From Cyanidioschyzon merolae (lineage: Eukaryota): a stretch of DNA of 64,000 bases. A program made the translations under genes and the position numbers. The notes under the pieces were generated by a model, which was given only the letters and a program-made list of their open reading frames with translations, had not been told where the DNA came from and searched no databases. How positions within the stretch are numbered: position 1 is the stretch's first letter; each line of letters begins with the position of its first letter. The stretch lies in NCBI GenBank assembly GCA_000091205.1, contig AP006497.2. One strand, 5' to 3'. This document shows positions 1 through 64,000 of this stretch, piece after piece.

Positions 1-14
1 GGAGGCGTCACGAC

Positions 15-1643
15 ATGAGTGCTAGACTTGAGGCTCTTTCCCCCGATCGAGCGCCGAGTGTCTCGGCGTGCAGCTCAAAGAGCTCCCCGCGTTCCCCAGT
101 GGCGTCCAAGAGCTTTGCGCAGTTGCCTGATCCAGTCGCAGGACAAGCATTCGAATGGACAGAGGCGTGCGATCCGTTCACCGATGACGGCAGTGTAGAG
201 GATACGTCCTCGAGATTTTCCACAGGTGAAATAACCCAGAGGCTGGAGCTTTTGCAACAGTTGCAAGAGCGCCTCGAACGGATCCGTGAAGACCTGAGGC
301 ATCAATTCGAATCAGATTCCCCGCCACGAGCGCACACTCGTGATCAAAATCAGTCGTTCGAACACGATCCGAAATGGAGGCTTATCTCAGAACATATTCG
401 GTGTCTGCGTGAGTTGTGGCGGCACGAGTCAAACCAGGCCAGCGAACTGCGTTCGGTACTCGCAAAGCAGCAGCAACAGCAGCAGCGACAAGAGAAGCAT
501 GCAGGCCAGTGCTCAAGATATGGAGCTGCAGGGGTACCCGCGCCAGCCCGCTCACCCCGTCTCCAAGCTAGACAATCATCACCGTTGACAAGTCGCATGT
601 CTGCCTCTTTTGAGCGGTCTCTACTGCCCGAAAATGAAAACATGGACCCCAGTTCCAGCTGCGCCATGCAAAACTGCGAGGGCTCACATCACCAGCACCG
701 TTTGACGGGCGGAAACTTCGCGTCGTCAGTCAACTCAAGAACACTCGTAGAGCGTGCTGCGTGCACCCACAAGTCCAAAGAGGCGGCGAAAAAGCACCTA
801 GCCGGCGGCAAACGCGTTTGCTCGACTCGTGACGCAAAGATGCCCGTTCGCGAAGCAGGTCGAGCAGCTCGCCAAGAAAACCGAGCGCGTGCAGTGGTTG
901 TGTCTGCTTCGTGTAACCAGAAACCCGGTGCACACAATGATGAAGTGAGCTCGCAAACGGTTTCAGCGGCAGCACCGATGCACCTTCTGGCTAACGAGGC
1001 CGCAGCGAGGCATGCACACGTGTCGAAGGGAGCCACCGACACGTCACTGAGCAAAATCCCTGCTCGACGCTGTGAGCGCTGCGCGTCACGGCTCAGTCGC
1101 ACTCGCCAAAAGTTGCGAGTTGCGGTTCACGCTTTGGTTGCAATGCTGCGGTTGACAAAGCGCGTCCATCGAAGCAAATCTTCGCCCGAGCCGAAAGCTC
1201 CAAACTTCGCCTCTCCTGGGCGGCGAGAACAAACGCCCTCGCACCGAACAAGAGCAGCGAGCGCTTGTTTGTCAGTTGCCCAGGCTGCGGAAAACGAGTA
1301 CGAGCCGACGTTTCCAAGCCACCGAGCGACACGTTTCTCTGCACCGTTATCAGCGCAGCCGACTACTCAGTTACTCGAGTCCTCGTCCGAGCAAGCCGAC
1401 CCAGTGCAGGCACGAGCCAGGCGTCGAGGCAACGAAAGCTGTGACGGTCGTAGAGCGCGGGCGCTATTCCAGGCGCCGCCTTGCGGCAGAGACCCCCGAC
1501 GTGCCGACGTTCGAACAGTCTGTGTATACCGCCAGGCACTGCGGCGGGTTCTTCGCCGACTCATAAGCCTCACCGCAAGCTCGACTGCAACTGCGTCCAG
1601 TCCCGCACAACCAGCGGAGAACGCTGTAGCATCTGAGCGTTGA
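15..1643 (+). CDS. hypothetical low-complexity (Gln/Ser/Arg-rich) protein
   Basis: 542-codon ORF starting at a true ATG (15-17). Contains a QQQQQQRQ stretch and an S/R/A-rich composition. No domain recognised by eye. Confidence 0.35.
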   Translation: MSARLEALSPDRAPSVSACSSKSSPRSPVASKSFAQLPDPVAGQAFEWTEACDPFTDDGSVEDTSSRFSTGEITQRLELLQQLQERLERIREDLRHQFESDSPPRAHTRDQNQSFEHDPKWRLISEHIRCLRELWRHESNQASELRSVLAKQQQQQQRQEKHAGQCSRYGAAGVPAPARSPRLQARQSSPLTSRMSASFERSLLPENENMDPSSSCAMQNCEGSHHQHRLTGGNFASSVNSRTLVERAACTHKSKEAAKKHLAGGKRVCSTRDAKMPVREAGRAARQENRARAVVVSASCNQKPGAHNDEVSSQTVSAAAPMHLLANEAAARHAHVSKGATDTSLSKIPARRCERCASRLSRTRQKLRVAVHALVAMLRLTKRVHRSKSSPEPKAPNFASPGRREQTPSHRTRAASACLSVAQAAENEYEPTFPSHRATRFSAPLSAQPTTQLLESSSEQADPVQARARRRGNESCDGRRARALFQAPPCGRDPRRADVRTVCVYRQALRRVLRRLISLTASSTATASSPAQPAENAVASER

Positions 1644-1781
1644 ACGCTGTGGTCGGTAGTCGCAGGCCTCGTTCGTTGAGATCGCCGGGTCTGTCTTCGC
1701 GGTCATCGAAGCACCGACGGACACTGATCCAGCGTTTTTCTTGTACCACACATGCCTGTGCGATAAACCAAGGCGACGCGT

Positions 1782-2540
1782 ATGTTCCGCAGTGTGCTCG
1801 TTGAAGCCGCTGTTCGAGTCGAGTCGCCGCTACTCGCTCATCGTCTCGAGGATGCGCTGTTGCACGCTTGCAAACAGCGCTTTTGCAGCCGCATTCTGCC
1901 GTCGCTGGGCGTTTGCCTCACGGCTTTGCGGATCTGTAAGCTGGTAGACGGGGCGGGAAAACAGTTGGCTTTGGAGATATGGCCTGTGGAGGTCTCCGGC
2001 GGTGGCCTACGAGCTCGAGTTCACGTGGAGCTCTTGCTGTGGAGCCCGCTTCCGCACGAGCTCGCTTTCGCTCAGGTCCGTTCCTGTAGCCGGTTTGGGA
2101 TACGTTTATCCATATTGAACGGATTCGATTATGCGTTCGTACCACCGGGGAGCATGCCGGAGCCATGCACCTATCACGAGGAGCAACGTTGTTGGAGCTG
2201 GCGTTTCAACGAGGACGATTTTGTCATCGGTGAGGGTGACTGGGTTCGTGTTCTCATTGAGCGTGTGGAGTATGCCACGGACAGCGCAATGGCCACTTTC
2301 GACAGTCCGGGTACTGTCGGTAGCGGTCCGCCGCTGCATATTCTGCCGCCGCCTGTACCCGTAGGAAGAACTGTTATGGAAACGGATCAAGCGAACGCAA
2401 CACCCGGAGCGCATCCCGAACATGCACCGCCGCTGGAAACGGAACCGCCAGAATTCTGGGAAACGCCCAGCATTCTACCACTGCGTGTTTGGGCACGCTT
2501 GGACGCACCCGGTCTGGGACCGATCGACTGGTGGTCGTAG
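1782..2540 (+). CDS. DNA-directed RNA polymerase subunit, Rpb7/RPC25/RPA43 family
   Basis: True ATG at 1782, TAG stop at 2538-2540. Translation ...FGIRLSILNGFDYAFVPPG...EEQRCWSWRFNEDDFVIGEGDWVRVLIERVEY matches the Rpb7-like N-domain plus S1-like pattern (GFFDDI.IP...E.VW.W.Y......IRF.V) of Pol III RPC8 / Pol I A43. Which polymerase cannot be decided. Confidence 0.5.
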   Translation: MFRSVLVEAAVRVESPLLAHRLEDALLHACKQRFCSRILPSLGVCLTALRICKLVDGAGKQLALEIWPVEVSGGGLRARVHVELLLWSPLPHELAFAQVRSCSRFGIRLSILNGFDYAFVPPGSMPEPCTYHEEQRCWSWRFNEDDFVIGEGDWVRVLIERVEYATDSAMATFDSPGTVGSGPPLHILPPPVPVGRTVMETDQANATPGAHPEHAPPLETEPPEFWETPSILPLRVWARLDAPGLGPIDWWS

Positions 2541-2930
2541 AGTGCGCTGCGTCAAGCACCGAGGACACGAGCTCGTTACCCGACTCAACCGGTTGCAAAC
2601 GGTACCCTTGGACGCTCGACGAGGGCGATGGCGAGGTGTGCGCCTCCGTGTACCGCCCGCAAGTTCATGGAGCACAGCTGCAACGGGTCAAGTTTCGGTA
2701 TCACGTTGCTGGAACAGAAGCTCGTTTCACGCGCGTCAGGCGTGCGTATGTGCATGCTCGGGTATCGTATCTGGGAAGAGCAGGAGGAGGCGCGGCGGCT
2801 CACCCGGACTTGTTGTTGGGGCCGGTTTGCGGCTGCGTTTGCTGTCCGTAGCATCGACGCGCGGGCTGTTGACGAAGGCATACAATGTTGCTGATCGAAT
2901 GCGCGCATGCGGTGGTGACTTTCAATGCAA

Positions 2931-2952
2931 CAGCAGCAGCAGCAGCAGCAGC
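2931..2952. repeat. (CAG)n microsatellite, ~7 units
   Basis: cagcagcagcagcagcagcagc read directly; intergenic. Confidence 0.9.
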
Positions 2953-5271
2953 GAGCGGTAGCCAGCATCGGGAACCTCCATCAAACAGGATCACGATGTC
3001 TCTGAAGCGCACGCTGCTAAGGCGCCTCGATGAGCGCATTAGGAACGTGTGTGAGTGCATGTGGTGGCGATGGTGGTGGCGGTGTGTAGGTACACGGCGT
3101 CGCGTGTTTTCCTACACATCCGGTGCGAGTGTGCGCTTGCGCACAAGGACCACGAGCGCTGTTGCAAGGCACATTCTAGTCGATTGAAAATGGGACACGA
3201 AACGACGCGCTCTGATTCTGTGTTGAGATGTTGTCAGAGCTAGTGTTTCATTGGACAGCCTGGACATCAGAAATGTAGCGTGCTTGGATTACGGATGCTT
3301 AGATTTTTTTAGGATTGTCGATCGTGGTTTCGGAGTGGCTCCTGCGACGCCATGCCGCTGGTTTTCGTGATGCCGCTACGATCCGCATGATTCGTGACGC
3401 TTTTGCGGACGATTCCGGAAATAAATGATACCATGATTCCAGTTCACATGCACAAGCTTCTATGCTCCTCCGTTCCTTGCATATAGCATGCTTGGATCAT
3501 GCATTGTTTACGTTTTTGATCTCTCCGTTTCAACGCAACTCGCGCCGCTGAATCGACGACGAAAAGAGCTCGACGAAACCCCGTGAAGACCGCGTCACAA
3601 GATCGTACCACAAATTCACTAAACTTTTCATTCCAAATAATAAGTTCAATTCAAAAGATAAATCCTCCTCTAATTGCGGTCATCAACGAAGCTGCATTCG
3701 ACAACAGCGGCGGCATGATGCCTGTCACAGGAGGTGCTCCCCGAGGCTTCCGCTTTCTCTGTGAGGAAAATGGTAATGGACCCGGCCATGGGTCATCACA
3801 GGGATCGCTACTGATAGAGCGCGCGTCGACATATAAAGCGCGAAGCGAGCGTAGACGGATCGAAAGTTTTGGAGTTGATCTCCAGCCTGGGTTGCCGTCT
3901 TGGTGCCTGATTCATCATGGACGGTAACATCGCGTCCCAAACAGCCTCGATCTTGGAAAGCAGCGTGCGCTTGCACGACCAGCGGACAGGGTACTCACCG
4001 AGGATCTCGCGCAGAGGAAACCCGTAATCGTCGGGTACAGCACAACGCGCTGCATCAAAGGGAGGCATCTTGCAGCGCCCTGCGTACCGGTCAAGCGGTT
4101 GTACTGAGCGGTGAAGCGAGCGCTGACGAGCGATAAGCGGCGGTTCCTCAGCAGCAGCAGCAGCGATACTGACTTTTTCGATGACAAAACGTTTACATGG
4201 GCTATGGATCTCAGATTGCGGGATGGATATCGGTAATTGAACATGCGCCCATCATGAAGCATCTACATGAAAGATCCATCACCTGTACTTGCTCTCGGAT
4301 ATACTGGTCGTTTCGTGCGTTCTAGCGTGTGCCGAGTGCCTGTTTGGAGCACCCGCCATGCGCTTAGACCGGTGGGGCTGATGCATCACAGCGGCAAAAC
4401 AGCTTTGCCCTGCCAGCGAGGGCGTCGACTCGAGGTGTGATTCACTATTCACAGGATCGGAATTGGTGATCATTTTGGGAGCCTGCAAGCTGCGCAGACA
4501 GACGTACTTTATGCAGCGGCGCCAAGCGATATTCGAGAAGTCCACGACGACCAGGGCGACGCCTAGACGCAGGCTATGCGCTCCTAGTCCCAGAATAAAC
4601 TGCGATGCGGACGAGCTGCTCAGGTCTCACGAAACCACCTGCAACTGGGGCGAGCACGAAGCGCGAGCCCGAGACACTCGTCCGGCTCTCAGGACCTTCC
4701 GCCTAGAGGATAAACTTTAGACAGTACGGAAACCTCTCCCGCTTTTAACTTTATATCGTTGCTAGTTAGGAGTGAGCCTCCGTTCTTTGTTCCGTATTGC
4801 GCGCTCGACACGCCCACCTCCATACTTGGCTGGCTGGCATGAAACACGACGTGCATCTCGCCGATGAAGAGAAACGCGATCGCGATCATTCGTTGACTTG
4901 GTGCTCTAACAGACAAGTTGCGTTTGCGCAAAAGTCCTAGAAAAGTATAGTTTTCATTTCAATCGCGTTTCAACCCTCAGTTTAGTGTACGCAGGTGATT
5001 TTTCGCGGTTTACACCAGAAGCGTTCAAAATGGGTTCATGTTCAAGAAAATATAGGAAAGTGATGCACGTGCAAGTCGGGGATCCTGAAGGGCCCTTGCC
5101 GCCGGCTGGCGGAAAAAAACGAAAAACTTTGCCAATGGAATAGGAACAAAACAGAACGAAGAAGCAAAAGGGCGAGGCCCGACGTCAAAAGCTGCGCGAA
5201 AGACGACTATGCGACGAGACGCTGGCGAAAGCCTGTCTTGGTAACCATATCAAGGATTCGGACGAGCAAAC

Positions 5272-7202
5272 ATGCAACAAGTCATCCGAGACCGTGTCGA
5301 GTCGTACTCCATGAGTATTGTAAAGGATTCTTCAGGACTAATGCACTTGACGAAGGAGATGAATCGCGGCGTGACGGGCATCAAAACAGTCGAGGTTCCG
5401 GGAGAATTTTTCAACATCATCGTTATGCATCACCTGATGCTCGGCACAGGGGAAACGTCGAGGAGAAAGGAGCGAATGCATGCCCTCCACAAAATTACCC
5501 CGAATACCCTTTTCATCGGTACTCGATACCGGCGTGACTCGGATATTTACACGTACGGGGCGAAAAAGTACCTCACGAACCTAAAGAACCATATGAACAT
5601 GAACCTCACACGTTTCATGATACGTTCCGTCTTTGCGCTGGACCCGTGCCTCTTTCGCAAAGCGATAGACGGGTCACCATCAATGGCATCTCGAACGATA
5701 GTAAGAACGAACAGGAGATCGAACTCGTCGACAAGAAGACCTCGCACAGGAGCATGAATGAGGCTTCTGTCATCCGCGCGGCTATTCAAGAGCACCGTGC
5801 ACTCTTGGGGCTCGTTGACCCAGCAGAACAGGTATCAGAGGTGGAAAAAGATGGAAAAAGAAAGATGTTACCCACACGTCCTGCGCTATTTCGTGTATTT
5901 GGACCAAGAACTCGAACGCAAGGCTGGGATGGAGCAGGGTGTGGGGAAAAATGCAGAGTCGGTAGAACGGAAGGCTGCGCTTGCGGGTACGCGCTTCGAA
6001 GTCGTTCGGTTATGCGAGATCAAGTCGCACTTTGTGACAATCGACTCCAGAGTCCTTTACGGAATACTGAAGGAGATAAGTTCGGGGCTCGATGTACGCA
6101 ACAAGGAGTTCACCGGTGAAAATCGGGACACGTACTGGACGCATGTCTTCGACGGCAAGCGTCTCAATACGAGCCAGAAAAGGTATTCAGAGGTGTCATC
6201 GAAACTGAATGAGTAGCCATGTGTGTACACGATCGGCGCTTGAAGGCAGATCGTCATATCGTGCCTTCGGCTTCGCCCGTGACGAAGCATGAAGATGAGA
6301 AGCAGGCGGATCCCGCGACGCAGGAGGTTCAGGATACTGGCTTTGGCGGCGGCGCGGACCCTGCGATAACGAAGATCATAACGATCGCAGCACCGAAGCG
6401 TGCGGGAGATGGTGCTGATGGTAACCTGCGTCAGATAGACATGCGTCTCTTGAGGTTCTCGAGACCGAGATACTACCGAGAATCCGGTACAATGAATGCG
6501 AGGAAGAAAATCGAGACATGGAATGCAGGAGTCAAGGATCAGCTGGAAGCTATGAGCAAGGTGACGATCCGACATGCGGACTTTCAAGATCTGCCAGAGT
6601 TCATGGACACTCAAGCTGCTCATGTCGAGGAGCTGCGGAAAGAGTATCGAAAACAAAGGTGCGCTCGTCAGCGTTTGAATCTGTACAGAGAGAACCAGCG
6701 TGCATACGCCAACGATTTCAATCCGTTGAGCGCCTTGAAGGAGGACGAGCGTCAGAGGCTGGTAGAAGCGTATGGGGCAGGGCGCTAGCTGGCCCGAAAA
6801 GGGACTACGCCAGCTCCAACGACAAGAACACTCAAAGAGTGTACACGGCGTTTTGTTACGATACCAATAGGTGAGTTCCGAACATCGTATACACACCATG
6901 AAGTGAGGTGCGTACTTCAGAGGGTCGAGATGGAAACGTGCCAGCGGAGCCAAGAGGATATAAAAAAGTACAGACCGCTGACGGAGGAGCAAATGGGAAG
7001 GAGGGCAAAAGTTCGCGGACTCCTTGCATTCGTGAGTACAACCAGTGATGGCAAGAAACGCATGGAGTTTGTGAACCGAGACTTTAACGCCGCAATCAAC
7101 ATCAGAAGATGTGCGCAGCTGGAGAAAAGACCTCCAGAGTTGACACGAGAGAGAATTTTGTCAGACGACCTCTCAAGGTCGAAGTATACAAGAAAAAGTT
7201 GA
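5272..7202 (+). pseudogene. TnpB/Fanzor-like (IS605 OrfB-type RuvC nuclease) remnant, frameshifted
   Basis: Frame-0 ORF 6903..7202 encodes ...GKKRMEFVNRDFNAAINIRRCAQ; RDFNAAINI (7077..7103) is the RuvC-III signature of TnpB/Fanzor/Cas12. Frame-2 segment 6818..6868 (NDKNTQRVYTAFCYDTN) resembles the pre-zinc-finger P.NTSQ.C..CG block but has lost the CxxC pairs. Frame-0 segment 6219..6788 has a weak RuvC-I-like G.DP.I.K.ITIAAPKRAGDG block. Coding potential jumps between frames 1 -> 0 -> 2 -> 0 with in-frame stops at 5755, 6214, 6786 and 6872. The region sits in an AT-richer island (3240-7200). Confidence 0.45.
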
Positions 7203-7388
7203 AACCAGTAGCAGGTGGCCGGTCCGAAGAAAACTGGGACGCGTCTGCACCTCAGTTCGGGACGTCTTGTCAAGGGCGCTGTCGTCGCCACGTCTGTATA
7301 CTGGCGGCGGCGACGTTTGTTTTTCGAGAAGCGTTCGCTGGTATCAGCCGTGGTCGCGCGTGTTTATTCGGTCTTCGACAGGCGCGAC

Positions 7389-8345
7389 ATGTTCCTAACC
7401 CCAGTTGGCACGTCCTGCACTGGAACGCTTCGACGTCCGATAATTGGGAGGCAGCGTTTACAAACCGCCAAGCTCGGGCGTCTGGTGGCTCGCACCGCGG
7501 TCCCCGACTCCCTTGAAGTTGCGGTAGCGCAGGCGCAGGAGGCTACTCGGCGTGCCCTGGCAAACTCCTTGCGTCAGCTGCGACTCGAACTCGATACGTC
7601 TCTCGGGGACGAGACCTACTCTCGATTGAAGCAAACGTTGCCGTTCTTGCGGCTGCTTTGTTTGGCCCTGCTTCAAAGTGACGAGTCGTTGAGGTCGAGT
7701 CTACGAGTCCTTCTTCCAGACGAGGGTGCGGCGGCAGCTCTGCGTAACGACTGGAAGTCCGAAGATCAACTATCTTCAGTTCCGGTATTTTCAATAGAGA
7801 GTAGAGTGCGGCGACGTGAGCTGGTCGCCGAAGCACGTGAACATACCGTGACCTGTCTGGCGGTGACGCCGCGCGCTACCGAAGTCGACGCGCTCCAGGA
7901 ACTGGCTCGTGCTGCGAACGAGCACGATTCACTGCGTTTGATTGTACTCAATCCAGAGTTGATCGATATGGGTGCAACTGGGCTGGGACTCGCAGCGCGT
8001 CGCCTGCGCGATCGCCTCCTGAACGGTCTCGAGCCTGTCTATTATCTGCGCACAGCGCCGTGGGGTCTCGTGCTACGTGTTTATCCCGACGCGTGGAGCG
8101 TCTGGATTGATCGTGAGCGGTACCTGGCCGTGAAAGGAGAGCATGAAGCAGAAAATGCTGCCAATGACGACGACGCCTTCGTTTGCATTGCAGACGACTG
8201 GCAGGAGCAGCCCACTGGTGATGCGCTCGCAGACCTGGTGGAGTCATTCATGAATCCAGAGCAGGCGTTAAGTGGTCCGTTGGCAGGGCTTATGCAGTCG
8301 TGGCGGAGTCTACAACGTTTTCTTCGGGCGCTTCGCCAAACTTAG
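7389..8345 (+). CDS. conserved hypothetical protein with presequence-like N-terminus (weak DUF1995-like resemblance)
   Basis: Long ORF 7215..8345 begins with GTG; first in-frame ATG is 7389. N-terminus MFLTPVGTSCTGTLRRPIIGRQRL is R/S/T-rich and lacks acidic residues. C-terminal half (LRLIVLNPELIDMGATGLGL...VYYLRTAPWGLVLRVYPDAWSVW) looks like a conserved globular domain. The family assignment is tentative. Confidence 0.35.
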   Translation: MFLTPVGTSCTGTLRRPIIGRQRLQTAKLGRLVARTAVPDSLEVAVAQAQEATRRALANSLRQLRLELDTSLGDETYSRLKQTLPFLRLLCLALLQSDESLRSSLRVLLPDEGAAAALRNDWKSEDQLSSVPVFSIESRVRRRELVAEAREHTVTCLAVTPRATEVDALQELARAANEHDSLRLIVLNPELIDMGATGLGLAARRLRDRLLNGLEPVYYLRTAPWGLVLRVYPDAWSVWIDRERYLAVKGEHEAENAANDDDAFVCIADDWQEQPTGDALADLVESFMNPEQALSGPLAGLMQSWRSLQRFLRALRQT

Positions 8346-9044
8346 TATAGTGGAGTGCCGTAAAGGCTTCCCTTGAAGAGCGCGCGTTCGCGAGCCCCGA
8401 ATGTGCTCTTGGTATCGGCAATGAGCGGTGGTCGATCACTGCACGTACCGCAAGTGCGAGTAGATGCAAGCCAAGGCATTACGGAATCGGAGACGGAATG
8501 CTCCTTGTAGACGCAAGCCCCGAGCACACGCTCAGGCGTGCTCTGTCGTCGAAATGGACAGCGCAAAGCACATCCACTCGCGGTTCGCAGCGACGAGAAG
8601 CGCGATCACCGGTGTGATGCGACTTCGGGCTAGGTTTCTGTGATTTGCTCGTTTTAGAGGCAAGACGGGTACGCTCGTTCGATATCAGTACCAGAGGCGT
8701 CGGTGTCCGCTTGTCATCGTGTCTTTGATTATCGCCGAGGCCCCGCGTTCATCGCTCGCTCAAGCAGTCTCACTGAATGGGATACATACGAGCATACCCG
8801 CTCATTTGAGCAGGCCGCATCAAACTGCCACGGATGTCGCTAGCATGCTCTCTGGTTCAGGCCTGATGAAAGCCAGCTTCCAGAAGGTACGTTCCTTCAG
8901 GAAATTCTCGTTCACGAGGCGCGCGCGTGCATACTCCCGCTTCCCCGAGCAGCAATGCCCCGGGAAGCTGCGGCTACGAACGCGGTGCGCACGCTACGGA
9001 AACACTCAACCATTCGACGCAAGCGGTTCAGCGCTACCAAACAC

Positions 9045-10577
9045 TCATGGCCCCAATGCGTTGCATGAGCTTGACCGCTGCCGCGGATCAGCGGGATCGC
9101 CGCTCACACGCTGCGGTATGCGCAAGGCTTGCAGTTCGGCGCGACGCTTGCGAGCGGCTTCCAGCAGTGCTTGTGCCAGCTGCTGCAGTCGATCCAGCTC
9201 TTCGGCGGACATCTCGGAAACCGAGTCTAAGAGCACCTTTTCGAATACCGCTGAATCGAGCGCAGCATTGCCGACTCGCTCGAGCAGTGTGCGAATCGTG
9301 TCCCGGAGCACGTCGGAGGAGTTCAGCGGCTCGGCATGCGTTTGAGATTCCGTCTGGAGCAAGAGGTGCCGCTTCCTCATTGAGACATCTTTGTCCTTAC
9401 GATAGTAATACCTGCCACCGTGCACTGTCGCACCAGCAGCTGCCAGTCGTCGGGTGATCTCAGCCAGGCCCGTTGGATCAAGCAGAAACGAGGTTCCCAG
9501 TTCAATGGCGTCATCGTTCATACAAGTCACTTGAGAGCGATAATAAAGGTCCGCAGCGCGTTCAAAACTGCGCACAAGTCGCAAGCGTGCGGCCTCGAGC
9601 TCGCCAGTCGGCACCAGGCCTGTGGCCCGCTGTCGAGGATCGACCGCGGGCGTCGCAGCGCCTGCAGTGCACCCGTGCAGTCCGGCTGCGACATGTTCCC
9701 GTTCGAAATAGGACAAAACAGCCTGAATAAAGGTATGGTAAACCTTCGGGCACCCCCGGTACTCGTATTCCATACGACCTTCGCGTAATGCAAGCTCCAC
9801 ATTTACCATCCGTTCGGGATGGAACTGAAGACCCACCAGAAAGCGTCCCTGTGTTGGATCGAAACAGTTTGGGTCGTAGAAGGCCTCCACGAGGCCGTCA
9901 TCGGCGTGCGCCATCGGCTTCAGACGCGGTGCCAGCTTCTTCACGCCCTGGTGATGATACGAATTGACCCAGAGCTCATCTTCCTCGAACCATTGATAGA
10001 GCGGTGTATCGCGCACGATTCGAATCCGATGACGGTGGCCGTCGTAGTTGTTATAGTCGATGTGCTTGACGGTGTCACCGAGCTCGGCTTCGATATCGGC
10101 GTAGAGGGTACCACCGCAGGCGACGTTCATGACCTGGCTTCCTCGACAGATGCCCAAATAGGGAATGCCGCGCTGGAGGCAGCGGCGAGCCAACTCGAAC
10201 TCGATCGAGTCCTTCGCTGTATCGTAGGTGGTGTCTTCAGCGTGCCGTTCCCGAATTCGACGCAGCGTTTCCTGATCGGCAAGCACACCGCCCTGATTTT
10301 CGTAGTGCTTGTAGAATTTGGGGTCAATGTCTTCACCCTCACAAAGCAAGAGACCGTGGAACGGTTCATACGAGTCCAAGCAGTCGATCATGCGCGGAAC
10401 TCGCGGCACGATGACCGGCACGGCTCCCCCGCCGAGGACGAGTTCCAGATGAAACTCGCCAACAAAATCAACGAACTTTTGTTTTCGCACGTGGCGACGA
10501 GAGACGATGAGCACACGCGGTAGCTTCTTGGCCAACGCCTCCAGAGCGACGCGGTCTTCGAGGCCCACCGTTTCCAT
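9045..10577 (-). CDS. class-I glutamine amidotransferase-like protein (peptidase C26 / PuuD-type) with ~200-aa C-terminal extension
   Basis: GATase1 motifs [22 protein letters not shown] (catalytic Cys) and [10 protein letters not shown] (His). The track ORF starts with TTG at 10679; first ATG ([10 protein letters not shown]) is at 10577. The C-terminal ~200 aa (…[24 protein letters not shown]…) is not recognisable. Confidence 0.7.
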
Positions 10578-10810
10578 CCTCGCCGCAGAAAGTGAGTTTC
10601 CCCAGTTGGGACCTGTGAAGAAAATAAGCAGGTTTCTGAAAAACCTGATAAGAAAGCAGTCTCCAGTAACGAAGAGCAACTATGTTTCTGTGTTTTTGTC
10701 AAGGGAAGTGGTGTTGTGAACACGCCGGCGTCTCCATGGTACGGCGTGGCACGGCATTTTTCGACTGACTTGACCCCTCTTGCAGGGCGGTTGCGCTGTT
10801 CACAGCCGTC
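10578..10810. promoter_or_regulatory. putative bidirectional promoter between divergent genes
   Basis: 233-bp spacer between the minus-strand GATase start (10577) and the plus-strand gene start (10811). Inferred from gene arrangement only. Confidence 0.3.
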
Positions 10811-22087: not shown

Positions 22088-23562
22088 GGTGTACGCCTTG
22101 ACAAGACATGTCCAGTAATGGGTAGCTTACCGCTCAGCGCTTTGATCCGCGCACAGGCCATCGGATGGACGTTCAGGCAGCGATCGCGTACGCACATAGG
22201 ATTCTAGAAATTTGGCGACAATGCTGGAACTGACAGACAAGTGCGCAGGGCGCCTCCTGCAGTTGACCCTTACATGGCGCTTCTTGAGTCGTCGGGGTAA
22301 TGCAGTCTTTTAGGATTCGCTGATTACCGCCTGTAGGCCTGTTGGCTCACAATGGACGTCAGAGCGGCGTTAGACAAAAGGTCAGATTCGGGGCCTCATC
22401 GGCATGGAGGCACCTTGACCGATTGTCGCAGATGCCCAGCTCGCCTGCGCCTTTTGATTGCTAGCTGGTCAGCGTTTGCGTGCGCAGCACTGGTTCGTGA
22501 GCAGACCAACGCGTGCGCGCACTTTACACGAAAACATCACCGAATTGCATTTCGTGGCGAAGCAGCGGTGGCCCGTGGAAGCAAGAACTGCGGATGCTCG
22601 AATCGCATCGTCTTTTAGAGAGCTGCAGAATTTGGTCTGAATGCCCACGTTTGGGAGACACCCGGGCGTCGGCACTGCGGATGCACAACTGCTATCGTCA
22701 GGTACGGGCTGCCTTGGTCATTCACGGAATGCTTGGCCTTGAGGTCGGCACAGGAGCTGTCCGGAGCTCCATAGTATCGGCGAAAACCATCAGCAACCAA
22801 GTATCGCATGCACCCGCTTATTCGGGAATCGCGAACGCCACGGAATTGCTCCATCTCAGAATACCCGTGAATTCCTCGGACAGACGCAGACGCCAGCCGG
22901 CATGATGCCGCCGAGCTCGTAACGTACCGCCCGCATCGCGTAAACACCGTCGATTCGAAGCGGCTGTGGGGTTCGCACGCGTGTGCAGCGCACCGTCAAA
23001 AAGCCTAGCAAGCATGAGCATGGTGATGAGATACCCAAGTTGGCCGCATCAGGTCTCTCGGTATCAAGCCCGGAGCTGCCTGCATCAGGTGCAACAGGGC
23101 CACGGCAGGCTCCGCAGCGCTCGAACGACTCGAATAGCCGTTAGAGTGCCCCGGTGGTCGCAAACAGCACCCGCCGCATCACCAGAGATTTCATTCAATT
23201 CGATCCGCTGAAATGTCAGTGCGCAACACTGTCTGACCGCTGCGGTACCTGGCAGAGAAACCCTGCTCCGGGTACGTCGATACCCACCCTGGAGCCGGGA
23301 ATTCCCATACAGTACCATCGATCCTGTCCTGAAAAACAGCAGCCTCGCCTGCAAGTCGCCATTGCATTCGCAGCTGATTTCCATTCTTCTGATGGTGTCT
23401 GGTCGATGCATCAAGCCTTGGACCCTAGGAATGCGCGACGAGGATCAACAGCGGTAAAAGTATCAGTGATGCTGTTCATCTGGTGTCAGAAATGGCGATG
23501 ACCCCGTTGCCACTGCCACTGGTGTCATCCAAAGCACCGGGCGAACGTTGCGCGCTACCAGC

Positions 23563-24648
23563 ATGGGCGCATTCGTTCGTGCGAACGCTTCAGCGCTGTG
23601 CAGCTGCGCTCCATGTCGAAGTATGTTCCTATCATCTATATATGGAACAAACGATAAACCATCTTTCTTGGAACTTGTTTCACAGGAGCAGCTGCTGTTG
23701 GGCTTGCGACCGGCACTGGACCGAGTGCTCCACGGCCTGTGCGAACGGTTCTCCGGTCAGCACTGGTTACGGGCCCTGCACCGTCGCACTGACGAGCTCT
23801 GGTTGCTGATTCTGCTCGTCGTTGAAGGCCGCTCGCTTTATTCGAACGGAGCCACTGTTGCAGAGAGTTTTTACGGACTCCGAAGACGCACGAATGAAAC
23901 GTCCACACTGGCCTCGCGACCAAAAGAGGAGCACGGGCCAGCGCCTGGTCTGCCAGCGGCAGCGGTATGGAAAAGCGTTTTGGAAAGCGCAATATTGCCG
24001 TATTTGAGAACAAAACTTGACGCGTTGTATCAGGAATTTTATATCCAGGCTAGCCTTGGCTTAGACGGCTTCTGGAGCTGTTTTTGGAAGCGACTATTCC
24101 TCCGCCTCTACCCTTTCTTGCGAACGTTGGACCACTGCTTCGTGTTTCTCTTTCGTCTTCTCTATCTGTTCGGTCGAACCGAGTACTACAGCTGGCCTTT
24201 ACGACTTGAACGAATCGTTGTCGTGCGAGCGCCCTATGCCGCTGGGCTAGTCCAGGGGCGACCTGCGGCTACACTGCTGCAGCGGTTCCTGGACCGCGCG
24301 TTCTCTGGCGGCAAGCTCGCTCTTATAGTAGGACTTTACACGCTTCGTTTCGTGGACTGGTTTCGATCCAATTTAGAGCGCGAGCGCCGTGAGCAGGTTC
24401 GGTCCTTGCCTTTACCACCACCGCCAGAGCCTCTGGGTCCGCCGCAGACCCACGCGTGGACACCAGGCGCTTGCGCTCTTTGTCACAGAGCGGACTGCTG
24501 CGAGCCCTCTGTTTGTCTGGTCAGCGGCTTTGTTTTCTGTGACGCTTGCTTACGCGAGCATATTAAGATTCATCGGCGTTGCCCGATAACAAAGTTTCCC
24601 GCATCCGAGTTGGACATACGTCGGCTCTACTTCTCAGACGCTCTATGA
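23563..24648 (+). CDS. PEX12: peroxisome assembly protein 12 (RING-type peroxin)
   Basis: C-terminus CALCHRADCCEPSVCLVSGFVFCDACLREHIKIHRRCPITKFPASELDIRRLYF aligns with the PEX12 degenerate RING (CPLCRK....ATSGYVFCYRCV..YV....CPITGYP....LIKLY). N-terminal DKPSFLELVSQEQLLLGLRPAL matches the PEX12 N-terminal box. The track ORF begins with TTG; in-frame ATGs are at 23563 and 23623 and either may be the start. Confidence 0.75.
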   Translation: MGAFVRANASALCSCAPCRSMFLSSIYGTNDKPSFLELVSQEQLLLGLRPALDRVLHGLCERFSGQHWLRALHRRTDELWLLILLVVEGRSLYSNGATVAESFYGLRRRTNETSTLASRPKEEHGPAPGLPAAAVWKSVLESAILPYLRTKLDALYQEFYIQASLGLDGFWSCFWKRLFLRLYPFLRTLDHCFVFLFRLLYLFGRTEYYSWPLRLERIVVVRAPYAAGLVQGRPAATLLQRFLDRAFSGGKLALIVGLYTLRFVDWFRSNLERERREQVRSLPLPPPPEPLGPPQTHAWTPGACALCHRADCCEPSVCLVSGFVFCDACLREHIKIHRRCPITKFPASELDIRRLYFSDAL

Positions 24649-24949
24649 CGCGGTGATGCGCAGCGGTCTCTCGAGCGATGTTCCAACATCGTGCCCTCCA
24701 GACGTAATGCTCACTGACTAGCCATTATCGATAACCCAAGGCATGTTCCTGCCGTCGAGTTCCAGCTAGGGCCTCACATGCCTGCACAGAGGGTGTTCTT
24801 CGCGTGCCACAGCAGCACACCGCGGGTGCGCGGTTTGTCTCCGCACCAGCGAATGCAGACACCACAAGCGCTTGCGCAGAGCTCGTTTTCGGGCCTATCC
24901 AACGGCCTCGAAGAACGGTTGCCTCCGCATCTGCTCAGCAGGTACTCGC

Positions 24950-25444
24950 TTACGGTTCCGTGCTGCAGCGTTCAATAAAGTTCCTGGTTCGTTCTTGCAG
25001 CATTCGGAGCATGAACCGCTCACGCCGTAAGTGCTCGTGCGCGGAGCGGTTGGCCCCCGGCTCAAGCGTTTGTTGCTCGACAGCGTGAACGTCCATCTCC
25101 GAGATGTTTACCTCAAAGTTTGCCAGGTTCGCACGTTCCCGTGCTCTCTGCATGCGCTCTTTGGACAGTTCGAGGCGCTTCCGCAAAAGTTCTTCCAAGT
25201 TCGTTTTGTCCAGCTTGGCTGGCCAGTAGAAACCGTCCTGTGGTCCCACGAGGATCGGCTCTAGTCTACGCTCCTCCGGCGGATCAAGCTTCATCTTCCG
25301 TAACTTGAACCGGAACGCCCCACCCTCGTTGACAGTCCAGTTCACGAGCCGGAAAAAAGCCAAGGAACTCAAAGACCCCACGAGAAAGTATACAAGCGGT
25401 GCTCTCCAGGTCGATAGTCGCGAAGCCTCAGAAAACGCTCGCAT
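24950..25444 (-). CDS. hypothetical small membrane-anchored coiled-coil protein
   Basis: True ATG at 25444. N-terminal hydrophobic helix PLVYFLVGSLSSLAFFRLV, then a charged, coiled-coil-like segment. No family recognised. Confidence 0.35.
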   Translation of the reverse strand: MRAFSEASRLSTWRAPLVYFLVGSLSSLAFFRLVNWTVNEGGAFRFKLRKMKLDPPEERRLEPILVGPQDGFYWPAKLDKTNLEELLRKRLELSKERMQRARERANLANFEVNISEMDVHAVEQQTLEPGANRSAHEHLRRERFMLRMLQERTRNFIERCSTEP

Positions 25445-26504
25445 TTTCCAAAGAGTATACCTTTCGTTTATAGCTCATTCAGAGATGTACAGTAGAACAC
25501 AAGGTGCAACTGAAACAGGCATAGTGCGCCTTTACCTGAAACGAAAGCGAAACAAAATCGTTAGGCCGACGCAGGCACCTGCGGCGTGAAGCGCTGCAGC
25601 TGGAGTGGCGAAACGTTGCGGCTGTGGTACTGCCGCTGGACCCCGCAGGTGTGCGGGTGCGCTCCACCCACGATCACAATCATTCCAGTAGGAAACAGTG
25701 CGGATGAACCGTATAGTTCGCAGCGCATAGCTCGTTGGTAAGGACCAAGTTGGATACAAAAGCGCGTGCAGCATCGAGCATTAGTGTCAAAATCCAGCTC
25801 CGAAAGTCACCTGCTCCAGAGGAGTCCCTTGCACCAGGTGCCGGTCATACGAATTGCATTCAGAAGCAACACAAGCACCGTGCCAATGACACACACACAT
25901 GATGCACCAATGTAGGCATTGCGAGACCGTTACATTCTGATGCTGAGCCTTCTTGCCGCGTGCTCTGAAAAGCCAGGTCATTGGCGGTGGCTCTCGCGAT
26001 GAGGTTCTGCATGAAGCACCGCTCAGCGCTTTAAATGTACGGACAATGCGGTAATGGGATCCACTAAGGTTCCGCTGCAATGCATGTATTTCCAAGCCCA
26101 GTGCTCGGTGGTGTCATCCATGCAGTTGCTCTCCTGCACGGAAACGGAGACGCTGCGGCGCACAGCCACAAACGCTCTGGTACGACCTCGAGCGAAAGCG
26201 GCGATTGCATCATTCTACAGAAATCGGGCCAAAGCTGCTGCTCAACTTCAAACGCAGATGCAGCGATGTGCATACACAAGTATAAGCGGCACGAAAGACC
26301 TCGCTACTGGAGCGATCGCGTAACGAGGAACCCTACTGATCCGAGTACGAACCTTCGAGCACTCGACGTCCACGATACAGACCGACGGGGTCCCTGCTCC
26401 CGTGGCTAGTCAGTCCCCAGCAGCCAATATCCGCTGATATTGCTGGTAGCCAGCGAGACATCATCGGCAGAGACGCCGTCGCTCCGAGCTCAGACTGCTA
26501 AGCG

Positions 26505-27029
26505 TCAAGTGCTCGCGTTTTCATGGAACGTCAGGTCCGCCGATCCAAGAGCGACTCGTCTCTGGTATAGCCCGACGTATGGCATCACCATATAATGAAG
26601 ACGCATCGTGATGGAGTTGCCGCGAAGTGTTTCGTTCGGAAACGCACGCAACGGATATTTGGCTCTCTCACCTATGAGTCGGATAACTCGGCTGTCCCTG
26701 GATCCGACTACTTTATCCCACAGAGTAACTTGGCTCGACGCGTTTTTACTCTCTGCAACAATGAAGACATAGAGCTGCCGGTACGTACCTCTCCAGACGG
26801 GTTGGAAGTCAGCTTCCATATCTATGGAGAGAAACGCAGTTTCCGAGGCACGCGGTAAGTTACCGTGGAACCCCAGGATGCGCCCTCCAAAGTTCTTGAC
26901 TGTGATCTGTGGACATCGCGCCGTGCGCACTGCGTCTAACGCAACCTGCAGAGCCAGCAAGATCAAGAACCAGAAAAAGCAAGTAGCAGCGTAGGAAGTG
27001 AGGCGCTGCCTCCAGGTAGACGCAACCAT
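26505..27029 (-). CDS. SPCS3: signal peptidase complex subunit 3 (SPC22/23)
   Basis: N-terminal TM segment (YAATCFFWFLILLALQVAL), then ...RQLYVFIVAESKNASSQVTLWDKVV...NETLRGNSITMRLHYMVMPYVG. This parallels SPCS3 (..[27 protein letters not shown]...NRNVTLTLSWNVVP.AG). The track ORF starts with TTG at 27050; first ATG is at 27029. Confidence 0.7.
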   Translation of the reverse strand: MVASTWRQRLTSYAATCFFWFLILLALQVALDAVRTARCPQITVKNFGGRILGFHGNLPRASETAFLSIDMEADFQPVWRGTYRQLYVFIVAESKNASSQVTLWDKVVGSRDSRVIRLIGERAKYPLRAFPNETLRGNSITMRLHYMVMPYVGLYQRRVALGSADLTFHENAST

Positions 27030-28960
27030 ACTGGACGCTACCAAAAACAACTGCGAATGAATTGCCGAACGATCACACGTTCCTCCTTGTGCGAATACGC
27101 TCGAGATCTCCGTTCAATAACGTCTGCACTGAGAGCAAAAAACGAATGACGCTGCTGGGCCCTGGTCGACCTGCGCCCAGCATTGACCAATCCTAGTTTC
27201 GCGGAGACGACTGCTGATGATTCGCGTTCGCGCCGCTGCCACGGCAACGCAGGGTCACAAGCTGCATCACCGATGCTGGAAAGGCACGTCCCATGCAAGG
27301 TCCAGCACATCATGTTCTCCAAGGGACGGCGCTGTACGAACCAGTTCCTCAGACGCAGTTTGTAGCTGCGTATCTGCATCGAGATGGATCGCTGGTTAGA
27401 ACTGGGGGACGCACTACACAACGCTGCCTGGCGTACGCTGGAACGCTTCACCTCGATGTGTGCAAAGAGGCGCGCAAATACCGGTGCAGTTCAGCCGGAT
27501 GGAGCTCGACGAATCGCTCGGTGGAAGCAGGTATCAGCATCTGCGATTCGAACGCATGTCAATGTCGAATGGAACGGGGTCTCCGACTCGAGCGTATACA
27601 CGAAAATTCGGGTCTCTTTCTCTGGTCTTCAGCACTAGCGTTTGCGGAACTGTTCTGTGACTGCTTCCTTTTCCTCTGTGTGGCCGTCGGCTTTCCGTAC
27701 GGTGTCCTGCTCTTTCCCTACAATGTCCTTCGTTCGCAGTGGAAGGGTTTCGGTGGCAGCGTTGAATTCCTGAATGCGCTGCTTCCGCCTGTTACCGATG
27801 CATTTCATCCGCAGGCGAAAGCGGCGACGTATGCCTCGCTTGCCATTTTCATCTGCATCGTATACAGCTGAAGTGCGCCTTACATAGCGGTGGCACGCAA
27901 AACTGGTCAGCTGCTCCCAGAGGTCCGCCATACATCCACATCTAAAGGCCACAGCGCGGCGCGTGGACGCTTGCTTTATCGCGTCATACGAGCGCTTGAC
28001 GAGCCCATGAAGATCCCCTGGATGCTCCCCGCCGTTTCTTCGCCCGGGGTCGTACACTGCGATCGCGGGCCTCTTCGGGGTGACGTTCTCGGTCAGTACT
28101 CTGTGCAGTGGAGACGCAAGCGTACAGTGTCCCATTCGATAGAGGATATCTGGAACGCAAGGTTGTCTATGATGGAAAGAGTACAGGAAGCAAAATCCAG
28201 CATGGAGAACAAATCGAGAAATTTCGATTCATCTATGCTACCCTCGCGCAAAGCGATGGTGCATTCTCGACTAGAGGCGATCGCAGCGACGACAGAAAGT
28301 CTCAGTCCAGGGCCCCCTTCCATGGAATCAGAATCGAGGAGAGCCTCTGGGGGCATATCCAGTGGGCGCGATGATGCTGTTGCGAAGTGTTGCCTCGCCG
28401 ATGCCCGCAAAGGGCGGATTGTATGCCTTTTAAAGGGATTCAATCATTTGAAGAGCCAAGTCCAGTGAACTTTCGACGTGCGCTTGTGAAAAAAGTCATC
28501 GGGAAACGACGCGGATTTTTTTCCGCATCCATCCTGCGGCGCGAATCGTTGTGCCGCAGAGGAGCCTCCAAACAGAGCGAGGGAAAAGTTGAAGAATACG
28601 TGATCTGACTCTTCCACATACGTACGGAAAGGAGAAGGGTGAATGCATGGAAGTATGCATTGGAGAGTGATATCGGTTATGTTATGAACTCAAGGGGCAC
28701 TGCCTCGGAGATGCCAATGGGAAATGACGACCAGGAATCCTAAACCTATGTATTACACCATGAGCGCTTATTCCTTCATTGAAATATTGGGGCGCTATCC
28801 CTAAAGAAAAGCTCGTGAAAAAACCAAGGCACGAACAGAGAAAGCAGTTCTCTTTCCGTTTCCATCCGACATGGGTGCAGGCAGCGGGTCCGTCGAGGTG
28901 GATAACCACGAGGATCCAGCGCTTCGTGCAACTCCACACGCTTGGGTCCTGGTCAAAGGC

Positions 28961-29255
28961 CCACGTCGCAAAACGGCGCCAGAGTCCGCATCCAATAGCG
29001 GAACGGAGTCAATGTACTCTGGAATCGTTCAAGCTGCTAAGTTTCTCCATCGCTTGGTGCCCGTCGCAAAACGGCGCCAGAGTCCGCATCCAATAGCGGA
29101 ACGGAGTCAATGTACTCTGGAATCGTTCAAGCTGCTAAGTTTCTCCATCGCTTGGTGCCCGTCGCAAAACGGCGCCAGAGTCCGCATCCAATAGCGGAAC
29201 GGAGTCAAGGTACTCTGGAATCGTTCAAGCTGCTAAGTTTCTCCATCGCTTGGTG
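28961..29255. repeat. 98-bp minisatellite, 3 tandem copies
   Basis: Unit gtcgcaaaacggcgccagagtccgcatccaatagcggaacggagtcaatgtactctggaatcgttcaagctgctaagtttctccatcgcttggtgccc occurs three times head-to-tail (28961-29058, 29059-29156, 29157-~29255). The third copy has a few substitutions. This explains the repeated peptide in three overlapping ORF-track entries. Confidence 0.9.
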
Positions 29256-29686
29256 CCGCGCCGGCGAGTCCGCATGCACAGCGCGTCGGAGCACAACCTG
29301 AAGACGACATACGACCGCTCGTTATGCGAAAAACTGCTTGAACGAACGTCCTTATGGGAGTCGATAATCGGTTGTATCTCTGAGCTGCATACGTACCAGC
29401 GCTACGGGCATCCATTGAATGCTCGGCACCCAAATGATCATAGGAAATTATCAGTATTCCCAAAGAGACCAATAGATTATAACCTGTAGAATTTTTTGCC
29501 GTATCTTGTGGAATAACGGATTCTTTCTTACGTGCTGGTAACAATCGCCGTCCGAGCGATGCCCTGGTGGTCGTGCACACGATCCTCCACTTTCGGCGCT
29601 CTGCGATGCAGCCGAAAATGTAGTGGCGGCGCGCTCCGTCTGGGCCTTTAAAGCACGTTTCGAACGAACAAAACCCGCTTACCAGG

Positions 29687-30574
29687 ATGCAGCGCCCAGA
29701 GGGCCCAGGGACGCACACGATTCCTATGCCGAAACTAAACTCAGCAGAGGATGTTTTCACTTTTTGGTTTGGGGTAGAGCCGTCTCTTGAAAAACGCCGA
29801 AAGTGTCTTTCCTCCTTCAGCTACTTCGAGTCGCGCGTTGCAACGTGGTTTCTCGGGAAGAACAAGGAGTTCGAGCTAGTTCAGCTGGAAAGCGTTGACC
29901 TCGTGCATCGAGCCGGGCGAGGCGAGCTGCACGGCGGCGAGTGGGACCAACCTCTTGGGTTGCTTGCTCGGATCTTGCTGACGGATCAGTTTCCACGGTG
30001 CATCTGGCGCGGACGCGCGGAAGCCTTTCAGTACGACAACGTAGCGCGCGGCATATGTCGTGCAATCCTCGAGAAGGGCTGGGACAAGAGCGAGTTTTTT
30101 TTCGCAGAGCGTATATTCATATATCTACCTCTAGAGCATAGTGAATCCCTCGCAGATCAGCGCGAATGTGTTCGTCTGATGCGCACCGCAGCAGCGGGCT
30201 CGCCATGGCTCACACGCTGGAAACACGCGCGCAGCGTCAACGTGAAAATGGCTGAGGATCATCTCCGCGTAATCGAAAGGTTTGGACGATTCCCATATCG
30301 CAACGAGTCCTTGGGTCGGGCTTCATCGCCCGACGAAATAGCATGGTTGAGATCAGGGAACTTGCCGGTATTTGCAAAGAGCCAACTCGCATCATCGCAG
30401 CACAACGAGGCCGCGAGCACCGAGCCAGCTTCTGCGGGCGGGAATGCATCCACAGAACGTGCTTTTGGCAGAGTGTCCCGGTCACCGTGGACTGCGCTAT
30501 CGGCTGCGGTGCTGGCCATTGGAACTGCAGCTGCCATCAGCTATCGCATCTACCAAAGGCGCCATGAAGTCTGA
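29687..30574 (+). CDS. DUF924 family protein with C-terminal TM tail
   Basis: VFTFWFG...LARILLTDQFPRCIWRG...HLRVIERFGRFPYRNESLGRASSPDEIAWL matches the DUF924 pattern (W..D..RN...IIRFGRFPHRN..LGR.ST.EE..FL). C-terminal hydrophobic AVLAIGTAAAISYRIY. ATG at 29687; an alternative ATG lies at ~29726. Confidence 0.6.
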   Translation: MQRPEGPGTHTIPMPKLNSAEDVFTFWFGVEPSLEKRRKCLSSFSYFESRVATWFLGKNKEFELVQLESVDLVHRAGRGELHGGEWDQPLGLLARILLTDQFPRCIWRGRAEAFQYDNVARGICRAILEKGWDKSEFFFAERIFIYLPLEHSESLADQRECVRLMRTAAAGSPWLTRWKHARSVNVKMAEDHLRVIERFGRFPYRNESLGRASSPDEIAWLRSGNLPVFAKSQLASSQHNEAASTEPASAGGNASTERAFGRVSRSPWTALSAAVLAIGTAAAISYRIYQRRHEV

Positions 30575-31124
30575 CGTCTGATGGGACTCATTGACCATCT
30601 GGTTTGCTTTTCCGCGATGCGCAACGCCAACGCAAACTGGTGCGCCAGGATCACATTTGGTGACAACGCCTCCCCGCGAAGCTCAGCGGTCATTGCTGGG
30701 TAGCCAAATTACCGATTTCATCGGATACCGCAAGGCACCATCATCAGCAGTGGCAGGTCTTCTGTTATGGCTCTGGGATAAATGGTGCATTCGTTGGAAT
30801 CTGTACCGACTCTGGGACGCAGTCTGGAACGGAGGGATCTGATGGCGTGCCGCCTTCTCAATCTGTATCAGACGAGAATGGAATGGTGAACTGCTCGCGC
30901 TGTTCCTGCATTTCGGTTTTTTTCGAACATTTCTGGAGTTGGTGGCGAGCTTCGACATTCAACGTGAAGCAACGAGGGACGATGGATTCATGAATATTTT
31001 AAGGATTTTTGGTCGTCTTTTCCGTATGTCGTCTCTGATTCTATGTCGCGGGAATTCGTTACATCAACGCAATCAAGATGTTTCGGGACGCCGCCGAATA
31101 AGAGTTCGTAAAATATCTGACAGA

Positions 31125-31765
31125 ATCATCCAATGCATGCATACAAGTCTGGATGCTTCTCGTTTCCTGAAGTGCGGTCTGCTCCAATCTTGCATTCTCC
31201 AAATGTTCGGTCTTTCTGTTCTCGACGACGTCGTGGCCCGTCGACTTGCTTATTTGCTCATGGCATACGTTGACTGAACTTTTCGCTTCAGCGAATGATC
31301 GATTCGGTTTAGGAGACGAACCCTCCTATCTCACTGGTCATCGACGAGGCGGCATTCGACAGCAGCCTGCTGCCTCTCACATGACACGCCCGCAGACAGA
31401 CCCGTCTCTTCTGTTTCCATGGAGAGAGGCCTCGTTCTCGGACCTGAATCATCCCAGCGATCGCCCGCGGTGGAGCGTACGTCAACGCTTTCCACGCAGG
31501 TAGGGTAGACGAAACGAAATTTCTCGCCCAGGTTTCCCGCCTGAGTTTTATTGCGATTTCTGATGCCATCATGATGAACATCGCGTTCCACAAACCTCGA
31601 TCGAACCGAGGAGCGTGCCCGTGCTTGTGCAGCGGACTGAGCGCCTACCGAGGACTCTCGCCCGGCGGGTGCTCGATAGTGTAGGGTACGGTGCCGGGCG
31701 TGGAAACGGAGGATTGCAACACCGACAAGCATCCGTACCCGTCAAGCGCACAGCCCAAGCGAAGA
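31125..31765 (+). repeat. dispersed repeat family A, copy 1 (~0.64 kb)
   Basis: About 98% identical to 45205..45838 (same orientation, offset 14,073 bp). Lower-identity similarity extends ~35 bp further upstream. No recognisable coding content; no TIR or TSD seen. Confidence 0.85.
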
Positions 31766-31820
31766 AGCAAGCCCGTGCGTGGGCGCCACGCCCACCCGCA
31801 AGCTCCGTCGCGCTCCGGGG

Positions 31821-33281
31821 ATGTCTGGTGGTGGATGCCCCGGAACACTCCACCACAGGATGCAGTCCTGCATCGCTTCAAGAGGTCTCGCGCCGGCAGT
31901 GCCGGATCGCAGCCACACCCAAAAAACCCCATTTGTGACAACTGTCTATCGTGACATTCGTGCGCGTGTCAGAACTGCCGGTGATTTGGCGGCAACGCGC
32001 GCCCATTCGGACCTGTTCTTGGCGTTGTTTGCACGTCTTGCGAAAAACATGCCGGACTTTGCGTTCGTCACGACTGTTCATCACAAATTTAACACTCATT
32101 CGCATACCGTCTGTCGTAATAAAAGTAAATCCAGGTGCAGAAAAGGCCTAGCGAACGTCGAAAGCCTACTTGACGCTCACGGAGACGGCCTTGAGCAACG
32201 ACCGACGCCGCAGTCTGTATTGGCGCACAAGGCGCTCCGAGCCGGTCAAGTGGGACTCTCTTCAAGTTCTCGATCAGACTACCAACAAAAGCCGGTCGAC
32301 ACGGACACACCACCGTGTGTGGTCAAGGTTTTCGGCGTTGGCGGTGGCGGGTGTAACGCGATCTCTCGTATGCTGGAAGACGGAGAGTTCCGCGGGGTGC
32401 GGTTCGCTATCGCCAACACAGATCATCAGGCATTGATAGAGTTCAAGAAAAAATACATTTTATATACGCAGAACGCTGTTCTAGAAACAGTTGTTCCACT
32501 GGGTGAAAGCATCTGCAGAGGCCTCGGTGCTGGGGGCAACCCCGAGGTCGGCTGCGCAGCAGCCGAAGAGTCCCACGATCGCATCGCACAGGCGATTGGT
32601 GTCGGGACAGACCTCCTGTTTATTACCGCGGGCATGGGCGGCGGCACCGGCACCGGAGCCGCTCCCGTTGTTGCGCGCATTGCCAAGAGTCTCGGAGCGC
32701 TCACCGTTGGGGTGGTCACCAAGCCGTTCTCATTCGAGGGCCGCCATCGAATGCAGCAGGCCTTGGATGGCGTTGCTGCGCTTCGTGAAAACGTGGACAC
32801 ACTCATCGTTGTCAGTAATGACCGCCTCATGCATGTGGTTCCCAAGAATATGCCGCTCAAGAGAGCTTTTCGGGTAGCAGACGACGTTTTGAAAAATGGT
32901 GTGCGCGGCATTTCCGAATTAATCACGCGACCTGGTCTCATTAATGTGGATTTCGCTGACGTTCGCTCGGTCATGGCCGAAAAAGGCTACGCGCTTCTCG
33001 GATTGGGAACAGGAAGCGGCGAGCGCCGAGCTAAGGAGGCAGCACTCGCCGCGGTGTCCTCGCCACTGCTTGATTTCCCTCTGAACAGCGCAAAAGGCGC
33101 AGTGTTCAATATTTGCGGTGGACCCGATATGACGCTCAGCGAAGTGAACCAGTGTGCGGAGGTCATATTCCAGCATCTGGATCCTGACGCGAGCATCATT
33201 TTTGGGGCAACGGTGGATCCGACGCTTGGGCCGCGCGCTGATATCTCCGTTACTGTCGTTGCGACCGGGTTTGCGTCCTAA
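31821..33281 (+). CDS. ftsZ: cell-division GTPase FtsZ (organelle-division type) with long N-terminal extension
   Basis: VKVFGVGGGGCNAISRM...GLGAGGNPEVG...LLFITAGMGGGTGTGAAPVVARIAKSLGALTVGVVTKPFSFEGRHRMQQALDGVAALRENVDTLIVVSNDRL is a canonical FtsZ core with the tubulin signature GGGTGTG. Ends ...ISVTVVATGFAS with no conserved C-terminal tail peptide. ~170 aa precede the core. The track ORF starts with GTG inside repeat A; first ATG is at 31821 and the start is uncertain. Confidence 0.85.
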   Translation: MSGGGCPGTLHHRMQSCIASRGLAPAVPDRSHTQKTPFVTTVYRDIRARVRTAGDLAATRAHSDLFLALFARLAKNMPDFAFVTTVHHKFNTHSHTVCRNKSKSRCRKGLANVESLLDAHGDGLEQRPTPQSVLAHKALRAGQVGLSSSSRSDYQQKPVDTDTPPCVVKVFGVGGGGCNAISRMLEDGEFRGVRFAIANTDHQALIEFKKKYILYTQNAVLETVVPLGESICRGLGAGGNPEVGCAAAEESHDRIAQAIGVGTDLLFITAGMGGGTGTGAAPVVARIAKSLGALTVGVVTKPFSFEGRHRMQQALDGVAALRENVDTLIVVSNDRLMHVVPKNMPLKRAFRVADDVLKNGVRGISELITRPGLINVDFADVRSVMAEKGYALLGLGTGSGERRAKEAALAAVSSPLLDFPLNSAKGAVFNICGGPDMTLSEVNQCAEVIFQHLDPDASIIFGATVDPTLGPRADISVTVVATGFAS

Positions 33282-33608
33282 TGAAACTAGACCGCAAGCG
33301 TTCCATGCAGTACAGATTGCTATAAACAAGGAAGCTCGTTGCTATGGAATGTCCATCGAGTCGGCGCGAGCGTCGATAATCTCGCTGGGGGCCTCATCAT
33401 TCATATGCAATCCCTGATTTTTCCCAAGCGAGCAGTGCTCCAATGCCACACACGCGATGGTCACTCGGTGTGATACCACAGCCATTCCGTTGGTAAGGAA
33501 GGATTCCTGTGCGCCCGAGCGGCTTCTCTCGGCACTCTATAACAAGCAAAAAGCTCGTGCCGGCTCGTAGCAGGGGCAGCGATGTGCGCTTCGCCACCAT
33601 GGACCGCT

Positions 33609-35747
33609 TCACAGGGTCAGCGTCGTCCGCTCCGTATCCGTCTCGATCAAACCGTCGTCCTCAAATGCCGCCTGACCTAGCAGATTGGTCTCGGTCAAGT
33701 GATCCAGCTCGGGAATGTCGGCCATGCCGCGTGAAACCCGGATTCGGTGGAGCATGTCCACAATCTTCGGATGCAGATGTTTCAACGCAAGCTCACGTCG
33801 TGGATCGTCGCGCTCCCAGCTGCGAAAAAATGGACCAGGAACCCGCAGTATTCCATTCTCAATATCATCCAAACAGTAGTCAAGGGTGAATACCCGATAG
33901 AAGTACTCTCCAAAGAAGCGATTATCCCGAAGGCCGCTTCGCACTGGCGCCCCGTGGACCATTCTAACGTGGATGAACATCACATTGTAGAGAACGACCC
34001 AAAATCTGATTTTCGCGTGATCATCTGTTAGCGTTCGCGGATCCGCTGACTGCAACTGCGACGCCGCGAACAAATACTCCTCGCTCGGCAGCTTTCGATG
34101 CTGCATGCATTCGCGGCGAATACGTTGCAGCAGCGATTCAACCAGCTCAATGGCACTTGCCAGAATCGGGTTCCCGGTAAAGTCGGAAGCAAGGTTCAAG
34201 ACCCGTCGCGCAGGCTGTCGCCATTTCTCGTGTGCAGCAAAGAGCTCTTTCGCTCCGGCGTCCTGGAGTGCCTGGGGCTCGCGTGTTGCCCGGCGATGGG
34301 CATGGGTGCCGCGCGGCCACCACGAGTTTATCGCTCGGGTCACCCGGCGAAAGCCCTCGGCCGCGTGTCCTGCACTAGAGGCGGCATCGAAAGACAAAAA
34401 ATCTCGCTTTTCGAATGCATCGGGCCCCAGAAGCTTACTCGCATCTACACGGTGCAAATGACGAAAGTCGATGCCTTTGAAGAAAGGATGCAACTTGAGT
34501 GCACGCATCGTAATGCGTTGGGCTGGATCCTTGTTGAGAAGCTTCTCCACAAGGTCTCGACCCGAACTTGTCGGAAGACATGACTTGGGGAACGCAACGT
34601 CGTCTTTCAAGATACTTTGAAAGAGTAAGTAATCTGTTTCGCCACGGAACGGGAGCTCGCCGCCACACAGCATCTGGTATAGGACGACACCGAGCGCCCA
34701 GAGATCGCTCTCGAACCCGCCTCCTGGTCGTTCTCTTCGGAGCTGCTCTGGTGCTAGATAAGCGAAAGTACCAACAAAGGAATCGTAACGATGTTTGTCC
34801 TGCGGCCGCGGAGACCGCCCCGCCAGTTCGTCATCCGGTGTTTTGCCCAAAATGGCGGCAACGCCGAAGTCTGCAAGCTTACAGTGGCCCTTGTTCCCAA
34901 TGAGAATATTGTGTGGCTTCAAATCGCGATGGACGATGCCGTTTTTGTGAATCAAATCGACCGCGGACACAATCTCTGCAAAGTAGAAGCGCGCTGCATC
35001 AAGGCTCAAGGCGCCGACATGATTCCCACCGCTCGGAGCCGCCCCGTTCGGCTCACGCTTCTGGAATCTGTCTCGATGCGACGGATGCGGCGTTTCGCTT
35101 GAAGCGCGCCTACGAGCGAGCAGGCGCGCCAGGTCACCGTGTGGGCAAAGCTCTATAACCATATAGAGAAAGTTCTCATCCTCCAGAATAGCTTTCAGCT
35201 GCACGATGTTTGGATGGCCCAGTCCCACTTGTAAACAAATCTGCTCTGTTCGCAGGGGGAGCACCTGCTCATTCTGCTCTGCCAAAGCTTTCGAGATAAC
35301 TTTCACCGCATACTCCCTCCCGGTCGGAAGGTAAGTAGCTCGCAGCACCCGCGAGCATGCACCCTCTCCTATCAGTTCCGTCGCTTTGAAATCAGCGCGC
35401 GATGCACCCTGTAGCTCAAGAGGCGGAACGCCAGGCAGCAGGGCAATGAAATGACGGCGAGCATTGCGCTCGCCGTCGGTATGCCAGGAGTGGCTGTCCG
35501 CTACTGGGGGGCTTGTTTTGCTCGAGACTTCCGGGACCGGCGGCTGATGCGGTAGCATTTGGTCTGTCTCTTTCTCAGATTCGTCCCGAGAATCTTCGAA
35601 GCACACAACAGGCTCCGGTTTAGCGGATGTGTCCACAGGGAGACCGGCCGCGCAGCCACCCTTGATGCCTCGCTCGAGTTCGGCAAACCAACTTTCATCC
35701 ACTGCCCAGGAGGGCGTCCGGCGCTCCCGGCGCCACGTACTCATCAT
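33609..35747 (-). CDS. Ser/Thr protein kinase fused to C-terminal DUF547 domain
   Basis: True ATG at 35747 (MMSTW...). Kinase subdomains: GEGACSRVL..YAVKVISK, HPNIVQLKA, HRDLKPHNILI, KLADFG, GTFAYLAPE, DLWALGVVLYQML. C-terminal region IRFWVVLYNVMFIHVRMVHGAPVRSG...LDYCLDD matches the DUF547 core (FWINLYNALVMH...G.P). Confidence 0.75.
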   Translation of the reverse strand: MMSTWRRERRTPSWAVDESWFAELERGIKGGCAAGLPVDTSAKPEPVVCFEDSRDESEKETDQMLPHQPPVPEVSSKTSPPVADSHSWHTDGERNARRHFIALLPGVPPLELQGASRADFKATELIGEGACSRVLRATYLPTGREYAVKVISKALAEQNEQVLPLRTEQICLQVGLGHPNIVQLKAILEDENFLYMVIELCPHGDLARLLARRRASSETPHPSHRDRFQKREPNGAAPSGGNHVGALSLDAARFYFAEIVSAVDLIHKNGIVHRDLKPHNILIGNKGHCKLADFGVAAILGKTPDDELAGRSPRPQDKHRYDSFVGTFAYLAPEQLRRERPGGGFESDLWALGVVLYQMLCGGELPFRGETDYLLFQSILKDDVAFPKSCLPTSSGRDLVEKLLNKDPAQRITMRALKLHPFFKGIDFRHLHRVDASKLLGPDAFEKRDFLSFDAASSAGHAAEGFRRVTRAINSWWPRGTHAHRRATREPQALQDAGAKELFAAHEKWRQPARRVLNLASDFTGNPILASAIELVESLLQRIRRECMQHRKLPSEEYLFAASQLQSADPRTLTDDHAKIRFWVVLYNVMFIHVRMVHGAPVRSGLRDNRFFGEYFYRVFTLDYCLDDIENGILRVPGPFFRSWERDDPRRELALKHLHPKIVDMLHRIRVSRGMADIPELDHLTETNLLGQAAFEDDGLIETDTERTTLTL

Positions 35748-36952
35748 TTCGAGCTAGGCCGCTCTCACCACCGACGAAGAATCGAAAAGTTTCCCCGAAG
35801 CTGGAACTCTACAGAAAGCGTTGGCGCCCCGCGCGCTTCCCCAAAAGCTTGCGCCGAGCTCACCCCGCAGTTGCGTTCCAAGCAGCAACCTCCGGCACAA
35901 ACGAGGGCTCCCTGCTGACTTCCGACCCTCTGGGCGCGAGCCCCAATGGAGGCGACGCTCAATTCGAGTCCCTAAGTCCTTATTGTCACGCACGCGTGAT
36001 GCACCACAGAAATCGGCGGTATACTCCACCAACCAATCACGTATTCAACATTGGAGGAAAAATGCCACGCATACGCGGACGTCCCGCGCTGCATGCGTGC
36101 CGCGAGTGGCGCACGCACATTCGACTGAACGCACCCGATATCTAGCGGACACGTGTCCATATTGCTCGAATCGGCGATGTTGCCGACGGCACGTCGACGG
36201 GCATCGGTGAGCAGCAGGCACCAGCGCATGCTTGGGAATGTTCGCTGCGCTACACGCTGAGCCATCGGAAGCGAAGAGGTATATAGTGCGACAAAAGTGT
36301 GAAAGCAGCGTGTACCAATGGTTTGAAATACCTCTCCGGATTATAAAATGTACAGAACGCAGTTGATGCGTCAGGGCAAACATGCGTTGACTTTACAAAG
36401 TTGGTAGATTGTTGTGTGCTTTTACGCAGAGATATATAGTATGGTGACTTGGTAGCTCCGTGTTAAGGAGTGGATGTTCGTGTCCTCACAAGGCAGATAT
36501 TCAGTTTGATTTATGCACGTCCACACAACAGCAGCCGAGTGGGCGCAGAGCATGCAGCGGCGGCGGTAGCGGTTGTCAAAACTGCCGCACTCGATTTCTT
36601 GTCGAGCATCGTTTGGGATCGATAAGAGCGCCCAGATGCGGTCGCTTCTGGCGAATGGAGCTTTCGCGCTGCGTACGCACGCGGAAGCGATAGGTAACCT
36701 CGATTTAGGTGCTGGAACGGCCGGGAAAACTCAACAAACTCGGGGGCTCGGCGTACTTGCCAGCGTTTGACTTGTAAAGCCACCGAAAGAAAACCAGAAG
36801 GACCTACACGAAACGTTCTAACCGTGGCCTGTGCCAGTGCACAAGCTCGAGTCACTCGAGAACCTCTACATGCAGTGCATCGCGGCAAACGAGTTCGGAA
36901 GCTTTTTCAAGACATGAAGCACCTCAACTGGATTCGCTTGTGGTACGATCCC

Positions 36953-39122
36953 TGACACCGATTGATGGAGCACCGTGGTCGTTAGCCAGGTGCATGGGAA
37001 ATTCGGTCTCGATGGATCCAGGTATTACTGGATTCCCTCTGCATTCTCGGTATTTGCACCGTTCCACAGCCTTGCTCCACGCGTGGTCCGAATGTCCTCT
37101 CTGCTGCGCTGATTTTTTCATCGCAAGTCATCTGCGTATCGGAGCCATGCCACAGTGCGTCCGAAACGATGCCTGCGGACGCTCCTGGGGCACGACATCC
37201 TTCCGCATGTCGATCGAGCCGCTCAAGTCCAGGTTGAGCGTGTGTTTGCGCGCACGGTTGCTCCTGGGGCACTCCACAGGGAGCAGCTCGCATGCTAGTG
37301 CCTCGCATTCGGACGTTCAGGCATGTTTCCGCACTCCGTACCGTGCATTTGTCTCTATTTGACGCCCCTGTGCTCTGCTTGTTTCGGCGTACGGTTGTAT
37401 GCATGATGAGCGTAGATGCCGTTCAGGAGGCATCGACGAGCCTCGAAGAGAATCGATTCGTGAACGTGTGTGACGCTCTCGTCGACGGAGCAGGAGCGCA
37501 GCCTTTGCGCGTGAGCGCACGTCCAGCGTCGTGCGCTGCTACCAGACGACCCGAGATGTTAGTCGTGATCGTGGCGAACATGTTGAACGGGGTGGCGAGT
37601 GCGCGCTTCTTCCCGCCGACCAGCGGAAGCTGCTTGGGAGCCCCAGCTCAACCGCGTGGTCCCGTGTCCTCCTGCCGAAAATCCTTCTCATGAGCCGTGT
37701 GCATACTCGTGTATGTACTGGTGCACAGCACCCCTTGTATCTGTACCCGCTTTTCTGGGCCTCTGCGGCGGCGGTACATTGCGCAAAAGATGCACTCTAC
37801 AGGGACGCACAGACGGTTGTTGCGGAGAGTTTGGTACTCTTTGGCACTGGCGCTGTCGGTGTTCCTGTCGCTGAGCAGCATGGCAGTGCATCGAAGGATG
37901 CTGGAAAGCCCGTGTGTGTGTGTGTGTGTGTGCGTCGCTGGTCCGCCGATTAGGCCGCATTGCATCCGCGGTGCCGAACATCACGCTTCATGTCGCATGC
38001 GGGTTTGGTCGAGCAGGTCTAGGCCAGTGTGGACATCCGGCACACTTGCACCCGGAATGCCGTCGAACTGCTTGCTCGACGAGGCGCTTCCGTGCAAGGA
38101 CAGCGAAACGAGTATTTCTCGAGTGAAGCGTTACACGCTCATTCATGACGCTCTGTGTCGTTGCGCGTGTCGGATACGAACGACTCGCCTACTGATGCGT
38201 GATCCTCGAAGCGGTGTAGAAGCATTAGGAAGGCGGATTTGGCCCGATGGAACCAGGGAGCATCGGCTAGCACGTGGCGCACCTGAACGCCTATGCCAGC
38301 TGCGTACGCCTTGACCACGTATCAGAGATGGAAAGCGACGCTGCCCCTGAACAGGACAGACGCGTACGGGAAGCAGAAGCCAGGAAGCGTGCATCGACGA
38401 AGAGTGCGCTGTTGAGCGATCCAGTCTGGTTGGTGATTCACAGGAGACCGCATCCTTGGATGGTCGTTCGCGTTGATGTCGACGGCATGCTCGTTTGACT
38501 GTTCTGAGCAGACCGAGGCTTGCCCCTGTTTGCGTATCCATTGTGGAAGTCGACCAAGTCTTCTTGCGTGGAGCCTCGTCGAGCGAGACGATCTCTGGCC
38601 CCTGCCACGCTCCGCCCTCGCGTTCCAGCATGACGCCGATGGTGTGGTATGCATCGTGCGTCTGTCTCCCCGAGAAGCGTCCTTTCTTTCTTTCGTGCTT
38701 CGTCCATGGTGTCTCTTCGTCACTGTTCGTATCAACGGCACGCGGAATTCGGAAGCTCCGGCTTCTCTGAAAGTACTTCCTGCACAACGCGTAGAATGGG
38801 ATGGATTGACGAGTACTGGGTTGCATAGGCAGCGTTTTCATCAATTTTGTTTACGGGTTATGACATTCAGAGCAGGGACTTGCACGGTATTTGGTCCAGT
38901 GGCTATCGCAGATTGACTGCATTGGACAAGCACCGCCGTTCTTTTTCGCGAGCTTGCACTCGCAGCATCACGGCATTCCGTAACCTTTCTCCAGAGCGCA
39001 GGATACAATCCTCTGTATTGAATCGCTGTGCGAGAAACAAAAACAATACGGGTGTGCTGGCGCAGCTTCTCCAGAATTCACTGGTCTGAGCGTAACGCCC
39101 GAAAGGTGTTGGAAGCAGCGAG
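36953..39122 (+). repeat. dispersed repeat family B, copy 1 (~2.2 kb) containing a (GT)n microsatellite
   Basis: About 97-98% identical to 50771..52940 (same orientation, offset 13,818 bp). (GT)10 at 37912-37932. Internal ORFs (e.g. 38143..38844 minus, 37697..38314 plus) have no RT, integrase or transposase motifs. No TIR found. Confidence 0.85.
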
Positions 39123-39474
39123 TCGCGTCTCGTCTCGACACTATTCCTTCCCAGCACCTGGATCGCATCGGAAACCGATCACGCAACGCGTTCGCCATCG
39201 TACCAGCAACGAGACGCCCTAGAGGCACGCGCACCATCAACGCATCACGATGATCAGCGTACGTACATCGAAAGCGCCTCTGCCCCGCCATTGTCCCTGT
39301 CTCCCAGCAGGTGTGGCGCTGCCGTCTGGCCGCATCGCTGGCGCGCAAAGCGCTGCATTCGCCAGCGCTGGGACACGCTGCCGATCCCGCCATCTTGGCA
39401 TTTCGAATCCGTGAGCGCTGGGGGCCGCGCGTTCCCGGGTGCTCTCGTTCCGGTTCCGTAGTCGCTTACGGGAT

Positions 39475-40881
39475 ATGCCTGTGGGCAGCGGGGTAGAACC
39501 CCAGGCGGCTGCGTTTGAAAGTCTGCAGCCGCCCTGGCTGGGCTCGAAACCTCCACATACACAATCTACGCGAGATGACTTAGAAGCTGTTATGACAGAA
39601 CAGAAACTGGAGTTGGAGAGCGCCCAGAGACAACGTTTAGCTCGTTTGGAGGAGCGAGCGCGAAACCAGGATAAGGTTATCGCTCGGTTACAGAGAGAGC
39701 TCTATGAAGCTCGAAGGCTTATTGAGGAAAGAAAAACCAGTCCAACACTGGTGGACGCAATCCGGGTACCCGCAGGTGTTCAAACGACAACGTCCAGCGC
39801 CGGCAAACAACACGACGTCGCATCGCTCGCGCTGCAACTTGAGGCGGCCAAAGAGGCACTCGCAGCTGAGCAGAGAAATAGGCAGGAAACTGAGAGGCTC
39901 AGTGAACGATTGGCGAAATCTTTTGACTCGTATCTGCAGGAGATGGAGCGACGTCAGCGCGCTCAGGAGCAGGAATACCGTCGCCAGGAGATGCACCTTC
40001 GAGGAGAGCTTCGGCGTTGCAACATGGCAAAGGCGCACCTGGAGGAGCAGCTCGAGCTGGAAAAAGAGTCACTCCGTGCGGCCCAGCAGGAACTCCGTGG
40101 GCTGCGCTCCAGGGTGGAAGGCACCATAGAGGACATGAAGGCTCGCCAGCTGCAACTGGAAGAGGGAAAGCGGGAGCTCGAGCGAAATCTGAATAAACTC
40201 TCCGATCAGCTTGAGAAAGAGCGCACTCTCTTTCAAAGCGAGCGCGAACGTTTTCAACAGGCGTCCCGTGAGGCGTACACGATGCTGAGCGAATCCGCCG
40301 CCCGGAGTGATGAACTCGAAAAACGACTCGCTGAGACTCAAGCGCAAATGCAACAGCTTCGAATCGAATTCGGCAGTCAGTTGCAGGCTGAGGTAGCACG
40401 CTCTGCTGCACTTGAGCGCGACCTTGACAGATATCGCCAGCGAAATCGACAGTTCGAAGACCGTATTGACGAGCTACTTACCGTGAATCAGAAACAGGCG
40501 GAGGAACGCGCCTCCCTTCGGGCGGAAATACGACGACTGACCGACGAACTGGTACGTGTTCAAGCACGCAGCACATTCGCTGAACGACGCCTTCAAGATC
40601 TGCTTCTGGATGCATCAAGCCCGCAAACGGAGGCAAACCTGCTCCCGGGAGATACAGGTGACGTCCCGACGCCATTGTCGGGCAGCATCATGAAAAAAAC
40701 GTCTCCCTCAAGCGTCCACAAGCTTCAGAACATCGAATCGTCCCTTCGTGGCATTTCCGAAGAAAATGCAGCGTTCCGAGCCAAGGTTCGCGCCTATCTG
40801 GACAAGCGAACTCCCGAGCCGCGCAGTCGTTCACTCGCTGATGATACGCATACAAGATCTCAGAAGGGAACGCCTCCATAG
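39475..40881 (+). CDS. coiled-coil protein (E/R/Q/L-rich), function unknown
   Basis: Track ORF begins with GTG at 39439; first ATG is at 39475. About 350 aa of heptad-like charged sequence (…LEEQLELEKESLRAAQQELRGLRSRVEG…). Confidence 0.45.
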   Translation: MPVGSGVEPQAAAFESLQPPWLGSKPPHTQSTRDDLEAVMTEQKLELESAQRQRLARLEERARNQDKVIARLQRELYEARRLIEERKTSPTLVDAIRVPAGVQTTTSSAGKQHDVASLALQLEAAKEALAAEQRNRQETERLSERLAKSFDSYLQEMERRQRAQEQEYRRQEMHLRGELRRCNMAKAHLEEQLELEKESLRAAQQELRGLRSRVEGTIEDMKARQLQLEEGKRELERNLNKLSDQLEKERTLFQSERERFQQASREAYTMLSESAARSDELEKRLAETQAQMQQLRIEFGSQLQAEVARSAALERDLDRYRQRNRQFEDRIDELLTVNQKQAEERASLRAEIRRLTDELVRVQARSTFAERRLQDLLLDASSPQTEANLLPGDTGDVPTPLSGSIMKKTSPSSVHKLQNIESSLRGISEENAAFRAKVRAYLDKRTPEPRSRSLADDTHTRSQKGTPP

Positions 40882-41272
40882 GGTTTTCACGTGCATCGAC
40901 AGACACAAGTAGGTGCAGTTTCCGCGCTAAGCGGCTTCATCGCATTGGATCTTTCGAGGTAGGCGCGTGAGCGCTTCGAATTCCGTCGGACTTGCTTTAC
41001 GAATCGAAGTGGATCCGTATGGCAAGCGCCCATGCATGCCTCTCTGGGTCAAGAAGAAGCTGCCATGCGCTGCATGCTCTTGCAGCCAATATTCCATGAC
41101 GCTGCTTTATGGGCAAGAATTTTCCGCCGCTTACACGATCCAACGCCAATGCCAGCATCAACAACGGCTTGTCCGTAAGTTTACAACAGTGTCTGGACTA
41201 TGCTTACATGGTGACAACGACGGGAACCGTCGTCGTCGCGCCGCAACGCTGCACCTGACTCGCGTGCCCTAC

Positions 41273-41297
41273 AGAGACAGAGAGAGAGAGAGAGACA
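41273..41297. repeat. (GA)n microsatellite
   Basis: agagacagagagagagagagagaca read directly. Confidence 0.85.
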
Positions 41298-41481
41298 GCG
41301 CGCTTTTCGCTCCTCACCACCAGGTCAATAACGTGCATGCCTATCGCACGCGTGCAGGCCTGGTGATCGCAGGTGCAGCACCGACAAGCCAGCTTCCTAT
41401 CGCGTGTGCTGGCCATCCGCGAGGTGCTATTCCCGATTAAACAGCACCCGATCTCAATAAAGTCTGAGTACCCATTCCACG

Positions 41482-44235
41482 TCACGTCTCTGGAGATGTG
41501 TCCGGCAGGAGCGCAGATGCCCGCAGGCGCCACACAGCTCTGTTGCCATCACCGGATTCGCTCAGATAGGCGACAAGCTTGAGCACTGCTCGGAACTCGG
41601 CAGCGTTGATGCCGCGTACGCGCAAGGAGGACTTAAAGGCGCCCGCAAGCTCCGCAGTCGTCGCCCCGGGCCCGCGTCGCTGTAAATACGACGTAATCTC
41701 GTGCACAAGAGACTGCAGCTTTCGAACCTGCTCCTCATCGTCATCGACCGCTTCGCGTTCGTGCAGACACTGAAGCAGTGCCTGTGACGCAAGTTTCGAT
41801 GAAGGTGCTCGGTTCGCTGTCGCTGTCGAGCAGAGCCACGGCGCCTGTGTCGTTGGTTCAGGTAGCGGGGTTGTCGGCGTCTGGTGGTTCAGTGAACGAC
41901 GCAGTGCCGCCAGCGCTCGTTGGGCGACTCGATCGGCCTCGGCCTGGAGCACCTGTCGATCGAATGCGGTCCGGGGATGCTTTCCTGATACCTCCAGCGT
42001 GGAGTCGTGGTTGAAGACTGCCGCCACTTGATCAAGCGCACGGGCATCGTTGCCGTCCAGTAACTGTCGCATGATCCGCATCTCCGCTGTTAGCTGTTCA
42101 TTCTGCTTGGCATCTAGCTTACAATGATTATCGGCATCAGCATCATCACCAGCTGCTGCTGCGACGCTCACCGGAGCGAGCGACTCCCGTGCAGTCGCCT
42201 GAACCTGAACAAAATCCTCGTCTGTAGCGTCTTCATGCAGCGTCAGAAGCTCGTGTATATCTTTTCGTTTGAAAAATCGGCGCTTGCGAGGATCATGCAA
42301 AACCTTTTCAGAGAGAAACGTTTTGAAGATCTGGCGGTGGTATATCTTCTCCTCGATGGTGCCGCGCGTCAACAGGCGATAGACGACAACTGGGCGCTCC
42401 TGGCCGATGCGCCAGGCCCGTTCGCGGGCCTGGGTATCGGACGCCGGGTTCCAGTCGGGATCGTAGATAATCACGCGATCTGCTCCGATTAGGTTGAGAC
42501 CGAGCCCACCCACGCGAGTGGTCAACAGGAAGGCGAAAATCGAGCTATCGTGATTGAAGCGGTCTACCAACTCGGCTCGAAGTGCAACATTCGTCTCACC
42601 GTCCATGCGCAAGTACGTGAACTGCCCCTTGTTCAGCGTTTTCTCGAGCAGAGTGAGCATGCTACGCGTCTGCGAAAAGATCAGCGCTCGATGATTCGTC
42701 TCGCGGAGCTGGTGCAGCAGGCGATCCAAAGCGAGGAGCTTACCCGAAGTACTCTGGCGCAGGAGCTTCCTCTCTGAGCCGGATACATGGAGATCAGCAG
42801 CCGCGAGCCGCGGATGGTTACAAATCTTGCGCAGGGTCGTGATGATTGGCAGTAAGTTCAGCTGTCCATCTGCGGCTCGTTCGACGTCAATGGCATTAAG
42901 GTAGTTCTGGTAGATCCGTCGCTGCTCGGGTGTCAGTCTGCAGAGGAGAACATGTTCCTGTTTTTGTGGTAACTGGAGTGCAACGTCCCTTTTCAAGCGT
43001 CGCAAAAGATAGGGCGCAATCAGATCTCGCAGTGTCGATGCACAGCGATACGCGATGTGAACCTGGGCGGGCGTTGCGTTCGCGAAACCGCCTAGAGATA
43101 TGGGTATGCTGAACTCCTCCTCAAAGGACTGCAATGTTCCGAGCCTGCCAGGGTAAATAAAATCAAAGAGACTCCAGAGCTCACAAAGACGGTTTTGCAA
43201 GGGTGCACCGGTCATCAGAATGCGATGTACCGTGTTGAGTTGTTTGCATACTCGTGTGACCTCTGCTTCGGGATTCCGAATGCGATGGCCCTCATCCAGA
43301 ATTACATAGTCCCAACGTCGGCTGGTAAACCAACTCGCATGAATGCGAAGGTGTTCGTAATTCGTAATGAATATAACTTGCGATGGACACTGATTCGGCT
43401 GGAGCGCGGACTCCCCGATACCCAGCACGGCGTGCAGGACGCGCACTTGCAGTCGAGGCCACCAGGTTTCCAATTCTCGTCGCCACTGGTCCAGAACAGT
43501 GACAGGTGCCACCACTAGAATCGGGCCTTTCAAGAGTCCCGAGTAGTCGAGCGCTGCGAGAAAAGCGATGATCTGAACAGTCTTTCCTAACCCCATTTCA
43601 TCGCCCAGAATCCCACCGGTACCCTGTACATGAAGCGACCAGAGCCAAACAAGCCCCTCCTTTTGGTACGGAAACAAACGCTCATACAGAGACCGCGGAA
43701 GCCAAAGTCCAGGTGCAAGTTCCATAGCTGCCTCAGTTCCTACGGCATGACCTGCTTCGAGCGTACGCGCAAGCTGCTGCGAAGCTAGTGCGTCCGGCGA
43801 GCCCGTTGGTGTAAACGAAACTTCTCCGTTGCGATAACCGTCGGTGCTCGCAAGATCTCCGAGTTCATGAACTTGTTCAGCTTCAAGCTCAACCAGCTCG
43901 CTTCTAAGTTGTTCCAAGCGGTTGTGCAGGTAGTGGAGTCGTCGCCGCGCCCGGCCGCTAGCCGCAACGCTGCCCGCGTCACAGGCGTCGTCGCTGCGCT
44001 GAGCCCGCTGCGACGACGTGCCCGCTCCGTGCTCGCTTCCGAGCACCTGCTGGAGTAGCTCATTCGTTTCTTGCTCTAGCACAAGGATTTGCTGTCGTGT
44101 TTGCTCGATGAGATCGCGATGTGCTTTCTGCACAATGTCAACAACGAGTTTTCCCTCGTCCACCACCTGCACTGCAGGATCAGTGACCAGTGCATCGCTC
44201 CTCGCGACGTACGACGTTGAATTCGGGGCAGACAT
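41482..44235 (-). CDS. SNF2-family DNA-dependent ATPase, ERCC6/CSB-like
   Basis: True ATG at 44235. Helicase motifs LFPYQKEGLVWLWSLHVQGTGGILGDEMGLGKTVQIIAFLAAL (motif I), DYVILDEGHRIRNPEAE (DEGH box), LMTGAPLQNRLCELWSLFDFIYPGRLG, IFSQTRSMLTLLE..., LLTTRVGGLGLNLIGADRVIIYDPDWNPASDTQARERAWRIGQ (motifs V-VI). Confidence 0.8.
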   Translation of the reverse strand: MSAPNSTSYVARSDALVTDPAVQVVDEGKLVVDIVQKAHRDLIEQTRQQILVLEQETNELLQQVLGSEHGAGTSSQRAQRSDDACDAGSVAASGRARRRLHYLHNRLEQLRSELVELEAEQVHELGDLASTDGYRNGEVSFTPTGSPDALASQQLARTLEAGHAVGTEAAMELAPGLWLPRSLYERLFPYQKEGLVWLWSLHVQGTGGILGDEMGLGKTVQIIAFLAALDYSGLLKGPILVVAPVTVLDQWRRELETWWPRLQVRVLHAVLGIGESALQPNQCPSQVIFITNYEHLRIHASWFTSRRWDYVILDEGHRIRNPEAEVTRVCKQLNTVHRILMTGAPLQNRLCELWSLFDFIYPGRLGTLQSFEEEFSIPISLGGFANATPAQVHIAYRCASTLRDLIAPYLLRRLKRDVALQLPQKQEHVLLCRLTPEQRRIYQNYLNAIDVERAADGQLNLLPIITTLRKICNHPRLAAADLHVSGSERKLLRQSTSGKLLALDRLLHQLRETNHRALIFSQTRSMLTLLEKTLNKGQFTYLRMDGETNVALRAELVDRFNHDSSIFAFLLTTRVGGLGLNLIGADRVIIYDPDWNPASDTQARERAWRIGQERPVVVYRLLTRGTIEEKIYHRQIFKTFLSEKVLHDPRKRRFFKRKDIHELLTLHEDATDEDFVQVQATARESLAPVSVAAAAGDDADADNHCKLDAKQNEQLTAEMRIMRQLLDGNDARALDQVAAVFNHDSTLEVSGKHPRTAFDRQVLQAEADRVAQRALAALRRSLNHQTPTTPLPEPTTQAPWLCSTATANRAPSSKLASQALLQCLHEREAVDDDEEQVRKLQSLVHEITSYLQRRGPGATTAELAGAFKSSLRVRGINAAEFRAVLKLVAYLSESGDGNRAVWRLRASALLPDTSPET

Positions 44236-45204
44236 TGTTCGTGAAACGTACGACCAAATGCGTTCACAACCATAAGTCCACTTCTAATGCATAGTTCTCG
44301 GGGAAGACTCTTTTTTTACGTTCTTGTTTCGTACCGCACACCAGCGCCCTGTTCACGATCGAGCGTCGAGGGCGCGCGTCGCAACTGGAGAACGGCACCG
44401 ATTCGCGTACCGCATGGGGGTATCTGACGCGTCCACAGCGCTGTGGTATGGAGAGTTTGCATGTTCGTGATGTGCATCGCTTCGGATCGGTCATGAACTG
44501 TGGAAGAGTTATGAATTGGTTCAGCGGAATAGATTACCATTTGGATTTGATTAAAAAAAGCGGTGAAACCTGCGCACGCTTCACGGATTGGAACGGGGAA
44601 ACGAGCGAGAAATACGTGCTGCAGCGGGAGCGCGCTCTCCGCGACAGCCTCTGCTGGACGACGTCGATGGTTGCTTCAGAGCTTGCTGCGAACAGCTGGG
44701 AGTACTTTCAATCATTGTCTGGTGATTTTGGTTCGTCATTCACGGTAGGGTCTTGTTGGACGGCGCAAACTTGGACCCGCAATGCCACGGATGAGCCGCG
44801 GGAGTGTCGACCGCGTATCCAGGTGCCGGTGAGGGTATACCCAATGGAATGCTGCAGCTCGAGCTGTCATGATTGCCCCGCATACACTATCAAGATAAGA
44901 TCCGCCTCAGCGCGGTGACTTTGGAGCTGTATGTCTCGCTATACCCGTGTCAAATGAAAACGGGATACTGGATCGATCGCTCTGGTCCTTACCTGAGCGT
45001 TGCCCAACTTTTTCAGGCGTTTAGCCCTGAAATTCGAAATGCGATCAAAAAATTCCTATTCATTTATACCATGTCGTATGATTCTCGGTCGTCTTTTAGA
45101 CATGTCAAGTGCGACGCGGTGCCACTGGGTTTCATCGCTTCTGCTTCCTAACAAAGATTCGCAACGACGATGAGCACGGGTTCGTAAATTGCCGACGTCA
45201 TTCT

Positions 45205-45838
45205 ACAATGCATGCGTGGAAGTCTGGATGCTTCTCGTTTCCTGAAGTGCGGTCTGCTCCAATCTTGCATTCTCCAAATGTTCGGTCTTTCTGTTCTCGA
45301 CGACGTCGTGGCCCGGCGACTTGCTTATTTGCTCATGACGCACGTTGACTGAACTTTTCGCTTCAGCGAATGATCGATTCGGTTTAGGAGACGAACCCTC
45401 CTATCTTACTGGTCATCGACGAGGCGGCATTCGACAGCAGCCTGCTGCCTCTCACATGACACGCCCGCAGACAGACCCGTCTCTTCTGTTTCCATGGAGA
45501 GAGGCCTCGTTCTCGGACCTGAATCATCCCAGCGATCGCCCGCGGTGGAGCGTACGTCAACGCTTTCCACGCAGGTAGGGTAGACGAAACGAAATTTCTC
45601 GCCCAGGTTTCCCGCCTGAGTTTTATTGCGATTTCTGATGCCATCATGATGAACATCGCGTTCCACAAACCTCGATCGAACCGAGGAGCGTGCCCGTGCT
45701 TGTGCAGCGGACTGAGCGCCTACCGAGGACTCTCGCCCGGAGGGTGCTCGATATTGTAGGGTACGGTGCCGGGCGTGGAAACGGAGGATTGCAACACCGA
45801 CAAGCATCCGTACCCGTCAAGCGCACAGCCCAAGCGGT
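45205..45838 (+). repeat. dispersed repeat family A, copy 2
   Basis: See copy 1 (31125..31765). Confidence 0.85.
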
Positions 45839-46943
45839 TAGACAATCGCTGTTGCGCCGCATGGTAGAGCGCCATGCAGATTCTGTGTGGTCGACACATG
45901 CAAACACCTGACCAGAGTCGAACGTTATCCCTGCGAAGGGCATACCAAGATCGTTAGCCGAGAAGATGGAATATGGCAAGCGAAGCATAGTTCGTAATTT
46001 GTGCCTATGCATGAAATGCAGCAACAACAGCTGGAAAGCAGCAAGATCAGGAGTTCAAGGTAGCTGCCAATGGCCTTCGACTGCCAACACCAGAGCTGGA
46101 ATGCCAGGAGGAACCGTCGTCGTTAAAACAGGCGATAAGAGAGAGGAATAGGAAGCAGTCACAGAAAAAGCCCGCAAAGGCTGGTGTTGTTGATACTGGG
46201 AAGCGACCCAAACTTTAGAGCGTACGCCCGTGTCAGGTAAATGGGCCCGTCGCATTTCATTCTGACCTGGACGTGTAGCAGAAACGGATGCGCTGCTGCT
46301 CGAGTTCGATCCCGACGACGACGATGGAGGTTTCGCTATGCATCGAGCTTACCCCATCCGCAAGCGTCATCGCTTGCCTGGTCCAGCTGACTACCACGGA
46401 CACGCAGCAGCTTCAACGTGCGCTGCAGCAGCGAGGCGCCACCTATCGACGCTTGCCCAGGAGTAGTATTGCCCCGACGCCGGACTCGGGTGTGCGCCCG
46501 TGGCCAGACCCTCGAGTGCGCGCACCGCCTCCCGACACATGCCCAGGAGCAGCGGTGCCTTGTCGTTGCACGCGTGTGTGGACCCGCGCACTGCCATCCT
46601 CCTGGTCGACGGGTGCCTGATTTCCTCCAGATTCCTTCGGTGTCGAGCCATGAGATGCACAGTACGTGAGCTCGTCACGTAGGCTCGGATTCCCGGACGC
46701 GTCCAGCTACGGAATTCTCCTGACTGGCGAGACCACCGGGGAATCCGCGTCTTACGTCCAGGCCAAGTAGGCGATCTGCGCACATCCGTCGTCCAAGTGC
46801 TGCGCAGCAGGCGCATGCCCAGTCCCAGTTTATCGGTTATCGTCCCTCGAACCAGACATCGTTTTCACGAATGCAAATTCACGAGCATGCGTTTATCACC
46901 GAGCATTCGTGCGCAGAATTCATGGAAGTGTCACGAATGGAGC

Positions 46944-47722
46944 TCACGATGCACGTGAGCGAGGTTTAATCATTCCTGTCCGACGAGCGTACTCGAACAG
47001 ACCGCCGGCATCAATGACAGGCTGGATTTCACCGAGCGGCTCCAGTTCGAAACGCTGCCCGCTATTGAGATTCCGTATGCTGAGGGTCTCAAAGTCAATC
47101 ACGGCCTCATCTCCGGTCTTAAAGTGCTCAACTAATCTCGTCTTCGATACCCATGGATACAGCTCACCCGTCGATGAGCAGTTGCGGAAAAAAATACGTG
47201 CGTATGAGGTCGCGACGACCGCCTTGGCACCGGCCGCACCAAGAGCAATAGGTGCGTGCTCCCTGGAGCTTCCGCAACCAAAGTTCTCACCTGCAATAAT
47301 GATGCTATACTTTGTGGATAACTGTCCTTCTTCAACAAAACGCTCGGGATAGAGCTCTCGAGGAAGACCTTCCAACGCGTGGGAGCCAAGCAGTTGATAC
47401 TCTGCTGGCACCGATGGCAGCAAGCTCAGGTGCTCAGCGGGGATGATTTGCTAATTTGCACGTGAATAGGGTTAGTATCTGTTATACAGCCTTCATGCAC
47501 CCAGGCAAACAACTGCGTCTGCTGTTTTTAGACGATTCTCCGCCAACTGAAGCCGTCCACCCAAACCCCTGCACCGGTTTAAGAGCGGCAACCGAGTGCA
47601 AACGGCGATAATTCCACAAAACTTACGTCTGTATCAATGTTATCGTGAACAACGAACACACGTCCTTGAATGTTACCCGTCTCTGGATCGCGTTTCCGAC
47701 CAACAGAGCAGACGTCCTCCAT
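46944..47722 (-). CDS. leuD: 3-isopropylmalate dehydratase small subunit-like (LeuD / aconitase swivel domain, short ~200-aa type), two exons: join(47722..47627, 47450..46944)
   Basis: Exon 1 (47722..47627) encodes [32 protein letters not shown], the LeuD N-terminal GRVW.FGDNIDTD box. Exon 2 continues [18 protein letters not shown]...[42 protein letters not shown]... (LeuD/aconitase-C fold) to TGA at 46944. The ORF-track entry 46944..47423 starts with TTG, not ATG, and has no in-frame ATG; the splice restores a proper start. Confidence 0.7.
47451..47626 (-). other. spliceosomal intron (176 nt) of the LeuD-like gene
   Basis: On the minus strand: donor GTAAGT (plus-strand ACTTAC at 47621-47626), branch TACTAAC (plus-strand GTTAGTA at 47471-47477) 24 nt upstream of acceptor ...AATTAG (plus-strand CT at 47451-47452). 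Joining exon 1 to exon 2 reconstitutes the conserved DNIDTD|QIIPA motif. Confidence 0.7.
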
Positions 47723-48673
47723 TCGAAGCGGAGCGGGCGTCTCCATTCGCACGGTAGCCCGACGAGAACAGCCCCTCGAGCGGTAACCAGCCAAACCAGG
47801 AAGACGAGGCGCGGAGCACCTCCCGAGAGCGCTGCTCCTTGCTCTGGTCCCCTGAACAACCACAGCGTTCGAAAAAACGAAAACCATTGTGAACCTTGAG
47901 CTTGTTTTCTCCGAGAACGTTCCTCCGGGTGTCGCTTCGTCCCCAGAGCGTATTGACCGTCGCGCGGGGCAGCGACACCGCGCTGCGCTGTCGCGGGAGG
48001 TCACCCGTGGAGCGCTCACACTCCGAGGCACTAGGATCGTACACCTGCTTTGTACACCAAGAGCTTGAACCGCTTTGGAGCTGGGAGCGTCCTCGGTAAG
48101 CGTCTGAGAATAGAAGACGCTGCCTTGGTATACGACGGGTGCAGTGCTCCCGAGCACCATCGCTGGCACTCAAAGGGTGTCGTTTCGCACGCTAGCGTTA
48201 GGGGGGTGTCCATCGCTTGACTTGGTCGTGAGCGGGGAGCGTTCGCTAGAAAACGCTTCATTGGATACTGCTCAGTGCTTTCCTTCTTGAGCGCTAACAT
48301 TTTCGGAGCACGACGCACGCACAAACGGCGATCTGGAGGCTACGCAAGCTCTAGAACGGGAAACCGCTATGGAATGACGAATTCTGACCACATTAGTCTC
48401 TTTAACTTCGCTGGAAGACAAGTTCCCACGCTTTCATGCTTTTTAGGTCCGCGCGAGCGCATGTCCCAGAATCAGCGACCCCAGCGGACTGCTTTCGTTG
48501 CGTCATACGCGGGTCCGCGTGGAAGCGCTGCAGCTGTGCCGCAGCGTAGAAACGCTGAAGAACGAATACTTGTGTGCCGGATCAAGCAAGCGAGTTGCAC
48601 CGTGAATACGCATTTGCATCGAAAAGCGCCTACCCAGCTTTTGTCTGTGGAGAGCGCGAGATGGCCCGGCGGC

Positions 48674-50773
48674 ATGCTATTCAGCAAGAGGCAACAGCGT
48701 CATCAACGACAACGAAAACGGGCGCTGGCGCTGTGCGCTGAGGCGCCACACCCCGGGAAGCCACAGCTCTTGGTACAGCGAGCCGCAGCGTTCGCTGGAC
48801 AGGCCGCTGTCCTTGGCCTGCTCTGCTATCTCCAGTTTCTTCTAGGCAATGGATCCTTCTCCATTATGGACAACACGGAACCCAAATTCGCTGTATGCGC
48901 AAAGAACATGCTTCGAACGGGGAACTGGCTCATTCCGCAATGGAATGGACGAGTTCGCTTTGATAAGCCTCCGCTTGTTTACTGGCTCCAGGCTGTCGCA
49001 TATCGTCTGTTTGGATTTACGGAAAGCGCCACGCGACTGCCGACTGCGCTAGCAGCTTGCGCGGTAACCCTCATGGTGTACTGTTTCAGCGTAGGCGCCT
49101 CCAGCGACAACATGAGAAAGCGGCAATTCAAGGGCCTGATTTCCGCCGCAGCATTCGCCTGCAGCCTCTATGCAGTCGGCTGGGCCCGAAGTGGTGTCTC
49201 CGATATGGTCTTGTGTGCATGCATCACAGCGTGTTTGGGGTGTTTCGCAGCCGCCTATATCTCGGAAACAAAAGCGACCCGTTTCGCCTGGTACATTGGT
49301 ATGTTTGCAGCTGCGGCATTGGCACTGCTCACGAAGGGCCCCCTGGGCGTTGCGCTCCCAGCCCTGATCGTGAACGTCTTCCTCGTGCTCGTCGGTCAAT
49401 GGCGTGCGGTTGTCCTTCACGAGATTCCCTGGACTCGAGGTGTTCTCCTCGCCGCTGCAATCGGTCTTCCGTGGTACATGCTCATTATCCGTGCATACGG
49501 GCTAACCTATATCAAGGCCTTCTTCGGCTATCATAATCTGGCCCGCCTGACAAGCGCTGTGAATGCGCATAGCGGCCCCTGGTACTACTATCTGGCGTGT
49601 CTTCTACTGGGGTTCCTTCCCTGGGTCGCAGCGTTACCGGTTGCACTTGTCGCTGCCTATCGTCGCTCCGGCTTCGCCGCAGCGTCGAGAAAGTCGTCGC
49701 GACGCGAGCAAATCCCCTTATTCATCACCACCTGGTTTCTGCTTACAATTTCGTTCTTCTCCTGCATCCGCACGAAGCTCTTCAGTTACATACTGCCTGC
49801 TATACCGGCTGCTGCTCTGCTCATTGGCGAATACTTCTCAGGCGTGGATCCGCGCAAGCCAGCAGACTGTGGGCGCGCAGAGCGTCTGATCACTGCGCTG
49901 GCAGTCATCATAATCATGGCTGCAATGGCGCTGCTCTGCCTGCGACTCGAATCACTCATTATCGGCAGCAGCGGAGGAGCTGGCGACCCCTGGATTCTGC
50001 GGGTCTGTCTCGAACAGGTGCGAGCTCAGAAGCTGGTCTGGCGAGGCGTTGCGCCCTGGGTGCTCGGTATCGTCGGCGTTTTGGTGACCTGTTCCATCAG
50101 CCGCTGGTATCGTTATCTGCCCACAGCTATGGCGGCAAGTTTTATGCTCTTTCAATGCATGTTCCTATTGCCAGCGATACGTGTCTGGGACCGCGCCCAC
50201 CAGCAGCCGCTTCGCGAACTAGCCCAGTGCGTTCGCAGCCTGCGTGAGCGAAGCGAGGCCGACCTCCGCACCGACCGGGTCTACATGATGGTATTTGGAT
50301 GGTGTGATGGTGTCCCCGAAGGCCAGCCTTCGGTTGTTTGGTACAGCGACTTTGATGGATGGCATTTTGCTGAGCGTCCCGAGGAGACGCTCGCAGACAT
50401 TGTGCTCATGGCACGACGCGATGATCGTGCCGAACGTGTTTGCCTCGTTTCCAGGCCAGCCGCGGACGTTGCACCAAACTACGCCAGTCTATGGTCGGCT
50501 TGCTGCGATGGAATCGCTGAAGACGACCTCCGCGACGCTAAAGATGTGCTGATCCTGGCGGATACATCGATCTGGCGGACGATTCCCGGGCAGCTGCCGG
50601 ATACCAAGGTCATCGAGCGACGAGGTCCATTTGCGCTCTATCGCGTACCGCCACGAGCGGCACTGCGAGCAGTACAAGCGATACGAAATCGTGGTGGTAC
50701 ATACGCTTTCCAACGTGATCGTCTTGACTTGAAGAGCATGGAGCCAGCTTCGAATATGAAGGAGTATCCTTGA
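48674..50773 (+). CDS. glycosyltransferase family 39/83-like (ArnT / PMT_2 dolichyl-phosphate-sugar transferase fold), multi-TM
   Basis: FAVCAKNMLRTGNWLIPQWNGRVRFDKPPLVYWLQAVAYRLFG matches the ArnT/PMT_2 signature (..gdWl.P...g..yf.KPPL.YW). It is followed by >10 hydrophobic helices and a ~250-aa soluble C-terminal region. The track ORF begins at 48275 with a non-ATG codon. In-frame ATGs are at ~48374, ~48461 and 48674; I chose the one just before the first TM helix. Confidence 0.65.
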   Translation: MLFSKRQQRHQRQRKRALALCAEAPHPGKPQLLVQRAAAFAGQAAVLGLLCYLQFLLGNGSFSIMDNTEPKFAVCAKNMLRTGNWLIPQWNGRVRFDKPPLVYWLQAVAYRLFGFTESATRLPTALAACAVTLMVYCFSVGASSDNMRKRQFKGLISAAAFACSLYAVGWARSGVSDMVLCACITACLGCFAAAYISETKATRFAWYIGMFAAAALALLTKGPLGVALPALIVNVFLVLVGQWRAVVLHEIPWTRGVLLAAAIGLPWYMLIIRAYGLTYIKAFFGYHNLARLTSAVNAHSGPWYYYLACLLLGFLPWVAALPVALVAAYRRSGFAAASRKSSRREQIPLFITTWFLLTISFFSCIRTKLFSYILPAIPAAALLIGEYFSGVDPRKPADCGRAERLITALAVIIIMAAMALLCLRLESLIIGSSGGAGDPWILRVCLEQVRAQKLVWRGVAPWVLGIVGVLVTCSISRWYRYLPTAMAASFMLFQCMFLLPAIRVWDRAHQQPLRELAQCVRSLRERSEADLRTDRVYMMVFGWCDGVPEGQPSVVWYSDFDGWHFAERPEETLADIVLMARRDDRAERVCLVSRPAADVAPNYASLWSACCDGIAEDDLRDAKDVLILADTSIWRTIPGQLPDTKVIERRGPFALYRVPPRAALRAVQAIRNRGGTYAFQRDRLDLKSMEPASNMKEYP

Positions 50774-52940
50774 CACCGATTGATGGAGCACCGTGGTCGT
50801 TAGCCAGGTGCATGGGAAATTCGGTCTCGATGGATCCAGGCATTACTGGATTCCCTCTGCATTCTCGGTATTTGCACCGTTTCACAGCCTTGCTCCACGC
50901 GTGGTCCGAATGTCCTCTCTGCTGCGCTGATTTTTTCATCGCAAGTCATCTGCGTATTAGAGCCATGCCCACAGTGCGTCCGAAACGATGCCCGCGGACG
51001 CTCCTGGGGCACGACATCCTTCCGCATGTCGATCGAGCCGCTCAAGTCCAGGTTGAGCGTGTGTTTGCGCGCACGGTTGCTCCTGGGGCACTCCACAGGG
51101 AGCAGCTCGCATGCTAGTGCCTCGCATTCGGACGTTCAGGCATGTTTCCGCACTCCGTATCGTGCATTCGTCTCTATTTGACGCCCCTGTGCTCTGCTTG
51201 TTTCGGCGTACGGTTGTATGCATGATGAGCGTAGATGCCGTTCAGGAGGCATCGACGAGCCTCGAAGAGAATCGATTCGTGAACGTGTGTGACGCTCTCG
51301 TCGACGGAGCAGGAGCGCAGCCTTTGGGCGTGAGCGCACGTCCAGCGTCGTGCGCTGCCACCAGACGACCCGAGATGTTAGTCGTGATCGTGGCTAACAT
51401 GTTGAACGGGGTGGCGAGTGCGCGCTTCTTCCCGCCGACCAGCGGAAGCTGCTTGGGAGCCCCAGCTCAACCGCGTGGTCCCGTGTCCTCCTGCCGAAAA
51501 TCCTTCTCATGAGCCGTGTGCATACTCATGTATGTACTGGTGCACAGCACCCCTTGTATCTGTACCCGCTTTTCTGGGCCTCTGAGGCGGCGGTACATTG
51601 CGCAAAAGATGCACTCTACAGGGACGCACAGACGGTTGTTGCGGAGAGTTTGGTACGCTTTGGCACTGGCGCTGTCGGTGTTCCTGTCGCTGAGCAGCAT
51701 GGCAGTGCATCGAAGGATGCTGGAAAGCCCGTGTGTGTGTGTGTGTGTGCGTCGCTGGTCCGCCGATTAGGCCGCATTGCATCCGCGGTGCCGAACATCA
51801 CGCTTCATGTCGCATGCGGGTTTGGTCGAGCAGGTCTAGGCCAGTGTGGACATCCGGCACACTTGCACCCGGAATGCCGTCGAACTGCTTGCTCGACGAG
51901 GCGCTTCCGTGCAAGGACAGCGAAACGAGTATTTCTCGAGTGAAGCGTTACCCACTCATTCATGACGCGCTGTGTCGTTACGCGTGCCGGATACGAACGA
52001 CTCGCCTACCGATGCGTGATCCTCGAAGCGGTGTAGAAGCATTAGGAAGGCGGATTTGGCCCGATGGAACCAGGGAGCATCGGCTAGCACGTGGCGCACC
52101 TGAACGCCTATGCCAGCTGCGTACGCCTTGACCACGTATCAGAGATGGAAAGCGACGCTGCCCCTGAACAGGACAGACGCATACGGGAAGCAGAAGCCAG
52201 GAAGCGTGCATCGACGAAGAGTGCGCTGTTGAGCGATCCAGTCTGGTTGGCGATTCACAGGAGACCGCATCCTTGGATGGTCGTTCGCGTTGATGTCGAC
52301 GGCATGCTCGTTTGACTGTTCTGAGCAGACCGGGGCTTGCCCCTGTTTGCGTATCCATTGTGGAAGTCGACCAGGTCTTCTTGCGTGGAGCCTCGTCGAG
52401 CGAGACGATCTCTGGCCCCTGCCGCGCTCCGCCCTCGCGTTCCAGCATGACGCCGATGGTGTGGTATGCGTCGTGCGTCTGTCTCCCCGAGAAGCGTCCT
52501 TTCTTTCTTTCGTTCTTCGTCCATGGTGTCTCTTCGTCACTGTTCGTATCAACGGCACGCGGAATTCGGAAGCTCCGGCTTCTCTGAAAGTATTTCCTGC
52601 ACAACGCGTAGAATGGGATGGATTGACGAGTACTGGGTTGCATAGGCAGCGTTTTCATCAATTTTGTTTACGGGTTATGACATTCAGAGCAGGGACTTGC
52701 ACGGTATTTGGTCCAGTGGCTATCGCAGATTGACTGCATTGGACAAGCACCGCCGTTCTTTTTCGCGAGCTTGCACTCGCAGCATCACGGCATTCCGTAA
52801 CCTTTCTCCAGAGCGCAGGATACACTCCTTTGTATTGAATCGCTGTGCGAGAAACAAAAACAATACGGGTGTGCTGGCGCAGCTTCTCCAGAATTCACTG
52901 GTCTGAGCGTAACGCCCGAAAGGTGTTGGAAGCAGCGAGC
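50771..52940 (+). repeat. dispersed repeat family B, copy 2
   Basis: See copy 1 (36953..39122). (GT)n at 51731-51749. Begins at the TGA stop (50771-50773) of the upstream glycosyltransferase gene. Confidence 0.85.
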
Positions 52941-54122
52941 TCACTGCGCGACGAGCATGCGCCCTCACGTGGGCGATGTTTTCCTGCCGAGGTCTGCGTG
53001 CTCCGCCGCCCTCGCCAAGGTGCTCGGTAACGACCGCGCCGACAGAGTTCAGCTTGCAGCAGGGAATAACTAACCGTGAAACTATCCCAGAAACTCGCCG
53101 AGCAAATTTCGAAAGCAAAAAGCTGGCGACAAGGTTAAGCATCCGGTCCTGTACGAAAACAGCGACTCAATCCGAGGTTAGGAAATACAAGAGCAAGCTG
53201 TCGCGTGTCCGTATGGCGGCCACATACGCGCATTCCATATCGCAGAGATTCTGGACTGGTAAAAATCCACACCCAAAGCGCACTGAACCATCGTGCGGAG
53301 CGCACACGATACTCACAAAAGACACGACATTCCGTGGCTTCCAGGATCGACCAAAGCCGCGATACTCCATAAGACCTACCGCACTGGAATGGGGGCGGCT
53401 GTACATACAGGCATCCGCGGAACCTACGATGGTGACGCTCCCCATACACGAAGGTATCTGTGCATCCAGGTCGTCTGGTTCGATCGATCGATAGAATCTG
53501 GAATATGAAAAGAATCTCCCACACCATGTCCATAGCCAAAAGTATCGGTACTGAACGTGATAAACTCGTCTGTAGCTCGCTGCATTTCACAATGGCATCC
53601 TACTCGTAAGCGTCCTGCACATGAGGCAGGCCCCCACTGAAACAAATACAGTTTCCAGCATGCCATCCGCTCAAATGGACGCGATTGTTCCGTCTGTTCC
53701 GTTGCGTATTCGTCGGAATCACCCGGTATACATACATACACACGATGATGCATCTCGACTCTGACAGTTTGCGGTGACGTTCGTGTCCAGTGCAGTGCGT
53801 CCGTGGCGGCGCCACGACGCCAAGGGTGGCACGGCAACGACATCTGCATCATCATCGTTTGGGTCGTGGATCTTTCACCGTCACCGGATGCTCTTACATG
53901 CGTCACGCACTGCAACTGGTGAGCGCTAACACGTTTGCAGAAAAACTACGGTTTGTGGACCAAGAAGAAGCTGCGTTCTTGCTCCCTAATATGCCTTGTT
54001 CGCGGTATCGGGCCATAACATGCGCTCATAGGCATCACCGTGCAGTGGAAGGAGACAAATCGCTGTCTCAAGGGGCTTCCAACGGAGCGCGCATGCTACA
54101 GTTCACCTTTCGCATTGCATGT

Positions 54123-55178
54123 TTAGAGCCGAACGAGCACCCCTTGATTCTTCATGTACTGCTTGAGGTCGGGAATGCGAATCGTGTTGTCATGGAAAAG
54201 GGAGGCAGCCAACGCTGCCGATGCGCCACCTTGCGTCACTGCGTCCACAAAGTGCTGCATGGTGCCTGCACCACCACTCGCAATAACGGGAACGCATACC
54301 GCATCCACAACAGCACGGGTAAGCTCCAAATCGAAACCCGCCAAAGTTCCGTCCGCATCCATGCTTGTCAGCAGGATTTCCCCAGCTCCTAGCTCGGATC
54401 CTCTTTGCGCCCACTCCACAGCATCGATCCCGGTGGGTTTACGTCCGCCAGCGACATAGACTTCCCATTTACCCGGACTGCGCCTCTTTGCATCAATTGC
54501 AAGTACAATATTGGCCTTTCCGAGCTGGTATGCACATTCTTGGAGCAGCTCCGGGCGTGCAACAGCTGCGCTATTGATGGCGACTTTATCCGCTCCAGAG
54601 AGCAGCGTGCGTCGCGCATCCTCGACCGTGCGTATTCCACCGCCAACTGTCAACGGAATGAAGATGGATCCTGCGACCTGTTCTACAACTCGCAAAGTCG
54701 TCTCATGGCCGTTCGGTGTTGCCGAAATGTCGAGAAACACGAGTTCGTCGGCACCGTCCTCGTAGTAGACTCGGGCCTGCTCAACGGGGTCACCTGCGTC
54801 TCTGAGGTTTACAAAATTGATTCCCTTGACAACACGGCCATCCTTCACGTCCAAACATGGAATGATGCGCTTCGCGGGTCCCGAAATACGCTCCTGAGGT
54901 TCAAGCTGCTCATCCACCGACAATATGGTTGTCGTTGAAAGCGGCGACGAGGACGCAGCCGCCAGACATTGAACCGTGCGCGCTGCCCTGGAAGCTCGCC
55001 CACCAGATCCGCGACCAAAAGCAGCACAGCACCGCAGCTGCCAAGCCCCAACGCTAGCCCGCCAGGTGCTCTGCCGCTCGATCGGGAGACGCAAACAGAG
55101 GCTAAAGCCAAGCGCAGGACACTTCCGACTGCAACGCGTGTTCACCGTTCGACGGCAACGAGGTAGGGCGCTCGCCAT
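54123..55178 (-). CDS. hisF: imidazole glycerol phosphate synthase cyclase subunit HisF, unfused, with ~95-aa N-terminal presequence
   Basis: [15 protein letters not shown]...[11 protein letters not shown]...[33 protein letters not shown]...[13 protein letters not shown]...[24 protein letters not shown]...VIASGGAG is a full-length HisF (beta/alpha)8 barrel. The track ORF starts with GTG; first ATG ([19 protein letters not shown]...) is at 55178. The presequence is R/S/A/C-rich with no acidic residues, so transit-peptide-like. Confidence 0.85.
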
Positions 55179-55384
55179 GGCCCTTCCCCAGGACCTGGAC
55201 GTCAGCTTGAAGCCGCAAAAGATCCACCCGCAGTTGAAGTGGACGCAGCACACGCTGCAGCAGGAACCAGTACGAGTTCGGACTTGCTCCTGCTGCTCCT
55301 GCTGCTGCTCTCAAGCGTCAGCCAGGAGTCTGTCTCAGCTACGCCGCTGCTTCAGGCCTGCCTGCGCTCTACGGATACCTGTGC

Positions 55385-55477
55385 TGGACATTCGGTGCCA
55401 TCTCTAAAGTTGGACATCCGATGCCATCTCTAAAGTTGGACACTCGGTGCCATCTCTAAAGTTGGACATACGATGCC
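55385..55477. repeat. 26-bp tandem repeat (~3.5 copies) in the HisF/ThrRS divergent intergenic region
   Basis: gccatctctaaagttggacaNNcgNt repeated head-to-tail: ...ggacattcggt|gccatctctaaagttggacatccgat|gccatctctaaagttggacactcggt|gccatctctaaagttggacatacgat|gcc. Lies between the divergent starts at 55178 and 55686; candidate shared promoter element. Confidence 0.8.
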
Positions 55478-55685
55478 AGCGACGGTTCCCAGGCCCCGGC
55501 TTGCACTGCGACATCTCGTCGACGTCGTCGACTGTACCGGGGATGATCGTCAACGGCATTGCGCTCTGGGCGTGCTGCTGCGTCTCTCCTGCCTCAGGTG
55601 TTGTTGTTGTTCTTGTTGTTGTCAGCGGCGTTGGCGGCTCGGCTCTGAGGTGCTTTCAAACCAGTATCCATTGTCAAGCCAAGCT

Positions 55686-57719
55686 ATGCTTACACGTGCA
55701 GAAAACAGGGGTTTTGTGCGTTTATTGTTCATCTCACGTCTGGGTCTACTGCGCACGCCGTCGACCTTTGGACGCTGGGCAACAGCGTGCGCCCCCCAGC
55801 GGCGTGTACGTGTCGAACAAACAGCGAGGCCGCTTGCTCATTGCTGCGGCGTCCGAGGGCTGCGGTCGTGCTCAGCGGCATCGACACCGCGTACCAGTCA
55901 ACAAGCGAACGCAAGTCAGAAAGCACCTGTCGCTGCTGGTGACGCAACGGGGACCTCTCGACTCGACGCACTGCCGACGAACGAGACGAATCCAAGGCTG
56001 TTGCGCATTCGCCATACCTGTGCTCACGTTATGGCTATGGCCGTACAGAGAATATTCCCCGAAGCCAAAGTGACTATTGGGCCTTGGATAGATAACGGCT
56101 TTTACTATGACTTCGATATCAGTCACCCATTCTCACCGCAAGACCTCGAGCGCATCAAACAGGTCATGGATGAGATTATTCTAGCGGATTTGCCGCTAAA
56201 ATGCGTGGCGCTCTCACGCGAAGAGGCGCGCGCCCGCGTCGAAGCACTCGGTGAGCCGTATAAGCTGGAGATATTGGATTCGATCACCGAGGAACCAATC
56301 ACGATCTATTCCGTTGGAGACGACTGGTGGGACCTCTGTGCCGGGCCACACGTTGCCAGGACCGGCGAGATCAACCCGGAAGCGGTGCAGCTGGAGGGTG
56401 TTGCTGGCGCCTACTGGCGCGGCGACGAGTCGAAACCGATGCTCCAACGCATCTACGGAACCGCTTGGGAGACGCCTGAACAGCTTCAAGAGTATCTACG
56501 TCGCCGTGAGGAGGCCAAACGCCGAGATCATCGCGTGCTCGGAGAGCGGCTTGGTTTATTCTCCATTCAGCAAGATTTGGCTGGACCAGGGCTTGTTTTC
56601 TGGCACCCGAAAGGAGCCTTTATTAGGAATATGATCGAGACTTTCTGGAAGGATGCGCATCTTGCGGACGGCTATCAATTGCTGTACACTCCGCATCTTT
56701 CCGACCGCGAATTGTTCCGCGTTTCCGGTCATGTGGACTTTTACGCGGAGAGCATGTTCAAACCGATTGAGTGCGAATCTCGAGAGATTATAGCCAAGCC
56801 AATGAACTGTCCACATCATGTTCTGGTGTACAAGAGCAAATTACGCTCGTATCGAGAGCTTCCGGTGCGCTTCGCCGAGTTGGGTACTGTCTACAGGTAC
56901 GAGCGATCGGGCACGTTGCACGGTCTCATGCGCGTTCGTGGGTTCACTCAAGATGACGCGCATATTTTCTGCACGTTTGATCAGCTGCGATCCGAAATCA
57001 AGCGAGTCCTAGACCTCACTGAAACAATACTATCGCGTTTTGGATTCCGTGACTATCAGGTGCATTTATCGACCCGACCCAAAGTTTCCATTGGTAGTGA
57101 AGAGGCCTGGTCGCGTTCCGAGCAGGCGCTGCGCCTTGCGCTCGAGGACAAGGGATGGTCTTTCACCGTTGATGAAGGTGAAGGGGCCTTCTACGGAGCG
57201 AAGATCGATTTGAAAGTTCGTGACGCACTCGGTCGTTTATGGCAGTGCTCTACCATCCAGTGCGACTTCAATTTACCCGAACGATTCAATTTAGAATACG
57301 TAGCGAGTGATGGTTCACGCGAGCGACCTGTCATGGTGCATCGCGCGATATTCGGCTCGCTGGAACGCTTTTTTGGGATTCTGATCGAGAATAGCGCCGG
57401 GGACTTTCCGTTGTGGCTCGCGCCAATACAGCTCCGGCTGCTACCTGTCTCTGACAAATTCTTACCGTTCTGCGAGCAGGTGGTCGACAAGGCCCGTCGA
57501 CGTCGTCTCAGAGCGGAGATCGATCTGTCAGCGAATCGCCTCGGCAAAAAAGTTCTCAACGCAGAAGAGGAGCACATTCCCTACATGGCCATTGTCGGTA
57601 AGCGCGAGGTTGAATCGGATGCACTGTCGATGCGTTCTAGACACAAAGGCGATCTGGGATCTGTACCAGTAGACGAAATCCTCGCCCGTCTGGAATGTGA
57701 AGCGTCTATGCAGCTCTGA
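55686..57719 (+). CDS. thrS: threonyl-tRNA synthetase, bacterial/organellar type, lacking the N-terminal TGS domain, with presequence
   Basis: Aligns collinearly with bacterial ThrRS from the N2 editing domain onwards: RLLRIRHTCAHVMAMAVQRIFPEAKVTIGPWIDNGFYYDFD, AYWRGDESKPMLQRIYGTAWE, RDHRVLG, zinc site MNCPHH, motif LHGLMRVRGFTQDDAHIFCT, FYGAKIDL, MVHRAIFGSLERFFGIL, plus the anticodon-binding domain. The track ORF starts with an ATG at 55473 inside the 26-bp tandem repeat. I prefer ATG 55686 (MLTRAENRGFVRLLFISRLGLLRTPSTFGRW, presequence-like). Confidence 0.8.
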   Translation: MLTRAENRGFVRLLFISRLGLLRTPSTFGRWATACAPQRRVRVEQTARPLAHCCGVRGLRSCSAASTPRTSQQANASQKAPVAAGDATGTSRLDALPTNETNPRLLRIRHTCAHVMAMAVQRIFPEAKVTIGPWIDNGFYYDFDISHPFSPQDLERIKQVMDEIILADLPLKCVALSREEARARVEALGEPYKLEILDSITEEPITIYSVGDDWWDLCAGPHVARTGEINPEAVQLEGVAGAYWRGDESKPMLQRIYGTAWETPEQLQEYLRRREEAKRRDHRVLGERLGLFSIQQDLAGPGLVFWHPKGAFIRNMIETFWKDAHLADGYQLLYTPHLSDRELFRVSGHVDFYAESMFKPIECESREIIAKPMNCPHHVLVYKSKLRSYRELPVRFAELGTVYRYERSGTLHGLMRVRGFTQDDAHIFCTFDQLRSEIKRVLDLTETILSRFGFRDYQVHLSTRPKVSIGSEEAWSRSEQALRLALEDKGWSFTVDEGEGAFYGAKIDLKVRDALGRLWQCSTIQCDFNLPERFNLEYVASDGSRERPVMVHRAIFGSLERFFGILIENSAGDFPLWLAPIQLRLLPVSDKFLPFCEQVVDKARRRRLRAEIDLSANRLGKKVLNAEEEHIPYMAIVGKREVESDALSMRSRHKGDLGSVPVDEILARLECEASMQL

Positions 57720-57746
57720 GCACGCGGCACTGCGAGCTCATGACGG

Positions 57747-59600
57747 CTAACCACCGAAACCGCGACGACTCGCGGGCGTGCCTGCCCGCTGACTTGCCGC
57801 ATGCGCGCCGCCGCCGCCGCCGCTGCTGCTACTGCGTCGTCGCCGCATCCGATCAGCGTACGGCGTGAAGCAGCGAAAAATCTCCCGCACCCGGGGTTCC
57901 AGCGTCGCATTAGCAGTACCCGATCCACCGTAACTGGGCACCCTCTGACCAATCAGGGCTTTCATAGACGCTAAAGTCTGTGCAAGCACCGCGTCGTCGG
58001 CGAATCCGAGGGCATCAGGGTGCGGCAGCGCTGCGCGAACCCACAAGATGCCCGTCACCGTGGAGCGTCCCCGCACATAAACCACAATCGTGTGCTCAGG
58101 GCCTGGTAATCGACCGTTAGCGCTTTCACCAGAAGCGTCCACTCCCGAGCACACGTACTGATACATCTCGTCCGAGGCATGGAGATCCCCAAACCAGAGC
58201 AAAGTTGTACTCCCGAAAGAGAACTGATGCGCAGCCTGATCGCTGTAGACTTGCCGAGCGCCACGCATATTGCGCGCCGCCATGCGTGCCGTACGGCATG
58301 CGTGTTCGAGGCCGCAGGCGCGTCGACGCCCAGCGACGGGATCCGGGAAGCACAGCGCATCGCCAGCGACGTACACGTCCGAGGCAGCTGCCAGCTCTCG
58401 ATTGCAAACGATGCCACCAAGGATTGCATCGATTTCCAGGTGTTGCACCTGTTTGAGCACTGCAACGCCGCCGGGTGGACGCGCTTTATTCAAGACGGTA
58501 AATCGATCGGTGCGAAACGAGACAGCAACGCTACGATCGTAGGTTCGGACGAAGAACAACTCTAGATCGCTCTGGGCGGCAGCTGTATCGGTGCGCTCCT
58601 GAATATAGCGCGGTTCTGCGTACGGGATAAGTTCGATGCCCAGATCGCGGAGGCTTTGTGCGACTTGTTTGGCAACTTCTTTGGGTAGGAATTCTCCGAG
58701 CGGCTCCGACTCGGGGAACAGAATGGTCACTGAATGGAGACCGCCGCTCCAAGTTCGGATTTCGGATGCGAGCACACAGGCATACCAGTCCAGTCCCAGC
58801 AGGGTGTAGTGCCTCGGTTCGGTGCATTCGCGCCAATCACAGCCCGCATGAAGTTGGCCGGCGGGTATAAAGTAGCGGCTCGCATTCGGACCCATGACGC
58901 AGCTGTCTGGGCAACTGTTTTCTTGGCCGGTTGCAAGCAGAAGTCGTCCGTAACGAATGGGATCGACGCCCTCGAGTGTAACGGTCTTCTGTTCAACGTC
59001 TAGGGCCTGTAATCGATGGCCTTCGTGGAATACCCGGTGGTGGTTTACCCATCGTTTACACTGTTCTTGCGTCCAGGATGGATCGTAGCTCTGGTCCGTG
59101 ACCACCAGAAGCGAGGCGTCTGCGTCACACCGAGCAAGTTCTGCCGCTGCCTCGTGGGCCGCTGGTCCACCGCCAATAATCACATAGTCGTAGGAAGAAC
59201 CAATAGATGCTGATGCTTTGTGCGAGAGAGACTTGACTTTCGAGTTTTCGGCCGCCTCGCAAGAGGTTTCGTTCGCTATTGCGCTGGAGACGGAAAACCA
59301 AGGTGCCTTGAGGGCGCACCAAACGCGAAACTGATTCCAAAAGTGAAATCGTCGTCTATAGTTGCAACGTTCGTGGGGCTCCTTATCCAAACGATCCGCT
59401 GCACTTGGGTGCCACAAGCCTGCACCCAGCTGGTTCGTCAGACTGTCGCTATCCCCTGCGAAAGCGAAGAGTCCGAGCCCCGCAGTCAGGCCACTCGCCA
59501 GGCAAGTCTTGAGCAACCCACGACGTGCTGAACAAGTTCGCAGACCAGAACAGGAACGAGACAGCAGCTCGAAACAGTACAGTGCTCTTCCCCAGCTCAT
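57747..59600 (-). CDS. FAD-dependent pyridine-nucleotide-disulfide oxidoreductase, AIF-like, with N-terminal TM anchor and Gly/Ser/Arg-rich C-terminal tail
   Basis: FAD/NAD Rossmann motif YDYVIIGGGPAAHEAAAELA, followed by LLLATGQ and a second nucleotide-binding region. N-terminal hydrophobic segment LLKTCLASGLTAGLGLFAFAG. The track ORF starts with GTG; first ATG is at 59600. The stop is only 27 bp from the convergent ThrRS stop. Confidence 0.6.
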   Translation of the reverse strand: MSWGRALYCFELLSRSCSGLRTCSARRGLLKTCLASGLTAGLGLFAFAGDSDSLTNQLGAGLWHPSAADRLDKEPHERCNYRRRFHFWNQFRVWCALKAPWFSVSSAIANETSCEAAENSKVKSLSHKASASIGSSYDYVIIGGGPAAHEAAAELARCDADASLLVVTDQSYDPSWTQEQCKRWVNHHRVFHEGHRLQALDVEQKTVTLEGVDPIRYGRLLLATGQENSCPDSCVMGPNASRYFIPAGQLHAGCDWRECTEPRHYTLLGLDWYACVLASEIRTWSGGLHSVTILFPESEPLGEFLPKEVAKQVAQSLRDLGIELIPYAEPRYIQERTDTAAAQSDLELFFVRTYDRSVAVSFRTDRFTVLNKARPPGGVAVLKQVQHLEIDAILGGIVCNRELAAASDVYVAGDALCFPDPVAGRRRACGLEHACRTARMAARNMRGARQVYSDQAAHQFSFGSTTLLWFGDLHASDEMYQYVCSGVDASGESANGRLPGPEHTIVVYVRGRSTVTGILWVRAALPHPDALGFADDAVLAQTLASMKALIGQRVPSYGGSGTANATLEPRVREIFRCFTPYADRMRRRRSSSSGGGGGAHAASQRAGTPASRRGFGG

Positions 59601-61160
59601 GAACCAGCTGCTCAGTGCGCTGAACCCGCCGTTCCAACTGTATAGTGAGAGCACGTTTGCGAAAGACCATTACCTGAAGTATGCGCATTGCGATCTAGCG
59701 GAAACGCATTCCCTGGCTACGAGGCGACTGCGACTGCAACAGACGCCTTTTGTTGCTGGAAGGCCCAAAGCGAAGTGCTCCTGGTGCGTTTTCGGCACTT
59801 TGCAAGTCGCATGTGCGCAATGCACAAACCCGTAAAGCGGAGATTGGGGCAACACCGTTGATTCTTCAGCGGATAAGCATGGTCCATTTTTTAGCTGCAG
59901 GATAGATGTGGCTTCCAGGGATACCGCAGTAAGGGCTTGTTATCATCATCGGTGGAAGTAAACACGATTCCATGTCAGATTCCCTAAATTGCACCAACCA
60001 GAACCCAGAATTCTGCTCGGGCGTGGTTGTAAGACGGGCGTCCATTTGCTGCGTTTTCGTGATACATCGCTGAGCAATCTAGTCAAATCTCCCGGGAAGC
60101 GCGAACGCCACCAATAACAATGAAGCAACTTCTTCTCCGCATGAGATTGTATCAGGCTGAACCAGTCCCCGAATCGCTCGCCTTGCAGAGGCCAATGCTC
60201 CATCCATGCATCGCTGGCACGGGGCAGCGTCTCAGAAGCACCATGCGGCAGCTCTCGCGGGACCGAACCATTGCAAAATCGGTGCTTCCAGAACGATACG
60301 ATCACAGGCTCAGGACTAAACAAGCCCGTTCAGTGATTGGCTGCGCAATTCGCTCGCGAAACCGCGACAAGGCGCATTCTGCATCGGTGAGGTCGGCGCG
60401 GTCCAGAGATGAACGCGTGTCGCTCCCAAGCGCCCGGCTACATCACCTCAAGCAACCCAGGCACTGAGGCGCGATCACGCCCGCCCCAAATGTGACACAC
60501 GTGCGTCTGCCGCTACACGTCGTCACATTCCTCATCCGCACACGTGCCTCGTTCCGTGCCGATGCTCGAACGCATGCACCCGTCTCAGCTGTCACGCAGG
60601 CGCGAACGCGTGCGACCTGGTGATTCCCTGTTGGCTTCGAGCAGCGCACGCACCGGCGCTCCAGGCGTCCTTGCAGACTCTTAACCCTAGGGGCCATAAG
60701 AACCAACCATTACCCCCAGAGGAAAGTGTAGATGGTGCCGATCCTGCTGGTGATGGTCATTGCGGTTATTGCGTGGAGAGCCGAAGCCCAATTGCGACAA
60801 ATTGGCCTTCGGGTCTACCGCGTGCCGATCGCAATCGCGCGCACTCAGGAATCCTCGCCTGGATGCGGCGTTCCCGCACCCCTATAAGGAAAATACAGTC
60901 TAGCGCCTGCGCCTGACGTGCCCGGCCTGTCGACGCGCGAAATCTCCGGTGTCTCTGAGAGCCGCACACGCCCGAGCGATCGGTGCAGGCGACACGCGCG
61001 CACCAGTCGCAGCAACGTGATGGCGTCGATCGCTGCGTCCCGCCACGGCACGGCATCGCTTGACGTGGACCGTGATCTGTCTGATGGTGTGTACTGGACT
61101 GCGTGAATAGAATTTCTGTAGCTTTGTGTGTTGCCCCAGTCGCTTCAGGCACCTGAAACC

Positions 61161-62198
61161 ATGAACGTACCACAAAAGTTCCATATAGAGGATGCGACGA
61201 TACAGGGTGTGCGAATGGCGCTTTCTCACCCGCGCGAGTGGGTGCCTGGTCTCGTCCACGCGCTGCGCACAGCGCAGAGCCCGGTGGGCGCTGCACCGCT
61301 AGCTGCAGCGCTCTGGTTCTCTATGCTGTGTGCGCTATGGGCGTATGTACGCTCAAACATAACCGGCAGTACGTCGCAAGTAGACATGATGTGGTCACTG
61401 CTGCCGCCTGCATACGTTACCTGGTTTGCTGCACTTGCTTTCTACACTTCGGGGGCGTCTCCGCGACTCGCGGTGATGACGGCGCTCGCGCTGGCGTGGT
61501 CGATTCGAATGACGTACAACTTCGCACGCAAGGGTGGATACTCTGGCGTGGAAGACTACCGCTGGCCGGTGTTGAGGCGGAGGATCTCGAACCCGATCCT
61601 CTGGCAGCTCTTCAATATCGGCTTTGTGAGTATTTACCAGAACTTGCTGCTTCTGAGTCTGGCTCTGCCCGCGTGGGCGGTCTTCCTTCGGAGTCAAAGC
61701 GCCTGGACTGCAGTGGACACTGCAGCTTTATCCATGTTTCTCATGTTTCTGCTTCTCGAGACCGTGGCAGATGAGCAGCAATGGCGTTTTCAGTGTCGAA
61801 AGCACGCCTTGACGCTAGTTCAACGTGCGCAGCACCCGAACCCAGATATCCGCCGAGGTTTCCTCACAAGTGGCCTCTTTCGTTTCTCACGGCATCCGAA
61901 TTTCTTTGCCGAGCAAGGTATGTGGTGGGCGTTTTATCTCTTTGCTGTAGGTGCCGTACTAGGCGAACAGAAGAACCCCGCATGGTGGCGAGTGATCTTC
62001 CAGGGGAGCGCGGTGCCTTTCTTCCACTGGAGTATCATCGGGCCTGTGCAGTTGACGCTTCTCTTCCAGGGAAGCACCTGGTTAACTGAACAGCTCAGTT
62101 TGGAGAAATATGGGGATCTGTACCGCGCCTATCAGCGGCGGACAAGCCGCCTGATACCCATGTGGGCGCCCGCGCTTCTCAAGGAGCATCGAGCGTAA
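61161..62198 (+). CDS. DUF1295-family polytopic membrane protein (steroid-5-alpha-reductase / ICMT-like fold)
   Basis: Multiple TM helices. C-terminal GLFRFSRHPNFFAEQGMWWAFYLF matches the RHPNY(F)..E...W signature of the DUF1295 / 3-oxo-5-alpha-steroid 4-dehydrogenase / ICMT superfamily. The track ORF starts with GTG at 61128; first ATG is at 61161. Confidence 0.6.
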   Translation: MNVPQKFHIEDATIQGVRMALSHPREWVPGLVHALRTAQSPVGAAPLAAALWFSMLCALWAYVRSNITGSTSQVDMMWSLLPPAYVTWFAALAFYTSGASPRLAVMTALALAWSIRMTYNFARKGGYSGVEDYRWPVLRRRISNPILWQLFNIGFVSIYQNLLLLSLALPAWAVFLRSQSAWTAVDTAALSMFLMFLLLETVADEQQWRFQCRKHALTLVQRAQHPNPDIRRGFLTSGLFRFSRHPNFFAEQGMWWAFYLFAVGAVLGEQKNPAWWRVIFQGSAVPFFHWSIIGPVQLTLLFQGSTWLTEQLSLEKYGDLYRAYQRRTSRLIPMWAPALLKEHRA

Positions 62199-64000
62199 GA
62201 GCTGGAACAGGACAGTTTTCTGGTACGCTGATGTTATTCTGCTTACCCAGACGAGACGAGGCTGAAAAATTTCCAGTTGCAGACGGCACTTAGATTTCAA
62301 GTGTCTGGCGCATGTCGTTTCCTTGGTTGCGATCATGCCGCGTGAATATGATGTGACCAGACGGCTTCTGATTTGAAGAGCGATCGCCGCCCCTGCCGGT
62401 CGAGCAGGAATCATTGTGTCGGACTATCCGCGGGACTGCGAGCTCCTCATATCGTTCTCGGCATGCGCAAACCGACCCACACGGGTCATTGTTTCCAAGT
62501 TCCGTTCCCCATCCGCTTGCATAGTGCAAGCAGTTTCAAAGCTTGGTACCGGCGGTCTCCATTGAGGTGCGTCACTACTTCTTGTAAAACATGCGCAAGC
62601 CCAAGAACATCTAGCGCAAACGTCTACAGAGGCCTGCAGCGCCGTTCTTCTCATGCGCTGCGACCTGGGCAGTGCCTCTCGTGTCGTAGCAAGCGGTCGC
62701 TACGCGGCTCAGCGCCAGCAGGGTTGCAAAATCGATCATACGTCGATGTCAGTTGGGGAAAGGGAGCTGGAGCGCATTGAGCGGAGACAAACATTAATAG
62801 GACCGCGGCTTCCTCTATGGTTACCAGCAGGAATCGCACATCCGAGGTATTCAAGAACCGGGAAGAAAAGTAAATGAATGCGAGGCCGCAGTTCCATGCG
62901 TGTGCAGAGTGCCTACCCGGCCCCTTGAACGCAAGCTGAGGCGGTCGAGCAGCGGCACTACTCGCAAACACGCCTCGAATGGGAAGCTGACACACTCGAG
63001 TCCTTGAGCACAAGTCTCTGACCCGACGCAGTAGCAGTTACTCAAACGTTTGTGGCCAGTCAATGCCCTGCAACGCAACGGATCCGCACACTTTACGAAT
63101 TTGCCCATGGCAACGGGTCAAGCGGCACCATGTTCCTTTTGGCGGAGACTACCCGGGTACGACCACAACTGGCAAACATCTGAGCGCTCCGCCGGGATGC
63201 TTCCGCCTGCCACACAGTTCGTCGCGGCGTCAGCGGAAGACCTCGTGTCGAGTCCGTAAAACGCATTGGACCTTCTCGTAACTCGAACGTGGCGTAGCCA
63301 TGCGCGATGAAGGCATTCAGTGTGAAGCTGGATGGCATCTCAGGGCTCTCGCTCGTCTACCCATACTGTAAGCGATGTTGACCGAGTTTGCTCCTGGTCC
63401 CTAGGCAGGGCGAGCCATGTAGCTCGGCCCCCGCCTGAGTCGTTCGAACGAGCCGGGCGAGCGCACTGCTGCCGAGACTCGTACCCAGAAGACCTCTTCG
63501 TTATGAATGCATTGGATACCACAAAATACGAGTTTATCGCCGAATCGGGCGCGAGGCAATCAGAGCAGGCTTCCAGATGACGCGGGAGGCTCAAACGAGA
63601 CCCAGAAGGTCGCAGATAACCCAACACCGAGTAAAAGTCGATTCCAGGAACAATTAAAATCTTTGCAAGCGGGTAGGCGCGCCTCTCGAAGCCGTATGCA
63701 CCATCCAGTCGCTGCAGCTGGAGCGACCGGGCGCACGCCTCACCTGGTAATAGTCGTCTCCTCGGGAACGACTCCAGCGTGTGGATCGGCTTCTCGAAGG
63801 TGTCCCTGGTCAGCTTTGTCGGAACGCCCGGGCCCCGCTAAATGGCAGCATACTGCGTACGCACTGCTGCAAGTATTGCGTGCGGATCGCAGTCTGGACT
63901 CAGGTGCGCCTCACAAAATATCTCGTATTCGTCGCTTTTGCTCCTCTGTGAGGGTTACAGGGAACAGAACCTTGAATTTCAGGATCATGTCACCCTTCTC

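What the first reader, a model, noticed from the sequence alone, without database searches (positions are those of the whole stretch)
33609..35747. Protein kinase fused to DUF547
One uninterrupted 712-codon ORF from a true ATG has a complete Ser/Thr kinase catalytic domain in the N-terminal half (AVKVISK ... HRDLKPHNILI ... DFG ... APE). In the C-terminal half, the DUF547 core (IRFWVVLYNVMFIHVRMVHGAPVRSG...) follows. In land plants DUF547 is usually paired with a leucine-zipper (MIP1-type) N-terminus and its biochemical role is unknown. A direct fusion to a kinase suggests DUF547 acts as a regulatory or substrate-recognition module. This architecture could help assign a function to DUF547.
Basis: partly seen in the sequence, partly recalled or inferred. 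Interest (0 to 1): 0.55.

Follow-up and report, generated by a model that had tools for sequence, protein, structure and literature searches.

The report
Red-algal PDK1 kinase carrying DUF547
This is the already-annotated "probable PDK1" gene of the red alga Cyanidioschyzon merolae, a master-regulator-type protein kinase in which the usual lipid-binding PH domain has been replaced, in the whole class of hot-spring red algae, by a stripped-down copy of the uncharacterised DUF547 domain; this gives a modest, testable clue to what DUF547 does.

Summary
Window 33609-35747 (minus strand) is one uninterrupted 712-codon ORF with an intact Ser/Thr kinase domain (Pfam Pkinase, 192.6 bits, aa 121-423) and a C-terminal DUF547 match above Pfam's cut-off (41.9 vs 27 bits, aa 574-669).

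The product is 100% identical to C. merolae 10D XP_005537503.1, annotated "probable 3-phosphoinositide-dependent protein kinase". The fusion is also present in Cyanidiococcus, Cyanidium, Galdieria and two unassigned environmental lineages, so it is not a gene-model artefact.

The kinase groups with PH-domain-bearing PDK1s (74% bootstrap; nearest relatives all carry PF14593). It has no PH domain. In every orthologue it has also lost the PDK1 phosphate pocket (R131/T148/Q150 replaced by Q/I-L/E).

The DUF547 copy is divergent. It lacks several near-invariant polar residues and the whole C-terminal WY..DFG segment. No solved structure resembles it.

Among relatives, DUF547 is a promiscuous partner of membrane-proximal signalling domains (DEP, RasGAP, RGS, RapGAP, glutaredoxin, two other kinase families).

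Best reading: an active PDK1-derived kinase in which a non-catalytic DUF547 module replaced the PH domain as the regulatory or targeting element. That role is inferred, not shown. This is a new variant of a known kind, of moderate interest.

The parts
33609..35747 (-). Complete CDS (712 codons plus stop). Identical to C. merolae 10D XP_005537503.1 / BAM81467.1 / UniProt M1VEV3, 'probable 3-phosphoinositide-dependent protein kinase'; presumably locus CMO090C (inferred).
   Evidence: ORF; 712/712 identity; names; the neighbouring FtsZ2 is CMO089C/XP_005537502, the preceding accession.
35418..35747 (-). N-terminal region, aa 1-110. Poorly conserved and predicted disordered, apart from an invariant basic motif W5-R7-R9-R10 at the extreme N-terminus. 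It holds 7 of the 11 amino-acid polymorphisms seen in environmental variants.
   Evidence: Alignment; pLDDT below 50 (weak model); polymorphisms.
34479..35387 (-). Ser/Thr protein kinase domain (aa 121-423), PDK1 clade of AGC kinases. Catalytic residues K149, E168, D275, K277, N280 and D293 are intact.
   Evidence: Pfam. The best PDB matches are human PDK1 (E=6e-48) and then 4c0t_A ('likely protein kinase', E=4e-43; from my own recall a Candida Pkh, not confirmed here). Residue table; tree.
35181..35243 (-). N-lobe segment holding the positions equivalent to the hPDK1 phosphate pocket: R131 is Q169, T148 is I187, Q150 is E189. All three are replaced in every cyanidiophyte orthologue.
   Evidence: six of six PH-bearing PDK1s have R/K-T-Q; five of five cyanidiophyte proteins have Q-I/L-E.
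35010..35114 (-). Low-complexity insert in the kinase domain (aa ~212-246). It varies in length among orthologues and is absent in Galdieria and in canonical PDK1s.
   Evidence: Alignments.
34779..34850 (-). Activation segment with a ~12-residue insert (GKTPDDELAGRSPRPQDKHRY) followed by the T-loop Ser323, in a D-S-F-V-G-T context equivalent to hPDK1 S241.
34260..34427 (-). Linker (aa 441-496). It contains a conserved predicted helix, FRRVTRAINSWWPR (aa 464-477). No PH or DEP domain and no canonical AGC hydrophobic motif is present; the only FxxF is FLSF-D at aa 450, which is not conserved in Cyanidium or P0005.
33723..34259 (-). DUF547 structural module (aa 497-675). It is mostly helical with one beta-hairpin. 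It extends about 75 residues upstream of the Pfam match (shared 'vLN' motif at L517-N518) and ends at the conserved RVSRGM. No amino-acid polymorphism occurs here among environmental variants.
   Evidence: Conservation; AF2 model with pLDDT mostly above 85 for aa ~514-684; polymorphisms.
33741..34028 (-). Pfam PF04784 (DUF547) match, aa 574-669, profile positions 5-98 of 125. Retained: F582, W583, Y587, N588, H593, F611-F612, Y617, LDDIE.GILR (626-635), D648-P-R650. Lost relative to near-invariant family residues: N585 is V, the Asn after ILRG is absent, H663 is V, C668 is R, C678 is I, and the C-terminal WY..DFG segment is missing.
33609..33722 (-). Acidic, non-conserved C-terminal tail (aa 676-712, net charge -9) plus stop. 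It is absent in the Cyanidium, P0005 and Galdieria orthologues, which end just after the SRGM/SRGF motif.

Best explanation
The gene encodes an active PDK1-derived AGC kinase. PDK1 is the kinase type that phosphorylates the activation loops of other AGC kinases. In the common ancestor of Cyanidiophyceae the ancestral C-terminal PH domain was replaced by a DUF547 domain of eukaryotic origin.

That DUF547 copy has since lost several of the family's near-invariant polar residues and its C-terminal third, but it remains under purifying selection. It most likely acts as a non-catalytic regulatory or targeting module in the place of the PH domain. The likely roles are tethering the kinase to a membrane-proximal site or partner protein, autoinhibiting the kinase domain, or both.

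In the same lineage the phosphate-binding site beside the PIF pocket (hPDK1 R131/T148/Q150) was replaced by Q/I-L/E. Substrate docking therefore probably no longer reads phosphorylation of the hydrophobic motif.

Shown: the architecture, its conservation, PDK1-clade placement, intact catalytic residues, the lost pocket residues, the degenerate DUF547, and the absence of any solved structural relative. Inferred: that this is the organism's functional PDK1, that DUF547 targets or regulates, and the altered docking.
For: - Architecture and identity.
- Conservation of the fusion across Cyanidioschyzon, Cyanidiococcus, Cyanidium, Galdieria and two unassigned environmental lineages (P0003, P0005).
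- PDK1 affinity: the best PDB hits are human PDK1 at 166.9 bits, against 141 bits or less for Akt-like and PKC kinases. The nearest database relatives of the kinase profile are four PDK1s carrying PF14593 (189-222 bits), with PKA/PKC at 173 bits or less. An NJ tree places the monophyletic cyanidiophyte group (100%) in a clade with all six PH-bearing PDK1s at 74% bootstrap.
- The catalytic residues and T-loop Ser are intact and no own hydrophobic motif is present.
- There is no PH, DEP or other domain at E<=1.
- The phosphate pocket is lost in five of five orthologues and kept in six of six canonical PDK1s.
- DUF547 divergence and truncation are shared by all orthologues.
- Purifying selection: there are many invariant columns in the module, and none of the 11 polymorphic sites in environmental variants falls in aa 497-675.
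- Signalling and membrane context of DUF547: DEP in 48 of 73 hits, RasGAP in 4, RGS in 4, RapGAP in 1, PH in 1, kinases in 3. DUF547 is listed among the domains of Entamoeba PTEN homologues. Arabidopsis UCG (MIP1 zipper plus DUF547) is a peripheral polar plasma-membrane protein with no TM segment or lipidation motif.
- Eukaryotic rather than bacterial origin: the closest non-orthologous DUF547s are RasGAP-DUF547 proteins of Mantamonas and Pygsuia (120 and 91 bits), against 77 bits or less for all later hits, including the stand-alone ~270-305 aa proteins on bacterial-looking contigs.
Against: - No localisation, lipid-binding or kinase assay exists for this protein or for any DUF547 domain. The membrane-targeting idea rests only on guilt by association.
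- Frequent glutaredoxin fusions and conserved His/Cys/Asn/Asp residues in canonical DUF547 suggest the parent family may be an enzyme or redox-sensitive module, not a targeting domain.
- Bootstrap support for the PDK1 clade is only moderate (74%), from a simple distance tree with limited sampling.
- I could not search the complete C. merolae proteome, so a second, canonical PH-bearing PDK1 cannot be excluded.
- The charge of the module (pI 9.6, net +6) is not unusual for the family.
- The full-length AF2 model failed (pLDDT 35), so there is no structural evidence for an intramolecular kinase-DUF547 contact.
Confidence: 0.55

Rival explanations
1. The protein is not the functional PDK1 of the organism. 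It is a lineage-specific AGC kinase that descends from PDK1 by duplication and has a new role, with DUF547 recruiting it to a specific pathway. A canonical PDK1, or a PDK1-independent mode of AGC activation, exists elsewhere.
For: Two functional PDK1 hallmarks are missing: the PH domain and the R131/T148/Q150 phosphate pocket. PIF-pocket I118 is Ala in all orthologues. The cyanidiophyte branch is long and PDK1-clade support is only 74%.
Against: No other cyanidiophyte protein appeared among the nearest relatives of the kinase profile. This is weak evidence, because the word-indexed tool did not list the query's own family either. From my own knowledge, yeast Pkh1/2 are accepted PDK1 orthologues without a canonical PH domain. 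The GenBank annotators assigned this gene as the probable PDK1.
Confidence: 0.2
2. DUF547 is an enzymatic or ligand- or redox-sensing domain, and the fusion couples that chemistry to kinase output. In that case the DUF547 half would be a sensor or catalyst rather than a passive targeting module.
For: Canonical DUF547 has many near-invariant polar residues (N, YN, H, E-H-G, R-x-N, DPR, DPRIH, C..SCPP, WY..DF) typical of an active or ligand-binding site. It is fused to glutaredoxin in 25 of 73 proteins and to GH15 glycosidases in 5 of 73.
Against: The cyanidiophyte copy has lost N585, the Asn after ILRG, H663, both Cys and the entire WY..DFG segment in all orthologues. If the parent domain is catalytic, this copy looks like a pseudo-enzyme. 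Both Cys are also absent from the eukaryotic RasGAP-type copies (sequences printed).
Confidence: 0.15
3. The fusion is an artefact: two adjacent genes were merged by an assembly or annotation error, or the DUF547 similarity is a chance match.
For: The DUF547 score is low (41.9 bits) and covers only part of the Pfam profile.
Against: The score is above Pfam's gathering cut-off with E=1.2e-10. The reciprocal profile search retrieves DUF547 proteins. The same uninterrupted ORF occurs on independent contigs and in 13 environmental variants. It also occurs in orthologues from four genera with conserved junction sequences. The AF2 model of the half built with a DUF547 alignment is confident.
Confidence: 0.02

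Closest known systems
[quoted passage not shown]
   Same: The kinase domain falls in the same clade. The T-loop Ser lies in an S-F-V-G-T context. There is no own hydrophobic motif. K115 and L155 of the PIF pocket are kept. A regulatory domain sits C-terminal to the kinase after a linker of about 70 residues, and the HPFF..i.f..Lh...a.kl sequence at the end of the kinase domain is conserved.
   Different: No PH domain (PF14593/PF00169), with DUF547 in its place. The phosphate pocket R131/T148/Q150 is Q/I-L/E and I118 is A. There are extra inserts in the kinase domain and the activation segment.
Yeast Pkh1/Pkh2 (fungal PDK1 orthologues)
   Same: These are PDK1-family kinases that work without a canonical phosphoinositide-binding PH domain and use other C-terminal regions for localisation (from my own knowledge). 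PDB chain 4c0t_A, which I recall as a Candida Pkh although the tool labels it only 'likely protein kinase', is the second-best solved relative.
   Different: They have no DUF547. Whether they retain the phosphate pocket was not tested here.
Plant MIP1-leucine-zipper + DUF547 proteins (e.g. Arabidopsis AT2G23700 UCHIGAWA)
   Same: They contain a DUF547 domain in a non-enzymatic-looking signalling or scaffold protein. UCG is peripherally associated with a polar plasma-membrane domain.
   Different: They have an N-terminal leucine zipper instead of a kinase. The window protein has no Lzipper-MIP1 hit at E<=1. Whether the plant copies are full-length canonical DUF547 was not examined here.
Class IV glutaredoxins and other DEP-DUF547 proteins (GRX-DEP-DUF547, RGS/RasGAP/RapGAP-DUF547)
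   Same: DUF547 acts as a C-terminal accessory module of signalling proteins. The closest non-orthologous DUF547 sequences are RasGAP-DUF547 proteins of Mantamonas and Pygsuia; Capsaspora has the same architecture.
   Different: The window protein has no DEP or GRX domain. Those relatives keep the H663-equivalent His and the C-terminal F.WY..DFG segment that the window copy lacks.
Other kinase-DUF547 fusions (P0173: CAMK/AMPK-like kinase + DEP + DUF547; P0200: GRX-DEP-DUF547-TKL kinase)
   Same: They show the same domain co-occurrence of kinase and DUF547.
   Different: They involve different kinase families, different domain order and an extra DEP domain, so they are independent fusion events.

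Membership tests
PDK1 subfamily of AGC kinases | Kinase domain groups with PDK1s rather than other AGC kinases | tested here: met
   Best PDB hits are human PDK1 (166.9 bits, against 141 or less for Akt-like and PKC). The top four database relatives carry PF14593. NJ clade with six PH-bearing PDK1s at 74% bootstrap. Support is moderate, not strong.
PDK1 subfamily of AGC kinases | Intact catalytic residues and an activation-loop Ser/Thr equivalent to hPDK1 S241 | tested here: met
   K149, E168, D275, K277, N280, D293, S323 and T327 are conserved in all orthologues.
PDK1 subfamily of AGC kinases | No C-terminal hydrophobic motif of its own (F-x-x-F/Y-S/T-F/Y) | tested here: met
   A regex scan found none. 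The only FxxF is FLSF-D at aa 450, which is not conserved in Cyanidium or P0005.
PDK1 subfamily of AGC kinases | Hydrophobic PIF pocket (hPDK1 K115, I118, I119, V124, V127, L155) | tested here: inconclusive
   K153, V162, L165 and L194 are compatible with the pocket. I118 is Ala in all five orthologues and I119 is E/H/V/R. Positions 119 and 124 also vary in canonical PDK1s.
PDK1 subfamily of AGC kinases | Phosphate-binding site next to the PIF pocket (hPDK1 R131, T148, Q150) | tested here: not met
   Q169, I187 and E189 in the window protein. All five cyanidiophyte proteins have Q-I/L-E, whereas all six canonical PDK1s have R/K-T-Q.
PDK1 subfamily of AGC kinases | C-terminal PDK1-type PH domain (PF14593) | tested here: not met
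   No PH-family hit at E<=1 in the Pfam scan; DUF547 occupies that position.
PDK1 subfamily of AGC kinases | Phosphorylates the activation loop of other AGC kinases | not testable with these tools
   This needs a kinase assay or genetic complementation.
DUF547 (Pfam PF04784) | Scores above Pfam's gathering threshold, and a reciprocal search retrieves family members | tested here: met
   41.9 bits against a cut-off of 27, E=1.2e-10. The C-terminal profile finds 647 proteins, and all 73 scanned carry PF04784.
DUF547 (Pfam PF04784) | Full-length domain including the DPRIHFAL.C..SCPP and F.WY..DFG segments | tested here: not met
   Only profile positions 5-98 of 125 match. H663 is V, C668 is R and C678 is I. 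The WY..DFG segment is absent and the orthologues terminate right after SRGM.
DUF547 (Pfam PF04784) | Near-invariant polar signature residues (FWIN-YN, H, E-x-G-x-L-R-x-N, DPR) | tested here: inconclusive
   Kept: F582, W583, Y587, N588, H593, E630, G632, L634, R635, D648, P649, R650. Lost: N585 (99% conserved in the family), the Asn after ILRG (95%), and H631, which is Asn.
Plant MIP1-type DUF547 proteins | N-terminal Lzipper-MIP1 domain | tested here: not met
   No such Pfam hit at E<=1.
DEP-DUF547 / class IV glutaredoxin architecture | DEP (and GRX) domain N-terminal to DUF547 | tested here: not met
   No DEP or glutaredoxin hit at E<=1. The 56-residue linker is too short for a DEP domain.

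The most novel reading that the evidence does not exclude
DUF547 is a general membrane-proximal (lipid-, headgroup- or partner-binding) localisation and regulation module of eukaryotic signalling proteins that can functionally substitute for a PH domain. In cyanidiophyte red algae it took over PDK1 regulation from the PH domain. From background knowledge, red algae lack class I PI3K and PIP3. At the same time PDK1 stopped reading hydrophobic-motif phosphorylation, which would rewire the PDK1-AGC (and TOR-AGC) activation logic in this lineage.
Probability: 0.25. Interest if true: 0.65.

Novelty: new variant of a known kind. Interest (0 to 1): 0.4.

Why it matters
PDK1 is the conserved upstream activator of AGC kinases, and its PH domain and PIF/phosphate pocket are its two textbook regulatory devices. 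A whole class of eukaryotes that kept the kinase but replaced one device and lost the other is a natural experiment in how this signalling node can be rewired.

For DUF547, which is widespread in plants, protists and bacteria and has no known function or solved structure, the swap adds one more case to a consistent pattern of association with membrane-proximal signalling modules (DEP, RasGAP, RGS, RapGAP, PTEN, PH). C. merolae allows gene targeting by homologous recombination, as used, so the hypothesis can be tested there.

The value is limited for three reasons. The gene and its domains are already in public databases. The DUF547 copy is degenerate. Nothing here demonstrates function.

Tried and rejected
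1. Full-length AF2 model from a 5-sequence alignment: unusable (mean pLDDT 35), so there is no information on kinase-DUF547 contacts.
3. NCBIfam scan: only generic kinase-domain similarities far below the cut-offs.
4. Genomic context of the closest stand-alone DUF547 proteins, on bacterial-looking contigs: no informative conserved neighbourhood.
5. Charge and pI of the module as a proxy for membrane binding: not distinctive (pI 9.6, family median 8.6).
6. An FxxF-D motif at aa 450 as a possible in-cis PIF-like motif: rejected because it is not conserved in Cyanidium, P0005 or Galdieria.
7. Literature: no paper in the library discusses this gene or CMO090C. Of the 28 papers returned by the word-start search for 'DUF547', I read passages from four. 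One was a false match to DUF5476. The other three mention the domain only in passing, and none reports a biochemical function.
8. HGT origin of the DUF547 half: rejected as less likely, because the nearest relatives are eukaryotic RasGAP-DUF547 proteins.
9. Tool caveat: profile queries to the search for homologous proteins did not list the query's own family. Absence of a second cyanidiophyte PDK1 from those lists is therefore not good evidence that none exists.
10. The first Biopython bootstrap run timed out and was redone with numpy.
Full report
**1. Observation**

Window 33609..35747 holds a single 712-codon ORF on the minus strand that starts with ATG. An in-frame TAG lies 9 nt upstream of that ATG.

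Pfam finds Pkinase (E=1.1e-56, 192.6 bits, aa 121-423) and DUF547/PF04784 (E=1.2e-10, 41.9 bits against a gathering cut-off of 27, aa 574-669, profile positions 5-98 of 125). No other domain appears at E<=1: no PH, DEP, glutaredoxin or MIP1 zipper. NCBIfam adds nothing.

**2. Identity and gene integrity**

The product is 712/712 identical to C. merolae 10D XP_005537503.1 / BAM81467.1 / UniProt M1VEV3, annotated "probable 3-phosphoinositide-dependent protein kinase".

The convergent neighbour at 31779-33281 (+) is an FtsZ. FtsZ2 is CMO089C/XP_005537502, the preceding accession, so this gene is presumably CMO090C. That assignment is inferred, and no paper in the library mentions the tag.

The same ORF is intact on three environmental contigs, with 5 nt differences of which 3 are synonymous. 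Thirteen environmental 712-aa variants differ at 2-7 residues. The 11 polymorphic sites fall as follows: 7 in aa 35-81, 2 in kinase loops (164, 314), 1 in the linker (493) and 1 in the tail (705). None lies in aa 497-675.

Orthologues with the same architecture exist in:
- Cyanidiococcus yangmingshanensis (73% identity)
- an unnamed JGI lineage (75%)
- Cyanidium caldarium KAK4538054.1 (about 60%)
- a Logan-derived lineage (54%)
- Galdieria yellowstonensis KAK4527059.1 (974 aa; kinase 425-698, DUF547 855-945)

The fusion is therefore real and as old as the class Cyanidiophyceae. An assembly or annotation artefact is excluded.

**3. The kinase half**

The best solved relatives are human PDK1 kinase domains (E=6e-48, 166.9 bits) and then chain 4c0t_A (150.9 bits). 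The tool labels that chain only "likely protein kinase"; I recall it as a Candida Pkh, but this was not confirmed here. Akt-like and PKC kinases follow at 141 bits or less.

A profile of the cyanidiophyte kinase domains finds its nearest relatives in four PDK1s that carry the PDK1-type PH domain PF14593. They are Choanoeca (222 bits), Rigifila (208), a conifer cluster (196) and Endostelium (189). PKA and PKC score 173 or less.

I built a distance tree (Kimura distances, 274 columns, 200 bootstraps). The five cyanidiophyte sequences are monophyletic at 100%. They sit in a clade with all six PH-bearing PDK1s at 74%, separate from PKA, PKC, Akt-like, ROCK, Greatwall and PINOID.

All catalytic residues and the T-loop Ser323 (equivalent to hPDK1 S241) are conserved. 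No AGC hydrophobic motif is present.

At the positions of the hPDK1 phosphate pocket, every canonical PDK1 examined has R/K131-T148-Q150 and every cyanidiophyte protein has Q-I/L-E. PIF-pocket I118 is Ala in all five. K76 varies even among canonical PDK1s, so it is not informative.

The kinase is therefore PDK1 by descent but lacks two of PDK1's functional hallmarks.

**4. The DUF547 half**

A profile of the C-terminal halves retrieves 647 proteins at E<=1e-3. Aligning 166 of them defines the canonical signature:

vLN ... VDY ... eLQ.VD ... AFWINxYNaLvIH ... FF ... Y.IGG..fSLDDIEHGILRgN ... DPR ... DPRIHFALvCGa.SCPP ... IF.WY..DFG

The window copy keeps the first two-thirds of that signature. 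It has lost the following:
- N585 is Val (99% conserved in the family).
- The Asn after ILRG is absent (95%).
- H663 is Val (94%).
- H631 is Asn.
- D659 is His and R661 is Lys.
- Both Cys are replaced.
- The whole C-terminal segment is missing.

The Cyanidium, P0005 and Galdieria proteins end just after the conserved RVSRG(M/F). These changes are shared by all orthologues, and the replacement residues are themselves invariant. This is therefore an old, selectively maintained, divergent DUF547 and not a decaying remnant.

With a 94-sequence alignment, AF2 gives a confident model: mean pLDDT 79, pTM 0.72, and pLDDT mostly above 85 for aa ~514-684. The fold is mostly helical with one beta-hairpin.

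**5. Context of DUF547**

Of 73 multi-domain relatives, the co-occurring domains are:
- DEP: 48
- glutaredoxin: 25
- GH15 glycosidase: 5
- RasGAP: 4
- RGS: 4
- protein kinase: 3
- RapGAP: 1
- PH: 1

These counts are, with individual architectures.

The RasGAP-DUF547 proteins come from Mantamonas, Pygsuia and Capsaspora. The first two are the closest non-orthologous relatives of the window's DUF547 (120 and 91 bits). All later hits score 77 bits or less, including the stand-alone proteins on bacterial-looking contigs. This argues for domain shuffling within eukaryotes rather than HGT.

Two other kinase fusions are independent events. P0173 is CAMK/AMPK-like with DEP and DUF547. P0200 is a GRX-DEP-DUF547-TKL kinase.

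The literature adds three points:
- A figure legend lists DUF547 among the domains of Entamoeba PTEN homologues.
- Arabidopsis AT2G23700 (UCG; MIP1 zipper plus DUF547) is a peripheral protein of a polar plasma-membrane domain, with no TM segment or lipidation motif.
- The plant class IV glutaredoxins (GRX-DEP-DUF547) are uncharacterised.

The passages I read report no biochemical function for DUF547. The genomic context of the closest stand-alone DUF547 proteins was uninformative.

**6. Interpretation**

PDK1 with a PH_3 domain occurs in opisthokonts, CRuMs, Amoebozoa and plants, so it is presumably the ancestral architecture. In Cyanidiophyceae the same position, C-terminal to the kinase after a linker of about 70 residues, is occupied by DUF547.

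In canonical PDK1 the PH domain localises the enzyme and autoinhibits it (review text). The simplest reading is that DUF547 took over a regulatory or targeting role. The copy has lost many of the family's conserved polar residues, so it is probably non-catalytic.

The concurrent loss of the phosphate pocket suggests that docking no longer depends on hydrophobic-motif phosphorylation.

These mechanistic steps are inferences. The main rivals are a neofunctionalised paralogue and a sensor or enzymatic DUF547. I could not exclude either, because the full proteome could not be searched and no functional data exist.

**7. Novelty and score**

The gene, its PDK1 annotation and its two Pfam domains are already public. 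What appears not to have been described in the searched literature is:
- the class-wide PH-to-DUF547 replacement
- the coupled loss of the phosphate pocket
- the degenerate, truncated nature of this DUF547
- the breadth of DUF547 fusions to membrane-proximal signalling domains

This is a new variant of a known kind, with interest 0.4. It is a useful lead for both DUF547 and PDK1 evolution, and it is testable in a tractable organism. It is not a surprise on the scale of a new system, and it demonstrates no function.

Noticed in passing
window 31779-33281 (+): Convergent neighbour encoding an FtsZ (Tubulin/FtsZ GTPase plus FtsZ_C domains). By adjacency of accessions it is probably plastid-division FtsZ2, CMO089C/XP_005537502. 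Only about 330 bp separate the two stop codons. The listed ORF starts at GTG, and environmental contigs call a 501-aa product.
   Followed up: partly
window 35718-35735 (-), aa 5-10 of the kinase: An invariant basic motif W-R-x-E/Q-R-R sits at the extreme N-terminus of an otherwise unconserved, disordered N-terminal region in the five full-length orthologues aligned (Cyanidioschyzon, Cyanidiococcus, P0003, Cyanidium, P0005). It could be a targeting or regulatory motif.
   Followed up: no
window 34338-34379 (-), aa 464-477: A conserved amphipathic-looking helix, FRRVTRAINSWWPR, lies in the linker between the kinase and DUF547, with an invariant WWPR in the Cyanidiaceae-type orthologues. It is modelled as a helix at low confidence. 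It could dock on the kinase N-lobe or on DUF547.
   Followed up: no
window 23548-24648 (+), 29687-30574 (+), 41482-44235 (-): Unrelated neighbouring genes: a Pex2/Pex12-type peroxin, a DUF924 protein and an SNF2-family helicase. No functional link to the kinase is apparent.
   Followed up: partly
window 39439-40881 (+); 37697-38314 (+) overlapping 38143-38844 (-): A 480-aa ORF and two overlapping ORFs of about 200 aa have no Pfam family at E<=1e-5. Whether they are real genes was not examined.
   Followed up: no
P0157, P0158, P0160, P0166 (Mantamonas, Pygsuia, a Logan contig, Capsaspora CAOG_08383): These RasGAP proteins carry two tandem DUF547 stretches and lack the family's two conserved Cys. 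They represent a widespread protist architecture that seems undescribed in the searched literature.
   Followed up: partly
L004 and L005 (contigs carrying stand-alone DUF547 proteins P0143 and P0146): In both contigs the DUF547 gene lies directly downstream of a CarboxypepD_reg-repeat protein and near a PrkA-type AAA kinase. The gene order is shared, but its meaning is unknown.
   Followed up: no

What the first reader, a model, noticed from the sequence alone, without database searches (positions are those of the whole stretch)
46944..47722. Short archaeal-type LeuD-like gene carrying the only demonstrable intron, with yeast-like GTAAGT/TACTAAC/AG signals
The ORF-track entry 46944..47423 has no ATG; its first codon is TTG. 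Its peptide starts in the middle of the conserved LeuD N-terminal box (QIIPA...). About 180 bp upstream on the same strand a short exon encodes [32 protein letters not shown], ending at a perfect GTAAGT donor. Between the two exons is a TACTAAC branch site 24 nt before a YAG acceptor. Splicing gives a ~200-aa protein with the contiguous DNIDTD-QIIPA motif. This shows the organism uses highly constrained intron signals, which fits the near absence of introns elsewhere in the window. The gene is the short stand-alone LeuD / homoaconitase small subunit form, as in archaea and some bacteria, not the fungal fused Leu1.
Basis: partly seen in the sequence, partly recalled or inferred. Interest (0 to 1): 0.6.

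Follow-up and report, generated by a model that had tools for sequence, protein, structure and literature searches.

The report
Known spliced LeuD gene, Cyanidioschyzon merolae

Summary
On the minus strand, a 176-nt intron (47626..47451; GTAAGTTT ... TACTAACC ... 21 nt ... TAG) separates two exons. Joining them gives the contiguous DNIDTD-QIIPA motif of a LeuD-type protein.

The spliced product that starts at the upstream ATG (47887, 255 aa) is identical, residue for residue, to XP_005537507.1 / BAM81471.1, [quoted passage not shown]. The intron is therefore already in the public annotation.

- **Ortholog:** the Cyanidiococcus yangmingshanensis gene has a 185-nt intron at the same codon boundary with the same signals, but an unalignable interior.
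- **Junction:** an environmental contig, 100% identical in both exon blocks to an intron-bearing contig, lacks exactly these 176 nt.
- **Literature:** GUAAGU / ACUAACC / AG is the published consensus of all C. merolae introns.

Two corrections:
- The full protein is a 255-aa precursor with an N-terminal extension, probably a plastid transit peptide, not about 200 aa.
- Its nearest prokaryotic relatives are cyanobacterial (64-68% identity), although it does pass the "LEUD_arch" subfamily model.

The only mildly new point is that Galdieria and Rhodosorus carry their intron one codon further downstream.

Verdict: already known, low interest.

The parts
47627..47887 (-). Exon 1 (261 nt, 87 codons) from the annotated ATG at 47887 to the codon for D87.
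   Evidence: Translation. The 255-aa spliced product exactly equals XP_005537507.1. The N-terminus aligns with red-algal orthologs.
47723..47887 (-). N-terminal 55 codons (MVFVFSNAVVVQGTRARSS...), probably a plastid transit peptide. This is inferred.
   Evidence: The segment is absent from cyanobacterial homologs. Equivalent poorly conserved extensions starting M-A/V-F-V occur in Cyanidiococcus, Gracilaria, Chondrus and Rhodosorus. It is rich in R/S/A with one acidic residue (sequence). Targeting was not tested.
47451..47626 (-). Spliceosomal intron, 176 nt, phase 0, between codons D87 and Q88. It contains an in-frame TAA at its 16th codon.
   Evidence: It is missing exactly from contig L006. 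An orthologous 185-nt intron lies at the same site in L001.
47621..47626 (-). 5' splice site GTAAGT (extended form GTAAGTTT, also found in Cyanidiococcus).
   Evidence: The consensus GUAAGU is reported in PMC8831791 and in bioRxiv 10.64898/2026.05.17.725761.
47470..47477 (-). Branch-site box TACTAACC. The branch A is at 47472, 21 nt from the intron's 3' end.
   Evidence: ACTAACC occurs in all known C. merolae introns (PMC2483917). Cyanidiococcus has AACTAACC.
47451..47453 (-). 3' splice site TAG, the first AG downstream of the branch site.
   Evidence: The junction is confirmed by L006.
46944..47450 (-). Exon 2 (507 nt including the TGA stop). It encodes QIIPAEHL...[10 protein letters not shown]...[10 protein letters not shown], the aconitase swivel-type domain.
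   Evidence: Pfam Aconitase_C at E = 1.6e-16. NCBIfam LEUD_arch above its cutoff. Invariant motif columns in the alignment.

Best explanation
The window is nuclear DNA of Cyanidioschyzon merolae 10D, or a virtually identical strain. The locus is the annotated nuclear gene for the small subunit (LeuD) of 3-isopropylmalate isomerase/dehydratase. It is probably locus CMO094C on chromosome 15.

The gene is transcribed from the minus strand. A single 176-nt U2-type spliceosomal intron is removed using the rigid Cyanidiophyceae signals: GUAAGU, ACUAACC, then the first downstream AG. Splicing joins D87 to Q88 and yields a 255-aa precursor.

The N-terminal ~55 residues most likely direct import into the plastid (inferred). 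There the mature ~200-aa swivel-domain protein would pair with a separately encoded LeuC large subunit, which is not in this window. Together they would isomerise 2- to 3-isopropylmalate in leucine synthesis (inferred from homology).

An unspliced message would stop 15 codons into the intron and give a non-functional 102-aa peptide. Splicing efficiency, reported as low (10-70%) for C. merolae introns in general, therefore limits the yield of enzyme.

The gene is of cyanobacterial descent, so the intron must have been acquired after transfer to the nucleus.
For: - **Gene model shown.** The spliced 255-aa translation is an exact match to BAM81471.1 / XP_005537507.1 / UniRef100_M1UUE1, '3-isopropylmalate dehydratase small subunit [Cyanidioschyzon merolae strain 10D]', on a 902,900-nt contig.
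- **Ortholog.** Cyanidiococcus CCYA04G1225 is 255 aa and 79% identical, and its 953-nt gene does not translate contiguously. Its sequence shows GAC|GTAAGTTT...AACTAACC...CAG|CAA at the same codon boundary. The intron interior is 42% identical, which is effectively unalignable, against 68.5% for the CDS.
- **Junction.** JGI contig L006 aligns to 48152-47627 and 47450-45907 at 99.2-99.6% and lacks exactly the 176 nt. It is 100% identical in both blocks to the intron-bearing contig L010.
- **Synteny.** The order ThrRS - His_biosynth - PMT_2 - LeuD - SNF2 is the same as in Cyanidiococcus.
- **Family.** Aconitase_C. TIGR02087 scores 120.1 against a cutoff of 108.95. [10 protein letters not shown] and 70+ other columns are invariant against red-algal and cyanobacterial homologs. 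The best PDB matches are the M. jannaschii IPM/citramalate isomerase small subunit 3VBA (E = 3e-26) and the homoaconitase small subunit 2PKP.
- **Literature.** ACTAACC occurs in all C. merolae introns (PMC2483917). Published ranges are 70-1309 nt for intron length and 10-63 nt for branch site to 3' splice site (PMC10158995). C. merolae has 39 introns, and 85% carry in-frame stops with a 5' bias (bioRxiv 10.64898/2026.05.17.725761). Splicing runs at 10-70% (PMC8831791).
- **Locus name.** FtsZ2 = CMO089C = XP_005537502. An FtsZ ORF lies at 31779-33281. By inference from consecutive accessions, this places LeuD at CMO094C.
Against: Nothing contradicts the gene model. The remaining weaknesses are:
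- The library type of L006 (metatranscriptome or metagenome) could not be checked. It is junction evidence, but not proven to be RNA.
- Plastid targeting, pairing with LeuC and substrate specificity are inferred only.
- The protein scores below the 'equivalog' cutoffs of TIGR02084 (120 against 246) and TIGR00171 (68 against 116). Only subfamily-level membership is established.
- The name CMO094C rests on accession arithmetic and my memory, not on a table I could read.
Confidence: 0.96

Rival explanations
1. The motif triple is a chance arrangement, and the two ORFs are the remains of a disrupted gene (a pseudogene). They could also be joined by some other means, such as read-through or frameshifting.
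For: The GTAAGT..ACTAAC..AG triple alone is expected 0.5-1.6 times per 64 kb by chance.
Against: - Read-through of the intron hits a TAA after 15 codons, and 176 is not a multiple of 3.
- The precise splice gives a protein identical to the annotated one.
- All family-invariant residues are intact.
- The same intron site and signals are kept in a genus whose CDS is only 68.5% identical.
- A contig with the exact deletion exists.
Confidence: 0.01
2. Translation starts at ATG 47722, as the first reader assumed and as the gene caller did on L006. That would give a 200-aa protein without a targeting sequence, which would act in the cytosol.
For: A 200-aa product from that ATG is called on the JGI contig. 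The conserved core of red-algal homologs begins close to it, at (L)RMEDVC.VGRKR.
Against: - RefSeq and the Cyanidiococcus annotation both use the upstream ATG and give 255 aa.
- Several red-algal orthologs carry an N-terminal extension beginning M-A-F-V that aligns with MVFVF.
- The extension is basic, hydroxyl-rich and nearly free of acidic residues.
- From established knowledge, leucine synthesis in plants and algae is plastidic.
- The call on L006 was made by a prokaryote-style caller constrained by an overlapping ORF.
Confidence: 0.1
3. Contig L006 is genomic DNA of a natural C. merolae-like variant that has precisely lost the intron, for example by recombination with a reverse-transcribed mRNA. 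On this reading it is not a spliced transcript.
For: - The library type of JGI sample 3300053658 could not be checked.
- L006 extends 265 nt upstream of the ATG and 1037 nt past the stop, which is long for UTRs.
- It carries no poly(A) tail.
Against: - L006 is 100% identical over 2070 nt to an intron-bearing contig from a sister sample.
- All 10 other environmental contigs examined retain an identical intron.
- C. merolae is reported to hold both spliced and unspliced polyadenylated RNA (PMC8831791).
- Either way, the boundaries of the intron are confirmed.
Confidence: 0.07
4. The protein is the small subunit of a different aconitase-family isomerase rather than of isopropylmalate isomerase. 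Candidates are homoaconitase, citramalate/methylmalate isomerase, or a DmdB-type enzyme.
For: - Only the subfamily model 'LeuD/DmdB family' is passed.
- Homoaconitase small-subunit models score nearly as well: NF040604 gives 108 bits.
- The PDB hit 2PKP is a homoaconitase subunit.
Against: - No homoaconitase model reaches its cutoff of 230 bits.
- The nearest homologs are named 3-isopropylmalate dehydratase small subunit in red algae and cyanobacteria at 64-79% identity.
- From established knowledge, plants and algae make lysine by the diaminopimelate route and do not need homoaconitase.
- Dual use for citramalate-type substrates cannot be excluded.
Confidence: 0.05

Closest known systems
Cyanidioschyzon merolae 10D 3-isopropylmalate dehydratase small subunit, XP_005537507.1 / BAM81471.1 (probably locus CMO094C)
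   Same: The 255 aa are identical when the window is spliced at 47627|47450 and translated from ATG 47887. Gene order and GC content (55.8%) fit C. merolae chromosome 15.
   Different: Nothing detectable. This is the same gene.
Cyanidiococcus yangmingshanensis CCYA_CCYA04G1225 (P0001; locus L001)
   Same: It is 255 aa and 79% identical, with the same neighbours. It has one intron at the same codon boundary (D|Q, phase 0) with GTAAGTTT, ACTAACC and AG. The branch site lies 20 nt from the 3' splice site, against 21 nt here.
   Different: The intron is 185 nt rather than 176 nt, and its interior is unalignable at 42% identity. The base before ACTAACC is A rather than T. The acceptor is CAG rather than TAG.
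LeuD orthologs of Galdieria partita / G. sulphuraria and Rhodosorus marinus (L002, L017, L018)
   Same: They belong to the same protein family at about 58-72% identity. Each has an intron interrupting the same DNIDTDQIIPA motif in phase 0.
   Different: Their intron lies one codon downstream (DTDQ|IIPA; CAG|GTA...AG|ATY). Their signals are looser (GTATTG, GTACTG, GTATGG). They have additional introns. Porphyridium purpureum has none.
Cyanobacterial LeuD (e.g. P0060, P0075, P0080, P0111) and the plastid IPMI small subunits of plants
   Same: They are 64-68% identical over the whole mature region, about 180 aa long and stand-alone. From memory, plant small subunits are likewise nuclear-encoded with transit peptides.
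   Different: Cyanobacterial genes have no intron, no N-terminal extension, and lack the red-algal RMEDVC.VGRKR segment.
Archaeal LeuD / HacB small subunits (M. jannaschii 3VBA, 2PKP; P. horikoshii 1V7L)
   Same: They share the short swivel-domain architecture. The NCBIfam subfamily TIGR02087 'LEUD_arch' is passed. PDB matches have E = 3e-26 and 1e-24.
   Different: They are much more distant than cyanobacterial homologs. The segment after DTD reads [17 protein letters not shown] here, against ILPARYL / IIPGPYL in the archaeal proteins.
Saccharomyces cerevisiae-type introns
   Same: They share the TACTAAC branch box, use of the first AG downstream, and an intron-poor genome (PMC2483917).
   Different: The 5' splice site here is GTAAGT, described as vertebrate-like in PMC8831791. 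From memory, the yeast consensus is GTATGT. The branch box extends to ACTAACC. The C. merolae spliceosome is reported to lack U1 snRNP (PMC10158995, PMC4829280).

Membership tests
Cyanidiophyceae-type U2 spliceosomal intron | GT...AG termini with the 5' splice site GUAAGU | tested here: met
   GTAAGT lies at 47626..47621 and AG at 47452..47451. The consensus is given in PMC8831791 and in bioRxiv 10.64898/2026.05.17.725761.
Cyanidiophyceae-type U2 spliceosomal intron | Branch-site box ACUAACC, 10-63 nt upstream of the 3' splice site; intron length 70-1309 nt | tested here: met
   ACTAACC lies at 47476..47470. The branch A is 21 nt from the intron end, and the intron is 176 nt long. The ranges come from PMC10158995 and the motif from PMC2483917.
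Cyanidiophyceae-type U2 spliceosomal intron | Removal restores a continuous reading frame and a conserved protein | tested here: met
   DNIDTD|QIIPA becomes contiguous and aligns without a gap to intron-less cyanobacterial homologs. The product is identical to XP_005537507.1.
Cyanidiophyceae-type U2 spliceosomal intron | Conserved position in orthologs, with a diverged interior | tested here: met
   Cyanidiococcus L001 has the intron at the same boundary. Intron identity is 42% against 68.5% for the CDS.
Cyanidiophyceae-type U2 spliceosomal intron | Spliced RNA observed | tested here: inconclusive
   Contig L006 lacks exactly the intron and otherwise equals the intron-bearing contig L010. Whether L006 derives from RNA could not be checked.
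LeuD/DmdB small-subunit family (NCBIfam TIGR02087 'LEUD_arch'; Pfam Aconitase_C) | Score above the curated cutoff of the family model | tested here: met
   TIGR02087 scores 120.1 bits against a cutoff of 108.95. PF00694 scores 61.3 against 22.8.
LeuD/DmdB small-subunit family (NCBIfam TIGR02087 'LEUD_arch'; Pfam Aconitase_C) | Conserved GxGSSREHA loop and stand-alone length of about 160-200 aa (not fused to the large subunit) | tested here: met
   [10 protein letters not shown] is invariant in the alignment. The mature region is about 200 aa. No Aconitase N-domain occurs in the gene or anywhere in the window.
3-isopropylmalate dehydratase small subunit, equivalog level (TIGR02084 / TIGR00171) | Score above the equivalog cutoff | tested here: not met
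   TIGR02084 scores 120.3 against 245.85. TIGR00171 scores 68.1 against 116.25. These models are tuned to prokaryotic clades. The functional name therefore rests on close homologs, not on an equivalog model.
3-isopropylmalate dehydratase small subunit, equivalog level (TIGR02084 / TIGR00171) | Forms a heterodimer with LeuC and isomerises 2-/3-isopropylmalate | not testable with these tools
   No LeuC gene lies in the window. The rest of the genome was not available.
Homoaconitase small subunit (NF040604, NF040625, NF010629) | Score above the equivalog cutoff | tested here: not met
   The scores are 108.1, 96.7 and 76.5 bits against cutoffs of 230, 230 and 229.
Red-lineage plastid-targeted precursor | N-terminal transit peptide absent from bacterial homologs, with Phe near the N-terminus, basic and hydroxylated composition, and few acidic residues | tested here: inconclusive
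   MVFVFS... is a 55-aa extension with one acidic residue. It aligns with the MAFV... starts of other red algae. The Phe motif criterion is from memory. No targeting predictor or experiment was available.

The most novel reading that the evidence does not exclude
The Cyanidioschyzon/Cyanidiococcus intron (DTD|QIIPA) and the intron of Galdieria and Rhodosorus (DTDQ|IIPA) may be one ancestral red-algal intron that moved by exactly one codon. That would be a clean, phase-preserving 3-nt 'intron slide' in a lineage under extreme intron loss. A second, less likely novelty is that contig L006 is a natural intron-less allele, meaning intron loss caught segregating in a hot-spring population.
Probability: 0.25. 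Interest if true: 0.35.

Novelty: already known. Interest (0 to 1): 0.08.

Why it matters
The result matters little beyond confirmation. The gene model and its intron are in the public C. merolae annotation. The constrained GUAAGU/ACUAACC/AG architecture of this alga's few introns has been described repeatedly.

The result is useful as a control. It shows that a reader working from raw sequence located a true intron to the base. It also identifies the window as C. merolae chromosome 15.

The one-codon offset of the intron relative to Galdieria and Rhodosorus is a small lead for people who study intron-position evolution.

Tried and rejected
[quoted passage not shown] Stark et al. 2015 (PMC4371933) is not held. 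The supplement of PMC8831791 holds only oligo probes in the part read and has no hit for 'isopropylmalate'. The 2026 preprint has no supplements held. Text searches for 'isopropylmalate dehydratase small subunit' with Cyanidioschyzon, and for CMO094C, found nothing. The exact-sequence look-up settled the matter instead.
- **Motif statistics.** I tested whether the motif triple alone is statistically significant. It is not, with 0.5-1.6 expected by chance.
- **Other introns in the window.** I relaxed the donor to GTRAGY/GTAAG/GTATGT upstream of every ACTAAC. No credible second intron appeared.
- **Non-coding RNA in the intron.** There is no Rfam match. The one weak hit in the region, RT-3 at 45963-46100, scores 19.5 bits against a cutoff of 40.5 and is taken as chance. 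The intron's fold is no more stable than shuffled sequence, z = -0.62.
- **LeuC partner.** I looked for it in the window and found none among the 19 ORFs of 250 aa or more.
- **P0003.** This probable Cyanidium-like ortholog has a read-through at the same site, but its DNA is not on record.
- **Failed call.** A script replaced it.

Full report
**1. Observation**

- An ATG at 47722 opens [32 protein letters not shown], which ends at 47627.
- The next bases are GTAAGT (47626-47621).
- TACTAACC lies at 47477-47470.
- The first AG after it belongs to TAG at 47453-47451.
- The frame that follows, from 47450 to the TGA at 46946-46944, begins QIIPAEHL.
- The ORF list shows the downstream frame only as a TTG-initiated 159-aa ORF, 46944..47423.

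The intron is 176 nt, phase 0 and 49% GC, against 55.8% for the window. Read-through meets a TAA after 15 codons.

The motif triple GTAAGT..ACTAAC..AG occurs once in the whole window on both strands. Random sequence generated with the window's own first-order (dinucleotide-transition) frequencies gives 0.5 such triples for introns up to 400 nt and 1.6 for introns up to 1200 nt. The motifs by themselves therefore prove nothing. The evidence lies in what they join.

**2. What it is**

The spliced protein matches Pfam Aconitase_C at E = 1.6e-16. It also matches the NCBIfam subfamily TIGR02087, 'LeuD/DmdB family oxidoreductase small subunit (LEUD_arch)', at 120.1 bits against a cutoff of 108.95. 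It stays below the equivalog cutoffs of the bacterial LeuD and archaeal homoaconitase models.

A search of the large protein collection returned red-algal proteins first:
- Cyanidiococcus yangmingshanensis, 79% identity, 255 aa
- Porphyridium, Galdieria, Gracilaria, Chondrus and Rhodosorus
- then cyanobacterial LeuD at 64-68% identity

In the alignment, DNIDTDQIIPAE runs without a gap across the junction, and more than 70 columns are invariant, including [10 protein letters not shown].

The frame of exon 1 stays open upstream. An in-frame ATG at 47887 adds 55 residues (MVFVFSNAVVVQGTRARSS...). These align with the MAFV... N-termini of other red-algal orthologs and are absent from cyanobacteria.

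An exact-sequence look-up then showed that this 255-aa spliced product is identical to BAM81471.1 / XP_005537507.1 / UniRef100_M1UUE1, '3-isopropylmalate dehydratase small subunit [Cyanidioschyzon merolae strain 10D]', on a 902,900-nt contig. The window is therefore C. merolae, and the intron is part of the public gene model.

The neighbours are ThrRS, a His_biosynth protein, a PMT_2 glycosyltransferase, LeuD and an SNF2 helicase. They lie in the same order as around the Cyanidiococcus ortholog.

An FtsZ ORF lies at 31779-33281. FtsZ2 of C. merolae is CMO089C / XP_005537502. Five accession numbers further on gives XP_005537507. By inference, LeuD is CMO094C, which I also recall as one of the listed intron-containing genes. 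That recollection is memory, not a tool result.

**3. Independent support for the intron**

(a) Ortholog. The Cyanidiococcus gene spans 953 nt for 255 codons and does not translate contiguously. Its sequence reads ...GACACAGAC|GTAAGTTTCAG...GAAACTAACCGCGTTTTATATTTCACAG|CAAATTATC.... That is a 185-nt intron at the same D|Q boundary, with the same extended donor GTAAGTTT and the same ACTAACC box 20 nt from the acceptor. The intron interiors are unalignable at 42% identity, while the coding sequences are 68.5% identical. This is the pattern expected of a functional intron whose only constrained parts are its signals.

(b) Junction.
- L006 aligns to window 48152-47627 and 47450-45907 at 99.2% and 99.6%.
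- It lacks exactly 47451-47626.
- It is 100% identical over both blocks to L010, an intron-bearing contig from a sister sample.
- All ten intron-bearing environmental contigs examined carry an intron identical to the window's.

The simplest reading is that L006 is assembled from spliced RNA. I could not check the library type, so I treat it as proof of the junction, not yet of RNA.

(c) Literature.
- Irimia and Roy found ACTAACC in all known C. merolae introns (PMC2483917).
- Intron lengths of 70-1309 nt, branch site to 3' splice site distances of 10-63 nt, and the GUAAGU/AG consensus are reported in PMC10158995.
- A 2026 preprint counts 39 introns in C. merolae. It reports GUAAGU / ACUAACC / AG as nearly invariant across three genera, and in-frame stops early in 85% of introns (bioRxiv 10.64898/2026.05.17.725761).

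The present intron fits all of these.

**4. How it most likely works**

Shown: the gene structure, the splice junction and the family membership.

Inferred from homology and established pathway knowledge:
- The 255-aa precursor is imported into the plastid through its N-terminal extension.
- The mature swivel-domain protein pairs with a separately encoded LeuC. None lies in this window.
- The pair acts as isopropylmalate isomerase in leucine synthesis.

Unspliced RNA would yield only a 102-aa peptide. Polyadenylated unspliced RNA is abundant in this alga, with 10-70% of reads spliced per intron (PMC8831791). Splicing is therefore probably a quantitative bottleneck for this enzyme.

The intron carries no recognisable non-coding RNA, and its fold is no more stable than shuffled sequence, z = -0.62.

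**5.

- The start codon is most likely 47887, not 47722.
- 'Archaeal-type' is right as a model label (LEUD_arch). The gene's nearest prokaryotic relatives are cyanobacterial, so it is the endosymbiont-derived plastid type.
- GTAAGT is not the yeast donor consensus. PMC8831791 calls it vertebrate-like. Only the TACTAAC box is yeast-like.

**6. Comparison and novelty**

This is the known gene itself, so the novelty class is 'already known'.

One observation may not have been described.
- In Galdieria partita, G. sulphuraria and Rhodosorus marinus, the intron that interrupts the same motif lies one codon downstream (DTDQ|IIPA; CAG|GTA...AG|ATY), also in phase 0.
- Porphyridium purpureum has no intron.
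- A probable Cyanidium-like ortholog (P0003) shows an annotation read-through starting right after DTD, which suggests the C. merolae position.

This may be a 3-nt slide of an old red-algal intron, or two independent insertions. I could not resolve which.

**7. Verdict**

The finding is ordinary and already annotated, so the interest is low.

Noticed in passing
window 47627|47450 compared with L002 (G. partita), L017 (G. sulphuraria), L018 (Rhodosorus marinus), L003 (Porphyridium): The intron in the DNIDTDQIIPA motif sits before the Q codon in Cyanidioschyzon and Cyanidiococcus. In Galdieria spp. and Rhodosorus it sits after the Q codon, 3 nt downstream and in the same phase. Porphyridium has no intron. 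This may be a one-codon intron slide or independent gains.
   Followed up: partly
L006 (JGI 3300053658) compared with L007-L016; window 45907-48152: Environmental contigs 98.5-100% identical to this locus exist in many JGI samples. Ten retain an intron identical to the window's. One (L006) lacks it precisely, yet is 100% identical in its exons to the intron-bearing contig L010. The library type is unknown.
   Followed up: partly
window 44236-46943: A 2.7-kb stretch without a convincing ORF lies between the LeuD stop and the start of the SNF2 helicase gene. In Cyanidiococcus this gap is about 0.75 kb. Contig L006 runs 1037 nt into it, which suggests a long 3' UTR or an unannotated transcript. 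The only Rfam hit (RT-3, 45963-46100) is far below its threshold.
   Followed up: partly
window 46892-46895 (minus strand): TAAA lies 49 nt after the LeuD stop codon. It matches the UAAA poly(A) signal motif reported for C. merolae (PMC8831791). This is unverified.
   Followed up: no
window 53069 (+ strand), within the ORF-poor gap 50.8-54.1 kb: This is the only other ACTAACC in the window (TAACTAACCG, first AG 20 nt from the start of the ACTAAC box). It has no GTAAG-like donor within 1.3 kb upstream. It is probably chance, but a non-canonical donor, as reported for CMQ163T, was not excluded.
   Followed up: partly
window 31779-33281 (+): This ORF has Tubulin/FtsZ and FtsZ_C domains. It is probably the plastid-division gene FtsZ2 (CMO089C), which helps place the window on C. 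merolae chromosome 15.
   Followed up: partly
window 48160 (minus strand), upstream of the annotated ATG at 47887: A further in-frame ATG about 270 nt upstream keeps the frame open. Environmental gene calls of 193 aa start there. It is not conserved in the Cyanidiococcus model, and contig L006 begins downstream of it. It is probably 5' UTR.
   Followed up: no
window 15507-15900: This is a trinucleotide-repeat stretch. It encodes runs of L/C on one strand and S/A/Q on the other, upstream of the NIF-phosphatase ORF (15906-17618).
   Followed up: no
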